The translations under genes were made by a program, and so were the position numbers. The notes below the pieces were generated by a model, which saw only the letters and a program-made list of their open reading frames with translations, made no database searches and was not told the origin of the DNA. A stretch of DNA of 60,768 nucleotides from a virus: the IMG/VR virus record IMGVR_UViG_3300045988_117276, one strand, 5' to 3'. Positions 1 to 60,768 of the stretch are shown piece after piece. Every line of letters begins with the position of its first letter. Positions within the stretch are counted from its first letter, which is position 1.

Positions 1-55
1 CCACATTGGTTACTCCACTTCCCTCCCAGGCATGTTCGTTGGAACTGCTATATGA
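1..55. repeat. Terminal direct duplication, identical to 60714..60768 (circular-assembly overlap)
   Basis: ccacattggttactccacttccctcccaggcatgttcgttggaactgctatatga occurs verbatim at both window ends. The reading frame stays in phase across the junction. Confidence 0.95.
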
Positions 56-2605
56 TGTATCAAGGGCTTCTACGATACCTTTGTCGTAGTTCTGCTCAGA
101 TGATACATCAATCTCTATATGTATCATCTGATTAGCTCTTCTTGTCGTAAACGACACTCTTTGCTTGTATGTCGAGGAATGAGATGTAGGAGATGGAGAG
201 ACATAGTAATCACCGTCTTTTGTAAAGTTACCCGAATAAGAGAAGGTAATATCCTCCCGATCCGGAGAAAGGGACCATCCTGCCGGATTTGCACCGGTAG
301 GCGTAGCAGGCTTTCCGAAAGCATGCTTATACCGTAGCTCCGTATATTTACCCGGTAATCCCTTGAATCGTATAGGATCACCCCATGTGCCGGAAGAAGC
401 GCTTGAAGCGACCTTCTGAGAAATCCAGACAACATCTTTTGTTGCGTTAGTGTGCCATCCTCCGCTTGTCCCGCTTCCGGTCGGACGGGATGGTTCATCT
501 TCGCTGTCATGGTATGTAATGAAAACACTCAGGCCATCCGTGCCGTCAGTACCATCTGTTCCGTCCTGACCGTCCGCAACCATCAACTCCCAAGCAGCGC
601 CGTTATAGATATAGACGATACCATTACTGGTATTGCGATAAGCCCAGTTTTTTTGAGGATTGGCAGGAGCGCTTGATAAATCCCCTTTCCACGTAATACT
701 GAGCCCGTCTTTACCATCTTCACCATTTATACCGTCAAGCCCCTTCTTCCCGTCTGAGACAACAGCAATCGTTTCGCGGTCGATCAGTACTACTCCCGAT
801 GTTTCATTGTAAAGCCGGAACTGTATCTTATCTGTTATCCCGGAGACGGATATTTGCTTATCCGGAGTATAGCTAGTCGCATTTCCTGAGTCTATAATAT
901 AATCCATTGAGTAGCCAACTGGCAGAGAGGATACGACAGTAGAAGCTCCGTCGGTCTTCATCACCCGGCAGGATATATTCGAGACATCACTGTTCCCGTC
1001 AGCATCTCTCTTTATGATATTGGTCGATGGCTGAAGCGAGTAAATGACCGCGTTCTGACCATTTGTTCCGTCAGTCCCATCCTCTCCATTCTCCCCCGGC
1101 TTCACTTTGTTTATCGATAAATGCAGGGTACGTTCATACTGAGAACCTTTGTATGTTACCCGTCCCGTTATGGGTATACGAATTACATCAGCCACCGCAG
1201 CAGTAATAGCTGTTACCTTAACTATCCCTGTGCTACGATCAGCCGTTGCTGTCACGCCTGTGATGCTGCCTACAGAAAGAGAATCAAGAGGAAGCTCGGT
1301 TGTTCCGTAGAACATAGAGAATGTTGTTGTGACAGGTAAACCGAATACCACCGTCCCGTCCAGAGAGCAAGCTACAGACTGCATTTCATCGTCAAGATCA
1401 GCAGAGATGCTTCCTTCTCCGTCAAGACCATTCTTACCATCCTCAGTCATCACATACCATGCGCCATCCTGGTATACGTAGCATTTCTTGTCGGTAGTAT
1501 TACGATACCAGTATCCGTTCTGAGGATTTGCCGGAGCAGAAGAGAATTCCCCCATAAAAATGAGGCTTGTACCGTCTTTGCCGTCAGTACCATTCGTACC
1601 GTCCTGGCCATCTTTACCCGGTTCGCCCTTGAGATTTTCCTTTGTTTCCTCGTCCAGATTATCCCACGTTAAGACCACTCCCTTCATGGAGCACACATAT
1701 TTTTTTTTCGATGCGTCCCAATACCACGAAATGGCACCTCCGGCTATGTGACCGGATTTATCTGTAGCAAATCGGGCTGATCCGTCTCCAAACTCAGCAG
1801 TACCGTCCGGATAGATACAGTAAACGACATGCCCTTTAGAGTCTGTACCTTTGATCATACCATTTTCGCAATAGAAACCCTTAAGCCCGTCTGTTCCGGG
1901 AATATCACCGCCCATACGGATTTTCGTACAACCGGCAAAACTCTTGCTGTTGATACCAAACAGAATATCGATTGCAGGCTGTCCACCTTCATCGGCATGC
2001 AAATAGATCGCACTCTGACGATTTACATCCTTCGAGTTACCGAACTGGACAATCTCATCACTGACAGCCGGAGTAGTCATACCCGACAATGCCGGATCAA
2101 CAGCCTCCATGCCGTCTGTGTAACCTATACCGCCGGTGAACTCACTGACAGGTATGACGATTGTATCAACACCGTCAATCTTGCGTATTTCGGCTATCTC
2201 GACCCAATAGCCTTTAAGGGTACCATTCGTCCAATCCTGGCACCGGATGAAATCGTGTGCGACAAAAGACATCTCATCCTCTATGGTGACCAGCCAGTTT
2301 TGTCCGGACTCATCCAGCGTGGCAGTCTTTATACGACCGCATGCCTGAGTGATACCCAGTGCACCCTTCACCGCGCGGATCTTCTGAATAAGAAGCTCAA
2401 AAACGACCATTGTCTCGCGAACAACGAGACTGTCTATCTCCAGTTTCCATTTACCCTTGATATACTCCCACAGCTTCCATCCATGACCGGCAAATCCGGA
2501 CACGAAGTCTTCGACGTATTCCTTTACGCCGTTCGACAACTTACGTCCTGTCGCTTTCACAGAACAAAGAAATCCGTAGAACTTACCGTTACTTAGTATT
2601 GCCAT
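1..2605 (-). CDS. Giant collagen-like tail fibre, N-terminal 850 codons (continues at 60713..59269 after removing the 55-bp duplicate; 1349 aa in total)
   Basis: Own translation. The ATG at 2605-2603 lies 1 nt after the TAA of the Tal-like gene. The frame (MAILSNGKFYGFLCSVKATGRKLSNG...) is open down to position 1. G-X-Y runs are present (GEPGKDGQDGTNGTDGKDG, GENGEDGTDGTNGQN, GKKGLDGINGEDGKDG, GQDGTDGTDGTDG), and a module SSAPANPQ..W.YRNT...Y.Y..GAW..M occurs twice. It is absent from the ORF track because there is no stop before the window edge. Plus-strand ORFs 1121..1339, 1560..1751 and 1829..2596 are shadow ORFs. Confidence 0.85.
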   Translation of the reverse strand, partial: MAILSNGKFYGFLCSVKATGRKLSNGVKEYVEDFVSGFAGHGWKLWEYIKGKWKLEIDSLVVRETMVVFELLIQKIRAVKGALGITQACGRIKTATLDESGQNWLVTIEDEMSFVAHDFIRCQDWTNGTLKGYWVEIAEIRKIDGVDTIVIPVSEFTGGIGYTDGMEAVDPALSGMTTPAVSDEIVQFGNSKDVNRQSAIYLHADEGGQPAIDILFGINSKSFAGCTKIRMGGDIPGTDGLKGFYCENGMIKGTDSKGHVVYCIYPDGTAEFGDGSARFATDKSGHIAGGAISWYWDASKKKYVCSMKGVVLTWDNLDEETKENLKGEPGKDGQDGTNGTDGKDGTSLIFMGEFSSAPANPQNGYWYRNTTDKKCYVYQDGAWYVMTEDGKNGLDGEGSISADLDDEMQSVACSLDGTVVFGLPVTTTFSMFYGTTELPLDSLSVGSITGVTATADRSTGIVKVTAITAAVADVIRIPITGRVTYKGSQYERTLHLSINKVKPGENGEDGTDGTNGQNAVIYSLQPSTNIIKRDADGNSDVSNISCRVMKTDGASTVVSSLPVGYSMDYIIDSGNATSYTPDKQISVSGITDKIQFRLYNETSGVVLIDRETIAVVSDGKKGLDGINGEDGKDGLSITWKGDLSSAPANPQKNWAYRNTSNGIVYIYNGAAWELMVADGQDGTDGTDGTDGLSVFITYHDSEDEPSRPTGSGTSGGWHTNATKDVVWISQKVASSASSGTWGDPIRFKGLPGKYTELRYKHAFGKPATPTGANPAGWSLSPDREDITFSYSGNFTKDGDYYVSPSPTSHSSTYKQRVSFTTRRANQMIHIEIDVSSEQNYDKGIVEALDTSYSSSNEHAWEGSGVTNV

Positions 2606-2606
2606 A

Positions 2607-5249
2607 TTATTCTAATTCTTCAATCAATGAATCTTCAACTTCTTCTATCAATTCTCCGCCACGAACTACAAGGCCACCGTTAGCTGCAGAAAATCCTTCC
2701 GACACAAATCCCTTACCGAAAGTTATCAATCCTTCTGCTTTGTCATCTTCAATGCTGCTAAGGGAGCGACGTTCAATCTCATCAATAATTCTTTTTGCCG
2801 AAAATGTATTGCGATCCGTAGGAACAGTCTTGTCATTCAAACCGATGAGATATATACTCGTTCCTCCACTTCCTGACACAGAACCGGTATATGCCTGTCC
2901 CTTGTATGTAAGAGAATCAAGTTTGCTTTCTATCTCGCCTATACGCGAATATGAGGCAGTCTCTCCAACCGTATAAATTGGATGATCGTAAGGAATATCC
3001 AGCGGCCACTCAAAACCAATTATTCTGGATTGTCTGCTTTTAGGAAAGAAAGCCTTATTGATCAGGTTAACTTTGTCTCCCACCTCATAGGTGATAATAT
3101 TCTCATTATTATAGATGAACTCAGGGTCCATATCACAATCGTAGGTGGAAGGATCAATCATAGACTTTTTGACATAGTCTTTTGCCTTTTTCAATAACTC
3201 ATCTTCGGCCTCCGGAATCAATTCTTCTGAGACATAAGCCGTATCAAAACCATAAAGAACATATGTGTCAGAATCAGCAGGAAACAAAATGTCATCAGGA
3301 AGGTAACGGCCGTAATCCTCATTACGCACAATTTCGAAAGTGGTACCGGAATCATCACTCTCCTGCAGAAGTAACTCAAAGTCCAGGCCGGCGAGTTTGC
3401 CCGTCTGAAAGGTCAAGCGGAAACTTTCTCCGTCCAGCCGGAAGTCATTTGTAAAATTCTTCAACCCTGCATCCTTGAACGTATAGATACGATACTTGTC
3501 TCCGGTTGGATTGTCGTCCTCGTCAAGTTCATCTTCCTCCCGGTATGTTACATTTGATAATGTGCCGACATATTTGGGATGTTCATCTTCAAAGATGACA
3601 ATTCCCTCTACAGCTTCTTCCTGCGACATCTCCACATTATTATTGTCATCATAATGAGTTTCACCAATGTATATACGTTCTCCAGTAGGACTATAACGGT
3701 AAGCATCCACATAAGGAACTTCCTCCGGGAGCATAAGACGTTTCTGGACCACACCATTTAAAGTAAGCTCCTTGTCATCTTTGCTAAAGTAGCTGTCAGG
3801 AACCTTTCCCTTAATGATGTTGTCAATTGTATATCTATCACCGAGCGAGGCCGTTACTCCGCTAGGCAATTGTATTACGTTAGCGGAATCACCGATTAAA
3901 TGGTCCGGATTATATACACAGGAGAATGTCTTACCCGAATTTAGTCCGGAAAGAAAGGTCACTGTAGCATCTGCCGACGATCCTTTGAATAGAGTTATAT
4001 CATACGAAACATAAGCCGAGAAAGAATCATTCAGAATAGAGGATTCACGGGATGGGACATGTGCGTATATCCTGATCTTTAAATCAGTAGCATTCCCTTC
4101 AATCTGCAAAGAAGAAGCGACAGCAAACACAGCAGAGACTTCGTACTGCTGCTCTTGGGATAAGGTAACCGTTTGATTACCTATAGAAACTTCTTTAGTT
4201 ACACCAGATAATTTATAGACATAAGATGCCCTCAAAACATAATCACCGGCAGGAAGAAAAGAACGTCCTGATCCGATTGAAGGAATAACCGTGGATACAT
4301 TAATTGATATGCCTTCTCCTGATGAAACCTTATAATCTCCTGCAGGTAACGAAGTTACGATATCAGTGTCATGCGTCCATTCTACATAAGATGCAGTAAA
4401 ACTGCCACTACCTATACTTTCCTTTACCGGATACTCTTCTTTGTGAACGACGCGACTTGGGAAATACTTTACATCAAGCGGTCTTGCCGTATCGGATATT
4501 TCCCTACCGTTTGCCTGCTTGACATCAAAAATAAGATTCTTACGGTAAGTAGAAGGAATGTTTCGCGTTGAACCAAAGGCATAAACACGAGTAGCGAAAA
4601 CCGTCTGACTATCGCTACGCTGCATGGAGCTTACGTTTACATCCTCAGTATCTGTCAAATCTCCGGCCTTGAAATCTACGGGAGAGCTGTATTCGCAACG
4701 TCCGAAATGAATTGTCTTATCAGTTATCCACCATTCACACTCCCATGTCTCCGCCATTTGGGTAAGGGCATCAATCAGGTTTACGCTATCATACGAAACG
4801 AGCTTGGAAGTGTTTTCAACCGTAGTGTCAATCTCATATTTAAAATCCTCTTCTCTATATTTGTATCCGAGTGATTTCAGGTTATCAAGGAAGACTTTAA
4901 GATGAACGTCAAGAGTGGCTGTCAGGTTCCAGCTCGCCTCGCGACCGGTACTCTCCGGAGTATAGAAAAACTTCTTGTTTTTCCACTTCCAGTAGTAGGC
5001 GTCCAGCCGGAGTTCGTAATCATAACCACCGCTCGTAGAATTATAGGTGGGCTTGTACAAGTCTACAAGCTCAAACATGCCAATATTTTCGTCATCAATG
5101 TAATCCCCGAGCTGAAAGTAGACAGGTTCAGCTAATGAGAACTTGAGAGTAATGTAATCAGAACTCATTAGCTGGAACTTTCTTTTACTACCTTCGTTGA
5201 TAGGAGTAGAAAAACGAATGTTGCCGGATATGTCTTTGATGTCTATCAT
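2607..5249 (-). CDS. Tail-associated/baseplate hub protein (Tal-like minor structural protein)
   Basis: 880-aa ORF directly after Dit and before the fibre. The N-terminus (MIDIKDISGNIRF...YDYELRLDAYYWKWKNKKFFY...CEWWITDKTIHFG) resembles siphophage Tal/prophage-tail proteins. The start is moved to the ATG at 5249 because the track start at 5285 lies inside a terminator hairpin. Confidence 0.7.
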   Translation of the reverse strand: MIDIKDISGNIRFSTPINEGSKRKFQLMSSDYITLKFSLAEPVYFQLGDYIDDENIGMFELVDLYKPTYNSTSGGYDYELRLDAYYWKWKNKKFFYTPESTGREASWNLTATLDVHLKVFLDNLKSLGYKYREEDFKYEIDTTVENTSKLVSYDSVNLIDALTQMAETWECEWWITDKTIHFGRCEYSSPVDFKAGDLTDTEDVNVSSMQRSDSQTVFATRVYAFGSTRNIPSTYRKNLIFDVKQANGREISDTARPLDVKYFPSRVVHKEEYPVKESIGSGSFTASYVEWTHDTDIVTSLPAGDYKVSSGEGISINVSTVIPSIGSGRSFLPAGDYVLRASYVYKLSGVTKEVSIGNQTVTLSQEQQYEVSAVFAVASSLQIEGNATDLKIRIYAHVPSRESSILNDSFSAYVSYDITLFKGSSADATVTFLSGLNSGKTFSCVYNPDHLIGDSANVIQLPSGVTASLGDRYTIDNIIKGKVPDSYFSKDDKELTLNGVVQKRLMLPEEVPYVDAYRYSPTGERIYIGETHYDDNNNVEMSQEEAVEGIVIFEDEHPKYVGTLSNVTYREEDELDEDDNPTGDKYRIYTFKDAGLKNFTNDFRLDGESFRLTFQTGKLAGLDFELLLQESDDSGTTFEIVRNEDYGRYLPDDILFPADSDTYVLYGFDTAYVSEELIPEAEDELLKKAKDYVKKSMIDPSTYDCDMDPEFIYNNENIITYEVGDKVNLINKAFFPKSRQSRIIGFEWPLDIPYDHPIYTVGETASYSRIGEIESKLDSLTYKGQAYTGSVSGSGGTSIYLIGLNDKTVPTDRNTFSAKRIIDEIERRSLSSIEDDKAEGLITFGKGFVSEGFSAANGGLVVRGGELIEEVEDSLIEELE

Positions 5250-5273
5250 ATCCCCAAAGTTCGGAGATAGAAG

Positions 5274-5298
5274 AAAAAAGCCCAAAACTTTTGGGCTT
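5274..5298 (-). terminator. Rho-independent terminator between Dit and Tal
   Basis: Minus strand reads AAGCCCAAAAGTTTTGGGCTTTTTTCTTC: a 6-8 bp stem, a short loop and a T6 run. Confidence 0.55.
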
Positions 5299-5338
5299 CA
5301 AGAAATAACACTTTGTATAAAGTTACATAATAGCAATT

Positions 5339-5755
5339 TTATATCCTATTTGAAGGATTCGGTTCGTTCAGCTTAACTGAAATCTTAGAAAACGTTCTTG
5401 CAGTATTGAAACCGAAAGATGCTGACCGGAGATAGTATAGATGATAAACCTCTTCACCTAATGCCGGAACTTTGACTGTAAATTCCCCCTTTGTTATCTC
5501 ATTCTGAAACGCCTTGTACTTGGCTGTATAATCGGATGGGGAACTTCCTTTCAGTGTAAATGTAAGAGTCAAATCCCGTTCGTCCACCTTTCTGTTCTCG
5601 ATTATAATTCTTTTCCCGTCTTGTAGACGCGATTTGTTTTCAATCACATCTTTCATCGGAAGTGGAGCGTAAATAGCTTCTATGAATCCATCTCCCATAT
5701 TGACTCCCCACATCGTGTAGGCATCTTTGTTATTGATTAGTAGGTCTCCTGTCAT
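5339..5755 (-). CDS. Distal tail protein (Dit-like)
   Basis: 138-aa ORF starting 4 nt after the tape-measure stop, the canonical Dit position. Start taken at the internal ATG at 5755 (MTGDLLINNKDAYTMWGV...). Confidence 0.6.
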   Translation of the reverse strand: MTGDLLINNKDAYTMWGVNMGDGFIEAIYAPLPMKDVIENKSRLQDGKRIIIENRKVDERDLTLTFTLKGSSPSDYTAKYKAFQNEITKGEFTVKVPALGEEVYHLYYLRSASFGFNTARTFSKISVKLNEPNPSNRI

Positions 5756-5759
5756 AATA

Positions 5760-8700
5760 TTACTTTTTTGATAATCCATTAGTATTTCGCTTGACCTCTG
5801 CAATATCAGCCGCCATCTGCTGTATAGGTTTCACCATGATGTTAGTATTGTCACGAATGTCTGTTATAGCCTCATAGGAAAGCCGTATCAGGTCCCTTGT
5901 CTCTCCTGCAATATCCTTTATTCCAGACGTGTTTGCGCCTATGGACAACATACCTGCTTTCAAGTCAAGAATAGACATTGTTTGAAGTTGATTCTGATTC
6001 TTGATTTCCTCTCCAGCGATTTGAAGGGCAGTGAAGCGTCCGTTCAATTCGTCAGCAGAATCCTGAGACATTGTAGCAAAGCCTTTCTTGGAAGATTCCT
6101 GAGAAGAAGCAGAAGATGTCCACCCAAAAACTTCTGCCATAGCATCACGTTCTGCGATCATCTCTTCAGCCAATTCTTGCTGTGCTCTTCTCAACTCATC
6201 CGCTTCTGAAGATGTTAAATCAAAAATACCATCTCCATTGCTGTCAGATTTATTCGCCCAGTCATCATACAAGGCCTCTATCTTATTTCTATACTTATTA
6301 GCTATAAGATTAGAAAGTATTGCATTTTTAAGATAATTCTCAAAATCATCTGCAAAATCCTTACTATCCTTATCCATGTCGGATAAAGTAGACACGAAAT
6401 TGTCATAAAAAGAATCAAAAGAGACACCGGTCATAGTTTCTTTCAGTTGCTCTTTCATATTTTCAATTTCATCGTTGCAGTCGATTATATCCTGCAAATA
6501 TCCCTTTACATCGTCATCCAATTTAGCCCAGAAAGTAGGAGCATCCTCTTGCAATTTAGATAATTGTTCTGCCGTCAAACTGAACAAACCTGTTAACCTT
6601 CCGCCAATGGCATCTGGATCTATCCCTATTGATTGAGCAAATTCATCCCATTGTCTCCACCCCTCATTGCTCATACTTTTACGAATTCTCACTCCAATAG
6701 AATGAGAACCTGCAGAAGCACCACTATTTAGCCTTTCTATACCTAGTTCTATATTGCTTTGTAGTTTCTTTCCAATTAGGTCTATGGCTTCCTCTCCTGC
6801 TTTACGCGCTTCATCACCATAGCTAATATCGACATATTCCTTCTTCTTACTAATAAGGATATCCCATACATCAATCAAAGAAGCATATTCTTCTTTCATC
6901 TTGTTATAAGCAGAATAATCAGCACCAAGAACACCTACAAGCCCAGTAGCCATTCCGATTGCTCCACCAATAATAGCTCCCCATGGACCGCCGACTGATG
7001 CCCCCGTTGCAGCATAAGAAGCAGTATTACCTAATACAGATGTTACTTTCCCAGCCGTACTGTCTGATTCCACCCCTAATTCTTCAAGAATGCCGGTTAA
7101 TTCTTTTGCAGCCGATGCTATTCCTTGAAATCCTTTAGAGATACTTTCGGAATCTTTGGTTTTAAAACCTTCAGTTATTTGCTTGAACGGATTATTCTCG
7201 TCAAGCATCTTCTTAAATTTCTTAATCGAAGTTTCAAGGTTAGCTATAAATTTACTCAGAGCTGCCGGATTAGACATGGCATCATTTATGGCTTTCACCG
7301 TTTTCTCATTATTTTTGAATATATCCGGTATCTGAGCACCCTCTACGCCATTCATGTAGTTAATAAGCTCTTGAATGTCCTCTATTATACTTCTGATAGA
7401 TGAAGAAGATCGATTAGAGAAGTCTGCGAAAAATTTGCTCCACAGTTCTGAACTATCCAATAGCTCTTTATCCAAGTCATCAAGTTCTTTTTTCCTTTGA
7501 GCCGTAAGAGTGGCTTTTTCAACACTCCCTTCTTCTGCTTTAGCTATTTGCTTATCATATTTCTCCATGATAGCCATACGCTTCTCTTGATACTTCCCGT
7601 ATTCGATATAATATTCATTCCAAGCGTCTTTTTGTAGGCTTTGGTATTCTTTCAAGTTTTTTTCAAAAGCTGCAATCTGAATCTTATACATCTCGTTAAA
7701 ACCTTGATTTTCACTATCCGATAAAGATATACCGGTTGCATCAAAGGTTTTTCCTTTGTTTTCTGGATTTGCTTCCCATATAGAACGAGCATCATCTATT
7801 TTCTTACGCAAAAGATCTTCTTTTTGCCGGTCGATGGCCTGCATTTCCTTTTCAAAATTAAACTCTATTTCAGCAATAGTCTTCTTCGATCCCTCATCCA
7901 TTGCCTTTATACGCGCTTCATCTATTTCCATCTGCATATCCTCTGCGGAACGCTTCTGTTCTAAGGCCTGTTTGTCCATCAACTCAGCTATTTTATTTTG
8001 CTGATCGGTGAGAGAATCAATATCTTCAGTTCCTAAAGGACTACCATTATTAGCTACAAAGGCACTTACATCTATAGATTTTACAAGAGCATCATTAGCG
8101 GCTTTTAAAGCATTGACGGCTTCTGTGTTTTCTTTCAAAGCCTTTTTCCTCCTGTTGTATTCCATAGCTTCTTCTGTTAGCACTTCTCCTGTTTGTGTAT
8201 ATCCAGTTATGGAACTACCAACAACTGCCGTAACACTAGCCGTCCCCTCCTTAGTTTTTTCCCTGTTGCGGTTAGTCCAGTTAGTATCTGCATTTATTGC
8301 TTTTTGTAATTGATAAATCTTATTGTAATTATCTTCAATAATCTTCATTGCTGATCTCGCCTGTGCTGCTTTTAGTATATTATCATTCAGAGACTTATAA
8401 GCAGTGGCAGCATTTCCCGCAAGAATAGCCTCATTCGATAAATTTCCAAAATATTGGGGATACTTTCTTTGTAACTCGTCTGCTGCATCATTCCGCTCCT
8501 TTAACAACCGAGTATGGTCTTGGGTAGCTTTATACAATATATCAAGTTCCACACGTTCAGCAGCTGATTGTTTTGCTCCATCTTTCATAGCTTTGCTAAG
8601 ATTCTGCATTCGGACAATCATACCATCAACAGCATCGGAAGAACGAGATAGTGTATTAATCCAGTTAATTATATCCTTACCATACACAGAAAGCAGAGTT

Positions 8701-9659
8701 AATCCAACAACAAGAGCAGTCTGCCAGCTTATAAGAGACTTTGTTAATTGCCGCCAAACTGGAGCAACAGCCTTGACACCTTTATTTCCGGCAGCAATTT
8801 CAGCCTTAAATGCAGCATATTCTTTTCTTGCTTTAGCAATCTCACCTACAAGGGTAGGAAGGTTGTTTGAAATTGCAAGGAAAAAAGTATTTGCACTAAC
8901 AGCCAATGAAGGCAATTCACGAGCCACCTGTTGTACAGAGAAACTGAGCCCATTCCATGCACTGGCATAATTACCTACATTTCTTTGAAATCTACCAGAA
9001 GCTTGTTCAGCCGCACTCAATTCCTTCTGAACATTTGCAATTTGGGCCAACAACGCTTTGCCAGCATCACCGTTTCTTCGCGTTCTTCCGAGGTCATCAT
9101 AATCCTTAGTCAAGAGGATTATTTGCTTTCTGAGAGCTGTTATACTGCCTTCTTCCGCCCTACTCTGAATTATCTGATCCTTCTGTGCCTTAATTGTCCT
9201 TCTGATAGATTCCTCCTCGACTAGCCTTTGTGCTGCCAGTTGCTGCACCTGTCTTAATATTCCAGTTCCGGAAGAACCTGTTTTTTCAGAATCAGCAAGG
9301 GAAACAAAGCTTTTCTTTAGCTGTTTTATTTGCTTATCCGTTTCAATTACAGCTTCAGTATTGGCTACAATCCATTTATTAGTGGACTGCAATGCGGCTG
9401 TCTCTTCCTTTGCCTTTTTGATTGCAGCATTGGAAGAATCAATGTCATGCTTCAGCTTTTGGATTTGAAGATATTTATTTTTATACTCTTCTAATTTTTG
9501 GCTAGCCGCCGCTATCTCTTTCTCTAATTGCTTTATGGCCGCATCACTATTTGGTATCCCCGCAACAGCTTTTAGAGAATTCTTCAATTTATCTATTTCT
9601 TGGCGCAGTTTTATGATGTTTTTCACATCAATATCTGCGGTAAATTTCATTCCTGCCAT
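5760..9659 (-). CDS. Tape measure protein
   Basis: 1299 aa, very long coiled-coil-rich (K/E/A/Q) sequence with a glycine-rich hydrophobic segment (GGPWGAIIGGAIGMATGLVGVLGA). It lies between the chaperone genes and Dit. Confidence 0.9.
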   Translation of the reverse strand: MAGMKFTADIDVKNIIKLRQEIDKLKNSLKAVAGIPNSDAAIKQLEKEIAAASQKLEEYKNKYLQIQKLKHDIDSSNAAIKKAKEETAALQSTNKWIVANTEAVIETDKQIKQLKKSFVSLADSEKTGSSGTGILRQVQQLAAQRLVEEESIRRTIKAQKDQIIQSRAEEGSITALRKQIILLTKDYDDLGRTRRNGDAGKALLAQIANVQKELSAAEQASGRFQRNVGNYASAWNGLSFSVQQVARELPSLAVSANTFFLAISNNLPTLVGEIAKARKEYAAFKAEIAAGNKGVKAVAPVWRQLTKSLISWQTALVVGLTLLSVYGKDIINWINTLSRSSDAVDGMIVRMQNLSKAMKDGAKQSAAERVELDILYKATQDHTRLLKERNDAADELQRKYPQYFGNLSNEAILAGNAATAYKSLNDNILKAAQARSAMKIIEDNYNKIYQLQKAINADTNWTNRNREKTKEGTASVTAVVGSSITGYTQTGEVLTEEAMEYNRRKKALKENTEAVNALKAANDALVKSIDVSAFVANNGSPLGTEDIDSLTDQQNKIAELMDKQALEQKRSAEDMQMEIDEARIKAMDEGSKKTIAEIEFNFEKEMQAIDRQKEDLLRKKIDDARSIWEANPENKGKTFDATGISLSDSENQGFNEMYKIQIAAFEKNLKEYQSLQKDAWNEYYIEYGKYQEKRMAIMEKYDKQIAKAEEGSVEKATLTAQRKKELDDLDKELLDSSELWSKFFADFSNRSSSSIRSIIEDIQELINYMNGVEGAQIPDIFKNNEKTVKAINDAMSNPAALSKFIANLETSIKKFKKMLDENNPFKQITEGFKTKDSESISKGFQGIASAAKELTGILEELGVESDSTAGKVTSVLGNTASYAATGASVGGPWGAIIGGAIGMATGLVGVLGADYSAYNKMKEEYASLIDVWDILISKKKEYVDISYGDEARKAGEEAIDLIGKKLQSNIELGIERLNSGASAGSHSIGVRIRKSMSNEGWRQWDEFAQSIGIDPDAIGGRLTGLFSLTAEQLSKLQEDAPTFWAKLDDDVKGYLQDIIDCNDEIENMKEQLKETMTGVSFDSFYDNFVSTLSDMDKDSKDFADDFENYLKNAILSNLIANKYRNKIEALYDDWANKSDSNGDGIFDLTSSEADELRRAQQELAEEMIAERDAMAEVFGWTSSASSQESSKKGFATMSQDSADELNGRFTALQIAGEEIKNQNQLQTMSILDLKAGMLSIGANTSGIKDIAGETRDLIRLSYEAITDIRDNTNIMVKPIQQMAADIAEVKRNTNGLSKK

Positions 9660-10087
9660 GTGACTTTTACATTTTCGTTTCCAAATGATTCCTTTAACTC
9701 TTTCTCTACGGTTAGGCTTGCCGAATCCAGAACGTCAAAGCCCTTGCTAGATACAAAGCTCGCATATTCCATTCCATCGGCGAACACAACACCGTTTTTG
9801 GGTAGTTTCCCATATATAAGCAAGTTCTCTGTCTTGCCTTTGGCCCCCGCATGTTCGCTATCTGCCGGAACATATAGATAAACAATATTCCCATCACGAA
9901 CTACAGCAGCTCCCGGAGCATTACGAAGATTCCACGTATGGTTCTGATAAGTCTTCTTGCTACTCACATTTCTTTCTTTTTGAGTGTCAACTGCATTATG
10001 CGCCGCTTCCTTCATAAGCTCATTTGCATACTCCTCCACCTCTTCAACAAACTCGTCCAGGCCAGACAAATCAACCGTTACTTCCAT
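9647..10087 (-). CDS. Tail-module protein of unknown role
   Basis: 146-aa ORF translationally coupled to both neighbours. Weak resemblance to HK97 gp10-type proteins (TWNLRNAPGA...YASFV); not secure. Confidence 0.5.
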   Translation of the reverse strand: MEVTVDLSGLDEFVEEVEEYANELMKEAAHNAVDTQKERNVSSKKTYQNHTWNLRNAPGAAVVRDGNIVYLYVPADSEHAGAKGKTENLLIYGKLPKNGVVFADGMEYASFVSSKGFDVLDSASLTVEKELKESFGNENVKVTWQE

Positions 10088-10275
10088 TACTCATCAAATT
10101 TCATATTTTCACCAAAGAAATCCTTATCAGATACTTCCTTAAGTACCTCCCCATCGTATACAGCGTGCAACTTATCTTTTTGCATGATGATCAAATTGCG
10201 ATATGGAATTTTACAAACGACTTCATCATACGACAAATGAAGGCTATCCATGAACGACGCAATTTGCCCCAACAT
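10087..10275 (-). CDS. Tail assembly chaperone, downstream -1-frame segment (gpT-like)
   Basis: 62-aa ORF in the -1 frame relative to the preceding chaperone gene. By my translation its frame is open for at least about 30 codons upstream, into the 3' end of that gene. Confidence 0.5.
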   Translation of the reverse strand: MLGQIASFMDSLHLSYDEVVCKIPYRNLIIMQKDKLHAVYDGEVLKEVSDKDFFGENMKFDE

Positions 10276-10286
10276 ACAATCATTGC

Positions 10287-10670
10287 CTATAACCTCTGTT
10301 TTGCTGTTAGATTTGCTACGTTCTTCGCTAAACCTAACAGCGTCATAAAATTTTTCACATCTATCAGAGAGTAAGCCGCTGTAAGACCGGATAATACTTC
10401 TTCTAAGGTCCCATGAGACAATTCTTCGGACAATGAATCACTTCCATCTATAAACCAAGAAAGTGCGCTAGAAGCGACAGAAATGTCCTTCAATGAAGAT
10501 ATAACACCTGCTATATCCTTGTTGTCATCAAGAACTGCGAGATAGGCCGAAGCACCGGCTATTTTATGTATAGTAGGCGGATTTACGCGATACATTTTCC
10601 CATTTACAATGATTGGGATGAAATCCTTTCCTGTGATAGCTTCTGATATAAGTATGGCTGCTTTATTCAT
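10287..10670 (-). CDS. Tail assembly chaperone (gpG-like)
   Basis: 127-aa ORF between the tube protein and the tape measure. Start set at MNKAAILISE (ATG 10670) because the upstream part of the track ORF covers a terminator. Confidence 0.55.
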   Translation of the reverse strand: MNKAAILISEAITGKDFIPIIVNGKMYRVNPPTIHKIAGASAYLAVLDDNKDIAGVISSLKDISVASSALSWFIDGSDSLSEELSHGTLEEVLSGLTAAYSLIDVKNFMTLLGLAKNVANLTAKQRL

Positions 10671-10683
10671 AATGATATTTATT

Positions 10684-10715
10684 AAAAAGGGGTGAGATAC
10701 ATAAATCCTCACCCC
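10684..10715 (-). terminator. Rho-independent terminator after the major tail gene
   Basis: Minus strand reads GGGGTGAG-GATTTATGTAT-CTCACCCC followed by TTTTT. Confidence 0.6.
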
Positions 10716-10884
10716 CCTCACCACTTTATAATATAGATAATGTTTCTGCTGATCGCGAAGTATCTTCCTCTCCATTCCCCTCATAGTTAACAGCAGTTCC
10801 AGCGTTCACCCGCTTTGACTTAGTCGTAGAACTATTCAAATTGAGAGAAGCATCAGAAGACATAGATGCGACGTTCTCATCAGC

Positions 10885-11409
10885 TCATGCGGCATCTACT
10901 TTTTCCCCGTCGAACATATAGTCACTCTTCACGCTGGCGCTAGGATTTCCCATAGCAACAGCTGTTACTCCCAGACCAATATTCTTTTCCACAGCATTCC
11001 CTTTAGCAATGACCGCAGCATTGGTGAATACAATATAGTTTCCGGTCTTTGTCTGTCCGACAATGGCTTTGTTGACAATGCCCGGAGTATCAGAAGCGGC
11101 CCATCCTGCATCTGTATCAACTTTTTCTCCGCCTTGCAGATCTACCTTGTCATCAAAGGAGAAAACTCCCATAGTGAAAGCAATTGTTTTAGCCCCTTTT
11201 TGCGTCACATCACGATAATAGATGCTACCATTCAACTCGTTAATATAGTCGGTATAGGTAGGATCATCTTCCGTATACGTCCAAGTATCTTGATGAGAGT
11301 TCTCAACTTCTGTAGCAGTACCTAACCAAGTTTTAAGGCTAGTTTTAGTTACAGCAGAAGTAATAACATCACCGTACCAAATCTTTTTAATTCCTATAAA
11401 CGGTTTCAT
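10885..11409 (-). CDS. Major tail (tube) protein
   Basis: 174-aa ORF in the tube-protein position, after the neck genes and before the chaperones, followed by a terminator that would favour high expression. Confidence 0.65.
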   Translation of the reverse strand: MKPFIGIKKIWYGDVITSAVTKTSLKTWLGTATEVENSHQDTWTYTEDDPTYTDYINELNGSIYYRDVTQKGAKTIAFTMGVFSFDDKVDLQGGEKVDTDAGWAASDTPGIVNKAIVGQTKTGNYIVFTNAAVIAKGNAVEKNIGLGVTAVAMGNPSASVKSDYMFDGEKVDAA

Positions 11410-11415
11410 ATCTTT

Positions 11416-11820
11416 TTAATTTACGTTTAATACTTCAAATAATAATTTTAGATTCACATAGTAACAACATAACTCCTTATCTTCCTCTATCCCGATAGTC
11501 TCAGAAGAATACCGGTACCATGAACCGTCATATTGCCCTACAGTTCCATCTTTGAACATCTCTTTAGCCTTTCTCTCCAATTCATTCAAACGAATCAAAT
11601 TGGCCTTCCCCGATCTAGATAAAGGAACACAAAGATTAACTTCAACGTATCCTCTTTCCCAATAGGTATCGGGCTGTTGAGTCTTGGGATAAACTACAAT
11701 CCTTTCAGCATTTACCTTACCTTCAGGTATATTACCTCTCTGGTATACTTCAGAAATTCCAAAAGACTTGCAATCCTTAAATATTATGTTCGCGATGTCT
11801 GTTGTTGCAATCATATCCAA
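11416..11820 (-). CDS. Neck / tail-completion protein
   Basis: 134-aa ORF, last of three small coupled genes between the capsid and tube genes. Confidence 0.5.
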   Translation of the reverse strand: MDMIATTDIANIIFKDCKSFGISEVYQRGNIPEGKVNAERIVVYPKTQQPDTYWERGYVEVNLCVPLSRSGKANLIRLNELERKAKEMFKDGTVGQYDGSWYRYSSETIGIEEDKELCCYYVNLKLLFEVLNVN

Positions 11821-12146
11821 ATATCACATCTACCTTTAAACTCTTCCGAATAACACTCGGCATTTTTCTTCACTTCACCTTCTCCAACAGTATTATCGTC
11901 AGAATCCAAGCATCTTACACGGTTTCCTAGAGGAATCTTACCTCCTTCGTAGACAACATGATAGTTATAAACCCAACGCTCACCGTTTACCGACACTTCC
12001 TTCTGCTGTGAATTGTCATGGCAGAAGCAGTCAGCGACATCCTGCCAAGATTCTCCGCCTGTTCCTGGAACTAGCCGGCCATATTCGTCATTCTCTTCTG
12101 GAGTAATAACCAACATTTGCAGTTTATGTGGAGCTGTTTCTAGCAT
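11811..12146 (-). CDS. Head-closure / head-tail adaptor protein
   Basis: 111-aa ORF in the neck module, overlapping its neighbours. Confidence 0.5.
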   Translation of the reverse strand: MLETAPHKLQMLVITPEENDEYGRLVPGTGGESWQDVADCFCHDNSQQKEVSVNGERWVYNYHVVYEGGKIPLGNRVRCLDSDDNTVGEGEVKKNAECYSEEFKGRCDIWI

Positions 12147-12147
12147 A

Positions 12148-12471
12148 TTACCAAAAAGTTAATTTAGCCTTATCGGTATTCAATTCATCCTCTAATCCAT
12201 ATTTATTGCATAAGTATGAATAATAGGACTTTACTCCATTTATATCCCAAGATAAAGACTTTGAGTGACCGTTTTCACTAACAGACTTAGATGTAGCCCG
12301 AAGGAGCAAGGATGGAATAAAGCGAGCAATAGCAACTGCTACTGTATCAATAGTGTCTTTATCAACCTCGTCCACCTCTCCGGATGAAAGAATGATTTCA
12401 AATAAGTCAGCCTCCGACAATTGAATGCCGAAGGTCTGAAACTTCTGTTTTATGTAGTCACCGGTTGTCAT
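12148..12471 (-). CDS. Head-tail connector protein
   Basis: 107-aa ORF immediately after the capsid gene. Confidence 0.5.
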   Translation of the reverse strand: MTTGDYIKQKFQTFGIQLSEADLFEIILSSGEVDEVDKDTIDTVAVAIARFIPSLLLRATSKSVSENGHSKSLSWDINGVKSYYSYLCNKYGLEDELNTDKAKLTFW

Positions 12472-12473
12472 AT

Positions 12474-13553
12474 TTACGCATTCATGGTGTCAAGGTCGAG
12501 AATAACGATCTTGTTTGGAGCCGTATATTCCGGAATCCATTCAGCACCATATTCCATAAAACGGCCTTCATCTGTACGTACATTAGAAATATACATACCA
12601 CCTTCCGAACGAGTATAGGCCTTTCCCGGAATTGGATCAGTAATTTCATACGGAGTATGCCAGCGCATCTTTCCCTGCTTAGGCGTGGTAAACAAAGAAA
12701 TACGGTTGTCTTTGAATACCTGTTTAAAAGAACCATCTGACAGTTCCACCAAATCTTCATTGATAACAATAGGAGGCAATCCCAATCCCCTGAAGATAGT
12801 CGTAGCCATCTCGCTAGACATAAGTCCGGCAGATAGTTGTACTTCTTTAGAGTCAAAGCTTTGCTTATAGAATTCGCCAAAATCTTTTGCACCAACAATA
12901 CTGTTGATGAAAGTCTTACGAGACATCTCCATAGATACAAACATGCCAAACTTTGTACGTAATTCTACAACCTTTTCCATGAGATAACGTACAAAATTTA
13001 ACTTATCTTTCACTTCTGGAGTGATGCGATGAACAGGAAGTACCATATCAAGCATTTCAATCCCTTGCGGATTATCATCTACCTTGACAGACGCTTTTCC
13101 GTCAGAGCGAAGATCACCGTCCACAATATCCATACGTTTGTGGGGAGCAAGCATAACTTGACGCATATCGTCTACAATATAATTGATAATATCGTCCAAT
13201 GCTGCCCGTTGATCAGCAGTCTTTGCCTGATTGAACTTATTGATTAGTTCTTGCAGCATATCTAGTCTATCGTTATCCATTTGATAGCGGTCTCCTAGAT
13301 AAGCTACTTCGCCATAACCGGAACCTAGAGATTTGCGTTCCCTCAAAGGTTTATTGGAATTGCGATCAATTACAGAACCAGCGGTAACACCTGTTACTGT
13401 GCCCAAATATGTTTTGAACACACGGGATTTTGTTTCTTCAAAATCAAGGTGCTTTTTCCAAAATATCTGATCTAATTTTAGAGCCTGAACGCGGTCAATA
13501 ACCGCTTTTACAACTCCGGGATCATTTAGTAACGTTTGAATAGTCAAATACAT
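12474..13553 (-). CDS. Major capsid protein (lambda gpE-like family)
   Basis: 359 aa in the expected position after the scaffold. A GGAGG Shine-Dalgarno motif lies 4 nt upstream. Length and sequence feel match capsid-E-type proteins. Confidence 0.8.
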   Translation of the reverse strand: MYLTIQTLLNDPGVVKAVIDRVQALKLDQIFWKKHLDFEETKSRVFKTYLGTVTGVTAGSVIDRNSNKPLRERKSLGSGYGEVAYLGDRYQMDNDRLDMLQELINKFNQAKTADQRAALDDIINYIVDDMRQVMLAPHKRMDIVDGDLRSDGKASVKVDDNPQGIEMLDMVLPVHRITPEVKDKLNFVRYLMEKVVELRTKFGMFVSMEMSRKTFINSIVGAKDFGEFYKQSFDSKEVQLSAGLMSSEMATTIFRGLGLPPIVINEDLVELSDGSFKQVFKDNRISLFTTPKQGKMRWHTPYEITDPIPGKAYTRSEGGMYISNVRTDEGRFMEYGAEWIPEYTAPNKIVILDLDTMNA

Positions 13554-13567
13554 AGTTCCTCCTTTCT

Positions 13568-14158
13568 TTAATAAGTGAACATAAATCTGTCACCCAGAGT
13601 CTCTTTATCCTTATCGGAGACAGGAACAATGAGTCTTGTCGGTCTAATCTCATATGCTTGACCAATAGCAGTTACAGTCGCACCTGCTTCGACTTTAGTC
13701 CACGCATAGTTTAATGCTGTAGCCGTTGCTTTTGCCGTTTTCCCAGCTACTGCAGTAGCTTCAAATAATACTGCACCCTTCTCGGAGGCAAGCGTTGGAG
13801 AAGCTGCAAGTGTAACGGTGTCGTATTCTGCACTGCTTTTGTCAATAGCTTCAATAGTACCACCATTTGTTCCATTACCAATATGCATACCATTGTATGC
13901 AAGAGAATTTTTCTTGATTTTCAAAGAAGTAGAACCGGCAGTAATCTTTTCAGCTACTTCAACATTAATAACAGCTTTTGCCGTCCGTTTTACAAAATCA
14001 AGAACCAAGGGGGTAAGAGGCGGAATTTGCGCAACCCCTGTTAAATTCGAAATATCCAAATTGAATCCACCAGAATAACGATATACCGTTTCAAAACGGC
14101 ACATTTCTGGCATTGATGCTTCAATTGGCTTTAAATCATACTTAAAACCTGCTGGCAT
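13568..14158 (-). CDS. Capsid-associated protein (possible decoration/cement protein)
   Basis: 196-aa Ala/Thr-rich ORF between the scaffold and capsid genes. Confidence 0.4.
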   Translation of the reverse strand: MPAGFKYDLKPIEASMPEMCRFETVYRYSGGFNLDISNLTGVAQIPPLTPLVLDFVKRTAKAVINVEVAEKITAGSTSLKIKKNSLAYNGMHIGNGTNGGTIEAIDKSSAEYDTVTLAASPTLASEKGAVLFEATAVAGKTAKATATALNYAWTKVEAGATVTAIGQAYEIRPTRLIVPVSDKDKETLGDRFMFTY

Positions 14159-14160
14159 AA

Positions 14161-14790
14161 TTAATCCTGTTTAGAGTTTTTAATTTCTTCTGTACCCTTA
14201 TTTATCAGGCTTGCAATATCGTTGGCATCGTTCTGCCCACCATTACCTGACTCGGGAGTTCTCACATCTTGAAATCCTGCGTTGGCAAACGTTTGTTTTG
14301 CGTCCTTGAAGTAATTATCCAAGTCAGCATCTTCTGGAATGTTCAACATAGGAACAAGGTTTTCGGGAATACCATAATCCTTAGCCTTTGCAATGACCTG
14401 CTCCTGACGTGTGGCTTGTGCCTTCTCGGTTTCAAATTGAGCGAGCTTATCAGAAAGAGGCTTAACAGCCATGCTTACCGCATTTGCAATCAGAGTTGCC
14501 ATATCTTCTTTCTTTTCGCCTGGAGAAGGATTGGGATTAGGAGCTGGATTCTCGATTTTCTTTCTCAATTCGTCCAATTGTTTTTGTAGACCCGTTTTTT
14601 CGTTTCTAACAGTATCAATGTCCCCTTGAAAAGCCTTCAAAAGCCCTTCGACCCCGCTAGTAGCAGTTTCTATTTGGCTTTCTTCAGTTACGGTTTTAGA
14701 CAAGTAGTCAGCCACCCCGTCAAACGCTTTATCACCAAACCCAAAGGTTTTATACTTCGTTTTTAGTGCTACTAAGATTTTTTCTTTCAT
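14161..14790 (-). CDS. Capsid scaffolding protein
   Basis: About 209 aa, charged helical sequence with a PNPNPSPGEKKE linker, directly upstream of the capsid genes. Start at MKEKILVALKTKYK. Confidence 0.6.
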   Translation of the reverse strand: MKEKILVALKTKYKTFGFGDKAFDGVADYLSKTVTEESQIETATSGVEGLLKAFQGDIDTVRNEKTGLQKQLDELRKKIENPAPNPNPSPGEKKEDMATLIANAVSMAVKPLSDKLAQFETEKAQATRQEQVIAKAKDYGIPENLVPMLNIPEDADLDNYFKDAKQTFANAGFQDVRTPESGNGGQNDANDIASLINKGTEEIKNSKQD

Positions 14791-14984
14791 ACTGTATGAA
14801 TTTAATTTTAATTTCAACAGCATAAAATTAAGCTCTATAACGCAGATTTATAAGTATTTCCGTGAAAGAGAAATAACACTTTGCGAATAGTTACAAAATA
14901 GACATTTCTTTCATAAAACAGAGGGACAATTGGTGATAATGGTGGTGAGAAGTAAGAAATAGATTGGGGAATAAAGGAAAGGGC

Positions 14985-15012
14985 AAAAAGAAAGGCGGAT
15001 GTTAGTCCGCCT
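14985..15012 (-). terminator. Rho-independent terminator ending the 15731..15051 cassette
   Basis: Minus strand reads AGGCGGA-CTAACA-TCCGCCT followed by TTCTTTTTG. Confidence 0.6.
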
Positions 15013-15050
15013 TTATAAATTCTAATAATGATTTGTACATTTGCCAAAAA

Positions 15051-15239
15051 TCAATAGAATGTCCCACCTGAGATTGATACTAATAAATTGTAATTTTCTT
15101 CCATCTCTTTAATTTCTTTCTTCTTAGCATCCTTTTCTTCAGGCGTGAGTTTCTTTGTCAAAGATTCCAAAAGACCTTTTCTGAATCTTTTGGCATCTTC
15201 TCCTTTAATTTCAGGAGTATCTTGAATAGGATATGTCAT
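15051..15239 (-). CDS. Small charged protein (62 aa), partner of the 148-aa ORF
   Basis: ORF with a K/E-rich helix (TPEIKGEDAKRFRKGLLESL...). It shares a transcription unit with 15285..15731. Confidence 0.55.
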   Translation of the reverse strand: MTYPIQDTPEIKGEDAKRFRKGLLESLTKKLTPEEKDAKKKEIKEMEENYNLLVSISGGTFY

Positions 15240-15284
15240 AATTACAACATGAATTAGTTTATTATGTATCTATATTATTAAATT

Positions 15285-15731
15285 TTACTCGAAATAATCG
15301 TACTGATCTATAAAAAACTGCTCTATCTCCTCTATTAAATCGGGATTTTCCTTTAATGCAATATTATTTATGAGCATATAAGCGCTTTTATCAATATTTT
15401 CTTTGTGATAAAAATGCACGTCACTAAAATAGGTTGCAACAATTCTTGCATATACTTTATATCGCTTTGTACAACTAACATCTTCATCAAACCCATTTGC
15501 CCCAATAAAACCAAAAGAGGCTTTTTGATCGTTTTGATATATAGTAAGCATAATATTGATACAAGTATTTATAATACGCCTAGGCTCATAGGTGTTAGCC
15601 ATTATCCTATATTTATTCTTAGATAACGAATGATTCTTTTGGTAAAATTTCACTGCATAAATATTAAATTCATACTCTTCAACTCTAACTATATAAGTGA
15701 GATGAGATTTAGTGGATTTAAATCTATACAA
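15285..15731 (-). CDS. Hypothetical protein (148 aa), accessory cassette
   Basis: ORF. The track start is a TTG codon, so the true start is uncertain. No recognisable motif. Confidence 0.55.
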   Translation of the reverse strand: MYRFKSTKSHLTYIVRVEEYEFNIYAVKFYQKNHSLSKNKYRIMANTYEPRRIINTCINIMLTIYQNDQKASFGFIGANGFDEDVSCTKRYKVYARIVATYFSDVHFYHKENIDKSAYMLINNIALKENPDLIEEIEQFFIDQYDYFE

Positions 15732-15796
15732 TGAAACAAAAAGAAGGCCTTTAGAACCCTCTTTATCTCTTTGAATAAAATAATATATTTTAATAG

Positions 15797-16087
15797 TTAA
15801 TCTCCTACGTAATGTGCGCCCATGTAACCTCTGCTACTAGGATTATAGATTTCCCCCGAGAAGTTATATCTTACCACCTCTGCCGGTCTACTGTTTTTAA
15901 GAGAGTCTAGTCTCTTTTCTTCTTCAGCTTTGCGTTTTGCGTCCGCTTCCTGTCTGGCTACGTCCAATTTGGCAAGTCTCCAAGTTGATTTTAGGACCTC
16001 ACCGAAGGTTTTACCTTGCTTCTTACCTACATACTTGTAGGTTCTATGTGCGGTGCGCATTATTTCTGATAAGTTGTAGCGTTTCAT
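15797..16087 (-). CDS. Small basic protein, paralogue of 40624..40881
   Basis: Shares the pattern IM(R/Q)xAxxxxxKYG...(L/A)(K/R)(S/T)(T/S)Wxx A(K/R)L with the 40624 ORF, and the upstream TATATTTGCATCAT promoter motif. Confidence 0.6.
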   Translation of the reverse strand: MKRYNLSEIMRTAHRTYKYVGKKQGKTFGEVLKSTWRLAKLDVARQEADAKRKAEEEKRLDSLKNSRPAEVVRYNFSGEIYNPSSRGYMGAHYVGD

Positions 16088-16133
16088 ATATATATAATTC
16101 TATTATTTCACGTATGTGTTATTAATTATGATG

Positions 16134-16141
16134 CAAATATA
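16134..16141 (-). promoter_or_regulatory. Bacteroidetes-type -7 box (TATATTTG) for 15797..16087
   Basis: The plus strand reads caaatata within gatgcaaatata. The same context recurs at 40959..40966. Confidence 0.45.
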
Positions 16142-16236
16142 ACACATATGTGAATATTAAGCAAGAAAAAGAAAGATTATTTTTCATGTATATGTGAATT
16201 TTATCGTATTTCTTTCTACATATACATTAAATTTTA

Positions 16237-16244
16237 TATATTTG
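16237..16244 (+). promoter_or_regulatory. Bacteroidetes-type -7 box (TATATTTG) for the XRE gene
   Basis: TAnnTTTG match 24 nt upstream of the ATG at 16269, divergent from the 16134 promoter. Confidence 0.45.
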
Positions 16245-16268
16245 CCTCAAAATTTAAATATAACGTTT

Positions 16269-16511
16269 ATGTTAAGAGTAAAAGAAATAGCAAAAGAAAA
16301 AGGATTGACTATGGCAGACGTAGCTAAAAGAATGAATATGTCTCAATCAGGATTATCTATGGCATTAAATCGAAACTTGACATTGGATGTGTTGAGTAGA
16401 ATAGCTGATGCATTAGAAGTAGAGATACCAGACTTATTTGAACGTAAAAAAGAGGAAGAAAACACTATAATCTGCCCAAAATGCGGTTCTAAGTTTAAAT
16501 TAATCGAGTAA
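16269..16511 (+). CDS. XRE-family HTH regulator with C-terminal CxxC zinc-ribbon-like tail
   Basis: MLRVKEIAKEKGLTMADVAKRMNMSQSGLSMALN... is a classic HTH_3 pattern, and the protein ends ICPKCGSKFKLIE. Confidence 0.75.
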   Translation: MLRVKEIAKEKGLTMADVAKRMNMSQSGLSMALNRNLTLDVLSRIADALEVEIPDLFERKKEEENTIICPKCGSKFKLIE

Positions 16512-16575
16512 AATTTGCTTTTTTGTGTGTTTGTATGTTATTTTGTTGCATTGTATAACTAAAACACACAAAGTT

Positions 16576-16914
16576 ATGGAAGGAATTGCACTATTTGTAT
16601 CTATTGTAATCATCGTATTCGGTGTATTACAGATTATTTTGTTTTTTAAGTTATGGGGAATGACTAATAATGTTAAGAAAATAAAGCGCATTTTGAATAA
16701 TAAGAAGGAACAAGATATGGAAATTGGTAAAACAGTCATTGCTGATGGTATAAAGGAAGGAGATCTTGTAGTTGAATTAAAGACGGAAAGACAGATGAGG
16801 GTGGAGAACATTACAAATGATGGGAAATTTGAATGTAAAGCATCGGGAATGATTGTTGGAGTTTTCAAAAGAAATGAGATAGAATTGTTTAATAAATACT
16901 GGGATAAAAAATAA
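16576..16914 (+). CDS. Single-pass membrane protein (112 aa)
   Basis: N-terminal TM segment (GIALFVSIVIIVFGVLQIILFF). Same operon as the XRE gene, and a terminator follows. Confidence 0.6.
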   Translation: MEGIALFVSIVIIVFGVLQIILFFKLWGMTNNVKKIKRILNNKKEQDMEIGKTVIADGIKEGDLVVELKTERQMRVENITNDGKFECKASGMIVGVFKRNEIELFNKYWDKK

Positions 16915-16924
16915 AATTTTTCCC

Positions 16925-16955
16925 GCCCCGTTCCAATTAAGGTTCGGGGCTTTTT
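16925..16955 (+). terminator. Rho-independent terminator
   Basis: GCCCCG-ttccaattaaggtt-CGGGGC followed by TTTTT. Confidence 0.7.
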
Positions 16956-17042
16956 ATTTTCCAGAAGTTAAATTTTCATATTGCATTGAAATATCCAGCT
17001 ATAAAAGTTGTATTATTGTATAACTTTTCTTATCTTTGTTCC

Positions 17043-17375
17043 ATGAGAAAGATAATCACATATAAAACCTATTTCAGCGACTTCATTAAGAAGTTATCCA
17101 AGGATGAAGTAAATAAAATACGTCGTGCATTAGACTTGTTTAAGGTAGAAGATAAAATGCCACGACATTTTATAAAGTTTATACGTGATGGAGTTTATGA
17201 GTTCCGTGTAAATTATGGAAACAATGAATTCCGTATTTTTTTCATATATGACGGTGACACTATTGTGGTTCTTTTTAATGCATTCAAGAAGAAGACGCAA
17301 AAGACACCAAATAATGAAATAGAAAAGGCGTTAAAATTAAAGGAGGAATATTATGGAACTAAAAGAAATCAGTAA
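17043..17375 (+). CDS. higB: Type II toxin, Gp49-like/HigB (RelE/ParE superfamily)
   Basis: YEFRVNYGNNEFRIFFIYDGDTIVVLFNAFKKKTQKTPNNEIEKA matches the Gp49-like killer-protein signature. The toxin gene precedes the antitoxin, as in HigBA. Confidence 0.8.
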   Translation: MRKIITYKTYFSDFIKKLSKDEVNKIRRALDLFKVEDKMPRHFIKFIRDGVYEFRVNYGNNEFRIFFIYDGDTIVVLFNAFKKKTQKTPNNEIEKALKLKEEYYGTKRNQ

Positions 17376-17658
17376 AGACATCTATGATGTAGATGCTTGG
17401 TTGGACGAAGGTCTTGGGAAAGAAGGTACTCCCGAGCGTGAAAAAAATCGAGAAAAGGCATGGGAGGAATATAACGCCCAAATACTCCTTGAGGCCCGAA
17501 AAAATGCACGTCTTACGCAGTCAGAACTTGCTAAGCGTATTGGAGCTGACAAAGGCTATATTTCAAGGGTTGAACGTGGGCTAACAGTTCCTACTGTTGC
17601 TACATTGTATAAAATAGCCTCTGCTATGGGGCTAACAGTGGAATTGCGTCCCGCATAA
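17353..17658 (+). CDS. higA: HigA-type XRE-HTH antitoxin
   Basis: Overlaps the toxin gene by 23 nt. C-terminal HTH_3 (ARLTQSELAKRIGADKGYISRVERG). Confidence 0.8.
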   Translation: MELKEISKDIYDVDAWLDEGLGKEGTPEREKNREKAWEEYNAQILLEARKNARLTQSELAKRIGADKGYISRVERGLTVPTVATLYKIASAMGLTVELRPA

Positions 17659-17699
17659 ATATGCTGTAATGGGAATAAACAATCATCAAAAAATAAATC

Positions 17700-17960
17700 A
17701 TGGAAACATCAAACCAATACTCCGAACTATCTGTTCATTGCGGTAGCAACACGGACAGCATGGAAAAGCTAGTAGATATATGCAAAGAAGAAGCTGATAA
17801 GCTAGCTGAAACTTTATCACTTATCGAAGGTGAGGAAGTGTCCGTCCCTTTTTGGACATCAGGCCCAGGATTCCCCGAACTAATCTGCACCGGGGTATTT
17901 AAAAGGAACGACAGCGGAAAGATCTGCTACGATCTAGACTTTTCGGAATCAACTTTGTAG
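17700..17960 (+). CDS. Hypothetical acidic protein (86 aa)
   Basis: ORF followed by a terminator. Confidence 0.5.
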   Translation: METSNQYSELSVHCGSNTDSMEKLVDICKEEADKLAETLSLIEGEEVSVPFWTSGPGFPELICTGVFKRNDSGKICYDLDFSESTL

Positions 17961-17982
17961 TCCACCTCCCTAACCAGTCTTC

Positions 17983-18007
17983 GCCCGCCGGAAGGTGGGC
18001 TTTTTTT
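17983..18007 (+). terminator. Rho-independent terminator
   Basis: GCCCGCC-GGAA-GGTGGGC followed by TTTTTTT. Confidence 0.75.
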
Positions 18008-18020
18008 GTTTCTGACTAGT

Positions 18021-18060
18021 CAAAACTATCCAAAACTATTAAAAACTATTAAAAACCGAT
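18021..18060. repeat. Four tandem 10-bp A-tract repeats ((c/a)AAAACTAT(c/t), the last degenerate)
   Basis: caaaactatc caaaactatt aaaaactatt aaaaaccgat, with helical-turn periodicity. Confidence 0.85.
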
Positions 18061-18081
18061 AGTATAAATAGTTAATCTGCT

Positions 18082-18097
18082 AATCAATCAATCAATC
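18082..18097. repeat. (AATC)4 microsatellite
   Basis: aatcaatcaatcaatc read directly. Confidence 0.9.
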
Positions 18098-18228
18098 TTG
18101 ATTTGTATTATTTATATTTGCAACATCAAAATAGCGTATCAAAGTTGTGTTACGAACAAAGATATAACTAATTCTGTTAGTGATACTATAAGTAGTACTC
18201 ATAGAAAGTTTATTTTAATTCATCTGAA

Positions 18229-18390
18229 ATGGGAAATATAAAGTTAAAATCGAAAAAGACTAGTTTTTTAAAAAAAGACTCTTCTACTGATGTTAGAAAA
18301 AACAATTCTAATATTAAGTTTGTATTGACTGACGTTTCCAAACAAGAACTTGAGAAGAGAAGAATTCCTGTATATTCTTATCTGCTGTAA
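18229..18390 (+). CDS. Possible small basic protein (53 aa, below the track cutoff)
   Basis: Own translation: MGNIKLKSKKTSFLKKDSSTDVRKNNSNIKFVLTDVSKQELEKRRIPVYSYLL. Confidence 0.3.
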   Translation: MGNIKLKSKKTSFLKKDSSTDVRKNNSNIKFVLTDVSKQELEKRRIPVYSYLL

Positions 18391-18566
18391 TGTTACAAAG
18401 TGCATATCTATACGGATATGATAGAAATGACAATCATCGTTTTAAGTCTGTTTGCCGGATACAAGATGTTCGGTGACGACAATGATAAGTTTTTTATGTG
18501 CTAACCTATTATTAACAATGTGAGCAGGCGTTCGCAACACCTGCTCACTGTAAACAACTTAATTAT

Positions 18567-19343
18567 ATGAACAATCCAGTAGTTTACGACTACAAAGGTA
18601 GTCAAATTTCTTTTATGAGTGGCGAAAATACAATGATTAACGCCACACAAATGGCAAAGCCATTCAATAAACGTACAAATGATTGGCTTTCGTTGAAACA
18701 GACTAACGAGCTAATTATCTCATTATCAGCCAAAACGGGAATTCCCGCAACGGGCTTAGTTATTGTAAATCAAGGTGGTAACAATCAAGGAACTTGGTTG
18801 TATGAAGATTTAGCACTAATTTTCGCTCAATGGCTGTCTCCAGATTTCTATTTATGGTGCAACGACCGCATCAAAGAACTTTTAAAGACCGGAGTAACCA
18901 CCGTTTCAAACGACGACGAAGCAATAGCCTACGCCATGCAAGTACTCAACAAACGTCTAGAACAAGCCAAAGCGGAGAAAGCGATGCTTGAACAACAAAA
19001 TGCCTGCCTTGCGAACGAAATCAAACAAACAGCCCCGAAAGTGCAATATGTAGATAATGTGCTTCAATCAGTCAACACCTACACATCTACCCAGATGGCG
19101 AAGGAACTGTCATTGAGAACAGCCGAGCAGCTTCACAAGTCTCTAAAAGGAAAGGGAGTCATGTTTTACCAGTCCGGGCAATGGATGTTAACAGCTAGAT
19201 ATAGTGAAAACGGGTACACGAAAACAAGAACAAGTCAGTTCACTCGATCAGACGGAAGTATAGGAACCAATACGATAACCGTATGGACTGAATTAGGGAG
19301 GGCTTTCCTTCATAAGATATTTAAAGATGAAAGAGCCGCCTAA
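18567..19343 (+). CDS. KilA-N / ANT-domain antirepressor
   Basis: N-terminal KilA-N pattern (INATQMAKPFNKR...GGNNQGTWLYEDLALIFAQWLSPDF) plus a C-terminal ANT-like segment (VQYVDNVL...YTSTQMAKEL...GQWMLTARY). Confidence 0.75.
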   Translation: MNNPVVYDYKGSQISFMSGENTMINATQMAKPFNKRTNDWLSLKQTNELIISLSAKTGIPATGLVIVNQGGNNQGTWLYEDLALIFAQWLSPDFYLWCNDRIKELLKTGVTTVSNDDEAIAYAMQVLNKRLEQAKAEKAMLEQQNACLANEIKQTAPKVQYVDNVLQSVNTYTSTQMAKELSLRTAEQLHKSLKGKGVMFYQSGQWMLTARYSENGYTKTRTSQFTRSDGSIGTNTITVWTELGRAFLHKIFKDERAA

Positions 19344-19543
19344 TCCTCTTTTCCATATGCTATTAAGTGGTATTTAATAGCGTAATTAATTATGGCTATT
19401 AAATGCTACTTAATATTGTTGCATAATTTACCCCCAGGTGTACATCCGGGTGTAACACTGGTGTGACATCGGTGTGTGGTTATTCGGGAATTCCGAACAA
19501 CTGCATTGAAAAATCAAAAGAATACACGAAAAATCAAAAAGTT

Positions 19544-19975
19544 ATGAAACAGAATTATTTCACATCGAAGCAAAGTAGACAGATAAACAAGATATATAAC
19601 GAAGTACAGAGCTATATGCCATTCGAGGAAGCCACATTTCCGGCTTTTATTTCGAAGATAATCCCGTTCGTAAGGGAATATTCCCGCTACACGGAAAACA
19701 GCAAGGAATACGCAAAAGAATTGTTCGTAGAAGGGATAAGGAAGCTGGCAGACAAGTATTATCCTAACGGATTCAAGTTCAGCAAGAAGCAAAGGTACAG
19801 ATTCTCTTTGATTGAGATTCCCCGAATGAGCACTTTCGAGTGCGAATACAAGCCTATCGAGGGAGTTGCATGCATGAAGGTTATCAGAGCTTTCCGGGAC
19901 TTCGCTTGTTCCGGATTCGAAGACGAAGAAGAATTTGTAAAGAAATTAATCAGAATATCCAATATGCTTAATTAA
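19544..19975 (+). CDS. Hypothetical protein (143 aa)
   Basis: ORF; start set at MKQNYFTSKQ. Confidence 0.5.
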   Translation: MKQNYFTSKQSRQINKIYNEVQSYMPFEEATFPAFISKIIPFVREYSRYTENSKEYAKELFVEGIRKLADKYYPNGFKFSKKQRYRFSLIEIPRMSTFECEYKPIEGVACMKVIRAFRDFACSGFEDEEEFVKKLIRISNMLN

Positions 19976-19991
19976 GTCAGGGGATTTCGGT

Positions 19992-20015
19992 CCGACACTG
20001 AAGTTGACGCCAATC
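19992..20015 (+). repeat. 24-bp dispersed element; inverted copy at 49706..49730
   Basis: ccgacactgaagttgacgccaatc compared with the reverse complement of 49706..49730 (ccaacactgaaagttgacgccaatc): 1 mismatch and 1 indel. Confidence 0.85.
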
Positions 20016-20022
20016 AGCGGGA

Positions 20023-20046
20023 AAGGGTAGCTTTAGGGCTGCCCTT
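20023..20046 (+). terminator. Terminator-like hairpin after 19544..19975
   Basis: AAGGGTAGC-tttagg-GCTGCCCTT, a 9-bp stem with a weak U tract. Confidence 0.45.
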
Positions 20047-20100
20047 TCTTATGCCCCAATGTTAAATAATGTAGTGAATCACAATATTTCTCTCTTTTTA

Positions 20101-20180
20101 TTTGGAGCATATCACATCAACTACTATCTTTGTAACATCAAAATAAGAAACAAAGTATTAACAACTAAAAACATAAAGAT
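20101..20180 (+). promoter_or_regulatory. Promoter (-33 TTTG at 20101, -7 TATCTTTG at 20125) plus 56-nt leader; near-identical inverted copy at 44063..44141
   Basis: 20-nt spacer between the boxes. 20125..20180 matches the reverse complement of 44063..44118 with 2 mismatches and 1 indel. Contains the CTTTGT...ACAAAG inverted repeat. Confidence 0.6.
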
Positions 20181-20181
20181 C

Positions 20182-20379
20182 ATGAAGACGTTTGAATTTA
20201 ACAACGAGACAATTACTATCGAGAAAACAGGTTACGGACAGTATGTATTAAGCGGTATGGGTACATCAGTGCATTGTACTGACTCTGAAATCTGGGATTG
20301 GTGTGATGACGATGAAAACGAAGAGAAACATTTGTCAGCTAAAGAATCTGCGTACAGACTGCTTGTAAATTCTTTGTAA
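20182..20379 (+). CDS. Small acidic protein (65 aa)
   Basis: MKTFEFNNETITIEK...EIWDWCDDDENEEKH. It is the first gene behind the duplicated promoter. Confidence 0.6.
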   Translation: MKTFEFNNETITIEKTGYGQYVLSGMGTSVHCTDSEIWDWCDDDENEEKHLSAKESAYRLLVNSL

Positions 20380-20398
20380 AACAAAAAAAATAAACAAC

Positions 20399-20725
20399 AT
20401 GGAAAAAGTGAGTAAAAAAAGAGGAAAGATTATCACAGACCGAGAAGAACTGCTTGTTTGTCAGCAATATAAGGATGGCTGGACACTTAGAAAGATAGCG
20501 ACGTATGCTAACATCTCCCAGACAACCGTGATGGCGATCTTAAGGAGAAGGGAGATCCCTCTCCGGAACGGGAAACAGATCACCGAAGAGCAGGAAAAAC
20601 AGGTGATAGACCTGTATCTGTCAGGAGGAAAGATCAAAGAGATAATGTCAAAAACCGGGGTAAAGTCAGAGCAGACGATTTACAGGATCATCAACAATGC
20701 TGGAATAGATAAGAGGAGGAGATAA
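20399..20725 (+). CDS. DNA-binding protein with two Hin/resolvase-type HTH modules and no catalytic domain
   Basis: GWTLRKIATYANISQTTVMAILRR and GGKIKEIMSKTGVKSEQTIYRIINN. Confidence 0.55.
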   Translation: MEKVSKKRGKIITDREELLVCQQYKDGWTLRKIATYANISQTTVMAILRRREIPLRNGKQITEEQEKQVIDLYLSGGKIKEIMSKTGVKSEQTIYRIINNAGIDKRRR

Positions 20726-20738
20726 CAACTCCTCTTAT
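20709..20738 (+). terminator. Terminator hairpin spanning the stop codon of 20399..20725
   Basis: ATAAGAGGAG-gagataacaa-CTCCTCTTAT, a 10-bp stem. Confidence 0.5.
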
Positions 20739-20957
20739 CTATGGCTTTTATCAAAAGGCCTTGCCGTAATCTTGCCGTTATTGCTTAATTACCCTTACCA
20801 TAACCTTACCACTTTCAAGTGGGCTGTTTAGTAAAATATCAATACACAAATTTCTACCATGCCTCACTCTGTAAAATATTGTTACCCCACCCTTGCTTCG
20901 AGGCAGGATTGTCCTATTTTTCCTCTTATTTTTGTATAATCCCCGTGATTTTTCTGA

Positions 20958-22451
20958 CTAAGTAGTCTCATTTTTGGTCTGTTTGTCTGATTCCTTTTCC
21001 CCTCTTTCCTCTTCTTCGATCTCTTTTAGAACTTCGTCTACCCTTTCGGCATTACCGGCAAACAATATACCTTCTCTCCGAGACCAAACCTTACCATTTA
21101 TTGCGCTAACTGCCGTTGTTACCCGTTCGTCAATATCATCAATCATATATGGGACCAAGTCTACGTCTATGTCGATAGTCTGTGAAGCTTTATTGAACTC
21201 CGAAGGATTGACATCAGCTAAAGCAGACACAAGAAAGTTGATTCTACGCTGAAAGAACTCCCCTATTACTTCTGCGTGATTCGAAACAGCCATATGTGCA
21301 CCCATAAAGATGTATCTAAAAGCTCTTCCTGAAATAGCATTGCCAAGCCCTTTTAACTCCTGTGGAGATATTCGCGGAGTGTTAGTTAAATCGTATGCTT
21401 TGTTAGTAAGCCCTTCAAGTTCCAGCTTAACTGTATCCGGAACTTGGTTCCAGGTCAGATATTGAGCATTCGCTTTTTCTCCGGTTAATTGTATGATCCT
21501 GTTGCGTTTCTTCCCTGTGAAGTTAGAGACATCGCCAAAAAGCATTAAATATGGGAAGAAATGGTAATCTATACAATCGGCATAGCTAGATAATATCTTT
21601 TCGATTCGTACACGTATGGTCTTTATTTTATGACAGTAAGTTTCCGGACGATAACCATACAATACAGGGAGTTTTCTAAAACCATGCCGGAAGGATTTTT
21701 CCTCCACAGCTTCCCATCCATTTGTATTCTCCCAATGGTAAACATGACTGGAAGTAACTGTTTGAAAACAAACAATTTCTACATCATCTAAATCCTTCTT
21801 CTTATATTCACGAGAAAAAGCAACTAAGTCTCCCGCATCATCAAAGAACGGATAAAGTTTGTCTCCTCTAAAAGGAGACCAGATGACACTACGCAGTTTA
21901 TTTTGAGGCCTCACCTTACCCCCAAAAGTTTTTTGTATCTTATTCCAAAATTTGAGCCAAAAAGAATCATCTTTTACCGCATACCAATATTCGGCACATT
22001 CCTGTTCAGACAGCCATGAACGAACTATACGCTTGTTTTGGTATTGAATCTTATTTTTTTTGAGGACTTGCTGAATTGCATAAAAAAGACCTTTTTCGCT
22101 TTCATTAGATGGAGAACAATCCATTTTAGGTTCAGTTCCTACCGTAAATGCCGTTTGAATATTAGTTATATCTTGCTCCAGCGGGATAGAGATGCGGTTA
22201 CACGGTTCTGTACGTTTTTTAGGAGGAATGGTAATGCTTTTGCCGTTAGTATCATCCCATTCTTCTCTTCCTTTTTCTTCCACAATTTCTATATCAGGAT
22301 ATTTTTCTTTATCCACAATGATTTCATGCAAATCAGCATTCCAATCTTTCCAGTTTTCACAGGTGTTAGGTTCCTCTGTTCTCCGTCCTTTTTTTAAATA
22401 TCCGATCTTCTGATCTACATCTTCTAGTGCTAAAATGTCCTCTAATGTCAT
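20958..22451 (-). CDS. Portal protein (SPP1 gp6-like size and position)
   Basis: 497-aa ORF immediately downstream of TerL. Confidence 0.7.
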   Translation of the reverse strand: MTLEDILALEDVDQKIGYLKKGRRTEEPNTCENWKDWNADLHEIIVDKEKYPDIEIVEEKGREEWDDTNGKSITIPPKKRTEPCNRISIPLEQDITNIQTAFTVGTEPKMDCSPSNESEKGLFYAIQQVLKKNKIQYQNKRIVRSWLSEQECAEYWYAVKDDSFWLKFWNKIQKTFGGKVRPQNKLRSVIWSPFRGDKLYPFFDDAGDLVAFSREYKKKDLDDVEIVCFQTVTSSHVYHWENTNGWEAVEEKSFRHGFRKLPVLYGYRPETYCHKIKTIRVRIEKILSSYADCIDYHFFPYLMLFGDVSNFTGKKRNRIIQLTGEKANAQYLTWNQVPDTVKLELEGLTNKAYDLTNTPRISPQELKGLGNAISGRAFRYIFMGAHMAVSNHAEVIGEFFQRRINFLVSALADVNPSEFNKASQTIDIDVDLVPYMIDDIDERVTTAVSAINGKVWSRREGILFAGNAERVDEVLKEIEEEERGEKESDKQTKNETT

Positions 22452-22463
22452 AGCTATATATTT

Positions 22464-23684
22464 TTAATGATTAAACGCTTCTAAACCTTTTGAAACCTGC
22501 TTTCTTCCCATCAATTCCATCATACAACAATAGCGCACTTCGTCAATAATATGATTATAATCATCTACAGGAACGTTAAGCCATTTGCCATTCTTATCCT
22601 GTTGATACGTGTAATTATCCAATTCTTTTTTAGCATTAATGGAATTCTCGGTTATATACAGTTTCTTTGATTTCATAAAATCGATTCCTGCTTCTACCGA
22701 TCCATGATATTTTTCGACTGGCTGTATATTAAATCCCGCATTATATATTTCAGCGATCAAACGTGGATCAGCGCTTTCTGACCATATTTTCAATCTAGGC
22801 ATCCTCTTAAACTTCTTGATGATATCAGTAGAAAGAAGGTTTGTTTCATAAAATTTTTCATCTATATAAATAGCATTATCTAAAAAGCCATTTTCAGAAC
22901 AAGCAGTAGGATCATTTGAGTATCCAAAATCAAGCCCATACCACCTGCGTTTTACCCAAATAGGTACTTCTTTAATAATTGTATAGTTCTCAAAGATAAG
23001 ACCTTCGATCTTAGACCTCTTTCCTAATCCATATATAAGCCATTTTCTCTTATCTGCAGTCCCTTGCGAATAATTATACTCTGTAGGTTCATATGATTCA
23101 ATCTTGCGCTTCATATTGGCTGGAATAAATGGATTATCCAACATCGTTGAATGATCAAAGTAGCAATCTTCACGTGTACATACATTGTCATATATCCAGT
23201 GCTCTTCTGCCGAAGGGTTATAATCAAGTATTGAAAACCGCGCACATCTTTGTTCTAACTGGTCAAAATCATCTTTAGAAGCTTCCATCGCCTCATTTAT
23301 CCAAAAGATATCAGAAGTCAGACCATGCAGCCTTTGAACATCATCAAGCCCCACAAACTCAAATGAAGTAGAATACATTTGTATCGTTTTTAAGGTGTTG
23401 TTAATCTTGCAATCATTGTATAATCCCGTTTCAAGAAGTATGTTTTTAAAATCGGTCCACACTGTTGAAGATAGCCATGTCCCTTTCTTTCTAGCAATTA
23501 CGATTCTATTTGAACGTTGCCAGTTATTTATTGCATAAACAATAAAAAATTGTATAAGTGAATATGTTTTTGATGAGCGTGATCCCCCTTCGAATACATA
23601 GACATTAAACCTGTTACTCTCCAAAGCAGACATGGCCCTATGAAAAACAGGTGTGCAATTTATATTTAGTTCAGCAACTCCCAC
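22464..23684 (-). CDS. terL: Terminase large subunit (PBSX/XtmB-type)
   Basis: Walker A-like FEGGSRSSKTYS and nuclease-half motifs. 406 aa; overlaps TerS. Confidence 0.85.
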   Translation of the reverse strand: MGVAELNINCTPVFHRAMSALESNRFNVYVFEGGSRSSKTYSLIQFFIVYAINNWQRSNRIVIARKKGTWLSSTVWTDFKNILLETGLYNDCKINNTLKTIQMYSTSFEFVGLDDVQRLHGLTSDIFWINEAMEASKDDFDQLEQRCARFSILDYNPSAEEHWIYDNVCTREDCYFDHSTMLDNPFIPANMKRKIESYEPTEYNYSQGTADKRKWLIYGLGKRSKIEGLIFENYTIIKEVPIWVKRRWYGLDFGYSNDPTACSENGFLDNAIYIDEKFYETNLLSTDIIKKFKRMPRLKIWSESADPRLIAEIYNAGFNIQPVEKYHGSVEAGIDFMKSKKLYITENSINAKKELDNYTYQQDKNGKWLNVPVDDYNHIIDEVRYCCMMELMGRKQVSKGLEAFNH

Positions 23685-24285
23685 TATTATTCAAATTAGT
23701 TTGCTTATCCTGCAGTTCCAAATCCTCTTTTTTATTATAAACCACATTGACATTAACGTTAGCTGGAGGAGCTATTGACGATCCGTTAGAAGTAACATCC
23801 ATCTTTTCCGGCGCATCCCAACCTAACATCTTACAAATGCGTTCTATGGCTTTTAATTTATCATGAAGCTCTATTTTCACATATTCCACATCCACAATTT
23901 CTGGATCATCACTTGTGCCAATATTCTTTTTTAAGATCTTAGTTGATATACTCTTTATCGCAGATTTTTGCTTTGAAGTAAGTTTATCAAATTCCGCCCT
24001 TTCTATCCAGCTATTATGCATATCTGCAATAGAGGAAAAAGCGATACTTGACAATTCATCTAATATCTTTTCCTTAGTAATATCAGATTTGTTTTTTTGC
24101 TCTTCCTGTAATTCCCGAACCCTTGTCACAATATTGCCGTTATTCAACAATTCAACAGCTTTACGATTTATTGATTCATCTTTCATATTAGAGCAGGAAT
24201 ACGCACGTCGATAAGCCTCAGATGCATTACCGCACTCGAGGTAGTAATTACAGAAGTTTTCTTGCTTAACAGATAATTTCGCCAT
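23671..24285 (-). CDS. terS: Terminase small subunit (P27-family type)
   Basis: MAKLSVKQENFCNYYLECGNASEAYRRAY is the family's signature N-terminus. Confidence 0.85.
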   Translation of the reverse strand: MAKLSVKQENFCNYYLECGNASEAYRRAYSCSNMKDESINRKAVELLNNGNIVTRVRELQEEQKNKSDITKEKILDELSSIAFSSIADMHNSWIERAEFDKLTSKQKSAIKSISTKILKKNIGTSDDPEIVDVEYVKIELHDKLKAIERICKMLGWDAPEKMDVTSNGSSIAPPANVNVNVVYNKKEDLELQDKQTNLNNSGSC

Positions 24286-24289
24286 GTTT

Positions 24290-24721
24290 TTAGCTTATTA
24301 TTTTTTCAGCCTCCAAATGATACATAATCTCAGTGTAAAGGTAATCCAGTTCTTCCCTAAAATCCTTATAAGTCTTATAGTAAGAAATAACACTATCGCA
24401 ATAGTGCGAAATTGATGGTAGGCAATTTACATTAATAGCTTTTGCTATTCCTTTTCTAAGCCCTTTGGGAAGTTGTTCATCAAATAATATAGTAGCAGGA
24501 GAATACAGACGCAAAATAACAAAACAAAAACGTTTTTTTTGGATAACACTTCCCTTAATCGCTTTAGAATTTCTGTACGATTCTATATAATTAAACATTG
24601 AATATATGTGCTCAATGTGAATAAGACTGGTTAATACAGGAGTGGATATTAAATCTTTTCTTTGAGATAATGACATTTGAAGCTCTCTAATAGATTTAGC
24701 TTCTGAAATTTGCTCAATCAT
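24290..24721 (-). CDS. Hypothetical protein (143 aa)
   Basis: ORF at the head of the packaging operon. Confidence 0.5.
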   Translation of the reverse strand: MIEQISEAKSIRELQMSLSQRKDLISTPVLTSLIHIEHIYSMFNYIESYRNSKAIKGSVIQKKRFCFVILRLYSPATILFDEQLPKGLRKGIAKAINVNCLPSISHYCDSVISYYKTYKDFREELDYLYTEIMYHLEAEKIIS

Positions 24722-24770
24722 AGTACTATAGTTTAGAAATTAATAGTATATTTGTACTATTAATTGAGAA

Positions 24771-24805
24771 AAGAGGATCTATCTGATGGTTCGGGTGGTC
24801 CTCTT
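24771..24805. terminator. Hairpin with T-rich flanks on both strands (putative bidirectional terminator)
   Basis: AAGAGGA-21 nt-TCCTCTT, with ttttatttt on the plus side. Confidence 0.4.
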
Positions 24806-24949
24806 TTATTTTGCTTTTCTCGCCCACATATGAGCGTTGTACAGAGCATAGGCGTACATCTTAAGCTCCCTGCTGTTGCTTATATACTCTACCTTCATTG
24901 CAGCCTTCAAGCATTCCGCCAGAAGGTTATTGTCTATTCTTTGGTTCAT
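24806..24949 (-). CDS. Possible small protein (47 aa, below the track cutoff)
   Basis: Own translation: MNQRIDNNLLAECLKAAMKVEYISNSRELKMYAYALYNAHMWARKAK. It starts 4 nt after the stop of the upstream gene. Confidence 0.35.
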   Translation of the reverse strand: MNQRIDNNLLAECLKAAMKVEYISNSRELKMYAYALYNAHMWARKAK

Positions 24950-24953
24950 AATC

Positions 24954-25601
24954 TTAGTCTATTAATTCAAATTCATAAGCAAATACATAAGGATTAGATG
25001 CAAACATTCCTTTGCCTGAGACTTTATCTATCAGGGCAGAAAAGGCTTCTCTAGGACTTCTTTTCATATCTTGCCAACTAAACATCTCAAATCTGTCTGA
25101 TAAATCATATTTAAAAACTGTTCCGTCTTTAGTATATTTTATAATCCCTTCTTTCAAACAGTCCGCTTCCGATATGTCCTGTAGGCGTTCGCACTTGACT
25201 CCGGTGATTCTGATATGTTTCTTGCAAGCAGCAGCCGAAACAAACATCTTGTTATTCCAGCCTGCGGAATGTTTCATAAAACCACGAATACCTAAGTCTT
25301 TGGGATCTCTATCTAATGAGTCTGGATCATACCCTAAATCCTTGTAGCTTTGTGCAATGGCAACTACTTCGCCAACTTTATATTTTGGGAGAATTTGTCC
25401 GCCATCAATCATACGTTCATCTTCGTCATACATACATATTTCAGTGACTTCACCAGAAGGTCTCTTACATACAAAATATCCTGCAACGTTTACACCTCTA
25501 AACTTTAAAGGATAAGTAACTATTCTTCTCGTCATGGTCTTCCGACCTTCTAATACAGCTTGTGTTAGGGAAAATTTATCGTTAAACATTATCTTCTTCA
25601 T
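24954..25601 (-). CDS. Hypothetical protein, tentatively ASCH-like
   Basis: The N-terminus MKKIMFNDKFSLTQAVLEGRKTMTRR resembles phage ASCH-type proteins. A GGAGG motif lies upstream. Confidence 0.35.
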   Translation of the reverse strand: MKKIMFNDKFSLTQAVLEGRKTMTRRIVTYPLKFRGVNVAGYFVCKRPSGEVTEICMYDEDERMIDGGQILPKYKVGEVVAIAQSYKDLGYDPDSLDRDPKDLGIRGFMKHSAGWNNKMFVSAAACKKHIRITGVKCERLQDISEADCLKEGIIKYTKDGTVFKYDLSDRFEMFSWQDMKRSPREAFSALIDKVSGKGMFASNPYVFAYEFELID

Positions 25602-25936
25602 GATTCCTCCTTCCTATTATCGCTTTCGTTTTTACTTTGATCATCTATCTTTCTTTTAAGACGACCGTATTCCTGTTCAATGCACTTGCTTATCCCTTCT
25701 ACATCTTCGTAACGTTCAGCCTTTATAAGCTCTCTTTTGAGGCTTTCAAGCATATTGATGTATGCAATGTCGTTACGGTCCGTTACATGCTGAATATACA
25801 TTTGTATATCGTTCAGCTTATTCTCCATGCGCCCATGCCATTTGCTTATCATGATTAAGATAATGGCAACGGTTGTAGCATTAATAAAAAACAATGCTAT
25901 TTTGATGATTAAGTCTAATACTTCATTTGCTGGCAT
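25598..25936 (-). CDS. Membrane-anchored coiled-coil protein (112 aa)
   Basis: N-terminal TM segment (IIKIALFFINATTVAIILIMI). GGAGG lies 7 nt upstream. Confidence 0.55.
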   Translation of the reverse strand: MPANEVLDLIIKIALFFINATTVAIILIMISKWHGRMENKLNDIQMYIQHVTDRNDIAYINMLESLKRELIKAERYEDVEGISKCIEQEYGRLKRKIDDQSKNESDNRKEES

Positions 25937-25966
25937 GGCTATTCCTCCTTTCTCTCTAATCCGTTA

Positions 25967-26179
25967 TTATTTGTGCATTAATTTTTCTTCAAACTCCGCA
26001 ATGATACAGTCTGCATCACCGCCATGTACCCAATTCTCTAAAACGGAGGAAAGGATTTCAATTGCTTGTTCTTTCTCCCATTTTGCGCCAGCTTTAAATC
26101 CGGACTTATAAATAACTTGTCCAACTATATTATATCCTTCAGCTCCTTGTTTAGCGGCTTCTTCTAATGTCTGTTTCAT
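25967..26179 (-). CDS. Hypothetical protein (70 aa)
   Basis: ORF in a tightly packed minus-strand run. Confidence 0.5.
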   Translation of the reverse strand: MKQTLEEAAKQGAEGYNIVGQVIYKSGFKAGAKWEKEQAIEILSSVLENWVHGGDADCIIAEFEEKLMHK

Positions 26180-26182
26180 AAA

Positions 26183-26599
26183 TTATTTATCGTTTTTTAA
26201 TTCTTTAATATATCCGTGTTCAATGCACCAACAAAGCATTTCATAAACTGCGTCAATCAATGAACTGTCAGTAAAATGCTTGATACAATCATTAACATCC
26301 TCTACGTTACGATATGCTATGGTATCCCTTTCAATCATCCATGAAAATAGAATCTGCTCATATGGCATTGGGTTTAGATAATGTGGCAGTTTGTTGAGAA
26401 TGTCTTGCAAGTCGTAAGTAGGGACTATCTCCCAAAATGTACTATCTCTTTTTTGATTAATTACATCTTCATATATTTCAAGTTCCCATTCTTCCTCTAT
26501 ATTGCCATAAAAACAGCAATAACACATACTTGCATCACTTGTGTCCAATCCAAGTTCCTGCAAGTGCTTCATTTGCAAAATTGATAATACCTGTTTCAT
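26183..26599 (-). CDS. Hypothetical protein (138 aa)
   Basis: ORF. Confidence 0.5.
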   Translation of the reverse strand: MKQVLSILQMKHLQELGLDTSDASMCYCCFYGNIEEEWELEIYEDVINQKRDSTFWEIVPTYDLQDILNKLPHYLNPMPYEQILFSWMIERDTIAYRNVEDVNDCIKHFTDSSLIDAVYEMLCWCIEHGYIKELKNDK

Positions 26600-26602
26600 A
26601 AA

Positions 26603-26833
26603 TTATTCATCTTGAAAATCATCAATCTCATATTCCCATTCCATTGCATCCGCTTCTCGAATATTATCACTAAGCCATTCTTTTGCGTTTTCAAGCTCAT
26701 CATCCCATTCAGGTACATCACCACCTTCATCATAGGCTTTAGCTAATTCATTATAAACTTCGTCAGGGACTTCAACATTTCCAAGTCCAACTCGATAAGT
26801 TACTTTGATTGTTAAATCTTTAATATTCTTCAT
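26603..26833 (-). CDS. Small highly acidic protein (76 aa)
   Basis: ORF rich in D/E (EWDDELENAKEWLSDNIREADAMEWEYEIDDFQDE). GGAGG upstream. Confidence 0.55.
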   Translation of the reverse strand: MKNIKDLTIKVTYRVGLGNVEVPDEVYNELAKAYDEGGDVPEWDDELENAKEWLSDNIREADAMEWEYEIDDFQDE

Positions 26834-27201
26834 ATTTCCTCCTCTCTATATTCAAAGGGACCGTCGTATCCCATTTCTTTAAGACGTTGTGTAAACTCTT
26901 CGACTGAATCATTATATATACCCCAATCTCCTTTGTCGTTGATAAACATTTGGTTGTTATCAGTATCATCTCTCAGTGCGGCAATAGCAAGGAACAGGGT
27001 TCTATTATATTTGCAATCATACCCAACCTCATCATCTGTAATATTGGATGCGAACGTTGTGAAATATACTCCATGTTCAGTATCTGTATATATTATATCG
27101 TGATGATTTGAGGAACCTGCGTTTTTATACCCTATATCTTCTAACTTCTTACGGAGTTCCTCCGTATTTTTTCTAATAAAACATGGTGTTGTAAATCCCA
27201 T
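26830..27201 (-). CDS. Hypothetical protein (123 aa)
   Basis: ORF. Confidence 0.5.
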   Translation of the reverse strand: MGFTTPCFIRKNTEELRKKLEDIGYKNAGSSNHHDIIYTDTEHGVYFTTFASNITDDEVGYDCKYNRTLFLAIAALRDDTDNNQMFINDKGDWGIYNDSVEEFTQRLKEMGYDGPFEYREEEI

Positions 27202-27225
27202 AGTTAGTTCCTTTCTTTATTGTTA

Positions 27226-27348
27226 TTAGTCAATTATCAAAATTTCACGATATGCAATGTCTATCTCATTCGTCTTCTCATTCTCATTGAAACAATAGCA
27301 AAGAAACCATTTCAACGCACCTTCATTCTCATATTGTGCTTTCCACAT
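27226..27348 (-). CDS. 40-aa ORF in the -1 frame overlapping the 3' end of 27312..27521
   Basis: Own translation: MWKAQYENEGALKWFLCYCFNENEKTNEIDIAYREILIID. It fills the otherwise empty gap 27202..27311. Confidence 0.3.
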   Translation of the reverse strand: MWKAQYENEGALKWFLCYCFNENEKTNEIDIAYREILIID

Positions 27349-27521
27349 TTACCATTATAGAGAGCTGACGGTTGAGAACGAGTATAATCCATGAGTATTT
27401 CAAAATCAAGTCTACTCATCACTGCATGAGTATCATCAATTAGTATCAAGTAAGTTGGCGGCTGTTGCCAACACATCCCATAAGGATGCGTCATAGGTGG
27501 AATAATATTATCTTTATTCAT
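27312..27521 (-). CDS. Hypothetical protein (69 aa), possibly the 5' part of a frameshifted gene
   Basis: ORF; see the finding on 27226..27521. Confidence 0.45.
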   Translation of the reverse strand: MNKDNIIPPMTHPYGMCWQQPPTYLILIDDTHAVMSRLDFEILMDYTRSQPSALYNGKCGKHNMRMKVR

Positions 27522-27533
27522 TATTGATTTGTT

Positions 27534-28364
27534 TTACGTTATTTGATTTAAAATTTCCCTTTGAACAATTTCCTTTGCATTGAAACCGAATAAGCCTTTC
27601 TTTAATTCGTGAAACTCCGCAATGGGTATTTCATTGATGTAGTAGTAGAAAGCCTCGTATCCGTCCGAGAAATTGCGAGCAAGAAAGCCATTCGGATGAG
27701 TATTCATGTATATTCCAACGGATGCTATCACTTTACGAGCATAGCCGGGGAACATCTTAAATTCCAACTGCATCTGCCTGTAATTGCAGAGCGGGCAACC
27801 TACGCAACCATGTCGAGAAAGGTTATATGGAGCATCGTAATACTTTGAATATGGCAAACCACGCTCACGAATGTAATTCCAAACATCTTCTTCTGTCCAT
27901 GTGAGGATAGGAAGAATATGCTTTGCTCCTTTCATCCATTTTCTTGTATCACACTGCTCCGGCTCATAATCTTTTCGATTTATACTTTCGGCAGCTCTCA
28001 TTCCTTCAATACTTCGCTTACCAATTCCGTATCGTTCTTTCAGCTTCTCACAACAGAACCGACGCAAACGGGACGGAAAACCTTTTTCCTCAATCAGTCT
28101 AAAGAAAGATTTCTCCGGGTGCATTATCTGTACTTGTGGATAGTTCTTCTTTATAAAGCTAATCGTACCGGGAGGATCAACGGTAGTATTGGCATAGATA
28201 GCGTTATACTTTATACCGGAACGTTCTGCAAGGTCAAGAATAACAACGCTATCTTTTCCACCGGAAAAACCGAGGTTTAGGGGGGTATCGCATTCCATGC
28301 TGCGAAGGAAGTCGATTGCTTGCCGAATCTTCAAGTATAATTCCCAACTAATACTTTTGCTCAT
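27534..28364 (-). CDS. PAPS-reductase-family PP-loop enzyme
   Basis: GFSGGKDSVVILDLA is the SGGKDS PP-loop. A C-terminal Cys cluster (HGCVGCPLC) is present. Confidence 0.8.
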   Translation of the reverse strand: MSKSISWELYLKIRQAIDFLRSMECDTPLNLGFSGGKDSVVILDLAERSGIKYNAIYANTTVDPPGTISFIKKNYPQVQIMHPEKSFFRLIEEKGFPSRLRRFCCEKLKERYGIGKRSIEGMRAAESINRKDYEPEQCDTRKWMKGAKHILPILTWTEEDVWNYIRERGLPYSKYYDAPYNLSRHGCVGCPLCNYRQMQLEFKMFPGYARKVIASVGIYMNTHPNGFLARNFSDGYEAFYYYINEIPIAEFHELKKGLFGFNAKEIVQREILNQIT

Positions 28365-28386
28365 TACTGATTTGTTTTGAGCCTTT

Positions 28387-29547
28387 TCAGGCTACGTTAA
28401 TATTCATTTTCTCTTTCATAAAGGATAGGATGTGCACAATATAATCCCCTGTCCATCCGTTGCCTAGCATTCGGTACTGCTGCGTGTCGGAACATTCCCA
28501 TTTATACCAGGAAGGAATAGTCTGAAGGCGGGCGCATTCGGTAGGAGTCAGACGACGGATTAATCCTACAGCAATATTAGGAGACATTCCGCCACCACCC
28601 CTACATAAAGCAGGAGAAATACCATTAACATCGTAGATACGGTCCTGTTGATACGATTGTTTACCTCCGCTACCGGAAACCGGATTTATCTGGATAATAT
28701 TCCTAAGGGTCTCGCCAAATACTCCTCCTGTGTTGTTTCCACGGGGAGAACATACCAGATTTTCTTTTCCGTCTTTATAACATCTAGCCAACAAGGCATT
28801 GCTCTTCACGGTCGGAAATTGCGCTCCGAAGCCACTCTCCTTTTCCATGTGTCTTTTCTTATGGTTAATTATACCCGAAAGGGCTTTATCGCTCAAAAAA
28901 TACTTCTCGTCCACTTCGTCTTCAAGGATGTCTTTCAGCAAAATCCCCTTATCTTCCGGTTGCGGTATGTCAGAATGAAGTTCGCCAAACAATCCATTTC
29001 TCTTAGTCCGGATATTCGTCCAATAGATACGTCTCCGATTCTGTGCCGATACCAAGGCAGAATTGATATGCACACCATACACACCGATTGCTTCGCTCAG
29101 TACCCGTTCCCATTTCTTGCCCATTTCTACGTTTTCCAGCAAGAACAGCACATTCGGATTATATTTACGGATGTCAGTCAGAATACGCATATACTCCCAG
29201 AACAGATAAGACTCCCCTTCGAATTGAAAGCCTTCTTCTTTTAATCCCAGGTAGCGATCCAGAGTGTATATCTCTTCTTTATCCACAGTAGACATCCCGA
29301 CACGTTTGCCGGCAAAAGAGGATGACTGACAAGGACTGCCTCCTATCAACAAGTCAATTGGTTCCAACCGAGATACATCTACTCGGGTGACATCTCCGAG
29401 CTGAATTGTGTTCGGGAAGTTCAGTTGTGTCTGCTTGATGGCATGCTTGTCTATCTCAGAAGCGTAATACTTTTCCGGGATAATGCCAAGCTGCTTCAAA
29501 GCAATCTGACCACAGGACATGCCATCGAATAAACTTAGTACATTCAT
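28387..29547 (-). CDS. dcm: DNA (cytosine-5) methyltransferase
   Basis: Motif I LFDGMSCG, motif IV GGSPCQ, motif VI LLENV, motif VIII QNRRR and motif X GNGW. Confidence 0.9.
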   Translation of the reverse strand: MNVLSLFDGMSCGQIALKQLGIIPEKYYASEIDKHAIKQTQLNFPNTIQLGDVTRVDVSRLEPIDLLIGGSPCQSSSFAGKRVGMSTVDKEEIYTLDRYLGLKEEGFQFEGESYLFWEYMRILTDIRKYNPNVLFLLENVEMGKKWERVLSEAIGVYGVHINSALVSAQNRRRIYWTNIRTKRNGLFGELHSDIPQPEDKGILLKDILEDEVDEKYFLSDKALSGIINHKKRHMEKESGFGAQFPTVKSNALLARCYKDGKENLVCSPRGNNTGGVFGETLRNIIQINPVSGSGGKQSYQQDRIYDVNGISPALCRGGGGMSPNIAVGLIRRLTPTECARLQTIPSWYKWECSDTQQYRMLGNGWTGDYIVHILSFMKEKMNINVA

Positions 29548-29627
29548 CTCTATCTTAAATTTAATTTCAAGTCAATTCTTCATCGCTAAGATTAAGTCGC
29601 TCACCGTTTCTTTCGGATCATTAAGGG

Positions 29628-29656
29628 AGTCCTGCTCACATACAATGAGCAGGACT
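29628..29656 (-). terminator. Strong hairpin after the DUF4494 gene (no U tract)
   Basis: agtcctgctca-catacaa-tgagcaggact, an 11-bp perfect stem. Confidence 0.4.
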
Positions 29657-29675
29657 GCAACTACCTTTGGATTAC

Positions 29676-30161
29676 TCATTCCTCCTTTTTCTTTTCGTCC
29701 GATTCAAGCTTGGCATCCTTGTCAGCTGTATAAGGATATACATCCATGATAGCTGTTTCTACGACTGAGGGCACCTGATAGTCTGCCATTGTGCCTTTCA
29801 TGCCGGCATCAAGGTTCTTCTTCGCCCGTTCGAGGTCCGAAGCCTGTACCAACACATAGGTACTTGTTTTTTTCTCGGCTCCGCTCTTATCATCCAATGT
29901 GATGTAGCACAGTTTACATTTAAACCAGCGGTCGTCACACTCTGCGTCGCTGGGGAATATCTCGCTATAGTTGGCGCGTTTGATATCAGAGACGGTAAAC
30001 ACTCCGGAGATGAAGGGAGTCGTCTCTTCTATTATCCGTGCTTCCGCCTCCGTGAAGCTGAGAGCATCTACCAGATAAGGTTCAGTCACTTTTTTCTGCA
30101 TTCCGTTTTCAACGACTTTCTCGTAACGGATCTTACATTCAAACCATGTGTGCATTCCCAT
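29676..30161 (-). CDS. DUF4494-type protein, copy A
   Basis: MHTWFECKIRYEKVVENGMQKKVTEPYLVDALSFTEAEARI... About 75-80% identical to 35121..35564. Confidence 0.75.
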   Translation of the reverse strand: MGMHTWFECKIRYEKVVENGMQKKVTEPYLVDALSFTEAEARIIEETTPFISGVFTVSDIKRANYSEIFPSDAECDDRWFKCKLCYITLDDKSGAEKKTSTYVLVQASDLERAKKNLDAGMKGTMADYQVPSVVETAIMDVYPYTADKDAKLESDEKKKEE

Positions 30162-30163
30162 AA

Positions 30164-30538
30164 TTATTTGTCTTTTTCAGGTTCGTCAATATATTTATCT
30201 GCAAAACGGTCAAGCGCTTTGATACACTTGTCCGGAAGCTGCTTTGTTGTATCATTTGTTCTGATATAGTCAATCGTACCACCGATACCATAGATATAAA
30301 GCAGCTCCTTGGTCGTCGGAATGAAAATATTCGCCATTGCCGCTATTACACCACAGACAACAAAGCGCTTCAACCATTTGAAGAATGCGTGTGCGCTGTC
30401 CTCATCATCGATTACATCACCCTCCGAAGCTGCCAGGACAAACAACATACCAAGGATAATTATCAAAGTTACAATCCATACGACCATAAACGCAGTGGAC
30501 AGGTTACCAACTACGGTCATCCAATAAATTTCATTCAT
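30164..30538 (-). CDS. Two-TM membrane protein (124 aa)
   Basis: Hydrophobic segments (MTVVGNLSTAFMVVWIVTLIIILGMLFVLAA and VVCGVIAAMANIFI). Confidence 0.55.
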   Translation of the reverse strand: MNEIYWMTVVGNLSTAFMVVWIVTLIIILGMLFVLAASEGDVIDDEDSAHAFFKWLKRFVVCGVIAAMANIFIPTTKELLYIYGIGGTIDYIRTNDTTKQLPDKCIKALDRFADKYIDEPEKDK

Positions 30539-30558
30539 AATGTAAAAAAATTAAATTA

Positions 30559-30789
30559 TTAATATTTGAGGTTATTTTTTCTCTTCTCAGGTTCTTCATA
30601 TTTCCAGCCGTTGAGCCGGTAACACTCCTTGCGGGCTTCCTCACAGGTGGGGAATTCACCAACCTTGTCTACCTCGAGGATATCTCCTATCTCCAACCAG
30701 TGATAAACTGCCCACCGGCTACCGATGGGAGCATATGAGTATTTAGGACGCCTGATCTTCTTTCTTTGGTTCCACATAGAATGTTTCAT
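30559..30789 (-). CDS. Hypothetical basic protein (76 aa)
   Basis: ORF. Confidence 0.45.
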   Translation of the reverse strand: MKHSMWNQRKKIRRPKYSYAPIGSRWAVYHWLEIGDILEVDKVGEFPTCEEARKECYRLNGWKYEEPEKRKNNLKY

Positions 30790-31126
30790 CTTGTACTACG
30801 ACCATACCACATTTAGCCAATTTTTCTGCTACCTCTTCCTTGTCGTCGTCACCGCAGCGATCTATCAGCAGCTTGATGAAGGCAAGGAGACAGTCTGAGT
30901 CGTTTCCGAAGTTCTCCTGAGTAGAAAGCTGGGTCTTGTCTACATCTTGCTTCAGCCGGCGTATAGCGGCTATCGCCGTGTTGAAATTGTGCTTGGCATC
31001 GTGACGCAGATCATAACCCTGCTTTTTCATTTCACTTCTCATGTCGAGGAGAAGAGTTTCTACGACATCTGTCAACACATACGTTAAGTTGAGAGTCGTA
31101 TTAAGATCTGTTGTTCCTATTAGCAT
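30743..31126 (-). CDS. Hypothetical protein (127 aa)
   Basis: ORF. Confidence 0.5.
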   Translation of the reverse strand: MLIGTTDLNTTLNLTYVLTDVVETLLLDMRSEMKKQGYDLRHDAKHNFNTAIAAIRRLKQDVDKTQLSTQENFGNDSDCLLAFIKLLIDRCGDDDKEEVAEKLAKCGMVVVQDETFYVEPKKEDQAS

Positions 31127-31144
31127 GATTTATGTGTTATAACA

Positions 31145-31810
31145 TTAAACATTTCTTTTGCTATCTGACGTGTAAAACTTATCAAGATTCCCCTTTTGCT
31201 TGACAAACTTTCTTTGACATAGCATTTCAGATATACTGTTGGAAAGCTCCAAAGCCTTTATAGCTTCTTCATCGCCATCTTTAGCTCTTGATTCAAGTTC
31301 AGCACGATATTCCTCATAAAACAAGCCATTCGTCGGCTTGGCTTCTTCTGCATTGTGAGCTTTATGTTCGTTATATGACTGATTATCAGCAGTAGAGCAA
31401 CGCTCTTTATTGTATTCCTTAAACCAGCTCATAATAACTTGACCGTCAATGCGATTATATATCTTGCCATACTTCATCTTCATAGCATTTTTAAAGCACA
31501 ACTTGATATCGTCCAGTTTCATGTATGCATATTCCTCAATAATCAGATCTACGGTCATTGCAACTTGGACATCAGACATCGTTTCTGCTGCATTGAAGAA
31601 TTCTAATGCGTCAGCTAGTAGATATACTACTGCTGCACGAGCTTTTGTCTCTCCAAGATTCTTAATTATAGTCCCAATCAAAGGTTCATGGGAAAGAAAT
31701 ACGTCTTCAATCCTTCTTGGATTCAGCGCCTTGCAGTATTGCTCCGGCGAGTTGCTTAAGGCGGCTAACTGACTCCCTTCTTGTTGTCGCAGTATCAGCT
31801 CGTTTTCCAT
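31145..31810 (-). CDS. Replication-module protein of unknown function
   Basis: Start set at MENELILRQQ. Even so, it overlaps the 3' end of the initiator gene by 104 nt. Confidence 0.5.
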   Translation of the reverse strand: MENELILRQQEGSQLAALSNSPEQYCKALNPRRIEDVFLSHEPLIGTIIKNLGETKARAAVVYLLADALEFFNAAETMSDVQVAMTVDLIIEEYAYMKLDDIKLCFKNAMKMKYGKIYNRIDGQVIMSWFKEYNKERCSTADNQSYNEHKAHNAEEAKPTNGLFYEEYRAELESRAKDGDEEAIKALELSNSISEMLCQRKFVKQKGNLDKFYTSDSKRNV

Positions 31811-32630
31811 TATAATTTCCCTCCAGTATCTTTGTATAATTAGCTTGTTTAAATATCCAATCAAAATCACATTTCCAGTTGTGGTCATTGCCCCCGAGGA
31901 GAAAAGAACTTTGAAGCACAAGGTTAAATACAGTTCTAATGCTTTCTTTGCCGTATTGGGCTATACGTGCTTTAACTGCTTTCTTCCGTGTTTCGGTCAT
32001 TGATTTTATAGCCGGAAGCTTATCTCTAAACAAGCTATTATACCAATTCATCAAACCTACCCAATCAATTTTTTGGGAGTGGGACAAAGAAAGCTCGTCT
32101 TTCTTTTCTTCTCCGTTAGGAGAAGTTTCTTTATTATTTTCCTTTTCTTTTCTTTTCTTTCTATTTACTTTTACTTTACTTTTACTTTGTTCATTATCGC
32201 TATGATTAATTGAATTATTTGTGCAATTAATTGAATTGTTTGCACAATTAATTAAATATTCGGGGATAATAGTCGTTTCTTTGCGTTGATAAGTAGCAAG
32301 AAGAAATCTCTTTTGAATGCCAGAAGATGTGAGTATTTTATATTTCTCATAAAGTTCCTGATCGAAAAAACCAACCTGTAATGATTTTATCAAAACTTCT
32401 TTTACTGCGCCCTCGGAAACCCCAACTGTGTCAGCAATAACAAAAGGCAAATCTTTGTCCCACAAAATGTAATACCCTTCATCCTTGTAGATATTACACA
32501 GCAGGCAAATAAGTATAGAAGTAGATTGAGACCCACAGGCCCGTGATATCTTTCTTATCTTAACATCTGTAAAGAAACCAACATCCATAGGGAAATAATC
32601 TATTCCCTGCTTTGTAGGTCTTCCAGCCAT
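31707..32630 (-). CDS. Replication initiator/organiser, DUF4373 (Lin1244/Lin1753-like N-terminal) with a DnaD-like C-terminal half
   Basis: GIDYFPMDVGFFTDVKIRKISRACGSQSTSILICLLCNIYKDEGYYILWDKD...ILTSSGIQKRF matches the DUF4373 pattern. Confidence 0.75.
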   Translation of the reverse strand: MAGRPTKQGIDYFPMDVGFFTDVKIRKISRACGSQSTSILICLLCNIYKDEGYYILWDKDLPFVIADTVGVSEGAVKEVLIKSLQVGFFDQELYEKYKILTSSGIQKRFLLATYQRKETTIIPEYLINCANNSINCTNNSINHSDNEQSKSKVKVNRKKRKEKENNKETSPNGEEKKDELSLSHSQKIDWVGLMNWYNSLFRDKLPAIKSMTETRKKAVKARIAQYGKESIRTVFNLVLQSSFLLGGNDHNWKCDFDWIFKQANYTKILEGNYNGKRADTATTRRESVSRLKQLAGAILQGAESKKD

Positions 32631-32640
32631 AATTGTTTAA

Positions 32641-32808
32641 TTAATACGCATGAATACAATTTCTCTTACTATCAGCGACAAAACGCCGTTTAAGCTTATA
32701 ACAGTAGGCAATACGTGGATTTCCCTTGGCTGTGGGAACAATAGTTCCATTATTGCATTTTGCGCAAGTATCTGGGCGGATAACTTGCTTGTCTGATTTC
32801 TTTTTCAT
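32641..32808 (-). CDS. Possible small Cys-containing protein (55 aa, below the track cutoff)
   Basis: Own translation: MKKKSDKQVIRPDTCAKCNNGTIVPTAKGNPRIAYCYKLKRRFVADSKRNCIHAY. Confidence 0.35.
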   Translation of the reverse strand: MKKKSDKQVIRPDTCAKCNNGTIVPTAKGNPRIAYCYKLKRRFVADSKRNCIHAY

Positions 32809-32856
32809 GATTAATATTGTTGTAGGGCTACCTACCAGTAGCCCCCGTTGGTTACA

Positions 32857-33546
32857 TTAAATCGGTAATACGTTTGGATGTTTTTTGTAATACAAGTTGG
32901 TAAGTGCAGATTTTAATTGCTGATAGTTTTTTACTATACCTATCTCAATCCATTGTGCGATATTCATTTCAAGTTCGTATAATTCCCTCAACTTGCTTTC
33001 GTCTGCAATTTTGTTTCTCATTTCACTTTCATGCTTCCCATATACTATGATATTAAGAGAACGAGCAAGGTCTTTTACTTTTTCTCTGAATATTTCTTCG
33101 GGAAGAATAGATTTTACGGCCTTACACATTGTTGGATAAGCATCGCCAGACAAATTACGAAACTTAATCATTTCGTCTTGAACAAATTTTACTACATCGT
33201 ATTTGAAGTAGGGATTAATCCACATACTTATATCTATAAATAGCATCGGATGAACCCAAGTACCTCCATGTTTTCCTCTTGTGGCATCAATTATACCCTT
33301 GCCGCTGTGAATGTTCTCCTTCTCTAATATCACCTTTATATAATCAGATGTTGAACTATTATTCATATAGTCATCCAAATCCTTCTTTTTTAAAACCCCA
33401 TTTTTCTGGGTATTTAGAATTTGCTGATTATCAACATGTGAATTCCACTGCTTCAGCAATTCCGTTGCATTGAAAAAGCCATCACAAGTTCGTTGTGTTA
33501 CTTTGAATTCACCCATCGGGCGAACCATAATTTGATTTGTCTTCAT
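32857..33546 (-). CDS. KilA-N domain protein
   Basis: FFNATELLKQW...RGKHGGTWVHPMLFIDISMWINPYF. Confidence 0.7.
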   Translation of the reverse strand: MKTNQIMVRPMGEFKVTQRTCDGFFNATELLKQWNSHVDNQQILNTQKNGVLKKKDLDDYMNNSSTSDYIKVILEKENIHSGKGIIDATRGKHGGTWVHPMLFIDISMWINPYFKYDVVKFVQDEMIKFRNLSGDAYPTMCKAVKSILPEEIFREKVKDLARSLNIIVYGKHESEMRNKIADESKLRELYELEMNIAQWIEIGIVKNYQQLKSALTNLYYKKHPNVLPI

Positions 33547-33659
33547 ATAATTAAATTTTTAGATTTTACTTTGGTAAAAAAACTTCTCTCCCTTTTTGCG
33601 AAAAGTGAGGTAGCCCACATATAGGATACCAAGCACGATTAATATTTCAATCATGGCTA

Positions 33660-34136
33660 TTATCTTTTAATTATCCCTGTCCTTCTATATTCTTCCCATT
33701 TATCGTACTGTTTCGTTTTAACGAGATAATGGAAACATGAACACTTTAGCTCTACTTCCTGTCGCTCGATTATTCTAGTCCATCGGAGCGTTTCCCTTGT
33801 TCGTTCAAGCTCTTTTTCAAGAGCCGCTATTCTTCGTTTGTCTGCTGCGCTTGACTTGGCTACTTTTGGTAGTACTTCGGCTGTCTTGTGGAACACTTCA
33901 CGATACACATCAAATACAGGACGAACCTTGCGAGCGATGAAGTATTCAAGGCAGGAGACGGAGAGGTAGTAGTCAATCTTATTTTGCCCGCCTCTCGTTC
34001 GCTCACCATTTTGGGCGAGCGGCTGATAATCAACGCCTTCTATGAAACTTTCTTTTAAAGCTCGTACAGCCTTGTCTTTTGCTGAATAGCACAACATCCA
34101 GCAACTATCAAGGTTTACAGGATAGGTTATTTCCAT
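33660..34136 (-). CDS. AntA/AntB-type antirepressor-like protein
   Basis: FIEGVDYQPLAQNGERTRGGQNKIDYYLSVSCLEYFIARKVRPVF. The start may lie further upstream, up to 34280. Confidence 0.6.
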   Translation of the reverse strand: MEITYPVNLDSCWMLCYSAKDKAVRALKESFIEGVDYQPLAQNGERTRGGQNKIDYYLSVSCLEYFIARKVRPVFDVYREVFHKTAEVLPKVAKSSAADKRRIAALEKELERTRETLRWTRIIERQEVELKCSCFHYLVKTKQYDKWEEYRRTGIIKR

Positions 34137-34468
34137 TTTGGAAATAGCCAGAATAGTTTTGAAATAACGTTTGATTTCTTCGGTTGAAGAAGATAATGAT
34201 AAGATGCACGTGTCGTGTGCAGACGTGAGTCTACAATTTACTATACTTCGATTGCTACTCAATTTCATTGGACTTGGCATGTGATGAAATTTGAGTTATT
34301 AAAATAAGAAAGGCTATCGCCTCACGAACCGCCAAGTCCAAGTTATTACATAATTGTAGTAACTCATGTGAGTGATAGCCCCTATATCTTGCAATATAAA
34401 CGCAAAGCATAGCCACAAAAATAGCTACTACAAATAATGTCTAATACATGAACTTGGCGTGTTCACCG

Positions 34469-34499
34469 CAAAGATACACTCAAATTTCAAAATACCAAA
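34469..34499 (-). promoter_or_regulatory. Promoter: -7 TATCTTTG (plus-strand caaagata 34469..34476) and -33 TTTG (34496..34499)
   Basis: TAnnTTTG match with a 19-nt spacer to TTTG. Confidence 0.45.
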
Positions 34500-34515
34500 T
34501 GAAAATCTTATTTTT

Positions 34516-34878
34516 TTAATCCAAAGTCCTAATCGTTATCTCCACACGTGGATTTTCCTTGTCTACAAACTTGCGTGCATGAATAAGACAACAATTATTG
34601 TCGTTCTTAATGCATTTGATTCGCTGAAGCACATCTAATTGTAGCTTTAATACATTATCAAGGTCGCTCCGTTTACTTGGGTAGTACACATCAATATAGA
34701 ACTCAAATGGCTCGTTGATATTCAAATCCCTCAACTTTCCTGCCTGCCAAATAAAGGATTCCTCATACTTTTTCAAGGAATGAGTTTTGGCTAGGCATCC
34801 GTGCCCGTTGATTGATACTATCTTATAGCAATTAGCCTTAGAAGGAGCGTTCCCTTTGATTATTGTCTTATATTCCAT
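34516..34878 (-). CDS. rusA: RusA-like Holliday-junction resolvase
   Basis: YIDVYYPSKRSDLDNVLKLQLDVLQ carries the D-x-DN catalytic region. Start set at MEYKTIIKG; the longer track ORF runs into the tRNA-like element. Confidence 0.7.
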   Translation of the reverse strand: MEYKTIIKGNAPSKANCYKIVSINGHGCLAKTHSLKKYEESFIWQAGKLRDLNINEPFEFYIDVYYPSKRSDLDNVLKLQLDVLQRIKCIKNDNNCCLIHARKFVDKENPRVEITIRTLD

Positions 34879-34920
34879 ACTATCGTCTGGCATTCTTGTT
34901 TGGTGATTGTTATTTTCATG

Positions 34921-35064
34921 TGGAGACGGGGCGATTCGAACACCCAATCAAGGACTAAATCCTTTTGCGCTACTTCCAAGGTTAATTACTCCTTATATCT
35001 CACGTACCGTACTTTCTAACATGTGCACCTCTCGAAAGTCAAAAGCACTCCACTGCGCATCTCC
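34921..35064 (-). ncRNA. Non-canonical tRNA-like RNA no. 1 (144 nt)
   Basis: 7-bp acceptor stem GGAGATG/CGTCTCC. T arm GGGTG-TTCGAAT-CGCCC. A73 discriminator. 19-nt D region. A 5-bp stem begins at canonical position 27 but closes a 17-nt loop containing GUGCAC. The variable region is about 66 nt. Confidence 0.5.
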
Positions 35065-35120
35065 ATGTTCGCCCGCCAATCTTCACAGACAAGCAGGCTG
35101 GGGTAAAAAGGTTAACAAAG

Positions 35121-35564
35121 CTATTCCTTTGCTTCATAAGGATATACATCCATAATAGGCGTTTCAGACACAGATGCTATTTGATAATCTGCCATCGTCC
35201 CCTTCATGCCTTCGTCTAGCTTCTTGACAGCATCTCTTAAATTGGAAGCCTGAACAAGTACATGAGTAGATGTTTTCTTTTCAGCACCGCTTTTTTCATC
35301 AAGCGTGATAAATACCAATTTGCATTTAAACCAGCGATCAGCCGATTCTTCTTCAGAAAAGAATATCTCCGAATAATTAGCTCTCTTTATATCAGAAACT
35401 GTAAACTCCCCACTGATAAAGGGTGTCATTTCTTCAATACATTTACCTTCACTCTCTGTGAAAGACAGAGCATCAAACAAATAAGGTTCTGTAACCTTTT
35501 TCTGCATTCCATTTTCCGCTACTTTCTCATAACGGATTTTCACTTCAAACCATGTGTGCATCAT
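35121..35564 (-). CDS. DUF4494-type protein, copy B
   Basis: MMHTWFEVKIRYEKVAENGMQKKVTEPYLFDALSFTESEGK... Paralogue of 29676..30161. Confidence 0.75.
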   Translation of the reverse strand: MMHTWFEVKIRYEKVAENGMQKKVTEPYLFDALSFTESEGKCIEEMTPFISGEFTVSDIKRANYSEIFFSEEESADRWFKCKLVFITLDEKSGAEKKTSTHVLVQASNLRDAVKKLDEGMKGTMADYQIASVSETPIMDVYPYEAKE

Positions 35565-35576
35565 AAATAACTATTT

Positions 35577-36011
35577 TTATACAAATTCTTTGTTTCTTCC
35601 AACTTCAATTTCCATCAGTTGTATTAGTCGTTCCTCGTTTGGGGCAGGGAGATATACAGAAAAAGCTTCATTCATTACAGACCAATTTCTCCATCTTTCT
35701 ATAGATAGCGACATTTCTCTCGTGTCAAGCTCGTAAGTATGCCTTATGTATCTCACTTTCTCACCGGCTATTTCTTTATCTACAAAATAAATGTCCTTGT
35801 TTATTTCCTTATATATTGACTCTGCTTCATCATTTGTATATCCTGTTTGCGTAGCCCAGTATCCAATAAGAAGCCATAAATAAGAATTTTGATTCAGGCT
35901 TCTTTTAGGCTTCTTTTCTGTTAATTCTACTATTTTCCCGTTTTTAACAAGCAAAGCGGAACGAGATTTAAACTGTTCCGCTTGTAATGGATTAGAAAGA
36001 TCGTACAACAT
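35577..36011 (-). CDS. NinB/Orf-family recombination mediator
   Basis: KRSLNQNSYLWLLIGYWA matches the RSLDQNRKLWACLGD motif of lambda NinB. Similar length (144 aa). Confidence 0.6.
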   Translation of the reverse strand: MLYDLSNPLQAEQFKSRSALLVKNGKIVELTEKKPKRSLNQNSYLWLLIGYWATQTGYTNDEAESIYKEINKDIYFVDKEIAGEKVRYIRHTYELDTREMSLSIERWRNWSVMNEAFSVYLPAPNEERLIQLMEIEVGRNKEFV

Positions 36012-36161
36012 GATTTATAATTTACTGTAAATCATTATTAGCCATGATATTATCATATAGATTCCTGATATGATATATCTGTCATCACGCTTTCCTCTAA
36101 AATTTATCAGAATAGCTATCGCCAACACTGATAAGGCACATAACCGCATTGCTAACATAGG

Positions 36162-36473
36162 TCAAAAAGGAAGGTCGTCATCAGGTGAAACACTGGGAGC
36201 TGAATCAACCTGTTCCATACTTGGAGCACTTGGTTGTGGATTATAAGTTTGCAAGTCACCCAAGAAGTAATTTACCCCATCTTTTCTTTCTTCCTTTTTA
36301 GGAGAACAGGATACATAGTGTGTGTAAGTGTTACTTCCAAATGTAGCAGGTTCCTTACGCTCTCCTACCCATATATTCAGGAAAATACGCTCTTTACCAT
36401 CTTTACACATTACTTTTTTCATCTGCTCACGGGGAATATCCGAGAGGCAGATGCTACCAAATAAACTACTCAT
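36162..36473 (-). CDS. Putative ssDNA-binding protein with an SSB-type acidic tip
   Basis: The C-terminus ...SPDDDLPF mimics the SSB DDDIPF tail. It sits within the recombination module. Confidence 0.5.
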   Translation of the reverse strand: MSSLFGSICLSDIPREQMKKVMCKDGKERIFLNIWVGERKEPATFGSNTYTHYVSCSPKKEERKDGVNYFLGDLQTYNPQPSAPSMEQVDSAPSVSPDDDLPF

Positions 36474-36478
36474 ATTAC

Positions 36479-36958
36479 TTACTTTTTAAATGTTATACTA
36501 TACGATGTTGTACTTTGTTTACATGGAGGATTTAAGGTAAAAACTTCTCCACTATCTTCGTCAATTTCAGTTTTAGGCTTAGAAATTGCTTTTAAAAAAG
36601 TCTCCCTGTCTTTACATTGCTGGTTTATTTCTTCCCTCTGTTTAATAAGACGACTATATACAGGATCATTGCAAATGGAAAAATCATATGTAACACCAAT
36701 TTCCTTTATTTGAATTACTGCACCTAAATAGCTGGGAGACTCACCTTTCCCATATTTCTCGCATTCTTGTATTACTGCATCTTTTATGTTTTCATCCTTT
36801 AAAAACGTATTTATTGTTTCAGAAATACTTTTCATCTGAACCACTGCATCAATCGGATTTATATCACCATCAATAACTTTGGAAATAAAAGCATTAGCCA
36901 TTTCTTTCTGTTCCGTCTTGGAAGATGGGATTCTGTTGATTATTAGTTTATTACTCAT
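36479..36958 (-). CDS. Hypothetical protein (159 aa)
   Basis: ORF. Confidence 0.5.
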   Translation of the reverse strand: MSNKLIINRIPSSKTEQKEMANAFISKVIDGDINPIDAVVQMKSISETINTFLKDENIKDAVIQECEKYGKGESPSYLGAVIQIKEIGVTYDFSICNDPVYSRLIKQREEINQQCKDRETFLKAISKPKTEIDEDSGEVFTLNPPCKQSTTSYSITFKK

Positions 36959-37623
36959 TGCAGATTATGATTTACTTTATATTGATAATAATTTTCGGAA
37001 ATCTTATTTATGTCATCATTCGTACATCTATAATTCTTCTCTATCAAATTAATTATAGAAAAACGTTGTTTATTTTCTCTTGCAAAAGATTCATTCCTAT
37101 AAATCCATTTCATCAAATCTTCTCTTCCGAGAAGAGAAGCGTTTAAAACTTTGCGATTATCATTTTCTATTTGTGATTTATTATACTTGGTAGAATCATT
37201 GTCCCAATACACATCAGCAGCCATACCCAAAGCCTTGCAAGAAACAGATATAGCGTCAGTTAAAGCCATTTTATAACATTCGTCTGACGTATATGCTCCA
37301 TTCTTTTCGTTAACAACAAATGAAGCTCCTCCAACCCCCTGTATTCCTTCACTCCACTCACCATTATATTTGACGAAAAGGTTGATATGCACAAAGCTTG
37401 ATATTTCTCCATTTGCACCTTGTTCATTCCACATTTTTATAATCTCATAACGCCAACCAAATCCGCAAGGGCCAAACTGTTCTGTTAGAGTTTTAATTCT
37501 CCACATAGGATTGATATCTGTCTTTCCTTTTAAACGACCTGCTGAAATTGTTTTTTTAGCATTGCCTGGAACTTGCCTTATCTTATCGTAAAGTTCAAGA
37601 CAATTATCATTCCATTCCTTCAT
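36955..37623 (-). CDS. Rad52-like single-strand annealing protein (Sak type)
   Basis: ISAGRLKGKTDINPMWRIKTLTEQFGPCGFGWRYEI is characteristic of phage Rad52-like annealases. Confidence 0.6.
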   Translation of the reverse strand: MKEWNDNCLELYDKIRQVPGNAKKTISAGRLKGKTDINPMWRIKTLTEQFGPCGFGWRYEIIKMWNEQGANGEISSFVHINLFVKYNGEWSEGIQGVGGASFVVNEKNGAYTSDECYKMALTDAISVSCKALGMAADVYWDNDSTKYNKSQIENDNRKVLNASLLGREDLMKWIYRNESFARENKQRFSIINLIEKNYRCTNDDINKISENYYQYKVNHNLQ

Positions 37624-37689
37624 ATCATATATTATTTAAAGTGGTTAAAATAGTTCCCGGATACCGAATCAACGGACACCGGGATTAAA

Positions 37690-38402
<713 letters not shown>

Positions 38403-38403
<1 letters not shown>

Positions 38404-38687
38404 CACCTTGCCCATACTGAAACACTTTCGATAGATTTAACAGATTTATCTGAGCACGGAATAATCTCAATTGCATCCAGAATCTCTATCTCTGGAACCG
38501 TAACAGTGAATTTACATTCACCTGGATTAGTCGTACCATTGATCGCTAATTGCGATATGCTAGCAGCACCGTCCCAATACCATAATCTACGACAATTTTC
38601 GAGCTTAACTTCTCTACCATTTCTTTCTACTAACTCTCCAAAAAATACACCGGAATAATTTCCTCTTACAATTACTTTCTTTTTCAT
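38403..38687 (-). CDS. Hypothetical protein (94 aa)
   Basis: ORF coupled to the repeat-protein gene. Confidence 0.55.
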
Positions 38688-38818
38688 GATTATATATTAT
38701 TAAAGTGGTTAATCAAAAAGCCCCGAACAGCAAAGCCATACGGGGATAATTCAAAACTTAAATAGCGGACTGGATACCGCACGGAGTCCTTACTCCGGGA
38801 TTATAGTTAAACAATAGA

Positions 38819-39094
38819 TTATCTACCAAAGAGTTCTAATGCTTTTTTAGCGTCTGTAATTATTTTACGCCCATCCTGCTTTATAGCCTTTTTTATCTTT
38901 CCACTGCGCTTAATACGATAAGCTTCCGTATAAGAGCAATGAAACAATTCAGCTATCCCTTTTAGCCCATATACATATTCTTTTGATTCCGGAGGATTAT
39001 TTACAGGGATAGCATCTTGAAGCAATGCCCTTAATTCCCCAACTGTCAAATCTATCAAGCGAGTATCATTTGATATTCTTTCTGATCCAATCAT
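38819..39094 (-). CDS. Excisionase-like / HTH_17-type DNA-binding protein
   Basis: YVYGLKGIAELFHCSYTEAYRIKRSGKIKKAIKQDGRKIITD. GGAGG upstream. Confidence 0.55.
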   Translation of the reverse strand: MIGSERISNDTRLIDLTVGELRALLQDAIPVNNPPESKEYVYGLKGIAELFHCSYTEAYRIKRSGKIKKAIKQDGRKIITDAKKALELFGR

Positions 39095-39112
39095 AATTCC
39101 TCCTATTATTTT

Positions 39113-39496
39113 TTATAATAAACAACAATCATATCTCTTAGCCCTAGATCGGAAGACCATTTCGACCCTTGCTATACTTCGCGTACTTCTTAATCTTATC
39201 CTTTCACAATGCGAATCAAGGATTAAAACAAACAATAAACAGCACGTTACTACCGTTCTAACTATCGGAGAAAAATCAAAGGTAAATTCAATTCCCGATA
39301 ATCGTTCATAAAACTTACGGCATAATTCACGTCCGTTTTTTACATTTAGCTTCTTAAAAGCTTCCTGTAATTGGTTATTGATCGTACTAACTGCCTTATA
39401 TTTTAATGATGCTATTTCCTTTTTCTCCAATCCAGATATATACATCTGAGCTGGCAGCTCGCATTCTTGTGTCAGTTCTGTTAATACTCTTTTCAT
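39113..39496 (-). CDS. LuxR/GerE-type HTH protein with a hydrophobic C-terminus
   Basis: ISGLEKKEIASLKYKAVSTINNQLQEAFKKLNVKNGREL. Confidence 0.45.
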   Translation of the reverse strand: MKRVLTELTQECELPAQMYISGLEKKEIASLKYKAVSTINNQLQEAFKKLNVKNGRELCRKFYERLSGIEFTFDFSPIVRTVVTCCLLFVLILDSHCERIRLRSTRSIARVEMVFRSRAKRYDCCLL

Positions 39497-39515
39497 GATT
39501 GTGTGTTTTCTAAAG

Positions 39516-39758
39516 TTACTTTAACCGGATAACTGAGGTATATCCTGTATATTCAGTTTTTGAGACTCTAAACATTAAGTCTATCTTAGCTTTTAGCTTA
39601 TTAGTCAAGCGTGCCTCACGATTTCTTCTAGCAGCTTCAGACTTAATACCAATGTGACGTGATTCATCGTAGGGAATATTATAGATATCTCCTACTTTCA
39701 TAGCATCAAACACTTTAGTTGTTTGATAGCTTTCATCAATAACGATTTCTTTTACCAT
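39516..39758 (-). CDS. Hypothetical protein (80 aa)
   Basis: ORF 23 nt downstream of tRNA-like RNA no. 2. Confidence 0.5.
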   Translation of the reverse strand: MVKEIVIDESYQTTKVFDAMKVGDIYNIPYDESRHIGIKSEAARRNREARLTNKLKAKIDLMFRVSKTEYTGYTSVIRLK

Positions 39759-39781
39759 AAAATATTCATTTATAAATTGAG

Positions 39782-39861
39782 TGGACAGTGCTGGAGTCGA
39801 ACCAGCCTCACGGATTATTGATGCACTTCACCGTAGTTTCAGCCACGAGACATAACTGCCC
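39782..39861 (-). ncRNA. Non-canonical tRNA-like RNA no. 2 (80 nt)
   Basis: Acceptor stem GGGCAGT/ACTGTCC with G3.U70 and A73. U8. D loop with GG at positions 18-19. A 5-bp stem starting at position 27 closes a 17-nt loop (UGAAGUGCAUCAAUAAU). T arm GCTGG-TTCGACT-CCAGC. Confidence 0.55.
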
Positions 39862-40070
39862 GTTTGCCTGTATCACTTTAGATACAGGGCTTTACATTGA
39901 AATACAACAGATATCAATATTCTCACGAACGACGATATCTCCTTAAAGTATATTTTTATTATTTTCATTTTTCCATTTAAAAAGGGATGCACTATCTTCA
40001 CAGACAATACACCCCGAACACACAAACACAAAATAAAAACACGACAAAACAAAAAGTTTTAAGTAGCTAA

Positions 40071-40232
40071 TTACTCTTCTCTCTCTAGTCTCTTTTTGTT
40101 TTTCTCTATGCACACTTGACACAATGCAAATGCGACAAAAGAAAGCCAAAAAACAACATTAAATTCATTTGCGAACAATATCGTCATGGCAAGAGATATT
40201 ATCCAAATAATAAATAATGGTATACGTTTCAT
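40071..40232 (-). CDS. Possible small membrane protein (53 aa, below the track cutoff)
   Basis: Own translation: MKRIPLFIIWIISLAMTILFANEFNVVFWLSFVAFALCQVCIEKNKKRLEREE. Two hydrophobic helices. Confidence 0.4.
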   Translation of the reverse strand: MKRIPLFIIWIISLAMTILFANEFNVVFWLSFVAFALCQVCIEKNKKRLEREE

Positions 40233-40239
40233 ATTATAT

Positions 40240-40620
40240 ATGTATTAGTTAGTGCCCGCACCTTGATCCGATCAAGACTCACGCAAACAGTGCAACTGTT
40301 CGTGCGGGCTATATATTAACTTACTCACGTTGCTTCCTTCCGCTCATATCATCGCTGGTTGGCTATTACGCTATACTTCGCATCGGCTATACTGCTTATC
40401 TGCGCAGGCTACTTTAACGTGCCCTGAACACGACTTCATTTTTGAGGGTTAAGCCTCCCATCCCGAATTGGGATTCATCGGTTTACCGTTGTGCCCGTAG
40501 CAAATATTCTCTACGTTGATACGGGCTTTTATCCCCCGTCCGACTGGTTTCCCTTACTCACAGCGCTGATTGTCGTAGGTGCTTTATGTCGGATTATCAG
40601 ACTACCTTTTTACGGGTTAT
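40240..40620. other. Non-coding, hairpin- and repeat-dense island (candidate structured RNA or origin)
   Basis: No ORF of 60 aa or more in any frame. A three-way junction at 40254..40309. Hairpins at 40460..40474 and 40493..40526. Competing helices at 40539..40600. GGCTA(T/C) repeats at 40361, 40385 and 40407. The 9-mer CTTACTCAC occurs at 40320 and 40553. Confidence 0.6.
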
Positions 40621-40623
40621 ATC

Positions 40624-40881
40624 TTATCTCCAAGAACTATCATAATTGACATATTTATCAGCAAAGAATGCTTTCAACACATTTCCCTGTTTTGGTTCAA
40701 TCGTTCTCGGATTCAATGATGCTACATATTCATCCATTTTGAGGCGAGCGTCCACCCAAGAAGTACGCAAGGCAGATTTCAGAGAATAACCATACTTGTG
40801 AACGTAAGCCCAAGCTCTTTGCATGATGGCTTTCATGTTATACTTACCATTTCTTACAAGTTCATAATCTCTAGTTTTCAT
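40624..40881 (-). CDS. Small basic protein, paralogue of 15797..16087
   Basis: IMQRAWAYVHKYGYSLKSALRTSWVDARLKM aligns with IMRTAHRTYKYVGKKQGKTFGEVLKSTWRLAKLDV. Confidence 0.6.
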   Translation of the reverse strand: MKTRDYELVRNGKYNMKAIMQRAWAYVHKYGYSLKSALRTSWVDARLKMDEYVASLNPRTIEPKQGNVLKAFFADKYVNYDSSWR

Positions 40882-40958
40882 AACTTTCTTACTTTTAATG
40901 CATTTATACTATTGCGAATCTCTGCCAAGTTGCGTATCCTTGTAGCGGTTCGATGATG

Positions 40959-40966
40959 CAAATATA
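40959..40966 (-). promoter_or_regulatory. -7 box TATATTTG for 40624..40881
   Basis: The plus strand reads caaatata within gatgatgcaaatata, the same context as 16134..16141. Confidence 0.45.
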
Positions 40967-41058
40967 CTGATTTATTTTCAGCGCACAAAGATTGTACTGA
41001 TTTTATTTCAGTATTAAATATTATTTAACTATTAGAGTAGTTTATACCTTATTATAAT

Positions 41059-41667
41059 ATGAAGAAAGAAAGTAAAGATAGAAATTGGATAGCGTGGATA
41101 GCACTTGGCTTGAGTGTTATTGCGATAATAGTAAGTGTTATTGCAATATGTATTGCATGCCCTCATATGCCTGAATTGGGATTTGATTATCAAGGAATAA
41201 TAGTGGGTATATTAGCATTATTAGTAACTATGCTAATTGGTTGGAATATCTTCTCTATTATTGATATAAGAAAAATAAGAGATGAATTATTGACTACAAA
41301 GGTTAGCTCTGTATTCAATGCCGAAAAGAATAATGCAATAACATGCCATGCTGTATCTGATTATTATTATCATGTGCTATTAAAATCAGACCCTTTAGGT
41401 ATCGAATATCAATTTCTTTATTACAGAATAAGTGAATTATTTCATGTGTCAAATATAGGAGACACAGAAACTTGTAATATAATAGTCAAGGTTTTATTGG
41501 AAATGATTAAATCGCCCGAAGATATACATATCCTGCAAAGTTGTAAGGATAGGCTTATAGGATTATTGTCAATGGTTAATGAAAAAGAGAAAATAATAAA
41601 GTACAATGAATTAATGTCTGTTATTGCAAGACTAGGTACTAAGCCACGTGACAATAAACAGCCTTAA
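41059..41667 (+). CDS. Two-TM membrane protein with a cytoplasmic domain (202 aa), next to the repressor
   Basis: TM segments WIAWIALGLSVIAIIVSVIAICIA and IIVGILALLVTMLIGWNIFSII. Confidence 0.6.
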   Translation: MKKESKDRNWIAWIALGLSVIAIIVSVIAICIACPHMPELGFDYQGIIVGILALLVTMLIGWNIFSIIDIRKIRDELLTTKVSSVFNAEKNNAITCHAVSDYYYHVLLKSDPLGIEYQFLYYRISELFHVSNIGDTETCNIIVKVLLEMIKSPEDIHILQSCKDRLIGLLSMVNEKEKIIKYNELMSVIARLGTKPRDNKQP

Positions 41668-41800
41668 AATAAGTATCTGCATATTCATCTGCGCTTCGTT
41701 CAGAGAGAGGTACCATAGCAATAAAAGTTAAAGCGACCAGCTCCAAAGTTGCGGTTGGAAGGGTCTAATAAAACAAAGTACCGCAATACATAGTTGTTTG

Positions 41801-41841
41801 AAAATAAAAATATCCGCAATAGGTTGCAGCTACTACGGATA
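41801..41841 (-). terminator. Rho-independent terminator (minus strand)
   Basis: Minus strand reads TATCCGTAGTA-GCTGCAACC-TATTGCGGATA (11 pairs including G.U) followed by TTTTTATTTT. Confidence 0.5.
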
Positions 41842-41912
41842 CCATATATTAAACTTCTTATGAGGAAAGTTTAATCACTTTGTCTCTGTAACATCTGCAA
41901 CTTGTTACGACA

Positions 41913-41920
41913 CAAAGATA
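41913..41920 (-). promoter_or_regulatory. -7 box TATCTTTG inside an imperfect 15-bp inverted repeat (operator-like)
   Basis: ctttgtctctgtaac...gttacgacacaaag (41878..41917), 20 nt upstream of the repressor ATG and divergent from it. Confidence 0.4.
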
Positions 41921-41936
41921 CAGAAATATATTCAGT

Positions 41937-42440
41937 ATGACAACAAAAGATAGATTAATAACATTTCTTGCATATATAAATATAAGTCAAGGAAGATTCG
42001 AAAAGGGAGTTGGTTTATCGACTGGCTTTGTTAACAATGTAGGAGATAGCATAAGAAAATCTTCTCTTGATAAAATCTCGTCTGTATATCCAGAATTAAA
42101 TACAGCATGGCTACTCACGGGTGTTGGGAATATGATAAATGAAAATAAAAATAACGTAGGAAGAGATAACTATGGTGTCCAAGGAGGTGGCTCTCAAAAC
42201 ATTTCAGGCAACATGGTTAACGTAACTATGCCCGAATCCGGGACCCAAAAAATTATTAAGCCTACCGGAGAGGTTGAAATACAGCGACTAGACCCAAGCG
42301 ACAAATCAAACTCGGGCGAGCTCGATAGGCTACAACAGCGTATTCAAGATTTGGAAAGAATTATATCTGAAAAAGACGCTACAATAAAGTCTAAGGATGA
42401 TTTAATATGTGTGCTGAAAGAAATGCTCAATAGGCAGTAA
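41937..42440 (+). CDS. CI-like phage repressor (N-terminal HTH, C-terminal coiled coil)
   Basis: RLITFLAYINISQGRFEKGVGLSTGFVNNVG...YPELNTAWLLTGVG. Lysogeny-module position. Confidence 0.55.
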   Translation: MTTKDRLITFLAYINISQGRFEKGVGLSTGFVNNVGDSIRKSSLDKISSVYPELNTAWLLTGVGNMINENKNNVGRDNYGVQGGGSQNISGNMVNVTMPESGTQKIIKPTGEVEIQRLDPSDKSNSGELDRLQQRIQDLERIISEKDATIKSKDDLICVLKEMLNRQ

Positions 42441-42631
42441 GTGTTAGGTTAAGGTTATGTTTTATTCGTAAAATTATACAACAGGTAAAATACGAAAAAG
42501 TTTAATAAAAACATCATATAAAACAAGAATTTATAAGACAAAAGTCATTATAAACAACAATTAGATATATTAATCAATAAAAATACGATGTATTAAAAGT
42601 AAAACTAATCAATGGCATTTATAGAAAAGCT

Positions 42632-42970
42632 ATGAATATTAAAAGAAACTGTATATTTCTACTCGATAAAGAGAAAGACAAAACTGACGCAAAGCTTCGC
42701 TACCGAATAAAATGGGGAGATAACATCGTCGCGTTTAATGTGGGATACCGGGTGGACATAGACAAGTGGAGCCCAGACAGTCAACGCTGCAAGAATAATA
42801 CAACACACGGCACAAAAAAGGTTCATTCTTCCATTATAAATAAAGCTATTCAAAATTATGAGGATATATGCGACAATTTGGATCATTGCCTCTATATGAC
42901 TTTTGCAGTCTATTACTTTGATGCATTTATCCAAGACCAGTCCGCCTTCCGGGTAGGTCTTGTTATTTAG
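42632..42970 (+). pseudogene. Truncated tyrosine integrase: arm-type DNA-binding N-terminus only
   Basis: LRYRIKWGDNIVAFNVGYRVDIDKWSPDSQRCKNNTTHGTKKVHSSIINKAIQNYED resembles Bacteroidetes integrase N-termini. Similarity stops after about 85 aa. There is no catalytic domain anywhere in the genome. Confidence 0.5.
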
Positions 42971-43036
42971 GGTATCCTGCGCCCATGAGAGCAACTCTCT
43001 GATTGATTCTTGGTCGTATTTATTATCTTCTGCCAT
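42659..43036 (-). CDS. Hypothetical protein; only the N-terminal ~50 aa look genuine
   Basis: MAEDNKYDQESIRELLSWAQDTLNNKTYPEGG... The rest of the ORF is antisense to the integrase remnant. Confidence 0.35.
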   Translation of the reverse strand: MAEDNKYDQESIRELLSWAQDTLNNKTYPEGGLVLDKCIKVIDCKSHIEAMIQIVAYILIILNSFIYNGRMNLFCAVCCIILAALTVWAPLVYVHPVSHIKRDDVISPFYSVAKLCVSFVFLFIE

Positions 43037-43037
43037 C

Positions 43038-43223
43038 TTATTGAGTTATTACTAGCTTTATATTCAAAAAGTCCAAGATCTTTTCAATCTTTTCTTGTCC
43101 TAAATTCGTTTTTCCGTTAAGAAACAAGGACATGGTACTCTTTGTTACTTCTACATGCTCCGCAAGATCCTTTGATTTGACATTGCGGAGTTTCATTGCT
43201 TCTTTGACCGATTCTCGTATCAT
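43038..43223 (-). CDS. Small XRE-family HTH protein (Aca-like position)
   Basis: LRNVKSKDLAEHVEVTKSTMSLFLNGKTNLGQEKIEKIL. Confidence 0.7.
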   Translation of the reverse strand: MIRESVKEAMKLRNVKSKDLAEHVEVTKSTMSLFLNGKTNLGQEKIEKILDFLNIKLVITQ

Positions 43224-43498
43224 GCAATTTCGTTAATAGAATATACTGATTTATCTAAACGTAATTCCCTTGTAATTATCTCTTTCCATTTAGGATCAGG
43301 AGAATGAAACACGATAATGGCACAATCATGAACACCGATAGATTGCTTATATTTTACCGTAAACTCACCGTCGAATTTTTCCCAATCTTCAGGTGCTTCA
43401 TTCCAAAATATTTTTTTGCATTGATTCAACGCTCTTTCTCTACCATTAGCAACATTGGTATCTGCATTCTTGTAAATAATTTCAATTTTAGAATCCAT
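43220..43498 (-). CDS. Hypothetical protein (92 aa)
   Basis: ORF overlapping the HTH gene by 4 nt. Confidence 0.55.
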   Translation of the reverse strand: MDSKIEIIYKNADTNVANGRERALNQCKKIFWNEAPEDWEKFDGEFTVKYKQSIGVHDCAIIVFHSPDPKWKEIITRELRLDKSVYSINEIA

Positions 43499-43512
43499 AA
43501 TTATACTTTTCG

Positions 43513-43752
43513 TTATTTATTTAAATTATATTCATCCGCTATACTCCATTCAAACGACGGATATAGCGCCTTATTTTCCTTTATTGTTACGTGTGCTGGG
43601 CAACCTTGTGCAGCTAAAATTGACAGATGCTTAAGCTCGCTCATATCATCAGATGTTAACGTAATTGTACTACCTACACCTTCTAAAGGTTTGTCAAAAC
43701 AAATTTGTGATGAAAACTTATGCTTAGGGCTTCTTAAACTGTTATTATTCAT
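43513..43752 (-). CDS. Hypothetical protein (79 aa)
   Basis: ORF. Confidence 0.5.
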   Translation of the reverse strand: MNNNSLRSPKHKFSSQICFDKPLEGVGSTITLTSDDMSELKHLSILAAQGCPAHVTIKENKALYPSFEWSIADEYNLNK

Positions 43753-43783
43753 ATCCTTATAGATTTATTGATGATTATTTTTA

Positions 43784-44062
43784 TTATTTGTAATATGCAA
43801 TGTATAATGGCTCCTCGTTAGTATTCCAAACTTTGTAAATCGCACATCCATTCTCTTTTTCTTCAGAGAGCTCTTCACATCCATAACCTTCTTCTTCCAA
43901 ATCTTCTACTTCCGCAATCTCTTTGCCATCCTTATTTACAACGCTTGCTATCCACTCCCTTACCTCGACGTCGTTAGCGTACATTATACCAGCTCCGTAA
44001 ACAAAAGCAAAGTCATTACTCATTACAAAATCTACTAGATCATTGCAGTTAATTGTTTTCAT
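43784..44062 (-). CDS. Small acidic protein (92 aa)
   Basis: EVEDLEEEGYGCEELSEEKENG. It is the first gene behind the duplicated promoter-leader. Confidence 0.6.
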   Translation of the reverse strand: MKTINCNDLVDFVMSNDFAFVYGAGIMYANDVEVREWIASVVNKDGKEIAEVEDLEEEGYGCEELSEEKENGCAIYKVWNTNEEPLYIAYYK

Positions 44063-44141
44063 ATCTTTATTTTTTTAGTTGTTATTACTTTGTTTCTTAT
44101 TTTGATGTTACAAAGATACAAATAGTTTTTGTAATATCAAA
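44063..44141 (-). promoter_or_regulatory. Promoter (-33 TTTG 44138..44141, -7 TATCTTTG 44111..44118) plus 56-nt leader; copy of 20101..20180
   Basis: The reverse complement of 44063..44118 equals 20125..20180 apart from 2 mismatches and 1 indel. 19-nt spacer. Confidence 0.6.
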
Positions 44142-44191
44142 CTTTTAAGGCTAGAAAGTTTCGGTCATATCAAACTTTAACATTTGGGCAT

Positions 44192-44220
44192 AAAAAAGCC
44201 CGGCATGTTGTATACCGGGC
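44192..44220 (-). terminator. Rho-independent terminator ending the Ntn-hydrolase cassette
   Basis: Minus strand reads GCCCGG-tatacaacatg-CCGGGC followed by TTTTTT. Confidence 0.7.
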
Positions 44221-44248
44221 AATTCCATTATAAATACCATACTAAGGA

Positions 44249-44467
44249 TTATTGATCTTCATTTATCTTTTCGTCCAGCTTCTGGTGTTGTTCTTCTTTT
44301 GCTATAGCTATTTGGCGGCTAATCTCATCTAAAATAGATTCAGTAACCCGATCAACCATTGAATCTAATTCGTAATTAGAGATATTGCACAAATTGTCAT
44401 CATCAAGTTCTGAAATATTAAATATTTGCTTGCTTGAAATTCCTCTTTTATAATACATTGTTTCCAT
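44249..44467 (-). CDS. Small acidic protein (72 aa) coupled to the Ntn hydrolase
   Basis: ATG 3 nt after the hydrolase stop; a terminator follows. Confidence 0.55.
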   Translation of the reverse strand: METMYYKRGISSKQIFNISELDDDNLCNISNYELDSMVDRVTESILDEISRQIAIAKEEQHQKLDEKINEDQ

Positions 44468-44470
44468 ACG

Positions 44471-45751
44471 TCATTTTATATAATAGTTTGAGAAAAAATG
44501 ATGATTCAAATCTGGTTGAAAATAATGTTTTCTTTTAATCCAAACAAAACCGTCACTCTTTGATATTATCGCGACATCAACAGGTCCTCCTACGGTTTCC
44601 TCAGAAGACATCATCCGTCTTTTTAAGAAAGTTAGGGAAATAAGACTTTCTGCCATTTCTGCCATATCTTCCTTCTCTAAGTAGGCTACAGTATCAACAA
44701 GTGGGGAAATATATTGTTTACCAATTATATTATTTATAGCTTCATCAAATACTTTTCTTATTCCTGAAATATCCAGCTTTTCTATGGCTGTAGATAATAT
44801 TGAATCTCCATTATTTGCTTTTATCGTATTAGAGACTAGCGTTGAATATGCGTTTAACGATTTAAAAAACAGGTCACTTACAAAGTGCTTAACACTGGGA
44901 TCGATACCTGTCAAAATGGTCTCCATAACATCAGTTTGAGCAAAAGGGCAAATCGCAGCCATATTATTTTCTGATATAACTGCTTCTGACTGTTTGTCAT
45001 AAGAGTATTTCAAAAAACCATCAAAAGCTGTTGAAACATTGATAGATTTTAATGATGGGAAAATATCAAATTTACCATAACCAACAAATACCAATCCTGT
45101 ATATCCTAACAGATTGAAACTAGACTTCAAAAATGAAAAAGCTGTTTGTTTTGCATGCTCGTATAATTCCGGAGAAGCTCCTGTATGATTTACGATATAA
45201 TTATATAATTCATCAAGTATATCTATAGAGTACTTTTCAAATTTTTCAAAGGTGTATGATTTTAACCCTTCACAAGGTTCTGATTTATCCAATTTTTCTT
45301 TTAAAGAAGATAATTCGTCTTTAATCGTTTTAAAAAGATAAGGCTTATTAGAGTCTGTGACTTCCCCACCAATTATAGCTATCGCCTTTCTTTCTATATC
45401 TTGATAAAGCCTAAAAATATGCATACGAAGGACTTTTCTTTGGAAACCTTCACTACAGAAGAAAGAATTATCAGATAAAAATTTAATGAAATCCGAAATG
45501 TAATCCGAAACAGAATTAAAATCCTTTTCTTTTAAATTGTCCCTATATAGTTTGACAATCACATCCCAAGGAGTCCCTAAAAAAGACGAAGAACTATATA
45601 TCATTACCGCTATGGGATGATATTTGGATATTGTTATTATTTTATTGGCTTGATTTAGTACTTTACGTCCTAATGTTCCATTTATTGTTGCTGCGCTATC
45701 CGCAGCTACAGCAACTGCATGTTTATTTAAAACTCCAACTATCGCTGTCAT
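44471..45751 (-). CDS. Proteasome/HslV-like Ntn (Thr1) hydrolase with a large helical insertion
   Basis: M-TAIVGVLNKHAVAVAADSAAT aligns with HslV [21 protein letters not shown] (Thr1 and Asp17 in register; a Lys falls near position 33-36). The C-terminal VGGPVDVAIISKSDGFVWI resembles the beta-subunit SGG...dG strand. About 250 aa lie between the two segments. Confidence 0.55.
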   Translation of the reverse strand: MTAIVGVLNKHAVAVAADSAATINGTLGRKVLNQANKIITISKYHPIAVMIYSSSSFLGTPWDVIVKLYRDNLKEKDFNSVSDYISDFIKFLSDNSFFCSEGFQRKVLRMHIFRLYQDIERKAIAIIGGEVTDSNKPYLFKTIKDELSSLKEKLDKSEPCEGLKSYTFEKFEKYSIDILDELYNYIVNHTGASPELYEHAKQTAFSFLKSSFNLLGYTGLVFVGYGKFDIFPSLKSINVSTAFDGFLKYSYDKQSEAVISENNMAAICPFAQTDVMETILTGIDPSVKHFVSDLFFKSLNAYSTLVSNTIKANNGDSILSTAIEKLDISGIRKVFDEAINNIIGKQYISPLVDTVAYLEKEDMAEMAESLISLTFLKRRMMSSEETVGGPVDVAIISKSDGFVWIKRKHYFQPDLNHHFFSNYYIK

Positions 45752-45765
45752 ATATTATAAAATTG

Positions 45766-45804
45766 GTGTACACAAAGATATATAATCTTTTTATTTCAAA
45801 CAAA
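45766..45804 (-). promoter_or_regulatory. Promoter for the Ntn cassette: -7 TATCTTTG (45773..45780), -33 TTTG (45801..45804), abutting the palindrome GTGTACAC
   Basis: TAnnTTTG match with a 20-nt spacer. The 8-bp palindrome at 45766..45773 overlaps the -7 box. Confidence 0.45.
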
Positions 45805-46030
45805 TATAATTCAAAATCTAATATATTTTATATACATAACAATATAACCCTCGCAATAATCACAAAGGGAATCAGCCAATACAACCACCTTTCTAGGCGT
45901 TCCATAGCATCACAAGCAGGAGCCGGCAGAAATCCGAGTGATACCGGTCGTCGGCCTGTGAAATCAAATCATCTATGTAGTCTTTTTCTCTCATTTTCGC
46001 CTGTTACATATATTTCTAACAAAATGCCCC

Positions 46031-46456
46031 TTAATATCTTCGACATAAGTTTTTCCTGCAATGTTCACACAAGAAGTTCTTCGCTATTGGGAACATCTTC
46101 TGACCTACCTCGCTGGAAAGATATTGGGCTTCCTCCCCATAGGGATCAATATTGAACACCTGTGAGATATGCCGGCACAAGTGCCCTTTTTCGTGGTCCC
46201 ATGAGTTTTGGAACTCTCCCGGGGAAGAAGTGAGAGCAATTACCATAACAGTCTCACGGTCCTCAAAGTCCGAATAAGTAAGACCGGTATTGAGAGCCCC
46301 GGAAGAGAGGTTTCTGTACGCTTGTTTGAAATCCTCCCCTCTACAACCGATACGGTGAAGTTCGCACAGAATCTCACTGGTCCAGTAAGTCGTTACGGCA
46401 TAATACACCCTAACTCTCCAATCATATTTCGGTATGTAGAAATCCTGAACTATCAT
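46031..46456 (-). CDS. Small putative zinc metallopeptidase (HExxH)
   Basis: WDHEKGHLCRH contains HEKGH; several Cys/His lie nearby. Confidence 0.45.
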   Translation of the reverse strand: MIVQDFYIPKYDWRVRVYYAVTTYWTSEILCELHRIGCRGEDFKQAYRNLSSGALNTGLTYSDFEDRETVMVIALTSSPGEFQNSWDHEKGHLCRHISQVFNIDPYGEEAQYLSSEVGQKMFPIAKNFLCEHCRKNLCRRY

Positions 46457-46458
46457 AA

Positions 46459-46938
46459 TCAGAGCATATCATCCCATATTATAGGTGTGCCGCTTCCGAT
46501 GCAATCTGCATAGAAACGGGTAAAAGGAAGTCCGTCATATCCGTCTGGATCATCTATATAATCCTTCACAAATAACGCCAGATGGGCTTCATCCATGATG
46601 GAACTCTTATAATAATCAGCTTTCGCCATATTGGCTACATATACGCAATCGTACCCGGCGTCTTTCTCCAGTTTAATTCCGTATTTCTTCAGAAGCTCCT
46701 CCACCTCTTCCTTTTTGATCGGAACGAGCTTTTCCTCCTGCTTGGTAGTCTTGTTCTCAACCTCCATTTTAGAAACAGCCCATTCACACATCTTCTTAGA
46801 GAAGTGCCAACCGTATAATGACAGATAATTTTTCATTGCCGGCGGCATCTTGTCATACGTATCTAGTCTTTGTCCCATAATTAATTGCTTTTTAGAATAA
46901 GAGGGGATTTCTCCCCTCATACGATTAATAGAACTCAC
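46459..46938 (-). CDS. Hypothetical protein (159 aa)
   Basis: ORF. Confidence 0.5.
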   Translation of the reverse strand: MSSINRMRGEIPSYSKKQLIMGQRLDTYDKMPPAMKNYLSLYGWHFSKKMCEWAVSKMEVENKTTKQEEKLVPIKKEEVEELLKKYGIKLEKDAGYDCVYVANMAKADYYKSSIMDEAHLALFVKDYIDDPDGYDGLPFTRFYADCIGSGTPIIWDDML

Positions 46939-47206
46939 CGTTTGAGCGTCTGCGTCTGCGCTCTCCCATATCTCCGTACATAGGGGATTCAGGGAAATAG
47001 CCAGGCATACGACGTTCGTTCATGCCGTCACCGTCATAACGTCCATTATCACGGAATCCCATTCCACCGCCACGCATTTCACTCATAGCCTTTTCATAAC
47101 CATGACGGCAGCCTTCACGATAGGCTTCTTCAACCTCGTTTCTTCCTCTCATTCCGAAGTCACGATCATATCCATCATGCTCTTCTCTAATTGTCCACAT
47201 TCCCAT
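46925..47206 (-). CDS. Low-complexity R/G/M/D-rich protein (93 aa)
   Basis: Start set at MGMWTIREEH, 1 nt after the upstream stop. RGGGMGFRDNGRYDGDGMNERRMPGYF...GERRRRR. Confidence 0.45.
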   Translation of the reverse strand: MGMWTIREEHDGYDRDFGMRGRNEVEEAYREGCRHGYEKAMSEMRGGGMGFRDNGRYDGDGMNERRMPGYFPESPMYGDMGERRRRRSNGEFY

Positions 47207-47207
47207 A

Positions 47208-47750
47208 TTATTTACTGTTTTTAGATGTCTCCTTCGTTCCAAGTTGTTCCATCAGCCGTTTATTCATTTCCATAAGGTCCGCCATATTCTTGCTCATTTC
47301 GGACATTTGGCCTTTTAATGATGCTATTTCCTGCTCCTGTCTTTGCTTTTCGGCAAATTCCGGGTTAAGAACGGTTAGCATCTTGTCGCAGCCGGTAATT
47401 ACGCTTTGATGAAAATCTATGCTGTTCAGAATATCAATGCTTTTCTGTTTCATAGATGTGACCTCCGAGTTCATTGCATCACGGGAACAGGATAATACAA
47501 TATTACCGTTCTGTCCAAAATCCGCAATGTCTCCTCCTGCCGGAAGATTCTGAAAGGTTGTGTTTTGTCCGTTTATGTTAATTACAATATCCACAACCAT
47601 TTCCGTCTGGGGAATTTGACCAATAGGAGTAGGCATAGGGTACTTGGGTTTCGGAGCCGAAACACTGACTACTGATCCTATTTCAATATAAGGATTCGCA
47701 TCCTTATGAAGAATATACAACTGATTATTTGCTCTTAACGATTGAAACAT
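47208..47750 (-). CDS. Hypothetical protein with a C-terminal coiled coil (180 aa)
   Basis: ORF. Confidence 0.5.
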   Translation of the reverse strand: MFQSLRANNQLYILHKDANPYIEIGSVVSVSAPKPKYPMPTPIGQIPQTEMVVDIVININGQNTTFQNLPAGGDIADFGQNGNIVLSCSRDAMNSEVTSMKQKSIDILNSIDFHQSVITGCDKMLTVLNPEFAEKQRQEQEIASLKGQMSEMSKNMADLMEMNKRLMEQLGTKETSKNSK

Positions 47751-47796
47751 AGTGATTGATTTTATAGGGCTACCGCATTACACGATAGCCCGTGTT

Positions 47797-48213
47797 TTAC
47801 TTACTTTTTGCCGCTACCGCTTCCGAAGTTGGAGCCGCCGGAGTAGTCGGTCTATATCCTCCATTTACCAGATACAATTCGTTTGTATACTTGTTATAAT
47901 GGATTTCGTAGATACCTGTACCAGCTAGGTTAGCGACTGTTACAGGCTCGTTGTTATAAGCCATCAACGGTCTTGTGTCCCCGTTAGTCCCTATCAGTAT
48001 CGGAAGTGTTGCAGTCGTACCAGCAGGGATCGCCTGACGAAGATTGACATAGAACCCTCCGACATAATCCCTGTTGCGGAATGCATGATTGGGAAGTTCT
48101 AATGTCACATTCTCCGTGCCGACCGTTACACCTACTGTCGGAAGGGTGTTGTTATTATTCCTTCCGAGTGTCGGAAACAGAAAGGGAAATCCTGTAAAAA
48201 AGTTAGGCCACAT
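47797..48213 (-). CDS. Hypothetical beta-rich protein (138 aa)
   Basis: Start set at MWPNFFTGFPF, with AAAGGAGG 5 nt upstream. The longer track ORF overlaps the upstream gene. Confidence 0.5.
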   Translation of the reverse strand: MWPNFFTGFPFLFPTLGRNNNNTLPTVGVTVGTENVTLELPNHAFRNRDYVGGFYVNLRQAIPAGTTATLPILIGTNGDTRPLMAYNNEPVTVANLAGTGIYEIHYNKYTNELYLVNGGYRPTTPAAPTSEAVAAKSK

Positions 48214-48235
48214 AGCTACCTCCTTTCTTACCGGA

Positions 48236-49201
48236 TCAACCCCAGTAGTTATTACAACCGCATCCGCCACGTCCGTATGCTGCGTCACCGGCATAAGCAC
48301 CGAAAGCAGCCGCACGGTAAGTATCCATGTTTACACCAACAATGTTAGGGTATTGAACCGGAACCGTGTTGGGTAACTTGCATTTGATTCCATCAACATC
48401 GCTTTGCAATGCTTGTAATCCGGCTGCAAGAGGAGCAATCTGTTGACCTACTGCGTTCAAAATTGTTGCATTCTGATTGCGTTGGGAGATTTCTGCAGTA
48501 AGAGTTGCCTTTTCCGCAGTAAGAGATGCAATCTTATCCTGCAATGCCTGATTCTGGATTGCATCCAACTTGGCAAGGATAGCATTAGTGTTGGCAGTAG
48601 CACTGTCACGCAAAGAAAGCGTATTTTGGTTGGCTGTGTTGACTAATGTATTAGTCTGGTTGCACATCGCAAGCTGGCTCTCATATCCTTGTGTGGTTAC
48701 AAGCTGTTTCATGTCGCAGCAACAGCTACAGATTTGAGATGTCAGAGCGTTGTTGCCCTGCATGATTGCAGTAAGGATGCTGTTGGTGTTCTGACCCATT
48801 TGATTACCAAGCCCACAGATTGCTTGTGATACGGAGTTAATACCGGCAAGGATTTGATCGGAAGAAGTGTTCACGGCTTGTGCCAGTGATGCAATGTCGA
48901 CACCGTTTCGGTTAAGTGTCTGCATAATCATCTCCCTTCCTTCGTTCGCTCCCTGATTATTATTGCCGCCAAAGCCGAAATTACCATTTCCGAAAATAGC
49001 TGCAATCACAATAAGCGCAATGATGTCTTGAAAACCACCATTGTTACCAAAGAAGCCACCGTTGCCATTGCCGCCTCCAAGCAGCCCCATCAGGTAACCG
49101 GTGTCAACTCCTCTGTTTTGCAAAGACGGAAGAATAGAAGCAAGCAGACCGTTTCCTGAAGCCGCTCCACCGTCCTGGTTAAAAACGTACGTTCTTTCCA
49201 T
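48236..49201 (-). CDS. G/N-rich, single-TM, Q/N/A coiled-coil protein with Cys clusters (321 aa)
   Basis: GGGNGNGGFFGNNGGFQDIIALIVIAAIFGNGNFGFGGNN... CSCCCDMKQL ... GRGGCGCNNYWG. Confidence 0.55.
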   Translation of the reverse strand: MERTYVFNQDGGAASGNGLLASILPSLQNRGVDTGYLMGLLGGGNGNGGFFGNNGGFQDIIALIVIAAIFGNGNFGFGGNNNQGANEGREMIMQTLNRNGVDIASLAQAVNTSSDQILAGINSVSQAICGLGNQMGQNTNSILTAIMQGNNALTSQICSCCCDMKQLVTTQGYESQLAMCNQTNTLVNTANQNTLSLRDSATANTNAILAKLDAIQNQALQDKIASLTAEKATLTAEISQRNQNATILNAVGQQIAPLAAGLQALQSDVDGIKCKLPNTVPVQYPNIVGVNMDTYRAAAFGAYAGDAAYGRGGCGCNNYWG

Positions 49202-49271
49202 AGAGATTTATACTTTTTTATTACGGTCAATATCAACCGCATCACAAAGTATATAATAGGGACTGCATAAA

Positions 49272-49568
49272 TCAGAGCTCATTTTCAAGCGATTTGCGAA
49301 TATTTTGCAGATATATTGCAATCATTTTGTTTGCCAGTTTACGGCTTTCAAAAGTAGATATAAGATAACGGATACTAGCGGATGTCTTGTGAAGCAAAGT
49401 CGCTATTTGTTCAGGATATAGCCCGTATTCAGTGAGGAAGAATACTACAATAGAACGGGCGTCAACAACTTCAGTAACTTTACTTGATGAAAGGATCAAT
49501 TCAGTAGAAACTTCAGTTTCTTTTCCAACAATATTTAGAATCTCGGCAAAAATCTCTGACTTACACAT
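49272..49568 (-). CDS. DnaA-domain-IV-like HTH protein (98 aa)
   Basis: SSKVTEVVDARSIVVFFLTEYGLYPEQIATLLHKTSASIRYLIS resembles the DnaA C-terminal DNA-binding fold. Confidence 0.35.
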   Translation of the reverse strand: MCKSEIFAEILNIVGKETEVSTELILSSSKVTEVVDARSIVVFFLTEYGLYPEQIATLLHKTSASIRYLISTFESRKLANKMIAIYLQNIRKSLENEL

Positions 49569-49661
49569 AGTAATTTAATTTTTTGTTGTACTTTTGCCTT
49601 TGCCAATCGTACTCAGTACCAAATAAACAAAAGCATATATAGGAATGTTAAGGATATTATA

Positions 49662-49744
49662 CCCCCGACACTACCTATGTATGCTTTTGGTATGCTAAAA
49701 AGTTCGATTGGCGTCAACTTTCAGTGTTGGGGGTTCTTTTTTTT
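49662..49744 (+). terminator. Orphan plus-strand hairpin plus U tract (terminator or end of a small RNA)
   Basis: CCCCCGACACT (49662..49672) pairs with AGTGTTGGGGG (49723..49733) and is followed by TTCTTTTTTTT. There is no plus-strand gene upstream. Confidence 0.4.
49706..49730 (-). repeat. Inverted copy of the 24-bp element at 19992..20015
   Basis: gattggcgtcaactttcagtgttgg; see 19992..20015. Confidence 0.85.
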
Positions 49745-49938
49745 ACTCTATCCCCCAAAAGAGTTACATTTGTTATGATAACCGGCCTTCTACTTTACCG
49801 GATAACTTAGTGCTTAATAATCAATTAATGTCTCATTTTGTCCTCCTTTCTTAATAAACCTTTTTCCAATGGAAATTGTTATATAAATACAACTTAAACT
49901 TTTCATACCGGAAACGGTCTGTGAAGATAGTGCCGGTA

Positions 49939-50403
49939 TTACCACATAAATAAATTATAACTTACTCCACCACCGACATACAATCCACCGGGATAGCCGT
50001 ATCCAAATTGCAGGCCAAGGCCCCAGCGTTTTTGCTTCGGTTTAAGAGTGATGATTTCCTTTTCTCCGTAGACTTCCATAAAGTCAAGGCTGGGCTTATA
50101 ACCGCTAACTATTGCACGGTAATTATCAGTCTTATACTCCTTGATTGTAATCGGTATAATCACCGGAACCGAGTCGCCTTCTACGGTTCTGTCGGTAGTG
50201 GTATCTACTATTATCGGTAAATACACCGTATCGGTACGCTTTAAGGTCTCCTTTACCGGCATAAGCACGATGTCAACTATAGTGTCCCTTACTCTTATCG
50301 TATCTCCCTTTACATAGACAGTCGAAGGATCGTGCGGATTACAACGCATCCACACGACCACGCATACAAGCAGGCAGACTAATATCCAAGGGAGAGATTT
50401 CAT
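49939..50403 (-). CDS. Signal-anchored protein with a beta-barrel-like aromatic C-terminus (possible spanin/lysis accessory)
   Basis: N-terminal LPWILVCLLVCVVVW. The C-terminus reads GLGLQFGYGYPGGLYVGGGVSYNLFMW. Confidence 0.45.
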   Translation of the reverse strand: MKSLPWILVCLLVCVVVWMRCNPHDPSTVYVKGDTIRVRDTIVDIVLMPVKETLKRTDTVYLPIIVDTTTDRTVEGDSVPVIIPITIKEYKTDNYRAIVSGYKPSLDFMEVYGEKEIITLKPKQKRWGLGLQFGYGYPGGLYVGGGVSYNLFMW

Positions 50404-50678
50404 ATGATACTTTCACTTGATGACCACTCCGGACCGGACAATAAAGTATTCAGCTCTTCGCCTTCGTAGGTAGGATAAGGATAAATCGGATTTTCCGTTT
50501 TTTCTTCTTCGTCCAATAATGGCAAGGTCATAATGGACGGAAAAAGAGCTTCGTAATGAACTATCTTCATGATCACCTGAGTACCGTCAACGCTCTTTCG
50601 TGGGGTCAGGTGCAGTTCGTCGAGCATCTCTTGCGGTATCTCGTCCAGTTTCTCTGTAGGGAATACAATGTATTTCAT
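50400..50678 (-). CDS. Hypothetical protein (92 aa)
   Basis: ORF with an ATGA overlap to the next gene. Confidence 0.5.
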   Translation of the reverse strand: MKYIVFPTEKLDEIPQEMLDELHLTPRKSVDGTQVIMKIVHYEALFPSIMTLPLLDEEEKTENPIYPYPTYEGEELNTLLSGPEWSSSESII

Positions 50679-50737
50679 AATTGCTTCTTATAAAATGTGA
50701 ATAACATACCTAATACGGAAGGGAATTAAGTGAGCTT

Positions 50738-52132
50738 TTATAAATATAATCCTTCCAAAATATCCTCAATCGTGTAGAATGTGACATTTTCAATTTGAGA
50801 TAATTGGTCAATCAATGCTTTCCATCCATCACCATTGTTTGGATATGTTGCATCTTTCAAACGGTTATCCCAAGATTCACCGTGAAATCCCAAGACAGCC
50901 AAACCACCACATTCTACCGCTTGTCTTACACTCTCAACCATATATCCAATACCCTCCTGAACATTGTCTATTTTAACTTGCGAATCAAGTGCCGTAATGT
51001 TCAACAGTCGGGTCATTGGATATTCTGGATAACTTATCATATATTTATCCGTAAGACCCTCTCCCGCCCAATGGTGGTAGATCATTTTTGCCGAAGAGTT
51101 CATTTGCGCCAAATACCGTGTTGTAGGATAGGCGGCTGACGGATTACTCAATATCCTCGAACCATCTTTGAATCCGTTGCGTATCATCCACCTTGCCGCT
51201 TTTTCGTAATCTTGCATAACCTCATCATATGTCATGTCTGCAGAAATGTTGTGCGAAAATGTGTGGTTGAAAATAAAATGCCCGTCATCTTTCAATCTTT
51301 TTACAACATCCAAAGAAGAATGAGTTTTACCCGTAATAATAAAGTCTGGTATTATCGAAAGGCTGCATTCTATGCCTTTACTCTTTGCGTAATCAGCCAT
51401 CAAAGGTACATTTTCATTCATGTTATCTATAACAATCAAACAACCTCCTTTTGTTATATTCTCACGGAACTCAAGATTCGACAAATACACGTTTGCAGAT
51501 TGCGAACCGCTTAATGTACATATTCCAACACTTGTAACATTTTCCGCATCAAATTGGCTTCCAACCATATCACTATGCCATTGATTTAGCAATGGTTTGA
51601 TTGCCAAATTCATATGAAAAAATCCATTTCTATAATTAGCAATAGCGCCATAATAAACACGAAGAATTGCTCTGTGGTTCGCATCGTTGTAATCACCGCT
51701 AAATAGAACAATTGCAACAATAGGACGCTCATCGTCTTGCGTATCTAATCCTATCGCAAACGAAAGTGACACATGACAATTATTAATATTTATAGGTGAT
51801 TTAGTATTTGTTGTTATCCATGCCCTTCCAGATGATATTGTGCGGTTAACCTTTACACAAGTGCGATCGCATTTATATATTTCATCATATACATCAACAA
51901 GTTCGTTTGAAACCGTCACATCTACACCAATAAACGATGATGGCGAAATGTTGGCTTTGAAAATGGAATGCGGCGTTTTTGCATCATCAAATTTTGTTGA
52001 TTGTTTGTTTGATATATCCGTTTTGCATTCAGCAACATTTTGCGACAACTCATCAAAGTTCCCATCTATCCCTTGCGCAATGACTCCCCACGACTTTTCG
52101 GAGTCTTTTGCTATGGCAAATATCTTTTCCAT
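50738..52132 (-). CDS. Tail-associated protein with a putative polysaccharide-deacetylase (NodB-like) C-terminal domain
   Basis: FIFNHTFSHN matches the H(S/T)xxH metal motif. The gene is embedded among fibre genes. Confidence 0.45.
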   Translation of the reverse strand: MEKIFAIAKDSEKSWGVIAQGIDGNFDELSQNVAECKTDISNKQSTKFDDAKTPHSIFKANISPSSFIGVDVTVSNELVDVYDEIYKCDRTCVKVNRTISSGRAWITTNTKSPININNCHVSLSFAIGLDTQDDERPIVAIVLFSGDYNDANHRAILRVYYGAIANYRNGFFHMNLAIKPLLNQWHSDMVGSQFDAENVTSVGICTLSGSQSANVYLSNLEFRENITKGGCLIVIDNMNENVPLMADYAKSKGIECSLSIIPDFIITGKTHSSLDVVKRLKDDGHFIFNHTFSHNISADMTYDEVMQDYEKAARWMIRNGFKDGSRILSNPSAAYPTTRYLAQMNSSAKMIYHHWAGEGLTDKYMISYPEYPMTRLLNITALDSQVKIDNVQEGIGYMVESVRQAVECGGLAVLGFHGESWDNRLKDATYPNNGDGWKALIDQLSQIENVTFYTIEDILEGLYL

Positions 52133-52133
52133 A

Positions 52134-54269
52134 TTATTCGTTTTTAATTAATGTTTCATTTGAAATTAAAGTATCGTTACCTAACATTGTCAAGTAGCTG
52201 GAGATAACTATGCTGATCTTCTGAGGAGATTTGGTGACCTTTCCGGTTATCTCGTAGGTTCCATTGTCTCCAGAGATGGATATGTCGCTGATGGCGTTAG
52301 ATGATACGCCTATCAGCTTATCAGAAGCGTTTGACAAGGTTATGGTGATAGTTACCGTGCTACCTTCGGTTACATACACTCCCGGATTAACTGAGTAGGA
52401 GATCGAGGAGTAAGGGATGTTACTCTTTACAATCGGTCTAAACTCGATCATATCCGGATATAGCGTTCCTGCCTTATACTTCTTCAGTTGGCGTTCAAGG
52501 AGGAATTCGGAGAGGCTGTAGGGGAAGAGCATGAGAGACCATAATGCTAATTTAGCAAATCTAGTATCGTTGTCTCTATATGTACCAAGCCATAATTTAT
52601 CACTATCTACAAATGTTGGTATAATATTTATGTATTGACCATTATTTATATACTTAGACTGATAAAAAACTCTTCTTATTGTATCATCTGTATTAATTAT
52701 ATTTCTACCTCCGAAAGAATAAGAAATTTTTTCTCCATTATTGGATATAGTATTAAACATAAAAGCTCCATTGTTCTGTGATTCAGCTTTAGATAATACA
52801 GCAGCATCACCATTAGAGCCGATATTTATCCTAATTCTTTCATAATCGGCAACAACTGTATAGTCCTTCAAAACAGGGAGACCGGTCACCTTGCCGAAGT
52901 CGTTGATTCCGTCTAGGCTGAGAGCGTGTTCGATGGTGGGGAGGACTTCGATAGTAATATCCAAATCTATATTTTCTGGGTTAACTTTAAATCCTATCCA
53001 AACATTAGATAAAATTTCTGCTGGGACAAATATAGTGCTCTTAGGACAAACATATTCTCCATCTTCAGTGATTCTAATCGAGGTAATATCACTAACATTA
53101 TCTTCCGAAACATAATTATAAACAACATTTTGACCTTCTTTAAGTCCGGTTACTTTGAGTTTAAAAGTAGGAATAGAAACTTCATTAACTGTTCCGTCTT
53201 TATAAACATAAGTAAACAATAAGGCTAAATTATCATTTGCTTTTGTGAGGTGGATAGAATTTCCAGTAAGCTCAAATATAAAATCAGTATTATTACTACT
53301 AGCCATTTTATCCCAAGTTTTATTAGCACCAAACACAACCGGATAGCTATTGATACCACTCTCCCCTTCCCAACCGATATTGTTTAACTGGATGTTGTGA
53401 CCTCCTACAAAGTCGATCAACTGATCGTTAAACTCTGCATGGTTCTCGTTGGTGATACCCTGCTTCTTGATGTTGTAGTACAACTGAGGCTTGATGATCT
53501 GTCCCGGACGGTCAAGGTTATAGTAGGCGATGATCTGATTGATTTCGTCAGTGGTCAGAACTTTATTAGCGATGAATCCTCCTGCGTAGGCAATTTTAAC
53601 ACATTTTCGAGGAACATTATTTGTATCAAGATATCCGATAACTGAAAAATAATCAGCAACTCCAGCAGCTGTAGGATAGCTAGCAGTGAAATCATTCTTA
53701 TCTCCTAAAATATCATTGACAACCGTAACATTTCCTATCTCGTTAATACTTGGGGACGTATATCCACAAATATAATATTTGCCATTAAGGCCATTCCTTT
53801 CGAACATATTATTCCGGATAAACCTTTTGCCCAATACATTGACATGATCAGAGCCTATATCGGAAATATAGTTAATTATGCTAATGACAGTACATTCCTT
53901 GCTATCTCCTATCATTTCGTCAACGGTCTTTTCGCTGACGATCATGTCGTCTACTCCGTCTGTACATAGCCAGCCTTCGAAGTCGGTTCCCGGTAATCCA
54001 TACCCACTGCCCTCCGTAAATCCGAAGTTCAGCAGGCGCATGTCATTCCCGTTTGGTGTCAAGTCCTTCAAAACAGCCCGGTCAGGGTCGTCGTTTGTCT
54101 TGCCCCAGGTGGATATAGCCATCTTGACGTGGCTGAGTAGTTCGGGGTCGATGTAGGGACGACCGGAGCCCGAAGAAGCTACCGGAACTCCCAAGCGTAT
54201 CGCATTCATGCGAATAGGATCAAGCCCTATCGCATCAAGCTTAATTGGATTTAATCCTATTGCGTTCAT
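52134..54269 (-). CDS. Tail fibre / receptor-binding protein (711 aa)
   Basis: Large ORF in the fibre cluster. N-terminal 10-aa repeats NAIGLNPIK/LDAIGLDPIR/MNAIRLG (DNA 54186..54266). Confidence 0.55.
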   Translation of the reverse strand: MNAIGLNPIKLDAIGLDPIRMNAIRLGVPVASSGSGRPYIDPELLSHVKMAISTWGKTNDDPDRAVLKDLTPNGNDMRLLNFGFTEGSGYGLPGTDFEGWLCTDGVDDMIVSEKTVDEMIGDSKECTVISIINYISDIGSDHVNVLGKRFIRNNMFERNGLNGKYYICGYTSPSINEIGNVTVVNDILGDKNDFTASYPTAAGVADYFSVIGYLDTNNVPRKCVKIAYAGGFIANKVLTTDEINQIIAYYNLDRPGQIIKPQLYYNIKKQGITNENHAEFNDQLIDFVGGHNIQLNNIGWEGESGINSYPVVFGANKTWDKMASSNNTDFIFELTGNSIHLTKANDNLALLFTYVYKDGTVNEVSIPTFKLKVTGLKEGQNVVYNYVSEDNVSDITSIRITEDGEYVCPKSTIFVPAEILSNVWIGFKVNPENIDLDITIEVLPTIEHALSLDGINDFGKVTGLPVLKDYTVVADYERIRINIGSNGDAAVLSKAESQNNGAFMFNTISNNGEKISYSFGGRNIINTDDTIRRVFYQSKYINNGQYINIIPTFVDSDKLWLGTYRDNDTRFAKLALWSLMLFPYSLSEFLLERQLKKYKAGTLYPDMIEFRPIVKSNIPYSSISYSVNPGVYVTEGSTVTITITLSNASDKLIGVSSNAISDISISGDNGTYEITGKVTKSPQKISIVISSYLTMLGNDTLISNETLIKNE

Positions 54270-54550
54270 TACTCTTCTGATTCAAAAATAGAAGCCTTTA
54301 CCGGTTCCGTTTCACATTCGATTTTAAGATACTGTCCGGGGATACAACCGACAACCGGACAAGCAAACACTTTTGTATAGCCTCTACTCGGCAGTGGAGA
54401 GTAATTCTGCCCGTCATAGCTTATATACACCCAAAGTTTACCGCCTTTTTCAAATGTAATCTGCAATCCTACTTCCGCAGAATTTACCTGAACGGCATCG
54501 CTTACATAATTCTTCGCACCCTTCGTAAAGGTTATAGCTGTTTCTTTCAT
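54269..54550 (-). CDS. Hypothetical protein (93 aa)
   Basis: ORF with GGAGG upstream. Confidence 0.5.
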   Translation of the reverse strand: MKETAITFTKGAKNYVSDAVQVNSAEVGLQITFEKGGKLWVYISYDGQNYSPLPSRGYTKVFACPVVGCIPGQYLKIECETEPVKASIFESEE

Positions 54551-54561
54551 GATTATTCCTC

Positions 54562-55068
54562 CTATTTTTTTGCTGTTATCACTGTATTTCGTAAAAAATT
54601 CGGATACTCTGCCCGCACATCAAAACAAGGACACGCCTTGATAAATTCTGCCGGTTCCACCTCACCCGATCCATCCAGATCAGGTGAAGCATCCCGATGA
54701 CCGAGCAGCTCGATGATATCATACTCTTTACAGAGCTTCGCTATCAATTCGCGCAATGCTGTTTTTTGCTCGACAGTACGAGTATCGGCCGGTCTTCCAC
54801 TCGCGTCCAGACCACCGATGTAGCAGATACCGATACTGTGTTTATTATAACTAATACCGGAAAAACCTTTTGTGTTACAATGCGCTCCGTCAATGGATAA
54901 TGACCGGCCGTTTTCTACGGTACCATCTAAATCAATTACAAAGTTATAGCCAATTTGATTAAAGCCACGCGCCCGGTGCATCCGGTCAATATCCTTAGCT
55001 CGCAAGTCTTGCCCGGCAAGTGTTGCCGAGCAGTGAATGATGATTGAGTCTATATCTTCTCTTTTCAT
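54562..55068 (-). CDS. Endolysin, N-acetylmuramoyl-L-alanine amidase (Amidase_2/PGRP type)
   Basis: IIIHCSAT...HRARGFNQIGYNFVI...GAHC...HSIGICYIGG. GGAGG upstream. Confidence 0.85.
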   Translation of the reverse strand: MKREDIDSIIIHCSATLAGQDLRAKDIDRMHRARGFNQIGYNFVIDLDGTVENGRSLSIDGAHCNTKGFSGISYNKHSIGICYIGGLDASGRPADTRTVEQKTALRELIAKLCKEYDIIELLGHRDASPDLDGSGEVEPAEFIKACPCFDVRAEYPNFLRNTVITAKK

Positions 55069-55080
55069 ATACTTTTCCTC

Positions 55081-55350
55081 CTATAAAATTAATGTTAATA
55101 CTCCCAACGCCAAACCTCCGCAATCACAGATAATATCCTTGATGGAAAACTCGCTTTTCTTACAATACTTGTCGTATATTTCCTTCAGAATAAAGATCGC
55201 AACGGTTATAGCGACCGCTAACCATAGCGGAATATATTTTGATAGCCACATAACCAAATTCTGGCATACTATAATGTGGGCTATGCCGTCTATGCCTATC
55301 ATGGATAGAAGCTTGCCGGCTAATGCGCTGATTTTATTTATCATATTCAT
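55081..55350 (-). CDS. Small multi-TM protein (holin-like)
   Basis: 89 aa with 2-3 hydrophobic helices, adjacent to the endolysin. Confidence 0.5.
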   Translation of the reverse strand: MNMINKISALAGKLLSMIGIDGIAHIIVCQNLVMWLSKYIPLWLAVAITVAIFILKEIYDKYCKKSEFSIKDIICDCGGLALGVLTLIL

Positions 55351-55369
55351 TTTCTATTTTATAATTTAT

Positions 55370-55377
55370 TACTTTTG
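55370..55377 (+). promoter_or_regulatory. -7 box TACTTTTG for the plus-strand membrane gene
   Basis: TAnnTTTG match 17 nt upstream of the ATG at 55395. Confidence 0.45.
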
Positions 55378-55394
55378 CAAAAAATGATACACCT

Positions 55395-55847
55395 ATGGAT
55401 ATTTCAGAATTAATAAAAAGCTATAACGCTGAACAAAAGAATGTATTTACAGGATTTTGCATACAACTGCCACTATGCTTTTCTATTTTGTATTTATATA
55501 TACCAGAGTTTAAATCTCTCGATGTATATTTGCAAATCATATTTACGGCAACTTCTTCTATATTATCCATTTACTTTTCTTTTATATGGTTATGTCTATG
55601 TTCTTCTATATCAAAAAGAAGATACAAACTAGAAGCCTTTATACTAATTCTTCCCATATTAGTGACATCGTCTAAATTACTTATATCTCCTTCAGATTAC
55701 ATCCTAGGATATGAACATGCTTTAACTACGTTTCTTCAAGCTTCTGCGATTCTTTACACTCCTTTTGCCATTTTTGGGCTTATTCTCCGCAAATGCATAG
55801 AGTATGATAAAAAGCAAAAAGGGAAGAACATAAATAATAGTGTATAA
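55395..55847 (+). CDS. Multi-TM membrane protein on the opposite strand (moron)
   Basis: 150 aa with about 4 hydrophobic helices. It is the only plus-strand gene in the 43-60 kb region. Confidence 0.6.
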   Translation: MDISELIKSYNAEQKNVFTGFCIQLPLCFSILYLYIPEFKSLDVYLQIIFTATSSILSIYFSFIWLCLCSSISKRRYKLEAFILILPILVTSSKLLISPSDYILGYEHALTTFLQASAILYTPFAIFGLILRKCIEYDKKQKGKNINNSV

Positions 55848-55855
55848 ATTCATAC

Positions 55856-56317
55856 TTACTTCTCCTTTTCTATAATCTCCTTCACATCTTCTTTATCAAC
55901 CTTGAACACCTTCTTTCCAAAGACTCCCAAAGCTCCAATTACATTTATATTGATCCCCTTTGGTTTCAATATATTGCCGACAATCGAACACCCTTCAATA
56001 AAGCATACCAATAAGCAGGAATATACATCGATAGGATATTCGCTATGACTTGCCACAGTGATCATGCAGACCATGCAGACAAAAGCAAAATAAGTAACCA
56101 TCTTTCCCATAGTAGCGCGAATTGCACGAGAGAATCTGACTTTTTCACCCATTAGCATACTTTTTCTGACACCGAAGAGAAGATCACAAAGGATTACCGC
56201 GCATGATACAATCAGCCACGGAATCATATCCTGCAATGACTCGGAAACAAATGCGGTAGCGATTGCCGCAAATCCGCCTGTAGTTGTATGTACTATAGCT
56301 TCCTTCATAGCAAACAA
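55856..56317 (-). CDS. Holin-family membrane protein
   Basis: LIVSCAVILCDLLFGVRKS...GEKVRFSRAIRATMGKMVTY resembles the toxin-secretion/phage-lysis holin family. Confidence 0.55.
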   Translation of the reverse strand: MFAMKEAIVHTTTGGFAAIATAFVSESLQDMIPWLIVSCAVILCDLLFGVRKSMLMGEKVRFSRAIRATMGKMVTYFAFVCMVCMITVASHSEYPIDVYSCLLVCFIEGCSIVGNILKPKGININVIGALGVFGKKVFKVDKEDVKEIIEKEK

Positions 56318-56802
56318 GTCAAGTAAACGGTTAGCAATGAAATTAACTCAATCCAGAACATCGATTTGCATGCCGTCAGGTCCCATATAAGGTTTCCGGA
56401 CCAATTCTTGACTACAAACGTTATCGCGTAGATCAGAAATGCAGCCCATAGCAGCAGCCAATACCACGAATTGCATCCTACCCATATTTGGGAGAATACA
56501 AGCGACATCACCGCGCCGGCTATATGAGCTTTCTTGTGTGCTCCTTTAAAATTCGGGGATACTCCCAATACAATCATTCCGACTACAGAAAGAAAGATCA
56601 GGAACTGACTGTTTTCTGTACTTGCATCCAATGCGGCCGGAAGCAACAACAAAGACGGGAGAATCATGCATATACCGAACCAATACCTGTTACTCAGAAT
56701 GTAATAGGTATCGGAAATAGAATAAGGGATACCCTTTGTCTTGTAAATCATCACACCAACATAAGATGCGAAAACCAATAATGATAGTATTGCCAAAATC
56801 AT
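56305..56802 (-). CDS. Multi-TM membrane protein (165 aa)
   Basis: About 5 hydrophobic helices. Confidence 0.55.
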   Translation of the reverse strand: MILAILSLLVFASYVGVMIYKTKGIPYSISDTYYILSNRYWFGICMILPSLLLLPAALDASTENSQFLIFLSVVGMIVLGVSPNFKGAHKKAHIAGAVMSLVFSQIWVGCNSWYWLLLWAAFLIYAITFVVKNWSGNLIWDLTACKSMFWIELISLLTVYLTCLL

Positions 56803-56814
56803 AGTTTTATCTGT

Positions 56815-57348
56815 TTATAATGAAAACTCTAGTTTATTCGGATAACCGGTCTTGTAGTTGTAAGACTCGACTTCCTCTCCCGTCTGCAATCCCCGAACGA
56901 AAGCAATATGCTGCTGCGTCACATTATAGCAATCAAGAGCATATAACTCTAATGAGTTCAGCATAAGGAGAGCACTTGAAACAGGTATCGTATACTTTAC
57001 CGCATCAAACCATAAAACGGTATCCAGTCTTCCGGCCTGCTTCTCAATATTGATTGAGTTAACAAGACCTACGCGGTCCTCTTTGGTAAGCCACATTCTC
57101 TTTCCGGAGAGAGTGAATGAATTCACAGCGTCTGACTTGTCATAAGCATTAATATCCGCTATCTTCATCTCTTTTAGTTCATCAAGGGTATACTCATGAT
57201 CAACCAATACGGGATAGCCGCTTTCGTTCTCCCTTATTTCCTTTCCGGATGACTGACCGTCCAGCAACTCCTGCCAGTATTCTTCCGTTATCTCTACTGA
57301 ACCTTCTTGTGGCTCATCGTAGAATCCTTGTTTCCAATATTTTGCCAT
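56815..57348 (-). CDS. Tail-fibre-associated protein (DUF4376-like / assembly-chaperone-like)
   Basis: Start set at MAKYWKQGFYDEP. LDELKEMKIADINAYD...LWFDAVKYTIPVSS. Confidence 0.4.
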   Translation of the reverse strand: MAKYWKQGFYDEPQEGSVEITEEYWQELLDGQSSGKEIRENESGYPVLVDHEYTLDELKEMKIADINAYDKSDAVNSFTLSGKRMWLTKEDRVGLVNSINIEKQAGRLDTVLWFDAVKYTIPVSSALLMLNSLELYALDCYNVTQQHIAFVRGLQTGEEVESYNYKTGYPNKLEFSL

Positions 57349-57356
57349 AATATTAT

Positions 57357-57758
57357 TTATTTCCAACGCCCAACGGCTATCCAATAAAAAGGATTAGTTC
57401 CCGCGCCAGTACCATTACTATCCCCAACGGTATATCTACTACGCATTCTAAAAAAGTTTGTACCTACCGATATTATAAAACCAGAAACAACATTCATACC
57501 GCTGCCCGGTTCGTAGTAGGTAATCACAGGAACATAACTGGTATTATAAAATGATAGTGGTAAATACACATAGGTGTCGTTGCTTGATCTTGACTTGTAT
57601 CCCCACTGAATCAATAAACCATTATTAAACTTAGCATATCCGTTCATGCCCAAGGATACAGTCATAGCGTTAGACAAGTCTGCCTTTGCCAAGTCGGGAA
57701 TCATGTTCAGCAATTCTACAACTCTATCCCCTGTAAATCCGCTATTATAATCACTCAT
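57357..57758 (-). CDS. Tail-fibre tip protein (gp53-like C-terminal type)
   Basis: GYAKFNNGLLIQWGY is typical of short fibre-tip domains. Confidence 0.45.
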   Translation of the reverse strand: MSDYNSGFTGDRVVELLNMIPDLAKADLSNAMTVSLGMNGYAKFNNGLLIQWGYKSRSSNDTYVYLPLSFYNTSYVPVITYYEPGSGMNVVSGFIISVGTNFFRMRSRYTVGDSNGTGAGTNPFYWIAVGRWK

Positions 57759-58027
57759 GCAAACTCTTTTTTAATCACATTAAACGTACTTCCATCTGAC
57801 AACAAGAAACGTCCTTCAGCAACAGCAAATGCCTGTCTCTTGCCTATTTGGGAGATGGTAGTGGAGACAGATGCCTGTACTCCACTATTAGTTGTCCTAA
57901 ACACAACAGTCTGCTCCCTGTCGAGTCCTTCGTTGGCAACATCGCTTGACACGCTTGCGGTTCCATTTGAACCGGGAGTGATAACGATGTTGCCTTTTCC
58001 TTCTTTCCAAGGAATCTGCATGCTCAT
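57755..58027 (-). CDS. BACON-like single-domain protein
   Basis: Start set at MSMQIPW (TAATG overlap). GKGNIVITPGSNGTASVSSDVANEGLDREQTVVFRT...QIG. Confidence 0.4.
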   Translation of the reverse strand: MSMQIPWKEGKGNIVITPGSNGTASVSSDVANEGLDREQTVVFRTTNSGVQASVSTTISQIGKRQAFAVAEGRFLLSDGSTFNVIKKEFA

Positions 58028-58635
58028 TATGCGGCAGTCCAAGAAGTGTTAGACGTAACATTGACGGATACAGCAGATCCACTCTGAGGAATAATAATTT
58101 CCGTCGGAGAAACAGACAATGTAGCATCACCGGCAGCCTGTTTGATAGCAATCTGAGCAGCCTGTCCTCCATTCGCTGTTACCTTTAAGGTTCTAACGAC
58201 CTCTTCGATAGTATCGTTTTTAGGAAATTCCAACTCGATAGAGAAAGGAAATTCCGCAGTAGCCCCCGGGTCACCGGTAATAGTAGCCGCATTGTTAGTC
58301 TGAGTTCCATTCGCGCTATACTTTGTAGGCAACGTTACATCTGTTACGCTTCCCGCCCACGCAAACGTCAATTTCGAAGAGTTTGTTTTACCCTCGACGG
58401 TCACTGTTCCTGCTGTTTTAGGAGCAGACATCTCAGAACCATTATCAAAGGAAGCAAACTCAGACTTCGGTGACTGAGTTACCTTATAGGTCGAAGGAGT
58501 GGATACACCGACACCGGTCACCGTTACTGTTCCTGTACGGGCAGTACGCCCTGTGTGAGCGTCTGCGCTATTTGCAATTGTCCCGTTACCTGATCCGGTA
58601 GACGGATTTAACTTTAACCAACTAGGTTTTGCCAT
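58027..58635 (-). CDS. BACON-domain protein (two modules)
   Basis: PSWLKLNPSTGSGNGTIANSADAHTGRTARTGTVTVTG...YKVTQ, and a second module ending VNVTSNTSWTAA. Confidence 0.5.
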   Translation of the reverse strand: MAKPSWLKLNPSTGSGNGTIANSADAHTGRTARTGTVTVTGVGVSTPSTYKVTQSPKSEFASFDNGSEMSAPKTAGTVTVEGKTNSSKLTFAWAGSVTDVTLPTKYSANGTQTNNAATITGDPGATAEFPFSIELEFPKNDTIEEVVRTLKVTANGGQAAQIAIKQAAGDATLSVSPTEIIIPQSGSAVSVNVTSNTSWTAA

Positions 58636-58672
58636 AATACAAAATTTAAATAAAACAATTCAATTAACTATA

Positions 58673-58921
58673 TCATTCTTCCTGCACAGCATGCCATACC
58701 ACATTGGACAACACATCGACATTATCCTCAAAGTTGTTCGAAGGCATCAGCCATATGTAATCAGGGTCAACTTTTAAATAAGCCTGTTTACCAACATCAC
58801 AGACAACCCCTATCGACACCTTCATGCCCGTTGCCGAAGCGGAAACCTTCATCTCATCCGCTTTGGCCGAGACATTTCCAATGCCCTTGACAGCCTCGAT
58901 ATGTACAGATATGCATCCCAT
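58673..58921 (-). CDS. Hypothetical protein (82 aa)
   Basis: ORF. Confidence 0.5.
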   Translation of the reverse strand: MGCISVHIEAVKGIGNVSAKADEMKVSASATGMKVSIGVVCDVGKQAYLKVDPDYIWLMPSNNFEDNVDVLSNVVWHAVQEE

Positions 58922-58922
58922 T

Positions 58923-59228
58923 TTACACTGTCTTTATACCGGTATTCATCTTATCTACCTCTACTCTTGTTCCGCCTTCATAGTCGGAGTCAGGAAGGTA
59001 AGCCGTAGTCTCCAGCCAGATTTCCCCCGATCCGATTATCTTTGTGTCTATGTAGCAGGTGTAGCTATTCTCATTGACGCGGATCATCTCAGACTTCTTT
59101 ATTATCTGTGACGCATTCGAACAGTAATAGACAAAGAAGCGGCATGAGAAGTCTATATCGTCCATCGTCAATCCAGAAGGAAGGTCGATGGAGATGACTG
59201 TTTTAATTATCGTTCCTTTTACTCGCAT
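58923..59228 (-). CDS. Hypothetical protein (101 aa)
   Basis: ORF. Confidence 0.5.
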   Translation of the reverse strand: MRVKGTIIKTVISIDLPSGLTMDDIDFSCRFFVYYCSNASQIIKKSEMIRVNENSYTCYIDTKIIGSGEIWLETTAYLPDSDYEGGTRVEVDKMNTGIKTV

Positions 59229-59268
59229 ATATGTTATTTTTTTAAGTCTATTTTCATAAGTTATTATA

Positions 59269-60768
59269 TTATGCCGTTTTATTCCTTCCTATAACTACGA
59301 CCTCAAATGCACTATTAATCCATCCCTGGTCTTTATGAAATGTCTTTACTGTAAAAGTATTGGACTGTTTATCGGATATTATACAAATAGTCCAATTTTC
59401 ATTTACCCCTGTAGCTATTATAAAATAATCAGTATGATTTAAATCGTGCCGAAAGACATAGTTACCTGTATCCGTCCTGCTGACACTCATATAACACCCA
59501 TCCCCCCATCTGTTTGATATACCACCTGCTCCTGTGATGCGTCCAGCCCATAACGCTCCCGGAGCATTCCATTTTTCGCCTTTTCTCTGAATAAATTCAT
59601 GCGATCCAGCGCTTGAAATCGCATTAGATGCTCCATTACCAAGAATACTTAATACGTCTTTACCCGAACCTCCACTAAGACTCACAGCAGATCCTTTGTC
59701 ATTTCTTACTGAAAGTAGCGCAGCAGCAGGATTTCTCATTCCATACTCATTTATGCGAAGGAAATGAACACCATTCTCTTCAATTAAGATTGATCCATTC
59801 TCATTTAGAGAAGAAAGCGCATCACCCTCAATTTTAAAGCCCGCTATTTTCCCACCATCGGCCTCAATAGTTCCTTTGAATATGTACTTCTTAGTTAACG
59901 GATCAAGTTCAAAGACTATCTCATTATCAACCAGTGCGAAAATTCCGGTACGCTTTTCTCCGTCAACTGTGATACAATCTCGACCAATAGCAACTCCGGT
60001 CAGTTTACCATTGCTATCCTTCGTACCAGAAAACATCTTTGGGGATACGATATACTCCCCGTCAATCTCTGTCTTATTATTATTCCATTGTTCGACCCAA
60101 GGGAGTAGATTCGCGTCTTTTCCGTCCTCTCCCGGAATACCAGGTTCACCCGGTTTACCATCCTTCCCGTAATGACCAAAGAGACGATAGTTCTTATACT
60201 CTCCCCACTTTCCATCTTGCAGAGTACGCTCACAAGTGTACTCATAAGGATAAGTTTCCGATGCTCCACGAGGATTATCCACCCACCAGAGCACATCTTC
60301 CCAGTATGTTTCATTAGTCGGAACAATCCCCGAATGCGCCTGAATAGCTACCTTGTATACATCATTGTATTTTACTATGTTACCTGCCGAATAGAATTTT
60401 GAGCTACTGTATTCAGGAGCATCACCAATGTATTCGTTAACATATTCGTTGGATGCCGGAAGGTCAATAACATTACGCTTAGACTTTGCAAGCAGGTAAA
60501 CCTGCTCCTCGGTCTTGGAGTCCGTTGGGAATATGACAGGTTCGCTCCAGGAAGGAGTTGTTTTACCATCAATCACTGCAGTGGAATACCAACAGGTAGT
60601 AGGATCGAGCATACGAAACTTGACTCTGTCCTCGTTACTACTTGTGCTGCTGTCTTTCGTGTATACAATTTCAACAAAGTGACTGCCGGCTGTAGGCACT
60701 GCAATATCCACCACCACATTGGTTACTCCACTTCCCTCCCAGGCATGTTCGTTGGAACTGCTATATGA
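59269..60768 (-). CDS. Giant collagen-like tail fibre, C-terminal 499 codons plus stop (5' part is 2605..56)
   Basis: The frame is open to the window end: codons upstream of the track's GTG 'start' at 60717 read ...SYSSSNEHAWEGSGVTN. Contains GKDGKPGEPGIPGEDGKD. Confidence 0.85.
   Translation of the reverse strand, partial: SYSSSNEHAWEGSGVTNVVVDIAVPTAGSHFVEIVYTKDSSTSSNEDRVKFRMLDPTTCWYSTAVIDGKTTPSWSEPVIFPTDSKTEEQVYLLAKSKRNVIDLPASNEYVNEYIGDAPEYSSSKFYSAGNIVKYNDVYKVAIQAHSGIVPTNETYWEDVLWWVDNPRGASETYPYEYTCERTLQDGKWGEYKNYRLFGHYGKDGKPGEPGIPGEDGKDANLLPWVEQWNNNKTEIDGEYIVSPKMFSGTKDSNGKLTGVAIGRDCITVDGEKRTGIFALVDNEIVFELDPLTKKYIFKGTIEADGGKIAGFKIEGDALSSLNENGSILIEENGVHFLRINEYGMRNPAAALLSVRNDKGSAVSLSGGSGKDVLSILGNGASNAISSAGSHEFIQRKGEKWNAPGALWAGRITGAGGISNRWGDGCYMSVSRTDTGNYVFRHDLNHTDYFIIATGVNENWTICIISDKQSNTFTVKTFHKDQGWINSAFEVVVIGRNKTA
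60714..60768. repeat. Terminal direct duplication, identical to 1..55
   Basis: See 1..55. Confidence 0.95.

What the first reader, a model, noticed from the sequence alone, without database searches (positions are those of the whole stretch)
34921..35064. tRNA-like RNA no. 1: canonical acceptor and T arms, but a 17-nt GUGCAC loop and a ~66-nt variable region
The minus strand 35064->34921 reads GGAGATG-(19 nt)-CTTTC[GAGAGGTGCACATGTTA]GAAAG-(66 nt)-GGGTG-TTCGAAT-CGCCC-CGTCTCC-A.

tRNA-like features:
- The 3' 25 nt are a textbook T arm (G53, TTCGAAT, C61) plus the acceptor 3' strand and A73.
- GGAGATG pairs with CGTCTCC (7 bp, one G.U).
- Positions 8-26 span 19 nt, as in real tRNAs.
- A 5-bp stem begins exactly at canonical position 27.

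Departures from a tRNA:
- That stem closes a 17-nt loop, not 7, carrying the self-complementary hexamer GUGCAC.
- Two AAGGA...CCTT hairpins fill a giant variable region.

The element sits in sense orientation in the 240-nt gap between the DUF4494 gene and rusA. No 7-nt anticodon loop can be drawn, so it is unlikely to decode. Possible roles are an RNase P/Z processing 'punctuation' site in the early polycistron, a decoy for tRNA-targeting defence nucleases, a primer, or a relic attP.
Basis: seen in the sequence. Interest (0 to 1): 0.75.

Follow-up and report, generated by a model that had tools for sequence, protein, structure and literature searches.

The report
Anticodon-less tRNA-like RNA gene in phage
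A gut Bacteroides phage carries a conserved 144-nt gene for an RNA that has the top half of a tRNA but no usable anticodon. It is one of at least 17 interchangeable tRNA-like "cassettes" found behind the same promoter-proximal hairpin in related phages, and their function is unknown.

Summary
On the minus strand, 35064->34921 has a 7-bp acceptor stem, a canonical T arm and A73. It also has a 5-bp stem at position 27 closing a 17-nt loop, and two AAGG..CCTT hairpins. A strict tRNA top-half scan finds exactly two such elements in the window; simulated windows average 0.003. ARAGORN and Rfam do not call it.

It is not an att or tRNA fragment: no tRNA in 185,579 species genomes ends with its 3' 21-mer. 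It is not coding, because variants carry 1-nt indels.

The same RNA occurs in about 126 IMG/VR contigs as 18 variants. Stem substitutions are mostly G.U-compatible on this strand only.

The slot is polymorphic. Related phages hold at least 17 unrelated tRNA-like cores (68-160 nt) between the same flanks. Two of them pass Rfam's tRNA threshold as tRNAs with large inserts.

Every core follows a Bacteroides-type -7 box (TAnnTTTG) and a hairpin with a conserved GUCUGUGAAGAU loop.

Best reading: a tRNA-derived, non-decoding stable RNA with its own promoter. It is probably matured like a tRNA and acts as a tRNA-shaped scaffold or decoy; that function is inferred. The GUGCAC palindrome is not conserved and not significant.

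The parts
35116..35123 (-). TAGCTTTG, a match to the Bacteroides sigma-ABfr -7 promoter box TAnnTTTG. It overlaps the DUF4494 stop codon.
   Evidence: Read. TAnnTTTG lies upstream of the leader hairpin in 44 of 94 distinct contexts (background 2.7%), at fixed distances. TTTG is present in 87 of 94 (background 19%). The consensus itself is from established knowledge. Function is inferred.
35072..35102 (-). 5' leader hairpin: stem CCC(A)GCC / GGCGGG, with an 18-nt loop carrying the conserved motif GUCUGUGAAGAU (35090-35079).
   Evidence: The motif occurs 3 times exactly in the window; shuffles, scored with one mismatch allowed, average 0.79. The stem sequence differs between contigs while pairing is kept: GCCTGTCC/GGGCGGGC in L071 and CCCCGC/GCGGGG in L074. 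The loop is conserved.
35065..35071 (-). 7-nt spacer CGAACAU between the hairpin and +1 of the tRNA-like RNA. U at -1 marks the presumed RNase P site.
   Evidence: All slot-1 alleles start 50-52 nt after the start of the extracted segment, which is anchored 25 nt before the loop motif. That places them directly after this spacer. RNase P cleavage is inferred, not shown.
34921..35064 (-). tRNA-like RNA, 'type A' allele, 144 nt. Acceptor 5' strand 35064-35058. D-like hairpin GCA-GUGGAG-UGC 35056-35045. Stem CUUUC/GAAAG 35038-35034 and 35016-35012 with a 17-nt loop at 35033-35017. Hairpin 1 at 34994-34978. Hairpin 2 at 34964-34950. T arm 34945-34929. Acceptor 3' strand 34928-34922. A73 at 34921.
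   Evidence: significance of the top half; 18 variants in about 126 contigs, 97% column identity, stem changes mostly G.U-compatible; pair counts.
34516..34893 (-). rusA (Holliday-junction resolvase), immediately downstream. No terminator lies between it and the RNA, so in this phage it is probably co-transcribed.
   Evidence: No terminator-like site in 34400-35700.
35121..35564 (-). DUF4494 gene immediately upstream. It is context only, not a constant neighbour of the cassette.
   Evidence: Other contigs have a different upstream gene.

Best explanation
This is a real phage gene for a tRNA-derived RNA that does not decode.

Proposed pathway:
1. Transcription starts at a Bacteroides-type promoter (the -7 box TAGCTTTG) that overlaps the end of the DUF4494 gene.
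2. The transcript begins with a hairpin whose loop reads GUCUGUGAAGAU. Seven nucleotides later the tRNA-like body begins.
3. The body keeps the parts that tRNA-processing enzymes recognise: a 7-bp acceptor stem, a canonical T arm, a D-like hairpin with GG, and A73.
4. I therefore infer the usual maturation. RNase P cuts at G+1, the 3' end is trimmed after A73, and CCA is added. The product would be a stable L-shaped RNA.
5. The anticodon arm is replaced by a 5-bp stem with a 17-nt loop, and the variable region by two hairpins. The RNA cannot read a codon.

Proposed function: a tRNA-shaped scaffold or mimic. The top half gives stability and access to tRNA-binding host factors. The non-tRNA lower half is the specific payload, either a decoy or a ligand for a host or phage factor.

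Related phages carry at least 17 unrelated cores between the same flanks. The locus therefore behaves as an exchangeable cassette, as expected for a host-interaction or counter-defence function.

Shown: the sequence anatomy, conservation, cassette polymorphism, promoter-box enrichment, and the exclusion of coding, att-fragment and true-tRNA readings.
Inferred: transcription, processing, stability, and the scaffold/decoy function.
For: - The canonical top half is far above chance: 2 sites in the window against a simulated mean of 0.003.
- The element occurs in about 126 IMG/VR contigs as 18 variants at about 97% identity, in several different gene contexts.
- Stem substitutions are mostly one-sided and pairing-compatible on this strand only: A3-U/G3.U, A5-U/G5.U, U6.G/U6-A, and G-C/G.U in the T stem. 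Only 9 of 522 cells are unpaired.
- Variants carry 1-nt indels in both hairpin loops, which rules out coding on either strand.
- Across 18 allele types at the leader-hairpin slots, the acceptor and T stems are 97.2% paired. Nine of 12 pairs show double-sided changes, and 0 of 500 shuffles reach the observed pairing percentage or covariation score.
- Rfam's tRNA model scores two sister alleles above its gathering score, as tRNAs with large inserts: L048 36.5 bits and L135 48.3 bits.
- In the type D allele the insert helices are kept by compensatory changes. At least some payloads are therefore under structural selection.
- The -7 box is enriched upstream of the leader hairpin: 44 of 94 contexts against a 2.7% background.
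- Many alleles are followed by a conserved trailer and an intrinsic terminator, which makes them self-contained transcription units.
- tRNA scaffolds are known to stabilise inserted RNAs in vivo (PMC3753655).
- T4 makes tRNA-region small RNAs, RNAC and RNAD, of unknown role (PMC3014915).
Against: - There are no expression, processing or binding data.
- Within type A there is no double-sided compensatory change. The interior fold is not more stable than shuffles, z = -1.35. The type A payload structure therefore rests on weak evidence.
- The cross-allele covariation test uses elements that my scan selected for pairing, an ascertainment bias. It is mitigated because their 5' ends are fixed by the conserved leader.
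- No motif is shared among payloads.
- No antisense target exists in the phage genome.
- No tRNA-related enzyme or RNA-binding partner was found among the 40 window ORFs I searched, which is not all of them.
- A3-U70 and G3.U70 variants coexist, so no single aminoacylation identity is evident.
Confidence: 0.55

Rival explanations
1. Processing handle or punctuation. The tRNA-like body serves only as an RNase P / RNase Z recognition module. Cleavage would release the conserved 5' hairpin RNA with a defined 3' end. In this phage it would also separate the rusA mRNA from upstream RNA. The lower half would be free to drift.
For: - Only the RNase P-relevant top half is common to all alleles, while the lower halves range from a tetraloop to inserts of more than 100 nt.
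- The leader loop is the most conserved sequence across all alleles.
- Leader hairpins that lack a tRNA-like partner often carry a T-run instead, 28 of 94 contexts. That is another way to end an RNA just after the hairpin.
- No terminator separates the element from rusA in the window.
Against: - The type A core is more conserved (93-100% identity) than the leader stem, which differs by substitutions and indels between the same contigs.
- The type D insert keeps its helices by compensatory change.
- Most alleles have their own terminator, so mRNA punctuation cannot be the general role.
- A handle would not need to be enlarged to 144-230 nt.
Confidence: 0.2
2. A decaying tRNA pseudogene: a former phage tRNA whose anticodon and variable region were disrupted, now without function.
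For: - tRNA finders do not call it.
- The interior fold is not significant.
- There is no compensatory covariation within type A.
- Distant rusA-bearing phages have a true tRNA-Met in the same position (L092, L094).
Against: - The element is kept at about 97% identity in about 126 contigs across different gene contexts.
- Substitutions avoid breaking stems.
- It retains a promoter box and leader.
- At least 17 independent anticodon-less alleles all retain intact acceptor and T arms.
Confidence: 0.1
3. A miniature tmRNA-like or peptide-encoding RNA. Positions 37-72 read GUG CAC AUG UUA GAA AGU ACG GUA CGU GAG AUA UAA, and the tRNA-like domain would deliver it to ribosomes.
For: - The six variable sites in this stretch fall at codon positions 3,3,1,1,1,3, with none at position 2.
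- They give only synonymous or conservative changes: VHM(L/V/I)EST(V/I)R(E/K)I*. The stop codon is invariant.
- Most variants have G3.U70.
- There is a weak tmRNA hit, driven by the T arm and acceptor.
Against: - Six sites are too few. P(no position-2 change) is about 0.09.
- The window variant, and 25 or more contigs, have A3-U70, which lacks the AlaRS identity element.
- The tmRNA score is 7.5 bits against a gathering score of 47. ARAGORN's default run, which also scans for tmRNA, finds nothing.
- There are no pseudoknots.
- Other alleles have no comparable ORF.
Confidence: 0.05
4. A true tRNA interrupted by an intron that is spliced out to give a decoding tRNA.
For: ARAGORN's intron mode calls several sister alleles as intron-containing tRNAs. 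Rfam's tRNA model accepts two of them with large inserts.
Against: - For this element, ARAGORN's intron mode finds nothing at default stringency.
- Homologous sister alleles receive contradictory anticodons: L048 Lys-CUU against L161 Cys-GCA.
- The inserts are far too short for group I introns, the only tRNA introns known in bacteria (established knowledge). No intron family is hit in Rfam.
- No removable segment leaves a 7-nt loop with U33 and a purine at 37.
Confidence: 0.03
5. An attP core or a fragment of a host tRNA/tmRNA gene left by integration.
For: The 3' 25 nt look like the end of a tRNA or tmRNA. The Rfam tmRNA and tmRNA_permuted alignments are driven by this part.
Against: - GTTCGAATCGCYCCRTCTCCA occurs only 3 times in one genome each of 185,579 species. 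The hits are in unrelated taxa, and none lies in a tRNA gene.
- Both acceptor strands and a D-like arm are present.
- The element sits in the replication/recombination module, with no integrase found among the ORFs searched.
Confidence: 0.02

Closest known systems
Canonical tRNA genes of phages (Rfam RF00005)
   Same: 7-bp acceptor stem, T arm with G53-TTCGAAT-C61, A73, 19 nt between positions 8 and 26, a stem starting at position 27, and the location in a phage early/replication module. Sister alleles at the same locus pass the Rfam tRNA threshold.
   Different: No 7-nt anticodon loop (17 nt instead), a 66-nt 'variable region' with two hairpins, and only a 3-bp D stem. Neither ARAGORN nor Rfam calls it.
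Phage T4 small stable RNAs RNAC/RNAD (species 1 and 2), encoded in the tRNA gene cluster
   Same: Phage-encoded small RNAs longer than a tRNA, made from a tRNA region, with no known function (PMC3014915). From my own knowledge, not tested here: they are tRNA-like at their termini and are processed with the tRNAs.
   Different: Different phage lineage and host, and no sequence relation was tested. The element here has its own promoter-proximal hairpin leader and belongs to a hypervariable cassette locus.
tmRNA tRNA-like domain (RF00023)
   Same: Acceptor stem plus T arm with no anticodon arm, and a non-tRNA domain inserted between the two halves. The best, though insignificant, Rfam hit is tmRNA.
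   Different: 7.5 bits against a gathering score of 47. A3-U70 in the window variant, no pseudoknots, no credible tag ORF, and 144 nt rather than about 350-400 nt.
Engineered tRNA scaffolds (Ponchon and Dardel; PMC3753655), and tRNA-like modules of murine gammaherpesvirus 68 TMER transcripts (the latter from my own knowledge)
   Same: A tRNA body used as a stabilising and processing chassis for an unrelated RNA payload placed in or next to the anticodon arm.
   Different: The first is synthetic and the second belongs to a eukaryotic virus. No natural bacterial or phage counterpart with swappable payloads is known to me.
Bacteroides sRNA BTnc201 (Rfam RF04177); relevant to the leader hairpin only
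   Same: The family consensus contains a hairpin loop guCuGUGAaGau, identical to the leader-loop motif, and a G/U-rich tract like that preceding the hairpin of the window's second tRNA-like RNA.
   Different: Only 16.9 bits against a gathering score of 105, and that hit is at the second element's leader, not this one. No hit at 34700-35300.

Membership tests
tRNA (RF00005 / ARAGORN) | 7-bp acceptor stem with a discriminator base | tested here: met
   GGAGAUG/CGUCUCC plus A73. Pairing is kept in 18 variants apart from 5 of 126 acceptor-stem cells.
tRNA (RF00005 / ARAGORN) | T arm: 5-bp stem and 7-nt loop with T54-T55-C56-R57-A58, G53-C61 | tested here: met
   GGGUG-UUCGAAU-CGCCC. The strict scan is significant.
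tRNA (RF00005 / ARAGORN) | D arm with conserved G18 G19 | tested here: inconclusive
   Only a 3-bp hairpin, GCA-GUGGAG-UGC, with GG in the loop and no 8-9 linker of normal form. Its loop positions vary (13, 14, 16) while the stem is invariant.
tRNA (RF00005 / ARAGORN) | 5-bp anticodon stem closing a 7-nt loop with U33 and a purine at 37 | tested here: not met
   The loop is 17 nt. The alternative 7-nt loop in hairpin 2 is 6 nt in the commonest variant.
tRNA (RF00005 / ARAGORN) | Score above detection thresholds | tested here: not met
   ARAGORN finds 0 genes, also with -i. Rfam finds no hit at gathering. At E<=10 only tmRNA-type matches appear for this element: tmRNA at 7.5 bits and tmRNA_permuted at 10.3 bits.
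tmRNA (RF00023) | G3.U70 alanine identity pair | tested here: not met
   The window has A3-U70. G3.U70 is present in other variants only.
tmRNA (RF00023) | Tag reading frame with a resume codon, flanked by pseudoknots, and a model score above threshold | tested here: not met
   7.5 bits against 47. ARAGORN's default run, which also scans for tmRNA, finds none. Relaxed thresholds give only noise.
attP / tRNA-gene fragment | Identity of the 3' part to the 3' end of a host tRNA or tmRNA gene | tested here: not met
   The 21-mer scan of GTDB representative genomes gave 3 chance hits, none a tRNA.
Intron-containing bacterial tRNA | Group I intron in the anticodon loop, with exons that restore a canonical tRNA | tested here: not met
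   No intron family in Rfam. ARAGORN -i finds none. The insert is too short.
YrlA / Y-RNA-like tRNA mimics | Match to the Rfam Y RNA-like models; a Ro-binding helix formed by the termini | tested here: not met
   No Rfam hit at gathering or at E<=10. Here the termini form an acceptor stem.
Phage tRNA-like stable RNAs (T4 RNAC/RNAD type) | A discrete stable RNA processed by RNase P with CCA at the 3' end | not testable with these tools
   Needs RNA-seq, Northern blots and in vitro RNase P assays.

The most novel reading that the evidence does not exclude
Gut Bacteroides phages may carry a natural 'tRNA-scaffold cassette' system. It would consist of a fixed promoter, a 5' hairpin and a tRNA top half, displaying an exchangeable structured payload.

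At least 17 payload alleles exist, including a tRNA nested inside a tRNA. They would be shuffled between phages by recombination at the conserved flanks.

Each payload would act as a decoy or inhibitor for a different tRNA-directed host factor, such as a defence tRNase or a modification or processing enzyme. Allele choice would then help set host range.
Probability: 0.2. Interest if true: 0.85.

Novelty: new variant of a known kind. Interest (0 to 1): 0.62.

Why it matters
Phage tRNAs are usually explained by codon usage or, more recently, by escape from tRNA-cleaving defences. This is instead a widespread set of phage RNAs that keep only the enzyme-recognition half of a tRNA and replace the decoding half with diverse structured inserts.

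The RNAs are expressed from a common promoter/hairpin module and are swapped between otherwise similar phages of abundant gut Bacteroidales.

If the RNAs are stable and bind host factors, they would be a new class of phage-host interaction determinants. They would also be a natural precedent for the tRNA scaffolds used in RNA engineering.

The finding also flags a blind spot. None of these genes is annotated in public phage records, and standard tRNA finders miss most of them.

Tried and rejected
- **Kissing-loop or palindrome idea.** Several alleles seemed to share GUGCAC, UGCGCA or UGUACA in enlarged loops. An unbiased k-mer test across 18 allele interiors found nothing beyond shuffles (TGCGCA in 4 of 18; shuffles reach this 63% of the time). 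GUGCAC is GUACAC in L150. Rejected as unsupported.
- **Ochre-suppressor reading.** Hairpin 2 can be drawn as an AUUUAGU loop with anticodon UUA. Rejected because the loop length and sequence vary.
- **Protein-coding ORF on the plus strand (34907-35155, 82 aa, TTG start).** Rejected because of 1-nt indels among variants.
- **MFE long-range fold (17-21/94-98, 26-31/88-93, 34-38/83-87).** Disfavoured. Pair 31:88 is broken in 16 of 18 variants and 27:92 in 3 of 18.
- **HDV-like/theta ribozyme next to the tRNA.** In the published family the ribozyme cleavage site lies within 5 nt of the associated tRNA (PMC10879173). The window has no such trailer, and Rfam gave no ribozyme hit in the window or in 12 related loci.
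- **Antisense target search within the phage genome.** Only chance-level matches of 13 nt or less.
- **Partner protein.** PHROGs and Pfam on 40 window ORFs found no tRNA enzyme, RNA ligase, reverse transcriptase or integrase. A single-sequence AlphaFold model of DUF4494 was too poor to use (pLDDT 48). No PDB relative was found.
- **Annotated relatives.** No cultured or annotated phage in INPHARED carries this or sister alleles. The cultured relatives BKO1-TP3 and BS-TP4 have DUF4494 directly followed by a VRR-NUC gene.
- **Literature.** Searches found no description of the hairpin motif or of this RNA family. A catalogue of IMG/VR candidate structured RNAs mentions tRNA-like candidates in general (PMC10690425). 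I could not test whether this one is included.

Full report
**1. The observation**

- Acceptor: GGAGAUG (35064-35058) pairs with CGUCUCC (34928-34922).
- Nineteen nucleotides lie between positions 8 and 26.
- The 5-bp stem CUUUC/GAAAG starts at position 27 and closes the 17-nt loop GAGAGGUGCACAUGUUA.
- A 66-nt stretch holds two AAGG..CCUU hairpins.
- The T arm is GGGUG-UUCGAAU-CGCCC, followed by A73 at 34921.

The flanking genes are DUF4494 (Pfam E=7e-64) and RusA (E=2.6e-10).

ARAGORN finds no tRNA or tmRNA in the whole window, with or without intron mode. Rfam gives nothing at gathering thresholds. At E<=10 the only match on this strand that spans the element is tmRNA at 7.5 bits, driven by the T arm and acceptor.

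I scanned for a strict tRNA top half: G53, a TTCRA loop, C61, a 5-bp T stem and an adjoining 7-bp acceptor. The scan finds exactly two sites in the window, this one and a second at 39861-39782. Three hundred simulated windows gave a mean of 0.003. The top half is therefore not chance.

The interior is not thermodynamically special, with z = -1.35. A palindromic hexamer is expected by chance about twice in 144 nt.

**2. Conservation**

The 3' 25-mer and an internal 16-mer retrieve the same element from IMG/VR.

There are 18 distinct variants in about 126 contigs, with about 97% column identity.

The upstream gene differs between contigs, and in many contigs the element lies about 900 nt from rusA with other genes in between. 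The element therefore travels as its own module.

Variable sites fall mainly in loops. In stems the changes are A-U/G.U, U.G/U-A or G-C/G.U, which are compatible only on this strand. Nine of 522 cells are unpaired.

One-nucleotide indels in both hairpin loops exclude a protein-coding explanation on either strand.

There is no double-sided compensatory change inside this allele. Its interior fold is supported only in a weaker sense.

GUGCAC is GUACAC in one variant.

**3. The locus is a polymorphic tRNA-like cassette**

I took 80 IMG/VR loci encoding RusA relatives and read what lies upstream.

The flanks are conserved. On the 5' side: ..CTTTGTTAACC.., then a hairpin with loop GTCTGTGAAGAT, then ..CGAACAT. 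On the 3' side: CACAT(A/G)AA..

Between these flanks lie quite unrelated cores. My clustering gives at least 17 types of 68-160 nt, and some are longer.

All types have a complementary 7-bp acceptor, a T arm and usually A73. Their sequences differ: GGGACAA/UUGUCCC, GGGGCGU/ACGCCCC, GGUGGUA/UACCACC, GGGCGGU/ACCGUCC and others.

On a concatenated alignment of the termini of 18 types, 97.2% of cells pair. Nine of 12 pairs show double-sided changes, and 0 of 500 shuffles reach the observed pairing percentage or covariation score. One caveat applies: the elements were found by a scan that demands pairing. However, their 5' ends are fixed independently by the conserved leader.

Default ARAGORN calls none of the slot-1 alleles. 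In intron mode it calls several, but it gives contradictory anticodons to homologous alleles.

Rfam's tRNA model passes two alleles as tRNAs with large inserts: L048 at 36.5 bits and L135 at 48.3 bits.

Several alleles have an unmistakable tRNA-Leu-like D arm (GCGGAAUUGGUAGACGC). One allele contains a second, permuted tRNA-like body inside its anticodon arm.

For the Leu-like type D allele, three sequences already show compensatory changes in the insert helices. Distant RusA-bearing phages have a true tRNA-Met at this position.

The family is therefore tRNA-derived. It has lost decoding, and at least some lower halves are under structural selection.

**4. Expression signals**

The leader-loop motif occurs three times in the window: 35090-35079 (minus), 40005-39994 (minus) and 49917-49928 (plus). 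Shuffles, scored with one mismatch allowed, average 0.79.

Across 94 distinct contexts in the fetched loci, TTTG lies just upstream in 87 (background 19%). The full Bacteroides -7 box TAnnTTTG is present in 44 (background 2.7%), at fixed distances.

In the window the box is TAGCTTTG (35123-35116), overlapping the DUF4494 stop codon.

The hairpin stems differ in sequence between contigs while pairing is kept, and the loop is constant.

Many alleles are followed by a conserved trailer and a strong intrinsic terminator. The window allele lacks both and runs straight into rusA, with no terminator.

**5. What it is not**

- **An att or tRNA fragment.** The 3' 21-mer, degenerate at the two variable sites, occurs three times in one genome each of 185,579 species. 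All hits are in unrelated taxa and none lies in a tRNA.
- **An intron-containing tRNA.** There are no intron hits, and no excisable segment restores a 7-nt loop.
- **A tmRNA.** The window variant has A3-U70, the score is 7.5 bits against 47, and there are no pseudoknots.
- **A suppressor tRNA.** The only drawable 7-nt loop varies in length.

No antisense target exists in the phage genome. No loop motif is shared among alleles beyond chance.

**6. Mechanism**

The best-supported reading is a stable, non-decoding tRNA mimic. It would be transcribed from its own promoter, carry a 5' hairpin leader, be cut by RNase P at G+1 (U at -1), be trimmed after A73, and receive CCA. These steps are inferred from the retained recognition elements.

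The cassette-like replacement of the lower half, against constant flanks, suggests that the lower half is a specific payload displayed on a tRNA chassis. This is analogous to engineered tRNA scaffolds (PMC3753655).

I rate the identity (a tRNA-derived ncRNA gene) at about 0.8. The scaffold/decoy function is lower, about 0.35-0.4 of the total, which gives 0.55 for the combined statement as worded.

The main rival is that the body is only an RNase P/Z handle that defines the 3' end of the conserved leader hairpin RNA and punctuates the rusA message (0.2). The pseudogene, mini-tmRNA/peptide, spliced-tRNA and att readings are less likely.

**7. Comparison and novelty**

The nearest precedents are phage T4's RNAC and RNAD, small RNAs from the tRNA cluster with unknown roles (PMC3014915), and the tRNA-like domain of tmRNA.

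No Rfam family, annotated phage record or paper in the searchable library describes this RNA, its sister alleles or the leader hairpin. A large catalogue of candidate structured RNAs in IMG/VR notes tRNA-like candidates in general (PMC10690425).

I class it as a new variant of a known kind: phage tRNA-like stable RNAs. Its unusual features are the cassette polymorphism, the common promoter/hairpin module and the enlarged lower halves.

Noticed in passing
window 39861-39782 (- strand): A second tRNA-like RNA, 80 nt: GGGCAGU..ACUGUCC-A with G3.U70, a complete cloverleaf, and a 17-nt 'anticodon' loop UGAAGUGCAUCAAUAAU. Its D region UCUCGUGGCUGAAAC resembles the tmRNA D-loop analogue. The best Rfam hit is tRNA-Sec at 23.3 bits, below the gathering score of 47. 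ARAGORN does not call it. Sister alleles at this second slot (L007, L074) also have G3.U70.
   Followed up: partly
window 35102-35072 (-), 40020-39985 (-), 49905-49940 (+); many loci (e.g. L135, L136, L158, L177 have 2-3 copies): A promoter-proximal hairpin with a variable, covarying stem and a conserved loop GUCYGUGARGAU. It is preceded by TAnnTTTG/TTTG and followed in about 30% of contexts by a T-run. It precedes tRNA-like genes and sometimes protein genes. The same loop sequence appears in the consensus of the Bacteroides sRNA family BTnc201 (RF04177; weak hit of 16.9 bits at 39976-40072). It may be a 5' stabiliser, an attenuator or an antitermination (put/nut-like) element.
   Followed up: partly
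window 39940-39865 (- strand): Two further hairpins lie between the leader hairpin and the second tRNA-like RNA. One has the loop GUCGUUCGUGAGAAUAUU, a degenerate copy of the leader-loop motif. The other is GCCCUGUAUC-UAAAGU-GAUACAGGC.
   Followed up: no
window 49905-49955 (+ strand): A leader-type hairpin (AUACCGG..CCGGUAU with the GUCUGUGAAGAU loop) lies antisense to the local minus-strand genes. It is followed directly by ACCACATAAAT, the sequence that normally follows the 3' end of the tRNA-like cores. It looks like an 'empty' cassette.
   Followed up: no
L111, L135 (3626-3757), L181: An allele with two T arms. The outer tRNA has a canonical D arm, acceptor and T arm. Its anticodon arm encloses a circularly permuted tRNA-like body: a T arm, a loop-capped acceptor-like stem and a D arm. 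Rfam's tRNA model scores it 48.3 bits with a 61-nt insert.
   Followed up: partly
L030, L032, L036, L071, L073 and others, directly 3' of the tRNA-like cores: A conserved trailer, CACATAAATGTGAGCCACACATAAATGG.., carries a direct repeat of CACATAAATG. It is followed by the intrinsic terminator GCCCCGGAGAATACGCTTCGGGGCTTTT. The trailer is absent from the window, where the core joins the rusA 5' UTR at CACATGAAAAT.
   Followed up: no
window 35028-34993 (- strand; RNA positions 37-72): A mini-ORF, GUG CAC AUG UUA GAA AGU ACG GUA CGU GAG AUA UAA, lies inside the tRNA-like RNA. All six variable sites among 18 variants are at codon positions 1 or 3 and give synonymous or conservative changes, and the stop codon is invariant. 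There are too few sites for significance.
   Followed up: partly
window 29676-30161 and 35121-35564 (- strand): The phage has two DUF4494 paralogues, both matching phrog_19572 (E about 1e-70). The function is unknown. One sits directly upstream of the tRNA-like cassette here.
   Followed up: no
L128 9197-9245 (- strand): A DUF2693-FD RNA (RF02926, 75.2 bits) occurs in a related phage contig that also carries the type A tRNA-like RNA. There is none in the window.
   Followed up: no
L092 1375-1445, L094 1380-1449: Distant RusA-encoding phages have a genuine tRNA-Met(CAT) about 55 nt upstream of rusA. This suggests the slot originally held ordinary tRNA genes.
   Followed up: no

What the first reader, a model, noticed from the sequence alone, without database searches (positions are those of the whole stretch)
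39782..39861. tRNA-like RNA no. 2 shares the 17-nt-loop architecture and carries tRNA-Ala-type identity marks
The minus strand 39861->39782 reads GGGCAGT-TA-TGTC-TCGTGGCT-GAAA-C-TACGG[TGAAGTGCATCAATAAT]CCGTG-AG-GCTGG-TTCGACT-CCAGC-ACTGTCC-A (80 nt).
- It has a 7-bp acceptor stem with G3.U70 and A73, the alanine identity set also used by tmRNA.
- It has U8, GG at positions 18-19 and a perfect T arm.
- A 5-bp stem at position 27 again closes a 17-nt loop, and only 2 nt separate it from the T arm.
- The loop core GUGCAU is complementary (with one G.U) to the GUGCAC of element no. 1. A loop-loop kissing interaction between the two RNAs, or dimerisation of no. 1, is therefore conceivable. This is speculative.
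- It lies 23 nt upstream of gene 39516..39758 and just 3' of a hairpin (39867..39888).

Two independent loci with the same deviant design argue for function rather than decay.
Basis: seen in the sequence. Interest (0 to 1): 0.7.

Follow-up and report, generated by a model that had tools for sequence, protein, structure and literature searches.

The report
Phage tRNA mimic with invariant big loop
This 80-base stretch encodes a tRNA-shaped RNA that cannot read codons, and it belongs to a large, apparently undescribed family carried by gut phages of two bacterial phyla, all with almost the same 17-base loop where the anticodon loop should be.

Summary
Window 39861->39782 (minus strand) folds as described: a 7-bp acceptor stem with G3.U70 and A73, a perfect T arm, and a 5-bp stem closing a 17-nt loop.

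It is not an ordinary tRNA. ARAGORN and Rfam do not call it, and ARAGORN's intron mode only forces an implausible 'Ile(AAT)' model.

It is also not decay. More than 170 viral contigs and 15 bacterial genomes carry the same element, one copy per locus. The hosts are Bacteroides, Parabacteroides and Tannerellaceae, and also the Clostridia Frisingicoccus and Herbinix. Acceptor, D-type and T stems keep pairing through compensatory changes.

The loop is nearly invariant (UGAGGUGCACCAAUAWU). The window carries a rare variant (GAAGUGCAUC).

G3.U70/A73 is kept in 28 of the 44 unique sequences scored, almost all from Bacteroidales phages. The Clostridia-type members have A-U or G-C at 3:70.

Best reading: a tRNA-derived, non-decoding RNA. 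The tRNA body probably serves processing, stability and perhaps alanylation. The conserved, self-complementary loop is probably the working surface, most likely as a decoy or binder for a tRNA-recognising factor. The partner is unknown.

Kissing with element no. 1 is not conserved.

No such family was found in Rfam 15, in INPHARED, or in the paper searches.

The parts
39782..39861 (-). Whole tRNA-like gene (80 nt; 5' end G1 = 39861, discriminator A = 39782; no CCA encoded)
   Evidence: Sequence read. Covariance model R1 scores it 101.6 bits. Related copies were found.
39855..39861 (-). Acceptor stem, 5' strand GGGCAGU (G3 = 39859)
   Evidence: Pairs with 39783-39789. Pairs 4:69, 5:68 and 7:66 show compensatory changes in relatives, while G3.U70 is kept in 22 of 33 aligned sequences.
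39836..39851 (-). D-type arm: stem GUCUC (39851-39847) / GAAAC (39840-39836), 6-nt loop GUGGCU with GG (39846-39841)
   Evidence: Covariation G-C<->A-U at the outer pair and U-A<->G-C at the fourth pair. The word GUGGCUGAAAC is shared with phage and host tRNA-Ser D arms.
39809..39835 (-). Arm in the anticodon position: stem UACGG (39835-39831) / CCGUG (39813-39809) closing a 17-nt loop
   Evidence: 99.4% of cells are paired. The series A-U -> G.U -> G-C occurs at the second pair. RNAalifold predicts the stem independently.
39814..39830 (-). 17-nt loop UGAAGUGCAUCAAUAAU (family consensus UGAGGUGCACCAAUAWU)
   Evidence: A loop-agnostic scaffold search gave 170 of 172 loops of this type. The window's variant occurs in 4 other contigs. 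The consensus contains the 8-nt palindrome GGUGCACC.
39790..39806 (-). T arm GCUGG-UUCGACU-CCAGC
   Evidence: 100% paired. Three of five pairs show compensatory changes. The T loop UUCGAYU is invariant apart from position 66.
39782..39789 (-). Acceptor 3' strand ACUGUCC (U70 = 39785) plus discriminator A73 (39782)
39867..39888 (-). Hairpin CCUGUAUC-uaaagu-GAUACAGG, 5 nt upstream of the 5' end
   Evidence: Arms change compensatorily in L003, L004 and L033. A hairpin ends within 10 nt of the 5' end in 27 of 41 distinct contexts, against 18 of 41 after shuffling, so the enrichment is only modest.
39984..40060 (-). GU-rich tract plus terminator-like hairpin with conserved loop UUGUCUGUGAAGAUAG and a U run, about 120 nt upstream. 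Probably the end of the preceding small transcript or ORF. It recurs upstream of family members in Bacteroidales phages.

Best explanation
**What it is (about 0.9).** Window 39861->39782 encodes an 80-nt tRNA-derived RNA that keeps the tRNA 'top half' and elbow:
- a 7-bp acceptor stem and a 5-bp T stem
- the UUCGAYU T loop
- a GG-containing D loop
- U8

In place of an anticodon arm it has a 5-bp stem capped by a nearly invariant 16-17-nt loop. It belongs to a family found in temperate Bacteroidales phages and prophages and in phages of Clostridia.

**How it most likely works.** The steps below are inferred unless marked as shown.
1. It is transcribed inside the early leftward operon. No Bacteroides-type promoter of its own is evident.
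2. RNase P cuts at G1 and leaves the upstream hairpin as a protected 3' end for the preceding RNA. The 3' side is then trimmed and CCA is added, since none is encoded. The product is a stable L-shaped RNA.
3. In the Bacteroidales clade, including this copy, G3.U70 plus A73 allow charging by AlaRS, which does not need an anticodon (about 0.5).
4. It does not decode (about 0.8). There is no 7-nt loop and no U33, and no triplet keeps a fixed anticodon-like setting.
5. The loop is the working surface. It is single-stranded and held constant across two host phyla (shown). In the consensus it carries the self-complementary GGUGCACC; the window has GUGCAU. Its centre, G-UGC-A-Y, looks like a tRNA-Ala(UGC) anticodon loop with G in place of U33.

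**Proposed function.** The RNA probably acts as a decoy or high-affinity ligand for a conserved factor that recognises tRNA. The likeliest partner is a tRNA-directed host nuclease or other tRNA-handling enzyme of the translation or quality-control machinery (about 0.3). The tRNA body would provide maturation, stability and docking. The partner has not been identified.
For: **Not an ordinary tRNA**
- ARAGORN finds 0 genes and Rfam has no gathering-level hit.
- The best sub-threshold Rfam hit is tRNA-Sec, 23.3 bits against a threshold of 47.

**A conserved family**
- 112 copies in 35 unique sequences, rising to 176 copies in 45 unique sequences.
- One high-scoring copy per locus, 70-106 bits.
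- 15 bacterial genomes carry it, from Bacteroides, Parabacteroides and Tannerellaceae, and from Frisingicoccus, Herbinix and an Eubacteriales MAG.
- The terminase next to group-B copies is closest to that of a [Clostridium] innocuum phage.

**Structure under selection**
- 94.1% of cells are paired, against 33-49% for slid controls.
- 9 of 22 pairs have double changes.
- No shuffle out of 500 reaches the observed covariation score.
- RNAalifold independently predicts the acceptor stem, the 5-bp stem and the T arm.

**Loop under selection**
- A search using only the stem and T arm returns the same loop in 170 of 172 hits.
- The first, loop-blind D-arm/T-arm search found the same loop in every hit that was not a conventional tRNA-like sequence.

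**Alanine marks**
- 3:70 is G.U in 28, A-U in 13 and G-C in 3 unique sequences. The discriminator is A in 41 of 44.
- Other deviant tRNA-likes in these phages also carry G3.U70/A73. One is a paralogue in L232 with the same acceptor and T arm and a UGCGCAU loop.

**Treated by phages as a tRNA-class gene**
- Group-B copies sit inside arrays with tRNA-Tyr, Ser, Arg, Ile, Met and Gln.
- L128-type Bacteroides prophages have an array of four anticodon-deviant tRNA-likes.

**Link to tRNA damage and repair**
- An RtcB RNA ligase (Pfam 198-210 bits) lies 2-5 kb from the element in 8 family loci. Seven of them are shown to belong to both clades (4 group A, 3 group B); the eighth, L275, was not shown in full.

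**Self-complementarity**
- The consensus loop self-duplex is -17.5 kcal/mol, reached by 0.75% of shuffled loops.
Against: - No partner was identified.
- An invariant loop across phyla is not what one expects of a decoy for fast-evolving, lineage-specific defence nucleases. A true anticodon-loop decoy would also be expected to have a 7-nt loop.
- G3.U70 is absent from the Clostridia-type members and from one Tannerellaceae copy. Alanylation therefore cannot be essential to the family's core function.
- The window's own loop is a weak self-pairer: -7.8 kcal/mol, reached by 20% of shuffles.
- RtcB is seen in only 8 of about 176 partial loci and is absent from the 60.8-kb window.
- There is no expression, processing or charging data.
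- Folding energy of the single sequence is unremarkable.
- The family is absent from 50,697 cultured-phage records, so no experimental system is annotated.
Confidence: 0.45

Rival explanations
1. Pure processing or 'punctuation' element. The tRNA shape recruits RNase P and 3' processing enzymes to cut the polycistronic early transcript. This separates and stabilises the upstream RNA (hairpin-capped) and gives the downstream mRNA a defined short leader, as in mitochondrial tRNA punctuation or MALAT1/mascRNA.
For: - The element is intergenic, on the coding strand, 23 nt before the next ATG and 5 nt after a hairpin.
- Element no. 1 and the different cassettes that replace it in relatives all end ...CCA-C-ATG, exactly at the RusA start codon.
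- No promoter of its own was found.
Against: - Punctuation needs only the acceptor/T half, yet the loop is the most conserved part.
- The same element sits in ORF-free tRNA arrays, where there is no mRNA to punctuate.
- The downstream gene differs between relatives.
Confidence: 0.15
2. Trans-acting RNA displayed on a tRNA scaffold. The loop would base-pair with another RNA in one of three ways: with itself (a DIS-like kissing homodimer), with element no. 1, or with a host RNA such as the tRNA-Ala(UGC) anticodon loop or the 16S 3' end.
For: - The consensus loop carries the 8-nt palindrome GGUGCACC (-17.5 kcal/mol; 0.75% of shuffles reach this).
- In the window, the element 2 x element 1 duplex (-11.6) beats either self-duplex.
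- GUGCA is complementary to the U34-G35-C36-A37-C38 segment of a tRNA-Ala(UGC) anticodon loop (sequence reasoning).
- GAGGUG..CCAA can pair with the 16S 3' end (-15.8).
Against: - No target within the phage window exceeds shuffled loops: best -15.6, against shuffles reaching -17.9.
- rRNA hits are within the shuffle range, which reaches -22.6.
- Loop position 35 (G in the consensus) varies (G, U or A) with no compensating change at position 42, which stays C. Two loci have GUACAC, which breaks the palindrome.
- The element-1 slot holds unrelated cassettes in relatives.
- Palindromy does not explain the conserved flanks UGA and CAAUA.
Confidence: 0.15
3. A genuine decoding tRNA. Either the oversized loop still presents a triplet, or a short intervening sequence is removed by an endonuclease and RtcB to give a normal anticodon loop.
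For: - It sits in arrays with real tRNAs.
- RtcB, the ligase used in protein-catalysed tRNA splicing, is encoded nearby in both clades.
- ARAGORN intron mode outputs a model.
- ARAGORN calls the Herbinix copy 'tRNA-Thr(ggt)' through an alternative fold.
Against: - Removing any contiguous 10 nt from the loop never leaves a loop with U33 (enumerated from the sequence).
- The ARAGORN intron model needs a U.U stem mismatch, a non-canonical intron site and anticodon AAU, and in variants the anticodon would change.
- The Thr(GGU) fold has 3 Watson-Crick pairs in the consensus and A at position 33. It also conflicts with the compensatory A28-U52 -> G-C change that supports the 5-bp stem.
- There is no bulge-helix-bulge motif.
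- The window reads in the standard code with long ORFs.
Confidence: 0.07
4. Alanyl-tRNA-like ribosome rescue or tailing factor. This would be a minimal tmRNA-type molecule, or a donor for RqcH-type alanine tailing or for another Ala-tRNA-dependent transferase.
For: - G3.U70/A73 is conserved in the Bacteroidales clade.
- There is no anticodon.
- The loop contains UGC-A, as in tRNA-Ala(UGC).
Against: - There is no conserved reading frame or stop codon in the loop: UAA is lost in the commonest variant (..CAAUAUU..) and in ..CAACAAU...
- There are no pseudoknots.
- The Rfam tmRNA model does not hit it.
- The alanine marks are missing in Clostridia-type members, which have the identical loop.
Confidence: 0.05
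5. A DNA-level site rather than an RNA. Candidates are an attP core derived from a tRNA gene, a dif-like or operator palindrome (GGTGCACC), or a homing-endonuclease target. A further variant is a decaying tRNA pseudogene.
For: - The most conserved segment runs from the stem to the 3' end, as in tRNA-type att sites.
- There is a palindromic core.
- The element lies in the regulatory region near a divergently transcribed gene. That gene's homologues in related contigs carry a LexA/CI-type S24 peptidase domain.
Against: - The 5' acceptor strand and D arm covary with their partners, which only an RNA structure explains.
- No real tRNA has this loop.
- The same sequence occurs in phages of two phyla, whose host tRNAs differ.
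- It is not next to an integrase in any context examined.
- A pseudogene would not be kept in more than 170 contigs with compensatory changes.
Confidence: 0.04

Closest known systems
Canonical bacterial or phage tRNA-Ala(UGC)
   Same: - 7-bp acceptor stem with G3.U70 and A73
- U8, GG in the D loop
- 5-bp T stem with a UUCGAYU loop; 12-bp acceptor/T coaxial stack
- loop centre G-UGC-A-Y resembles UUUGCAY of real phage tRNA-Ala genes seen in the same data set
   Different: - 17-nt loop instead of 7, and no U33
- 5-bp D stem with a 6-nt loop and no nucleotide 26
- 2-nt variable region
- below the Rfam tRNA threshold, and not called by ARAGORN
tmRNA tRNA-like domain
   Same: It is a non-decoding RNA with an alanine-identity acceptor stem and a T arm.
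   Different: - No tag reading frame, no pseudoknots and no long helix leaving the junction
- 80 nt against about 350 nt
- The Rfam tmRNA model gives no hit here
Viral or cellular tRNA-like processing modules (MHV68 vtRNAs/TMERs, MALAT1 mascRNA), from general knowledge
   Same: - tRNA-shaped and non-decoding
- expected to be cut out by RNase P/RNase Z and given CCA
- coupled to neighbouring hairpins or upstream RNA
   Different: - Those are eukaryotic or herpesviral and are not aminoacylated
- They lack a conserved effector loop
- Here the family is bacterial-phage borne and the loop is the most conserved part
Bacterial Y-RNA-like YrlA (tRNA mimic encoded next to rsr and rtcB; Chen et al. 2014, PMC4201824, abstract seen; operon detail from general knowledge)
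   Same: - A tRNA-mimicking non-coding RNA, also found in phages
- Genomic association with the RtcB ligase
   Different: - YrlA is circularly permuted relative to this RNA: its ends form the Ro60-binding stem
- No Ro60/TROVE gene was seen in the neighbourhoods examined
- No Rfam Y-RNA hit
HIV-1 dimerisation initiation site (loop GUGCAC or GCGCGC), from general knowledge
   Same: A hexamer or octamer palindrome is displayed in a hairpin loop flanked by purines. It is physically able to form a kissing dimer.
   Different: - Different scaffold and biology
- Dimerisation is untested here
- The palindrome is weakened in the window's own copy
Engineered 'tRNA scaffold' for expressing small RNAs (Ponchon and Dardel), from general knowledge
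   Same: A cargo sequence replaces the anticodon loop of a tRNA body, which provides processing and nuclease resistance. The variable cassettes in the element-1 slot look like the same principle.
   Different: This would be a natural example and is not proven. The cargo is only 17 nt.

Membership tests
tRNA (Rfam RF00005 / ARAGORN definition) | Cloverleaf scoring above the family threshold, with a 7-nt anticodon loop and U33 | tested here: not met
   - ARAGORN finds 0 genes.
- There is no Rfam gathering hit.
- At a permissive E-value only tRNA-Sec appears, at 23.3 bits.
- The loop is 17 nt and the residue before every candidate triplet is not a conserved U.
tRNA (Rfam RF00005 / ARAGORN definition) | Acceptor/T-arm minihelix (7+5 bp), T loop UUCRANY, GG in the D loop, U8 | tested here: met
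tRNA-Ala identity set | G3.U70 wobble pair plus A73 | tested here: met
   - Both are present in the window.
- G.U occurs in 28 of 44 unique family sequences, alongside covarying neighbour pairs. A73 occurs in 41 of 44.
- Actual charging by AlaRS cannot be tested here.
Intron-containing tRNA (archaeal/eukaryal type) | Bulge-helix-bulge motif, or an intron 3' of position 37 whose removal gives a canonical loop | tested here: not met
   - No contiguous 10-nt deletion gives a loop with U33 (enumerated from the sequence).
- The ARAGORN -i model is non-canonical: an 8-nt 'intron' after position 32 and a U.U mismatch.
tRNA-Sec (RF01852) | 8/5 or 9/4 acceptor/T arrangement, long variable arm, UCA anticodon | tested here: not met
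   - 23.3 bits against a gathering score of 47.
- The alignment drops the variable arm and treats 17 nt as a loop insert.
- Only the long D stem and small D loop are Sec-like.
tmRNA (RF00023) | tRNA-like domain plus tag ORF with resume and stop codons, and pseudoknots | tested here: not met
   - No Rfam hit at this locus.
- No conserved frame or stop in the loop variants.
- Length is 80 nt.
Y-RNA-like YrlA | Ends paired into a Ro60-binding stem; encoded next to rsr (TROVE) | tested here: not met
   - The ends form the acceptor stem.
- No TROVE protein was found among neighbours scanned with Pfam.
- RtcB is nearby in some loci.
New family defined here (model R1) | tRNA core plus stem YRYGG/CCRYG closing the loop UGANGURCAYCAAYA(N)U, followed by 2 nt and then the T arm | tested here: met
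   - The window scores 101.6 bits; the window sequence is part of the seed.
- Relatives score 70-106 bits, one per locus.

The most novel reading that the evidence does not exclude
Gut phages of at least two bacterial phyla carry a dedicated class of non-decoding tRNA mimics. These would be matured, and in Bacteroidales phages alanylated, by the host's own tRNA enzymes. Their invariant, self-complementary 17-nt loop would then do one of two things. It could dimerise in a DIS-like manner, or it could capture a universally conserved tRNA-recognising component, such as the anticodon loop of tRNA-Ala(UGC), an anticodon nuclease, RtcB-linked repair, or a ribosome quality-control factor. That would make them RNA-only effectors that reprogramme or protect translation during infection. 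The interchangeable tRNA-like cassettes at the neighbouring slot would be further members of a natural 'tRNA-scaffolded cargo RNA' system.
Probability: 0.25. Interest if true: 0.85.

Novelty: new variant of a known kind. Interest (0 to 1): 0.66.

Why it matters
- Phage tRNA genes are usually explained by codon supply or by escape from tRNA-cleaving defences. A widespread, strongly conserved tRNA-shaped RNA that cannot decode points to a further use of the tRNA fold by phages.
- The family is abundant in human-gut viromes and in prophages of cultivable Bacteroides, for example B. xylanisolvens XB1A and B. acidifaciens. It is therefore directly testable.
- Standard annotation does not report it, and in some relatives mislabels it as 'tRNA-???' or 'tRNA-Thr'.
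- It offers a compact natural example of a functional RNA loop displayed on a tRNA scaffold.
- Its clade-specific retention of the AlaRS identity pair allows a clean test of whether aminoacylation of a non-decoding RNA has a biological role.

Tried and rejected
- **Ordinary tRNA via an alternative fold.** ARAGORN default, intron and low-threshold modes, plus the Rfam tRNA clan, were tried. Only forced models came out. Rejected.
- **Mini-tmRNA.** The frame GAG GUG CAC CAA UAA exists in some copies, but the stop is lost in the commonest variants. Rejected.
- **Antisense target inside the phage.** An RNAduplex scan of both strands of the window found nothing better than shuffled loops.
- **Pairing to rRNA.** E. 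coli 16S, 23S and 5S were used as a proxy for conserved regions. The best hits were the 16S 3' end (-15.8) and 23S 814 (-17.8), both within the shuffle range. Not supported. Bacteroides rRNA itself could not be fetched.
- **Kissing with element no. 1 as a conserved mechanism.** Rejected, because the slot is occupied by unrelated cassettes in relatives.
- **Shine-Dalgarno mimic (GAGGUG).** Weakened by G35 -> A or U variants, including the window itself.
- **Shared neighbouring protein as partner.** Clustering ORFs from 30 representative loci gave no protein common to both clades except RtcB, an HNH endonuclease and spurious antisense ORFs.
- **Cultured phage relatives.** None in INPHARED for either clade consensus. 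The window region itself has only weak hits.
- **Literature.** Four full-text searches found no description of this family. One further search attempt failed on an invalid term. A catalogue of 10,006 candidate viral structured RNAs mentions unnamed tRNA-like candidates (PMC10690425), but its supplement is not held.
- **Rfam on the 380-nt ORF-free stretch upstream.** No hit, and folding z = -0.54.
- **attP or dif-like DNA site.** Considered and rejected on the covariation evidence. The scans of 42 window ORFs found no integrase.
Full report
**1. The observation.**

GGGCAGU-UAU-GUCUC-GUGGCU-GAAAC-UACGG-[UGAAGUGCAUCAAUAAU]-CCGUG-AG-GCUGG-UUCGACU-CCAGC-ACUGUCC-A

All the listed features are present:
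- a 7-bp acceptor stem with G3.U70
- A73
- U8
- GG in the D loop
- a perfect T arm
- a 5-bp stem closing a 17-nt loop
- a 2-nt connector
- 23 nt to the ATG of ORF 39516..39758
- the hairpin 39867-39888 just upstream

Single-sequence statistics are unimpressive. The T-loop word occurs at chance frequency and the folding z-score is -0.84. However, a scan for a T arm abutting a 7-bp acceptor closure finds only this element and element no. 1 (35064->34921) on both strands of the window.

**2. Standard tools do not make it an ordinary tRNA.**

- ARAGORN calls nothing in the window.
- Rfam 15 has no gathering-level hit.
- With permissive thresholds, the best Rfam hit is tRNA-Sec at 23.3 bits against a threshold of 47, with the 17 nt treated as an insert.
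- ARAGORN in intron mode reports 'tRNA-Ile(aat)'. That model needs an 8-nt intron at a non-canonical site and a U.U mismatch.
- No contiguous 10-nt deletion from the loop yields a loop with U33.

**3. It is a member of a large, conserved family.**

*Finding the family*
- An exact 25-mer from the 3' half found 8 viral contigs with three sequence variants, whose flanks are much more divergent.
- A loop-blind pattern (D loop ... T loop) returned mostly tRNA-Ser genes plus further relatives, all with the same loop.

*Size and distribution*
- In all there are 176 copies in 45 unique sequences.
- A covariance model built from 33 unique sequences (R1) finds one strong copy per locus at 70-106 bits. 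Only ordinary or deviant tRNAs score below that.
- A scan of one genome per species found the element in 15 genomes. These are Bacteroides xylanisolvens XB1A, B. congonensis, B. timonensis, B. acidifaciens, B. muris, B. bouchesdurhonensis and others, Parabacteroides and Tannerellaceae, and also Frisingicoccus caecimuris, Herbinix and an Eubacteriales MAG.
- Neither clade consensus matches any of 50,697 cultured-phage records.

**4. Structure and sequence constraints.**

On the 33-sequence alignment, the cloverleaf-like structure has these properties:
- 94.1% of cells are paired, against 33-49% when partners are slid.
- 9 of 22 pairs have changes on both sides.
- No shuffle out of 500 reaches the observed covariation.

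RNAalifold independently predicts the acceptor stem, the 5-bp stem and the T arm.

Covariation selects a 5-bp D-type stem (positions 11-15/22-26, with a central C.A mismatch in the window) and a 6-nt loop containing GG.

The loop is the most conserved part. A search specifying only the stem and T arm returned 172 hits, and 170 have UGA[G/U/A]GU[G/A]CA[C/U]CAA[U/C]A(N)U. The window's UGAAGUGCAUCAAUAAU is a rare variant, found in four other contigs from different samples. It differs from the consensus at two positions (G35A, C41U).

**5. Two clades, two contexts.**

*Group A (GGGCRGN.../...NCYGUCC-A).* This group includes the window and occurs in Bacteroidales phages and prophages. It sits in the early operon downstream of a conserved 85-92-aa gene. 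Nearby is a divergently transcribed gene whose homologues in related contigs carry a LexA/CI-type S24 domain.

The window itself is a siphovirus-type genome. Its early operon encodes an exonuclease, RusA, a KilA-N protein, two DUF4494 proteins, a C5 methylase and a PAPS-reductase-like protein, followed by the terminase and portal genes.

*Group B (GGAAAGN.../...CUUUCC-A and relatives).* This group lies inside arrays of ordinary tRNAs (Tyr, Ser, Arg, Ile, Met, Gln), upstream of terminase and portal genes. Its terminase is closest to that of a [Clostridium] innocuum phage. That fits the Clostridia genome hits.

The two clades share the loop, its stem, the AG connector and most of the T arm. They differ, with compensation, in the acceptor and D arms.

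**6. Alanine marks.**

- The 3:70 pair is G.U in 28 unique sequences, A-U in 13 and G-C in 3.
- The discriminator is A in 41 of 44.
- CCA is never encoded.
- Within group A, pairs 4:69, 5:68 and 7:66 change compensatorily while G.U stays. That argues for selection on the wobble pair itself. One Tannerellaceae copy has G-C.
- The loop centre (G-UGC-A-Y) resembles the UUUGCAY loop of bona fide phage tRNA-Ala genes in the same data set.
- A paralogue in a Parabacteroides prophage has the same acceptor and T arm, with a 7-nt loop UGCGCAU. ARAGORN calls it tRNA-Ala(cgc), with G at position 33.
- Several other deviant tRNA-likes in these phages also carry G3.U70/A73.

Alanine identity is therefore real for this clade, but it is not a family-wide requirement.

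**7. What the loop might do.**

*Self-pairing.* The consensus carries the 8-nt palindrome GGUGCACC. Its self-duplex is -17.5 kcal/mol, reached by 0.75% of shuffled loops. The window variant is weak, at -7.8 kcal/mol and 20% of shuffles.

*Arguments against pairing as the whole explanation.*
- Loop position 35 (G in the consensus) varies without compensation at position 42, which stays C, and two loci break the palindrome.
- No complementary site in the window exceeds shuffles.
- No E. coli rRNA region, used as a proxy for conserved segments, exceeds shuffles.
- There is no conserved reading frame.

*Element no. 1.* The window's element 2 x element 1 duplex (-11.6) is better than either self-duplex. 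However, relatives that keep element 2 carry unrelated tRNA-like cassettes in the element-1 slot. That interaction therefore cannot be the conserved function.

**8. Hints from context.**

- A hairpin usually lies 4-8 nt upstream. The enrichment is modest: 27 of 41 contexts against 18 of 41 after shuffling. In close relatives its arms covary.
- The commonest Bacteroides prophage type has an ORF-free array of four anticodon-deviant tRNA-likes. Their loops are a 6-nt loop, a 39-nt insert, a GAUA tetraloop, and this family's loop.
- An RtcB RNA ligase (Pfam 198-210 bits) is encoded 2-5 kb away in 8 family loci. At least seven of them are spread over both clades (4 group A, 3 group B). Among about 120 unrelated loci there is only one weak match.
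- RtcB is not present in this window.

Together these observations place the element in a tRNA supply and repair setting.

**9. Interpretation.**

*Shown*
- The element is a conserved, structured, tRNA-derived RNA gene that lacks a usable anticodon loop.
- Its oversized loop is under stronger purifying selection than its stems, in phages of two phyla.

*Inferred*
- It is matured by RNase P, 3' trimming and CCA addition.
- The Bacteroidales clade can be alanylated.
- It does not decode.
- The loop is an effector surface on a tRNA scaffold. I favour a decoy or ligand role toward a conserved tRNA-recognising factor (about 0.3).
- The rivals are a pure processing role, loop-loop or antisense pairing, true decoding after splicing, tmRNA-like rescue, and a DNA-level site. 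The last two are poorly supported.

**10. Comparison and novelty.**

- It works like known tRNA mimics: the tmRNA tRNA-like domain, YrlA, the herpesviral vtRNAs and mascRNA.
- It fails the defining tests of each of these families, and of tRNA, tRNA-Sec and intron-containing tRNA (see the membership table).
- No Rfam 15 family, cultured-phage record or paper in the searchable library describes it.
- I rate it a new variant of a known kind, namely a phage-borne tRNA-like RNA. It has above-average interest for three reasons: its abundance in gut phages, its cross-phylum invariant loop, and its testability in cultivable Bacteroides lysogens.

Noticed in passing
window 40015-39984(-), 39939-39910(-), 35098-35071(-), 49905-49940(+): Four hairpins share the loop motif G-U-Y-Y-G-U-G-A-R-R-A-U-A (for example UUGUCUGUGAAGAUAG). 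The exact 14-mer TTGTCTGTGAAGAT occurs twice. The first hairpin is preceded by a GU-rich tract (40060-40017) and followed by a U run, and it gives a weak Rfam match to the Bacteroides sRNA MasB/BTnc201. The motif lies within 250 nt upstream of the family element in 28 of 41 distinct Bacteroidales-phage contexts and 0 of 19 group-B contexts. Its function is unknown; it could be a terminator, a nut/put-like site or a protein-binding site.
   Followed up: partly
window 34921-35064(-) and the same slot in L033, L004, L044/L082, L003: Element no. 1 is a 144-nt tRNA-like RNA. Close relatives have quite different tRNA-like cassettes (98 to about 190 nt, some with G3.U70) at exactly this place. All follow the same motif hairpin, and in four of the five relatives shown the cassette ends ...CCA-C-ATG at the RusA start codon. 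This looks like an exchangeable cassette slot.
   Followed up: partly
window 40253-40309(-), within the ORF-free stretch 40240-40623: A 57-nt structure, GCCCGCA...UGCGGGC, encloses two hairpins. The homologous region in L031/L044 has a compensatory closing stem, GCCCUAC...GUAGGGC. There is no Rfam hit, and folding of the whole 390 nt is unremarkable.
   Followed up: partly
window 40071-40232(-): An unlisted 53-aa ORF (MKRIPLFIIWIISLAMTILF...) looks like a small membrane protein. Homologues directly follow the tRNA-like element in L091 and L147.
   Followed up: no
L128 4860-5760 (same array in L230, L234, L236-L239, L241: Bacteroides genomes): This is an ORF-free array of four tRNA-like genes with abnormal anticodon arms: a 6-nt loop, a 39-nt insert, a GAUA tetraloop, and the 17-nt-loop family member. 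Three of them pass the Rfam tRNA threshold.
   Followed up: partly
L232 2179-2261(-): A paralogue has the same acceptor stem and T arm as group-A members. It has a 7-nt palindromic loop UGCGCAU (Ala anticodon CGC, G instead of U33) and a 13-nt variable region.
   Followed up: partly
L161 188-1450, L130 3997-5205 and six further loci: RtcB RNA ligase genes lie 2-5 kb from the element in phages of both clades. None is present in the window.
   Followed up: yes
window 38100-38411, inside ORF 37690-38415(-): There are about 15 tandem copies of a 12/18-nt unit within a coding region, giving a repetitive protein segment.
   Followed up: no
window 29676-30161(-) and 35121-35564(-): There are two DUF4494 paralogues (Pfam 205 and 214 bits). 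One lies immediately upstream of element no. 1.
   Followed up: no
L228 3366-3447, L098 11836-11929: ARAGORN mislabels family members in some genomes as 'tRNA-Thr(ggt)' or 'tRNA-???(ga)' through alternative folds. Public annotations may therefore contain such calls.
   Followed up: yes

Follow-up and report, generated by a model that had tools for sequence, protein, structure and literature searches.

A probable minus-strand array of structured RNA domains in the early region of a gut Bacteroides/Phocaeicola prophage

The non-coding island at 40240..40620 of a 60,768-nt viral DNA (IMG/VR record IMGVR_UViG_3300045988_117276; this whole stretch is called the window) is, with a probability of roughly 0.9, an array of structured RNA carried on the minus strand. 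It comprises four independently folding domains, termed B1, B2, W and X′, and lies in the early region of a temperate phage (prophage) of gut Bacteroides/Phocaeicola. Comparison with relatives established structure at the RNA level, strand, conservation and a cassette-like mosaicism of the island, and both covariation and G·U pairs assign the RNA to the minus strand, as for the genes. The original prediction had described a structured non-coding region adjoining a tRNA-like gene, which holds for this prophage, and every motif that it listed is present where it was placed; its plus-strand reading is contradicted by the same covariation and G·U pairs.

The island differs from its surroundings in composition, with a G+C content of 47.0% compared with 29.3% and 35.7% in the 300-nt flanks and 38.8% in the whole window (28 of 60 nucleotides in both 60-mers counted earlier, 40261..40320 and 40321..40380). 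It contains no ORF of 60 aa or more, as had been noted, and the longest entries in the ORF list are 52, 46 and 40 aa. Folded as a whole (391 nt), the island has a minimum free energy close to that of shuffled sequences (z = −0.46 for the minus strand and −1.19 for the plus strand), and the genuine signal is comparative rather than thermodynamic. No Rfam family matched the island at its gathering threshold and none credibly at E≤10, the sole match at that level (PK-repBA, 11.5 bits) being judged a chance hit, and neither ARAGORN nor the Rfam tRNA clan detected a tRNA or tmRNA within 40240..40620. No significant complementarity to the rest of the window was found. A template/variable repeat of a DGR was considered and rejected: island segments have no other copy in the window (longest match 13 nt, E = 0.34).

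Domain W is an RNA of ~180 nt (40315..40496, minus strand) that scores 211.9 bits with covariance model R1. From the covariation described below, its 5′ half is predicted to form two stacked H-type pseudoknots, the first made of helices Hb (40459-40457/40448-40446) and PK1 (40455-40451/40436-40432) and the second of Hc (40431-40429/40421-40419) and PK2 (40426-40423/40408-40405), each crossed by an A-rich strand. The model also includes helix Ha (40481-40478/40466-40463), and the pseudoknots lead into Hd (40404-40401/40382-40379) and then into a 3′ domain in which Hf (40371-40369/40329-40327) surrounds He (40355-40354/40343-40342). Inspection by eye had missed the two pseudoknots, which are the main structure.

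At least 63 distinct W variants of 181-245 nt were collected from IMG/VR and human-gut metagenomes by exact patterns, so that all of them carry the same 5′ consensus, and W is present in over 100 viral contigs and over 100 gut-metagenome contigs, both numbers being lower bounds. Phocaeicola acetigenes KGMB11183, whose contig NZ_JAPZVM010000009 has W at L208 2996-3215, is an example of a cultivable lysogen in which a W array could be studied, and Bacteroides faecis also includes a carrier. Across 63 sequences, the eight helices were paired in 99.5% of 1788 cells, as opposed to 29-46% when partners were slid by 1-3 columns. The variants form ~16 groups at <97% identity, so the cells greatly outnumber the independent covariation events. 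Both sides changed in 13 of the 29 pairs, and none of 500 shuffles equaled the observed value on any of five measures. PK1 occurs in seven versions (GGCUU/AAGCC, GGCUU/AAGUC, GGAUU/AAUCC, GACUU/AAGUC, AGGGA/UCCUU, GAGGC/GCUUC and UGGUA/UACCA), PK2 in six, Hb in four and Hd in three. Since Hb and PK2 lie outside the model used for alignment, their support is independent of that model; RNAalifold independently found Ha, PK1, PK2 and Hd. The 97 G·U cells in W would be A·C mismatches if read as plus strand, and W is thus assigned to the minus strand. Variants differ in length by 8, 21, 37-38, 55 or 63 nt, as hairpin-shaped insertions, and ~100 positions are invariant, with many of the invariant nucleotides unpaired. 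No U-tract follows W.

Several further candidates within or related to W were set aside. A third pseudoknot, H0, between the 3 nt before AAACCGAUGA and the Ha loop, was rejected (helix 3.1 versus 2.7 mismatched, with register shifts), and in an all-against-all column scan for additional pairs lineage correlations swamped the signal; only an extension adjacent to Hd (columns 121/162) was plausible, and it was left out of the W model. The pairing of ATCCC (40460) with GGGAT (40470), read by eye, is present in this sequence but lost in relatives. A 17.5-bit match inside an ORF at 60068..60168 was taken as noise rather than as a second copy of W, and R1 gave no other credible match in the window; the covariance model found no divergent W in BLAST-negative relatives (L030-L066), and the cultured phages of INPHARED are without W and show only tiny matches to the present phage. 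W has no Rfam family and was previously unclassified, and it may sit among the unnamed candidates of Weinberg 2017 or of the IMG/VR catalogue of 10,006 csRNAs (PMC10690425).

Domain X′ (40254..40309, minus strand) is a three-way junction in which an 8-bp P1 encloses two hairpins, with AC directly after it. The original prediction had placed the strands of this junction correctly (GCCCGCAC at 40254 and GTGCGGGC at 40302), and the junction is real and kept in relatives. X′ folds better than its shuffles (z = −3.2), and in its 15 variants pairing holds in 99% of cells; both partners of three P1 pairs are altered, hairpin a shows U·G intermediates and G·U/A-U alternation, and the G·U pairs again fit the minus and not the plus strand. 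In slot and shape X′ is analogous to the motif DUF2693-FD (RF02926, Rfam type 'Gene; sRNA') without matching that family, either at the gathering threshold (44.5 bits) or at E≤10 on 1.6 kb or 406 nt; RF02926 itself occupies the X′ slot of 8 relatives with 54-78 bits. Like DUF2693-FD, X′ is a 49-56-nt three-way junction with a closing stem of the GCCC.../...GGGC type, with AUAUA before it and AC after it, just ahead of a G/U-rich tract and terminator, and these flanks and this slot are also found for the RF02926 matches in L068, L151 and L030. The two differ in the arrangement of their internal hairpins and of the junction strand UUGCGUGAGU, and W has nothing in common with RF02926. DUF2693-FD reportedly stems from a 2017 Weinberg screen of Bacteroidales-type sequences, in whose main text the name does not appear. 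No DUF2693 protein was found nearby among the ORFs scanned.

Domains B1 and B2 lie on the other side of W. B1 (40535..40616, minus strand) is a multi-branch domain closed by stems P1 (CCCGU/ACGGG) and P2 (UCCGAC/GUCGGA), of which three sequence types are known; it is thermodynamically unremarkable (z = +0.85), and P1 changes on both sides to CCCGC/GCGGG in L055 and to UCCGC/GCGGA in L024. P2 is the stem noticed earlier as TCCGAC (40539)/GTCGGA (40588), which is real and kept in relatives; CTGAT (40566)/ATCAG (40596), proposed to pair in competition with it or as a pseudoknot, occurs in the sequence but does not stay paired in relatives. B2 (40493..40526, minus strand; z = −4.0) is a hairpin, GCCCGUA...UACGGGC, with a conserved loop, CGUAGAGAAUAUU, and forms a closing-stem unit directly 5′ of W. 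The prediction had reported this hairpin (GCCCGTA at 40493, TACGGGC at 40520) as being followed by TTTT; the hairpin does surpass its shuffles, but the T-run belongs to the plus strand, and because A's precede the 40493..40530 hairpin on the minus strand it is no terminator. The loop is kept on another stem in L031 (GCUUGCGUAGA/UCUACGCAAGU), and in other lineages a G-C-closed unit ending in GGG(C/A/U)AC always lies 5-8 nt upstream of W. Modules Y and V of relatives show compensatory changes as well.

The modules behave as cassettes. Relatives whose flanking gene is 94-100% identical hold different modules, and some near-identical phages have a 57-aa ORF where B would be, or replace W/X′ by other folded modules; most relatives carry the 57-aa ORF and another junction module in place of B1, and small ORFs are interspersed with the modules. 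In every lineage 1-3 small genes precede W, on the cro side of a repressor-like gene, but what comes next varies: X′, Y plus X, V, U or hairpins, as well as different genes. Such variety speaks against a classical riboswitch serving a single downstream gene, and W was not seen at a fixed site ahead of a single gene family together with an expression platform, as would be expected of a riboswitch or leader. The original prediction had compared the region with GOLLD and ROOL, RNAs associated with prophages and tRNAs (PMC5737381). Like them, the island is phage- or prophage-borne, lies near a tRNA(-like) gene and is multi-domain with variable peripheral parts. However, the covariance models of GOLLD (RF01998) and ROOL (RF03087) do not match it even at E≤10, the conserved unit W (181-245 nt) and the island (~370 nt) fall short of ~500-800 nt, the modules are separable cassettes in contrast to the one conserved fold of GOLLD/ROOL, and the hosts differ, so that we do not assign the island to this class.

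The genes and signals around the island suggest that it belongs to an early transcript. A Bacteroides-type early promoter is predicted at 40989..40959 on the minus strand (TTTG, 19 nt, TATATTTG; a consensus match), the only canonical −33/−7 match on either strand of 39700..41100, and would head the gene at 40881..40624 together with the RNA island. A promoter of this type was found 450-600 nt upstream of W, on the strand of W, in 29 of 55 distinct contexts, and none was found inside W or within 700 nt downstream of it in the 55 contexts, using a strict regex that weaker promoters may escape. The first early gene (40624..40881, minus strand) encodes an 85-aa protein of the PHROG 30054 family and has the position of cro opposite repressor-side genes; in the relative L030 the divergent neighbor is a CI-like repressor (HTH_3 and Peptidase_S24), and a remote homologue of the 85-aa protein is encoded immediately upstream of W in distant lineages. 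This protein has no Pfam, NCBIfam or PDB sequence match, its homologues are all labeled 'hypothetical', and its AlphaFold model (pLDDT 76) is a helical hairpin for which Foldseek returned no match at E≤0.001.

Between X′ and the terminator region is a mini-ORF of 53 aa with two predicted membrane helices (40071..40232, minus strand) and a weak match to PHROG 29501, which is kept with amino-acid changes in L002 and absent in relatives where X′ directly precedes the terminator. In the next element (39979..40068), a G/U-rich tract (40068..40016) leads to a predicted intrinsic terminator (40015..39984, minus strand; 14 bp, GUGA loop, U5; a consensus match), the predicted 3′ end of the early RNA. 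Downstream of most W arrays, and of other arrays too, the apical sequence GGUCUGUGAAGAUAG is retained while the lower stems that carry it covary, this 10-mer also occurs in module V, and the region from tract to terminator is ~80% conserved between loci with otherwise unrelated arrays, some arrays having no terminator motif. The layout of promoter, array and terminator recurs across lineages. Beyond the terminator, ~400 nt from the island, is a non-canonical tRNA-like gene (39782..39862, minus strand), a separate, complete cloverleaf with G3·U70, discriminator A, a normal T arm and a 17-nt anticodon loop; in relatives this slot is filled by other unusual tRNA-like genes, which likewise have G3·U70.

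We propose that the island is the non-coding middle of an immediate-early minus-strand transcript running from 40989..40959 to 40015..39984, from which B1, B2, W and X′ would be excised. Most module stems are followed by AC and A/U-rich sequence, like the tRNA genes of these phages, and this shared 3′ flank suggests punctuation of the RNase P/RNase Z type; the pattern was read by eye on ~10 module types and has exceptions (for example, X of L062 ends in AUC). The released RNAs would be stable molecules, synthesized within the first minutes after induction or infection and acting in trans. They would probably bind host or phage proteins and thereby serve an accessory purpose, host takeover or counter-defence, and such a role would explain the swapping of modules as cassettes. 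This processed, trans-acting mechanism, which is read from sequence, is tentative and in our estimate somewhat below even odds; the explanation as a whole, early-transcript array and mechanism taken together, comes within a little of them.

Small RNAs from prophage early transcripts offer a partial parallel. DicF is a prophage sRNA derived from an early or leader transcript. IsrK (PMC4825925) and StxS (PMC7547250) have a similar source and are reported to be freed from or terminated within prophage operons controlled by a repressor or by antitermination and then to act in trans. The predicted early transcript would end in a G/U-rich tract and terminator, like the 3′ end of an sRNA, whereas DicF, IsrK and StxS are short, simple base-pairing RNAs in contrast to the large pseudoknotted fold of W. 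It is possible, though we regard it as improbable, that W is the first member of a new class of phage RNAs that are themselves active, being either a catalytic RNA or one that sequesters protein and so disarms a host factor or defence. Serial H-type pseudoknots occur in tmRNA (PK2-PK4) and in the tobamovirus upstream pseudoknot domain, which lies beside a tRNA-like structure, and W resembles both in having two adjacent H-type pseudoknots, A-rich crossing strands and end-to-end stacking. G3·U70 is the alanine identity pair, also present in tmRNA, and the nearby tRNA-like gene shares it. W differs from tmRNA in that ARAGORN finds no tmRNA, there is no tag ORF, and the tRNA-like gene is separate and beyond the terminator.

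The main rival to the trans-acting reading is that the modules control elongation in cis, acting on their own polymerase like HK022 put or recruiting a phage protein like lambda nut with N, with read-through of 40015..39984 into the tRNA-like, 80-aa, GerE/sigma-like and recombination genes as a delayed-early set. Like put and nut, the island is located behind the first early promoter and gene of a repressor-controlled operon and ahead of its first early terminator, and the map corresponds to cro-nutR-tR1, with the array following the first gene divergent from a CI-like repressor and preceding a strong terminator. Since the stretch from the terminator to the next genes has no canonical promoter, and none was seen in the 700 nt searched downstream of W, downstream expression seems to need read-through, although the strict regex may overlook weaker promoters. 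The retention of GGUCUGUGAAGAUAG while the terminator stem covaries, together with its recurrence in module V, suggests recognition by something, and the gene upstream of W, always from one remote family, could supply a cognate factor; the location of W ahead of a conserved terminator fits antitermination equally well. However, put and nut elements are small (15-70 nt; HK022 put is two hairpins of ~70 nt and boxB a 15-nt hairpin), whereas here 370-900 nt of interchangeable modules are found, and wholesale replacement of W between near-identical flanks would be odd for an element fitted to one polymerase or factor. Moreover, some arrays are without the terminator motif, and the upstream protein, modeled as a helical hairpin, has no recognizable RNA-binding fold. 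We found neither sequence nor structural likeness of the island to put or nut, and antitermination is suggested by position. We consider cis control of the downstream terminator unlikely, yet the most serious competitor.

Less probable still is that the modules only process or stabilize the early mRNA, as self-cleaving ribozymes, RNase entry sites or exonuclease blocks. Each domain lies between cistrons or in the 3′ UTR and has a stable closing stem of G-C pairs, small ORFs alternate with modules in relatives, and the many invariant unpaired nucleotides of W recall catalytic cores; in addition, Weinberg et al. are said to have reported in 2015 that self-cleaving ribozymes cluster in phage-like regions. 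However, none of the hammerhead, twister, twister-sister, pistol, hatchet, HDV-like and glmS models, nor any further ribozyme model, matches at E≤10, and two pseudoknots with ~100 invariant positions exceed the needs of simple stabilizers.

That the island acts at the level of DNA, whether as a replication origin, as a primer-RNA origin or as clustered inverted repeats serving as operators, is very improbable. The two palindromes of X′, CTTGATCGGATCAAG and AACAGTTGCACTGTT, are perfect and invariant and fold equally on either strand, genes of recombination and replication type lie downstream of the island, and GGCTAY is locally enriched (4 copies in 106 nt). The three copies at 40361, 40385 and 40407 had been taken as possible iterons; they are present, but correspond to conserved AUAGCC/GUAGCC segments of W with different structural roles. 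The fourth copy is at 40307. An iteron-type origin would be expected to have at least three evenly spaced direct repeats of ~10-22 bp beside an A+T-rich unwinding region and an initiator gene. TRF found no tandem or iteron-like repeats in the island, where no direct repeat is better than one of 16 nt with 75% identity; the 9-mer CTTACTCAC does occur at both 40320 and 40553, as listed, with a chance of roughly 0.3 for such a repeat in 380 nt by a rough estimate. Nor does the minimum of cumulative GC skew (~40940) fall on the island: it coincides with the meeting point of the divergent operons, matching the switch in gene orientation. The suggested replication origin is not supported. Covariation in pseudoknots and G·U pairs that fit one strand would be unexpected for sites in duplex DNA, and W is exchangeable for other modules. 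Finally, a hidden or decayed protein-coding gene is effectively refuted, despite plus-strand ORFs of 40-52 aa and a 70-aa reverse-strand ORF that overlaps the equivalent region in L030-type loci, because all three stop codons interrupt each of the six frames, so that no single codon reassignment gives an open frame, most indels among W variants are not multiples of three, and the substitutions in helices are compensatory.

Under the improbable reading of W as the first member of a new RNA class, it would belong to a hypervariable 'RNA cassette island' at that end of the early operons of Bacteroides prophages which lies nearest cro. The modules of such an island (W, DUF2693-FD, X′, Y, V and others) and the alanine-identity tRNA mimics with abnormal anticodon loops would be freed by tRNA-processing enzymes and traded between phages like anti-defence genes. 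Whatever the reading, the orphan motif DUF2693-FD gains its first context here, as one interchangeable unit of a modular RNA array located between an early promoter and a conserved terminator, beside non-canonical tRNA-like genes. In complexity, with two covariation-backed pseudoknots and ~100 invariant positions, W is comparable to riboswitches and ribozymes. Prophages of Bacteroides and Phocaeicola rank with the most abundant mobile elements in the human gut, and their early regulation is almost unstudied; should the modules turn out to serve counter-defence or host takeover, they would be the RNA equivalent of the protein 'accessory gene' islands that other phages carry.

Comparison of related loci demonstrated, at the level of predicted structure, that the non-coding island at 40240..40620 specifies a multi-domain minus-strand RNA that is under purifying selection, lies in a putative early operon and undergoes cassette exchange. 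The strings quoted in the original prediction, which had proposed a large structured RNA resembling the GOLLD/ROOL class or an origin, were each present at their coordinates, and the island (47.0% G+C) was indeed richer than its 300-nt flanks (29.3% and 35.7%); the window-wide value is 38.8%. Thermodynamics by itself was weak support for structure: the whole 391 nt folded no better than shuffles (z = −0.46, minus strand; −1.19, plus strand), and just two parts exceeded them, the three-way junction at z = −3.2 and the hairpin at 40493..40526 at z = −4.0. A DGR template was excluded, since no island segment recurs elsewhere in the window.

The core of the island is W, a domain with a double pseudoknot. 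Exact-pattern scans for conserved stretches, a retrieval that biases diversity and covers few lineages, located W in at least 100 IMG/VR contigs, at least 100 human-gut metagenome contigs and only two GTDB species representatives (uncultured Bacteroides sp. and Phocaeicola acetigenes). The matches listed comprised 63 distinct variants of 181–245 nt, in ~16 groups at <97% identity. A covariance model, R1, built from 13 representatives identified one copy in the window (40315..40496, minus strand; 211.9 bits) and none in the relatives lacking W by BLAST. A weak R1 match at 60068..60168 (minus strand; 17.5 bits, E = 0.006), inside an ORF at 59269..60717, was taken as noise.

On the minus strand, helix Ha (40481-78/40466-63) is followed by pseudoknot 1, formed by Hb (40459-57/40448-46) and PK1 (40455-51/40436-32; crossing strand CUCAAAAAUG), by pseudoknot 2, formed by Hc (40431-29/40421-19) and PK2 (40426-23/40408-05; crossing strand GUUAAAGUAG), and by Hd (40404-01/40382-79); a tentative 3′ domain consists of Hf (40371-69/40329-27) around He (40355-54/40343-42). 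In the 63-row alignment, 99.5% of 1788 cells were paired in this eight-helix structure, both pseudoknots included, versus 29–46% when partners were slid by 1–3 columns, and 13 of 29 pairs had changed on both sides. Not one shuffle out of 500 equalled any of five measures; this control ignores phylogeny, to which the slid-partner control and pair-type counts are robust. Distinct helix versions numbered seven for PK1, six for PK2, four for Hb and three for Hd; Hb and PK2 were absent from the model behind the alignment, and RNAalifold independently recovered Ha, PK1, PK2 and Hd. Hc was misaligned in insertion variants, and its covariation was judged by eye (UGUGU/ACACA, GUCUU/AAGAC, AGUGU/ACACU). 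Covariation in homologous regions, a check named in the original prediction, was found as compensatory pairs in W; 97 G·U cells were acceptable on the minus strand only. Length varied at three sites, all with hairpin-shaped insertions, by 8, 21, 37–38, 55 or 63 nt, without respect for reading frame. A third pseudoknot suspected at the 5′ end was no better than chance.

The 85-aa gene next to the island (minus strand, 40624..40881) served to collect 68 IMG/VR loci. Identity over 40228..40496 was 94–99% in many of them, and still 76–82% where the flanking protein is only ~50% identical. At 40497..40623 most relatives carry a 57-aa ORF and a different folded element instead, and in a large group with a flanking gene 84–85% identical, island similarity is undetectable, yet 39966..40068 is retained. 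Reading of the alternative sequences revealed recurring folded units. DUF2693-FD RNA (RF02926), an orphan sRNA motif and the closest described relative of the array system, matched at 54–78 bits in 8 loci in an Rfam scan of 20 relatives, which identifies it, on sequence grounds, as one unit of this RNA array; the same scan found tRNA or tRNA-like genes near arrays. At least six further recurrent modules without an Rfam family (labels X2, Y, Z, V, U) lie 3′ of W or of the gene homologous to the 85-aa one (L030, L031, L056, L057, L059, L062, L064, L066, L068, L074, L164). Several have compensatory stem changes and conserved loops, such as that of Y (GGUUAGGCG), and the stem of V alternates between CCUGA/UCAGG and CCCGA/UCGGG, a compensatory change. 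Between them are tiny ORFs (the 57-aa ORF, a 29-aa hydrophobic peptide). L030 carries an insertion (4637..5595) that separates RNA array from tRNA-like gene and consists of a serine resolvase/invertase gene plus a MutS-domain-I fragment, apparently another sign of an insertion hotspot.

W is accompanied by three minus-strand domains. X′ (40254..40309), the three-way junction of the original prediction, has an 8-bp closing stem with three pairs altered on both sides; across fifteen variants 99% of cells were paired, the second hairpin was invariant, and U·G intermediates and G·U/A-U alternation in hairpin a were compatible with the minus strand only. X′ shares its array slot, AUAUA 5′ flank and AC 3′ flank with DUF2693-FD but does not match the RF02926 model; it appears DUF2693-FD-like, not a member. 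B2 (40493..40526) is a stable hairpin whose loop, CGUAGAGAAUAUU, also occurs in L031 on a different stem. Because in all lineages a G-C-closed unit ending GGG(C/A/U)AC lies 5–8 nt upstream of W (DUF2693-FD itself in some, a hairpin or junction in others), B2 may act as a variable basal domain for W. For B1 (40535..40616) only three sequence types are known, between which the closing stem changed on both sides; of two pairings proposed there, TCCGAC/GTCGGA is retained across the types and CTGAT/ATCAG is lost.

A consensus search of both strands of 39700..41100 predicted a single canonical Bacteroides promoter (TTTG-N19-TAnnTTTG), located at 40989..40959 (minus strand) and upstream of the 85-aa gene; a terminator (14 bp, U5) is predicted at 40015..39984 (minus strand), adjoining a G/U-rich tract (40016..40068). 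Together they predict a ~1 kb transcript in which the 85-aa gene is followed by the island, then by a 53-aa mini-ORF and the G/U-rich tract. Among 55 distinct W contexts, 29 had a canonical promoter on W's strand, 450–600 nt 5′ of it; neither W itself nor the next 700 nt held one in any context. The same terminator follows most arrays in several phage lineages, with a covarying lower stem and a conserved apex (GGUCUGUGAAGAUAG; GUGA tetraloop, G·A mismatch), and looks like a recognised element, not a generic terminator. Module V of other arrays contains its 10-mer GUGAAGAUAG as well, and the terminator region has weak Rfam similarity to the Bacteroides sRNAs BTnc049 (E = 2.8) and BTnc201 (E = 7.8).

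The gene immediately 5′ of W always belonged to one remote family, PHROG 30054 (PHROG 30054/8305), which includes the 85-aa first early gene and, in a distant lineage, L208 3270-3554 (minus strand). In distant lineages W follows one to three small genes, with a repressor-like gene on the opposite side; in L030 this divergent neighbour encodes a CI-type protein (HTH_3 + Peptidase_S24), and an integrase lies farther out. A 96-aa ORF at 15797..16087 (minus strand) is a remote homologue of the 85-aa protein (BLASTP 4e-05; common motif YN(M/L)KxIMxxAW...LKS(A/T)W), with an insignificant match to AcrIIA3_fam (17.7 bits). Directly after X′, the 53-aa mini-ORF (40071..40232, minus strand) specifies two hydrophobic helices plus a charged tail, has a conserved protein counterpart in L002 and could encode a small membrane toxin, exclusion protein or holin-like protein. 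Farther along, the GYGSGS-type repeats in the N-terminal half of a 241-aa protein (37690..38415, minus strand) account for a 62% G+C island at 38120..38420; a DUF6948 gene (38403..38687) follows.

ARAGORN found no tRNA in the window, and its default mode overlooked a complete minus-strand tRNA-like gene at 39782..39862 with the alanine identity pair G3·U70, discriminator A, a normal T arm and a 17-nt 'anticodon' loop. Different non-canonical tRNA-likes, called 'tRNA-???' by ARAGORN, occupy the same slot in relatives (L024 5189-5258, L002 4047-4117, L055 4972-5055, L030 5723-5805), all with G3·U70 and with 6-nt or 8-nt loops. Possibly these genes specify AlaRS-chargeable mimics or decoys.

The proposed GOLLD/ROOL resemblance held for context only, namely the prophage, tRNA-adjacent setting described for both in PMC5737381; the Rfam scan returned nothing at gathering score, and nothing within the island at E≤10. 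W likewise matched nothing in Rfam 15. It is best placed with phage-borne structured RNAs of unknown function. Extensive catalogues list candidate phage RNAs without names (PMC10690425, PMC8040213), and W may be among these; that it is something categorically new is possible though unlikely.

Our preferred reading, at a probability of roughly 0.4, is that the domains would be released from the early transcript and then act in trans. Upstream and downstream neighbours differ between lineages, which argues for action in trans and against a leader for one gene. The main rival, possible though unlikely, is cis control of the conserved terminator, as in cro-nutR-tR1 and HK022 put: the terminator apex is conserved and the genes beyond lacked a promoter of their own in the canonical-promoter search, but the modules are large and interchangeable. 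After the majority of closing stems comes A-C and then A/U-rich sequence, as in the tRNA and tRNA-like genes of these phages, a pattern read by eye on about ten module types, with exceptions; it suggests RNase P/Z-type punctuation and favours released, trans-acting domains. That the modules are purely processing or stability elements, or ribozymes, seems improbable. An origin or operator cluster is very improbable; of the iteron-type repeats taken as an origin sign, TRF found no tandem array in the island. A hidden gene can be dismissed, with no ORF of ≥60 aa within the island and recoding excluded because all three stop codons break all six frames.

Release and action in trans also has precedents in IsrK, StxS and DicF, the last a trans-acting RNA of a prophage operon transcript. 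IsrK (PMC4825925) and StxS (PMC7547250) are described as trans-acting RNAs that prophage operons yield from early or prematurely terminated transcripts. Finally, whole modules are swapped among otherwise nearly identical phages, which further argues for domains acting in trans and is a pattern typical of accessory or counter-defence functions.
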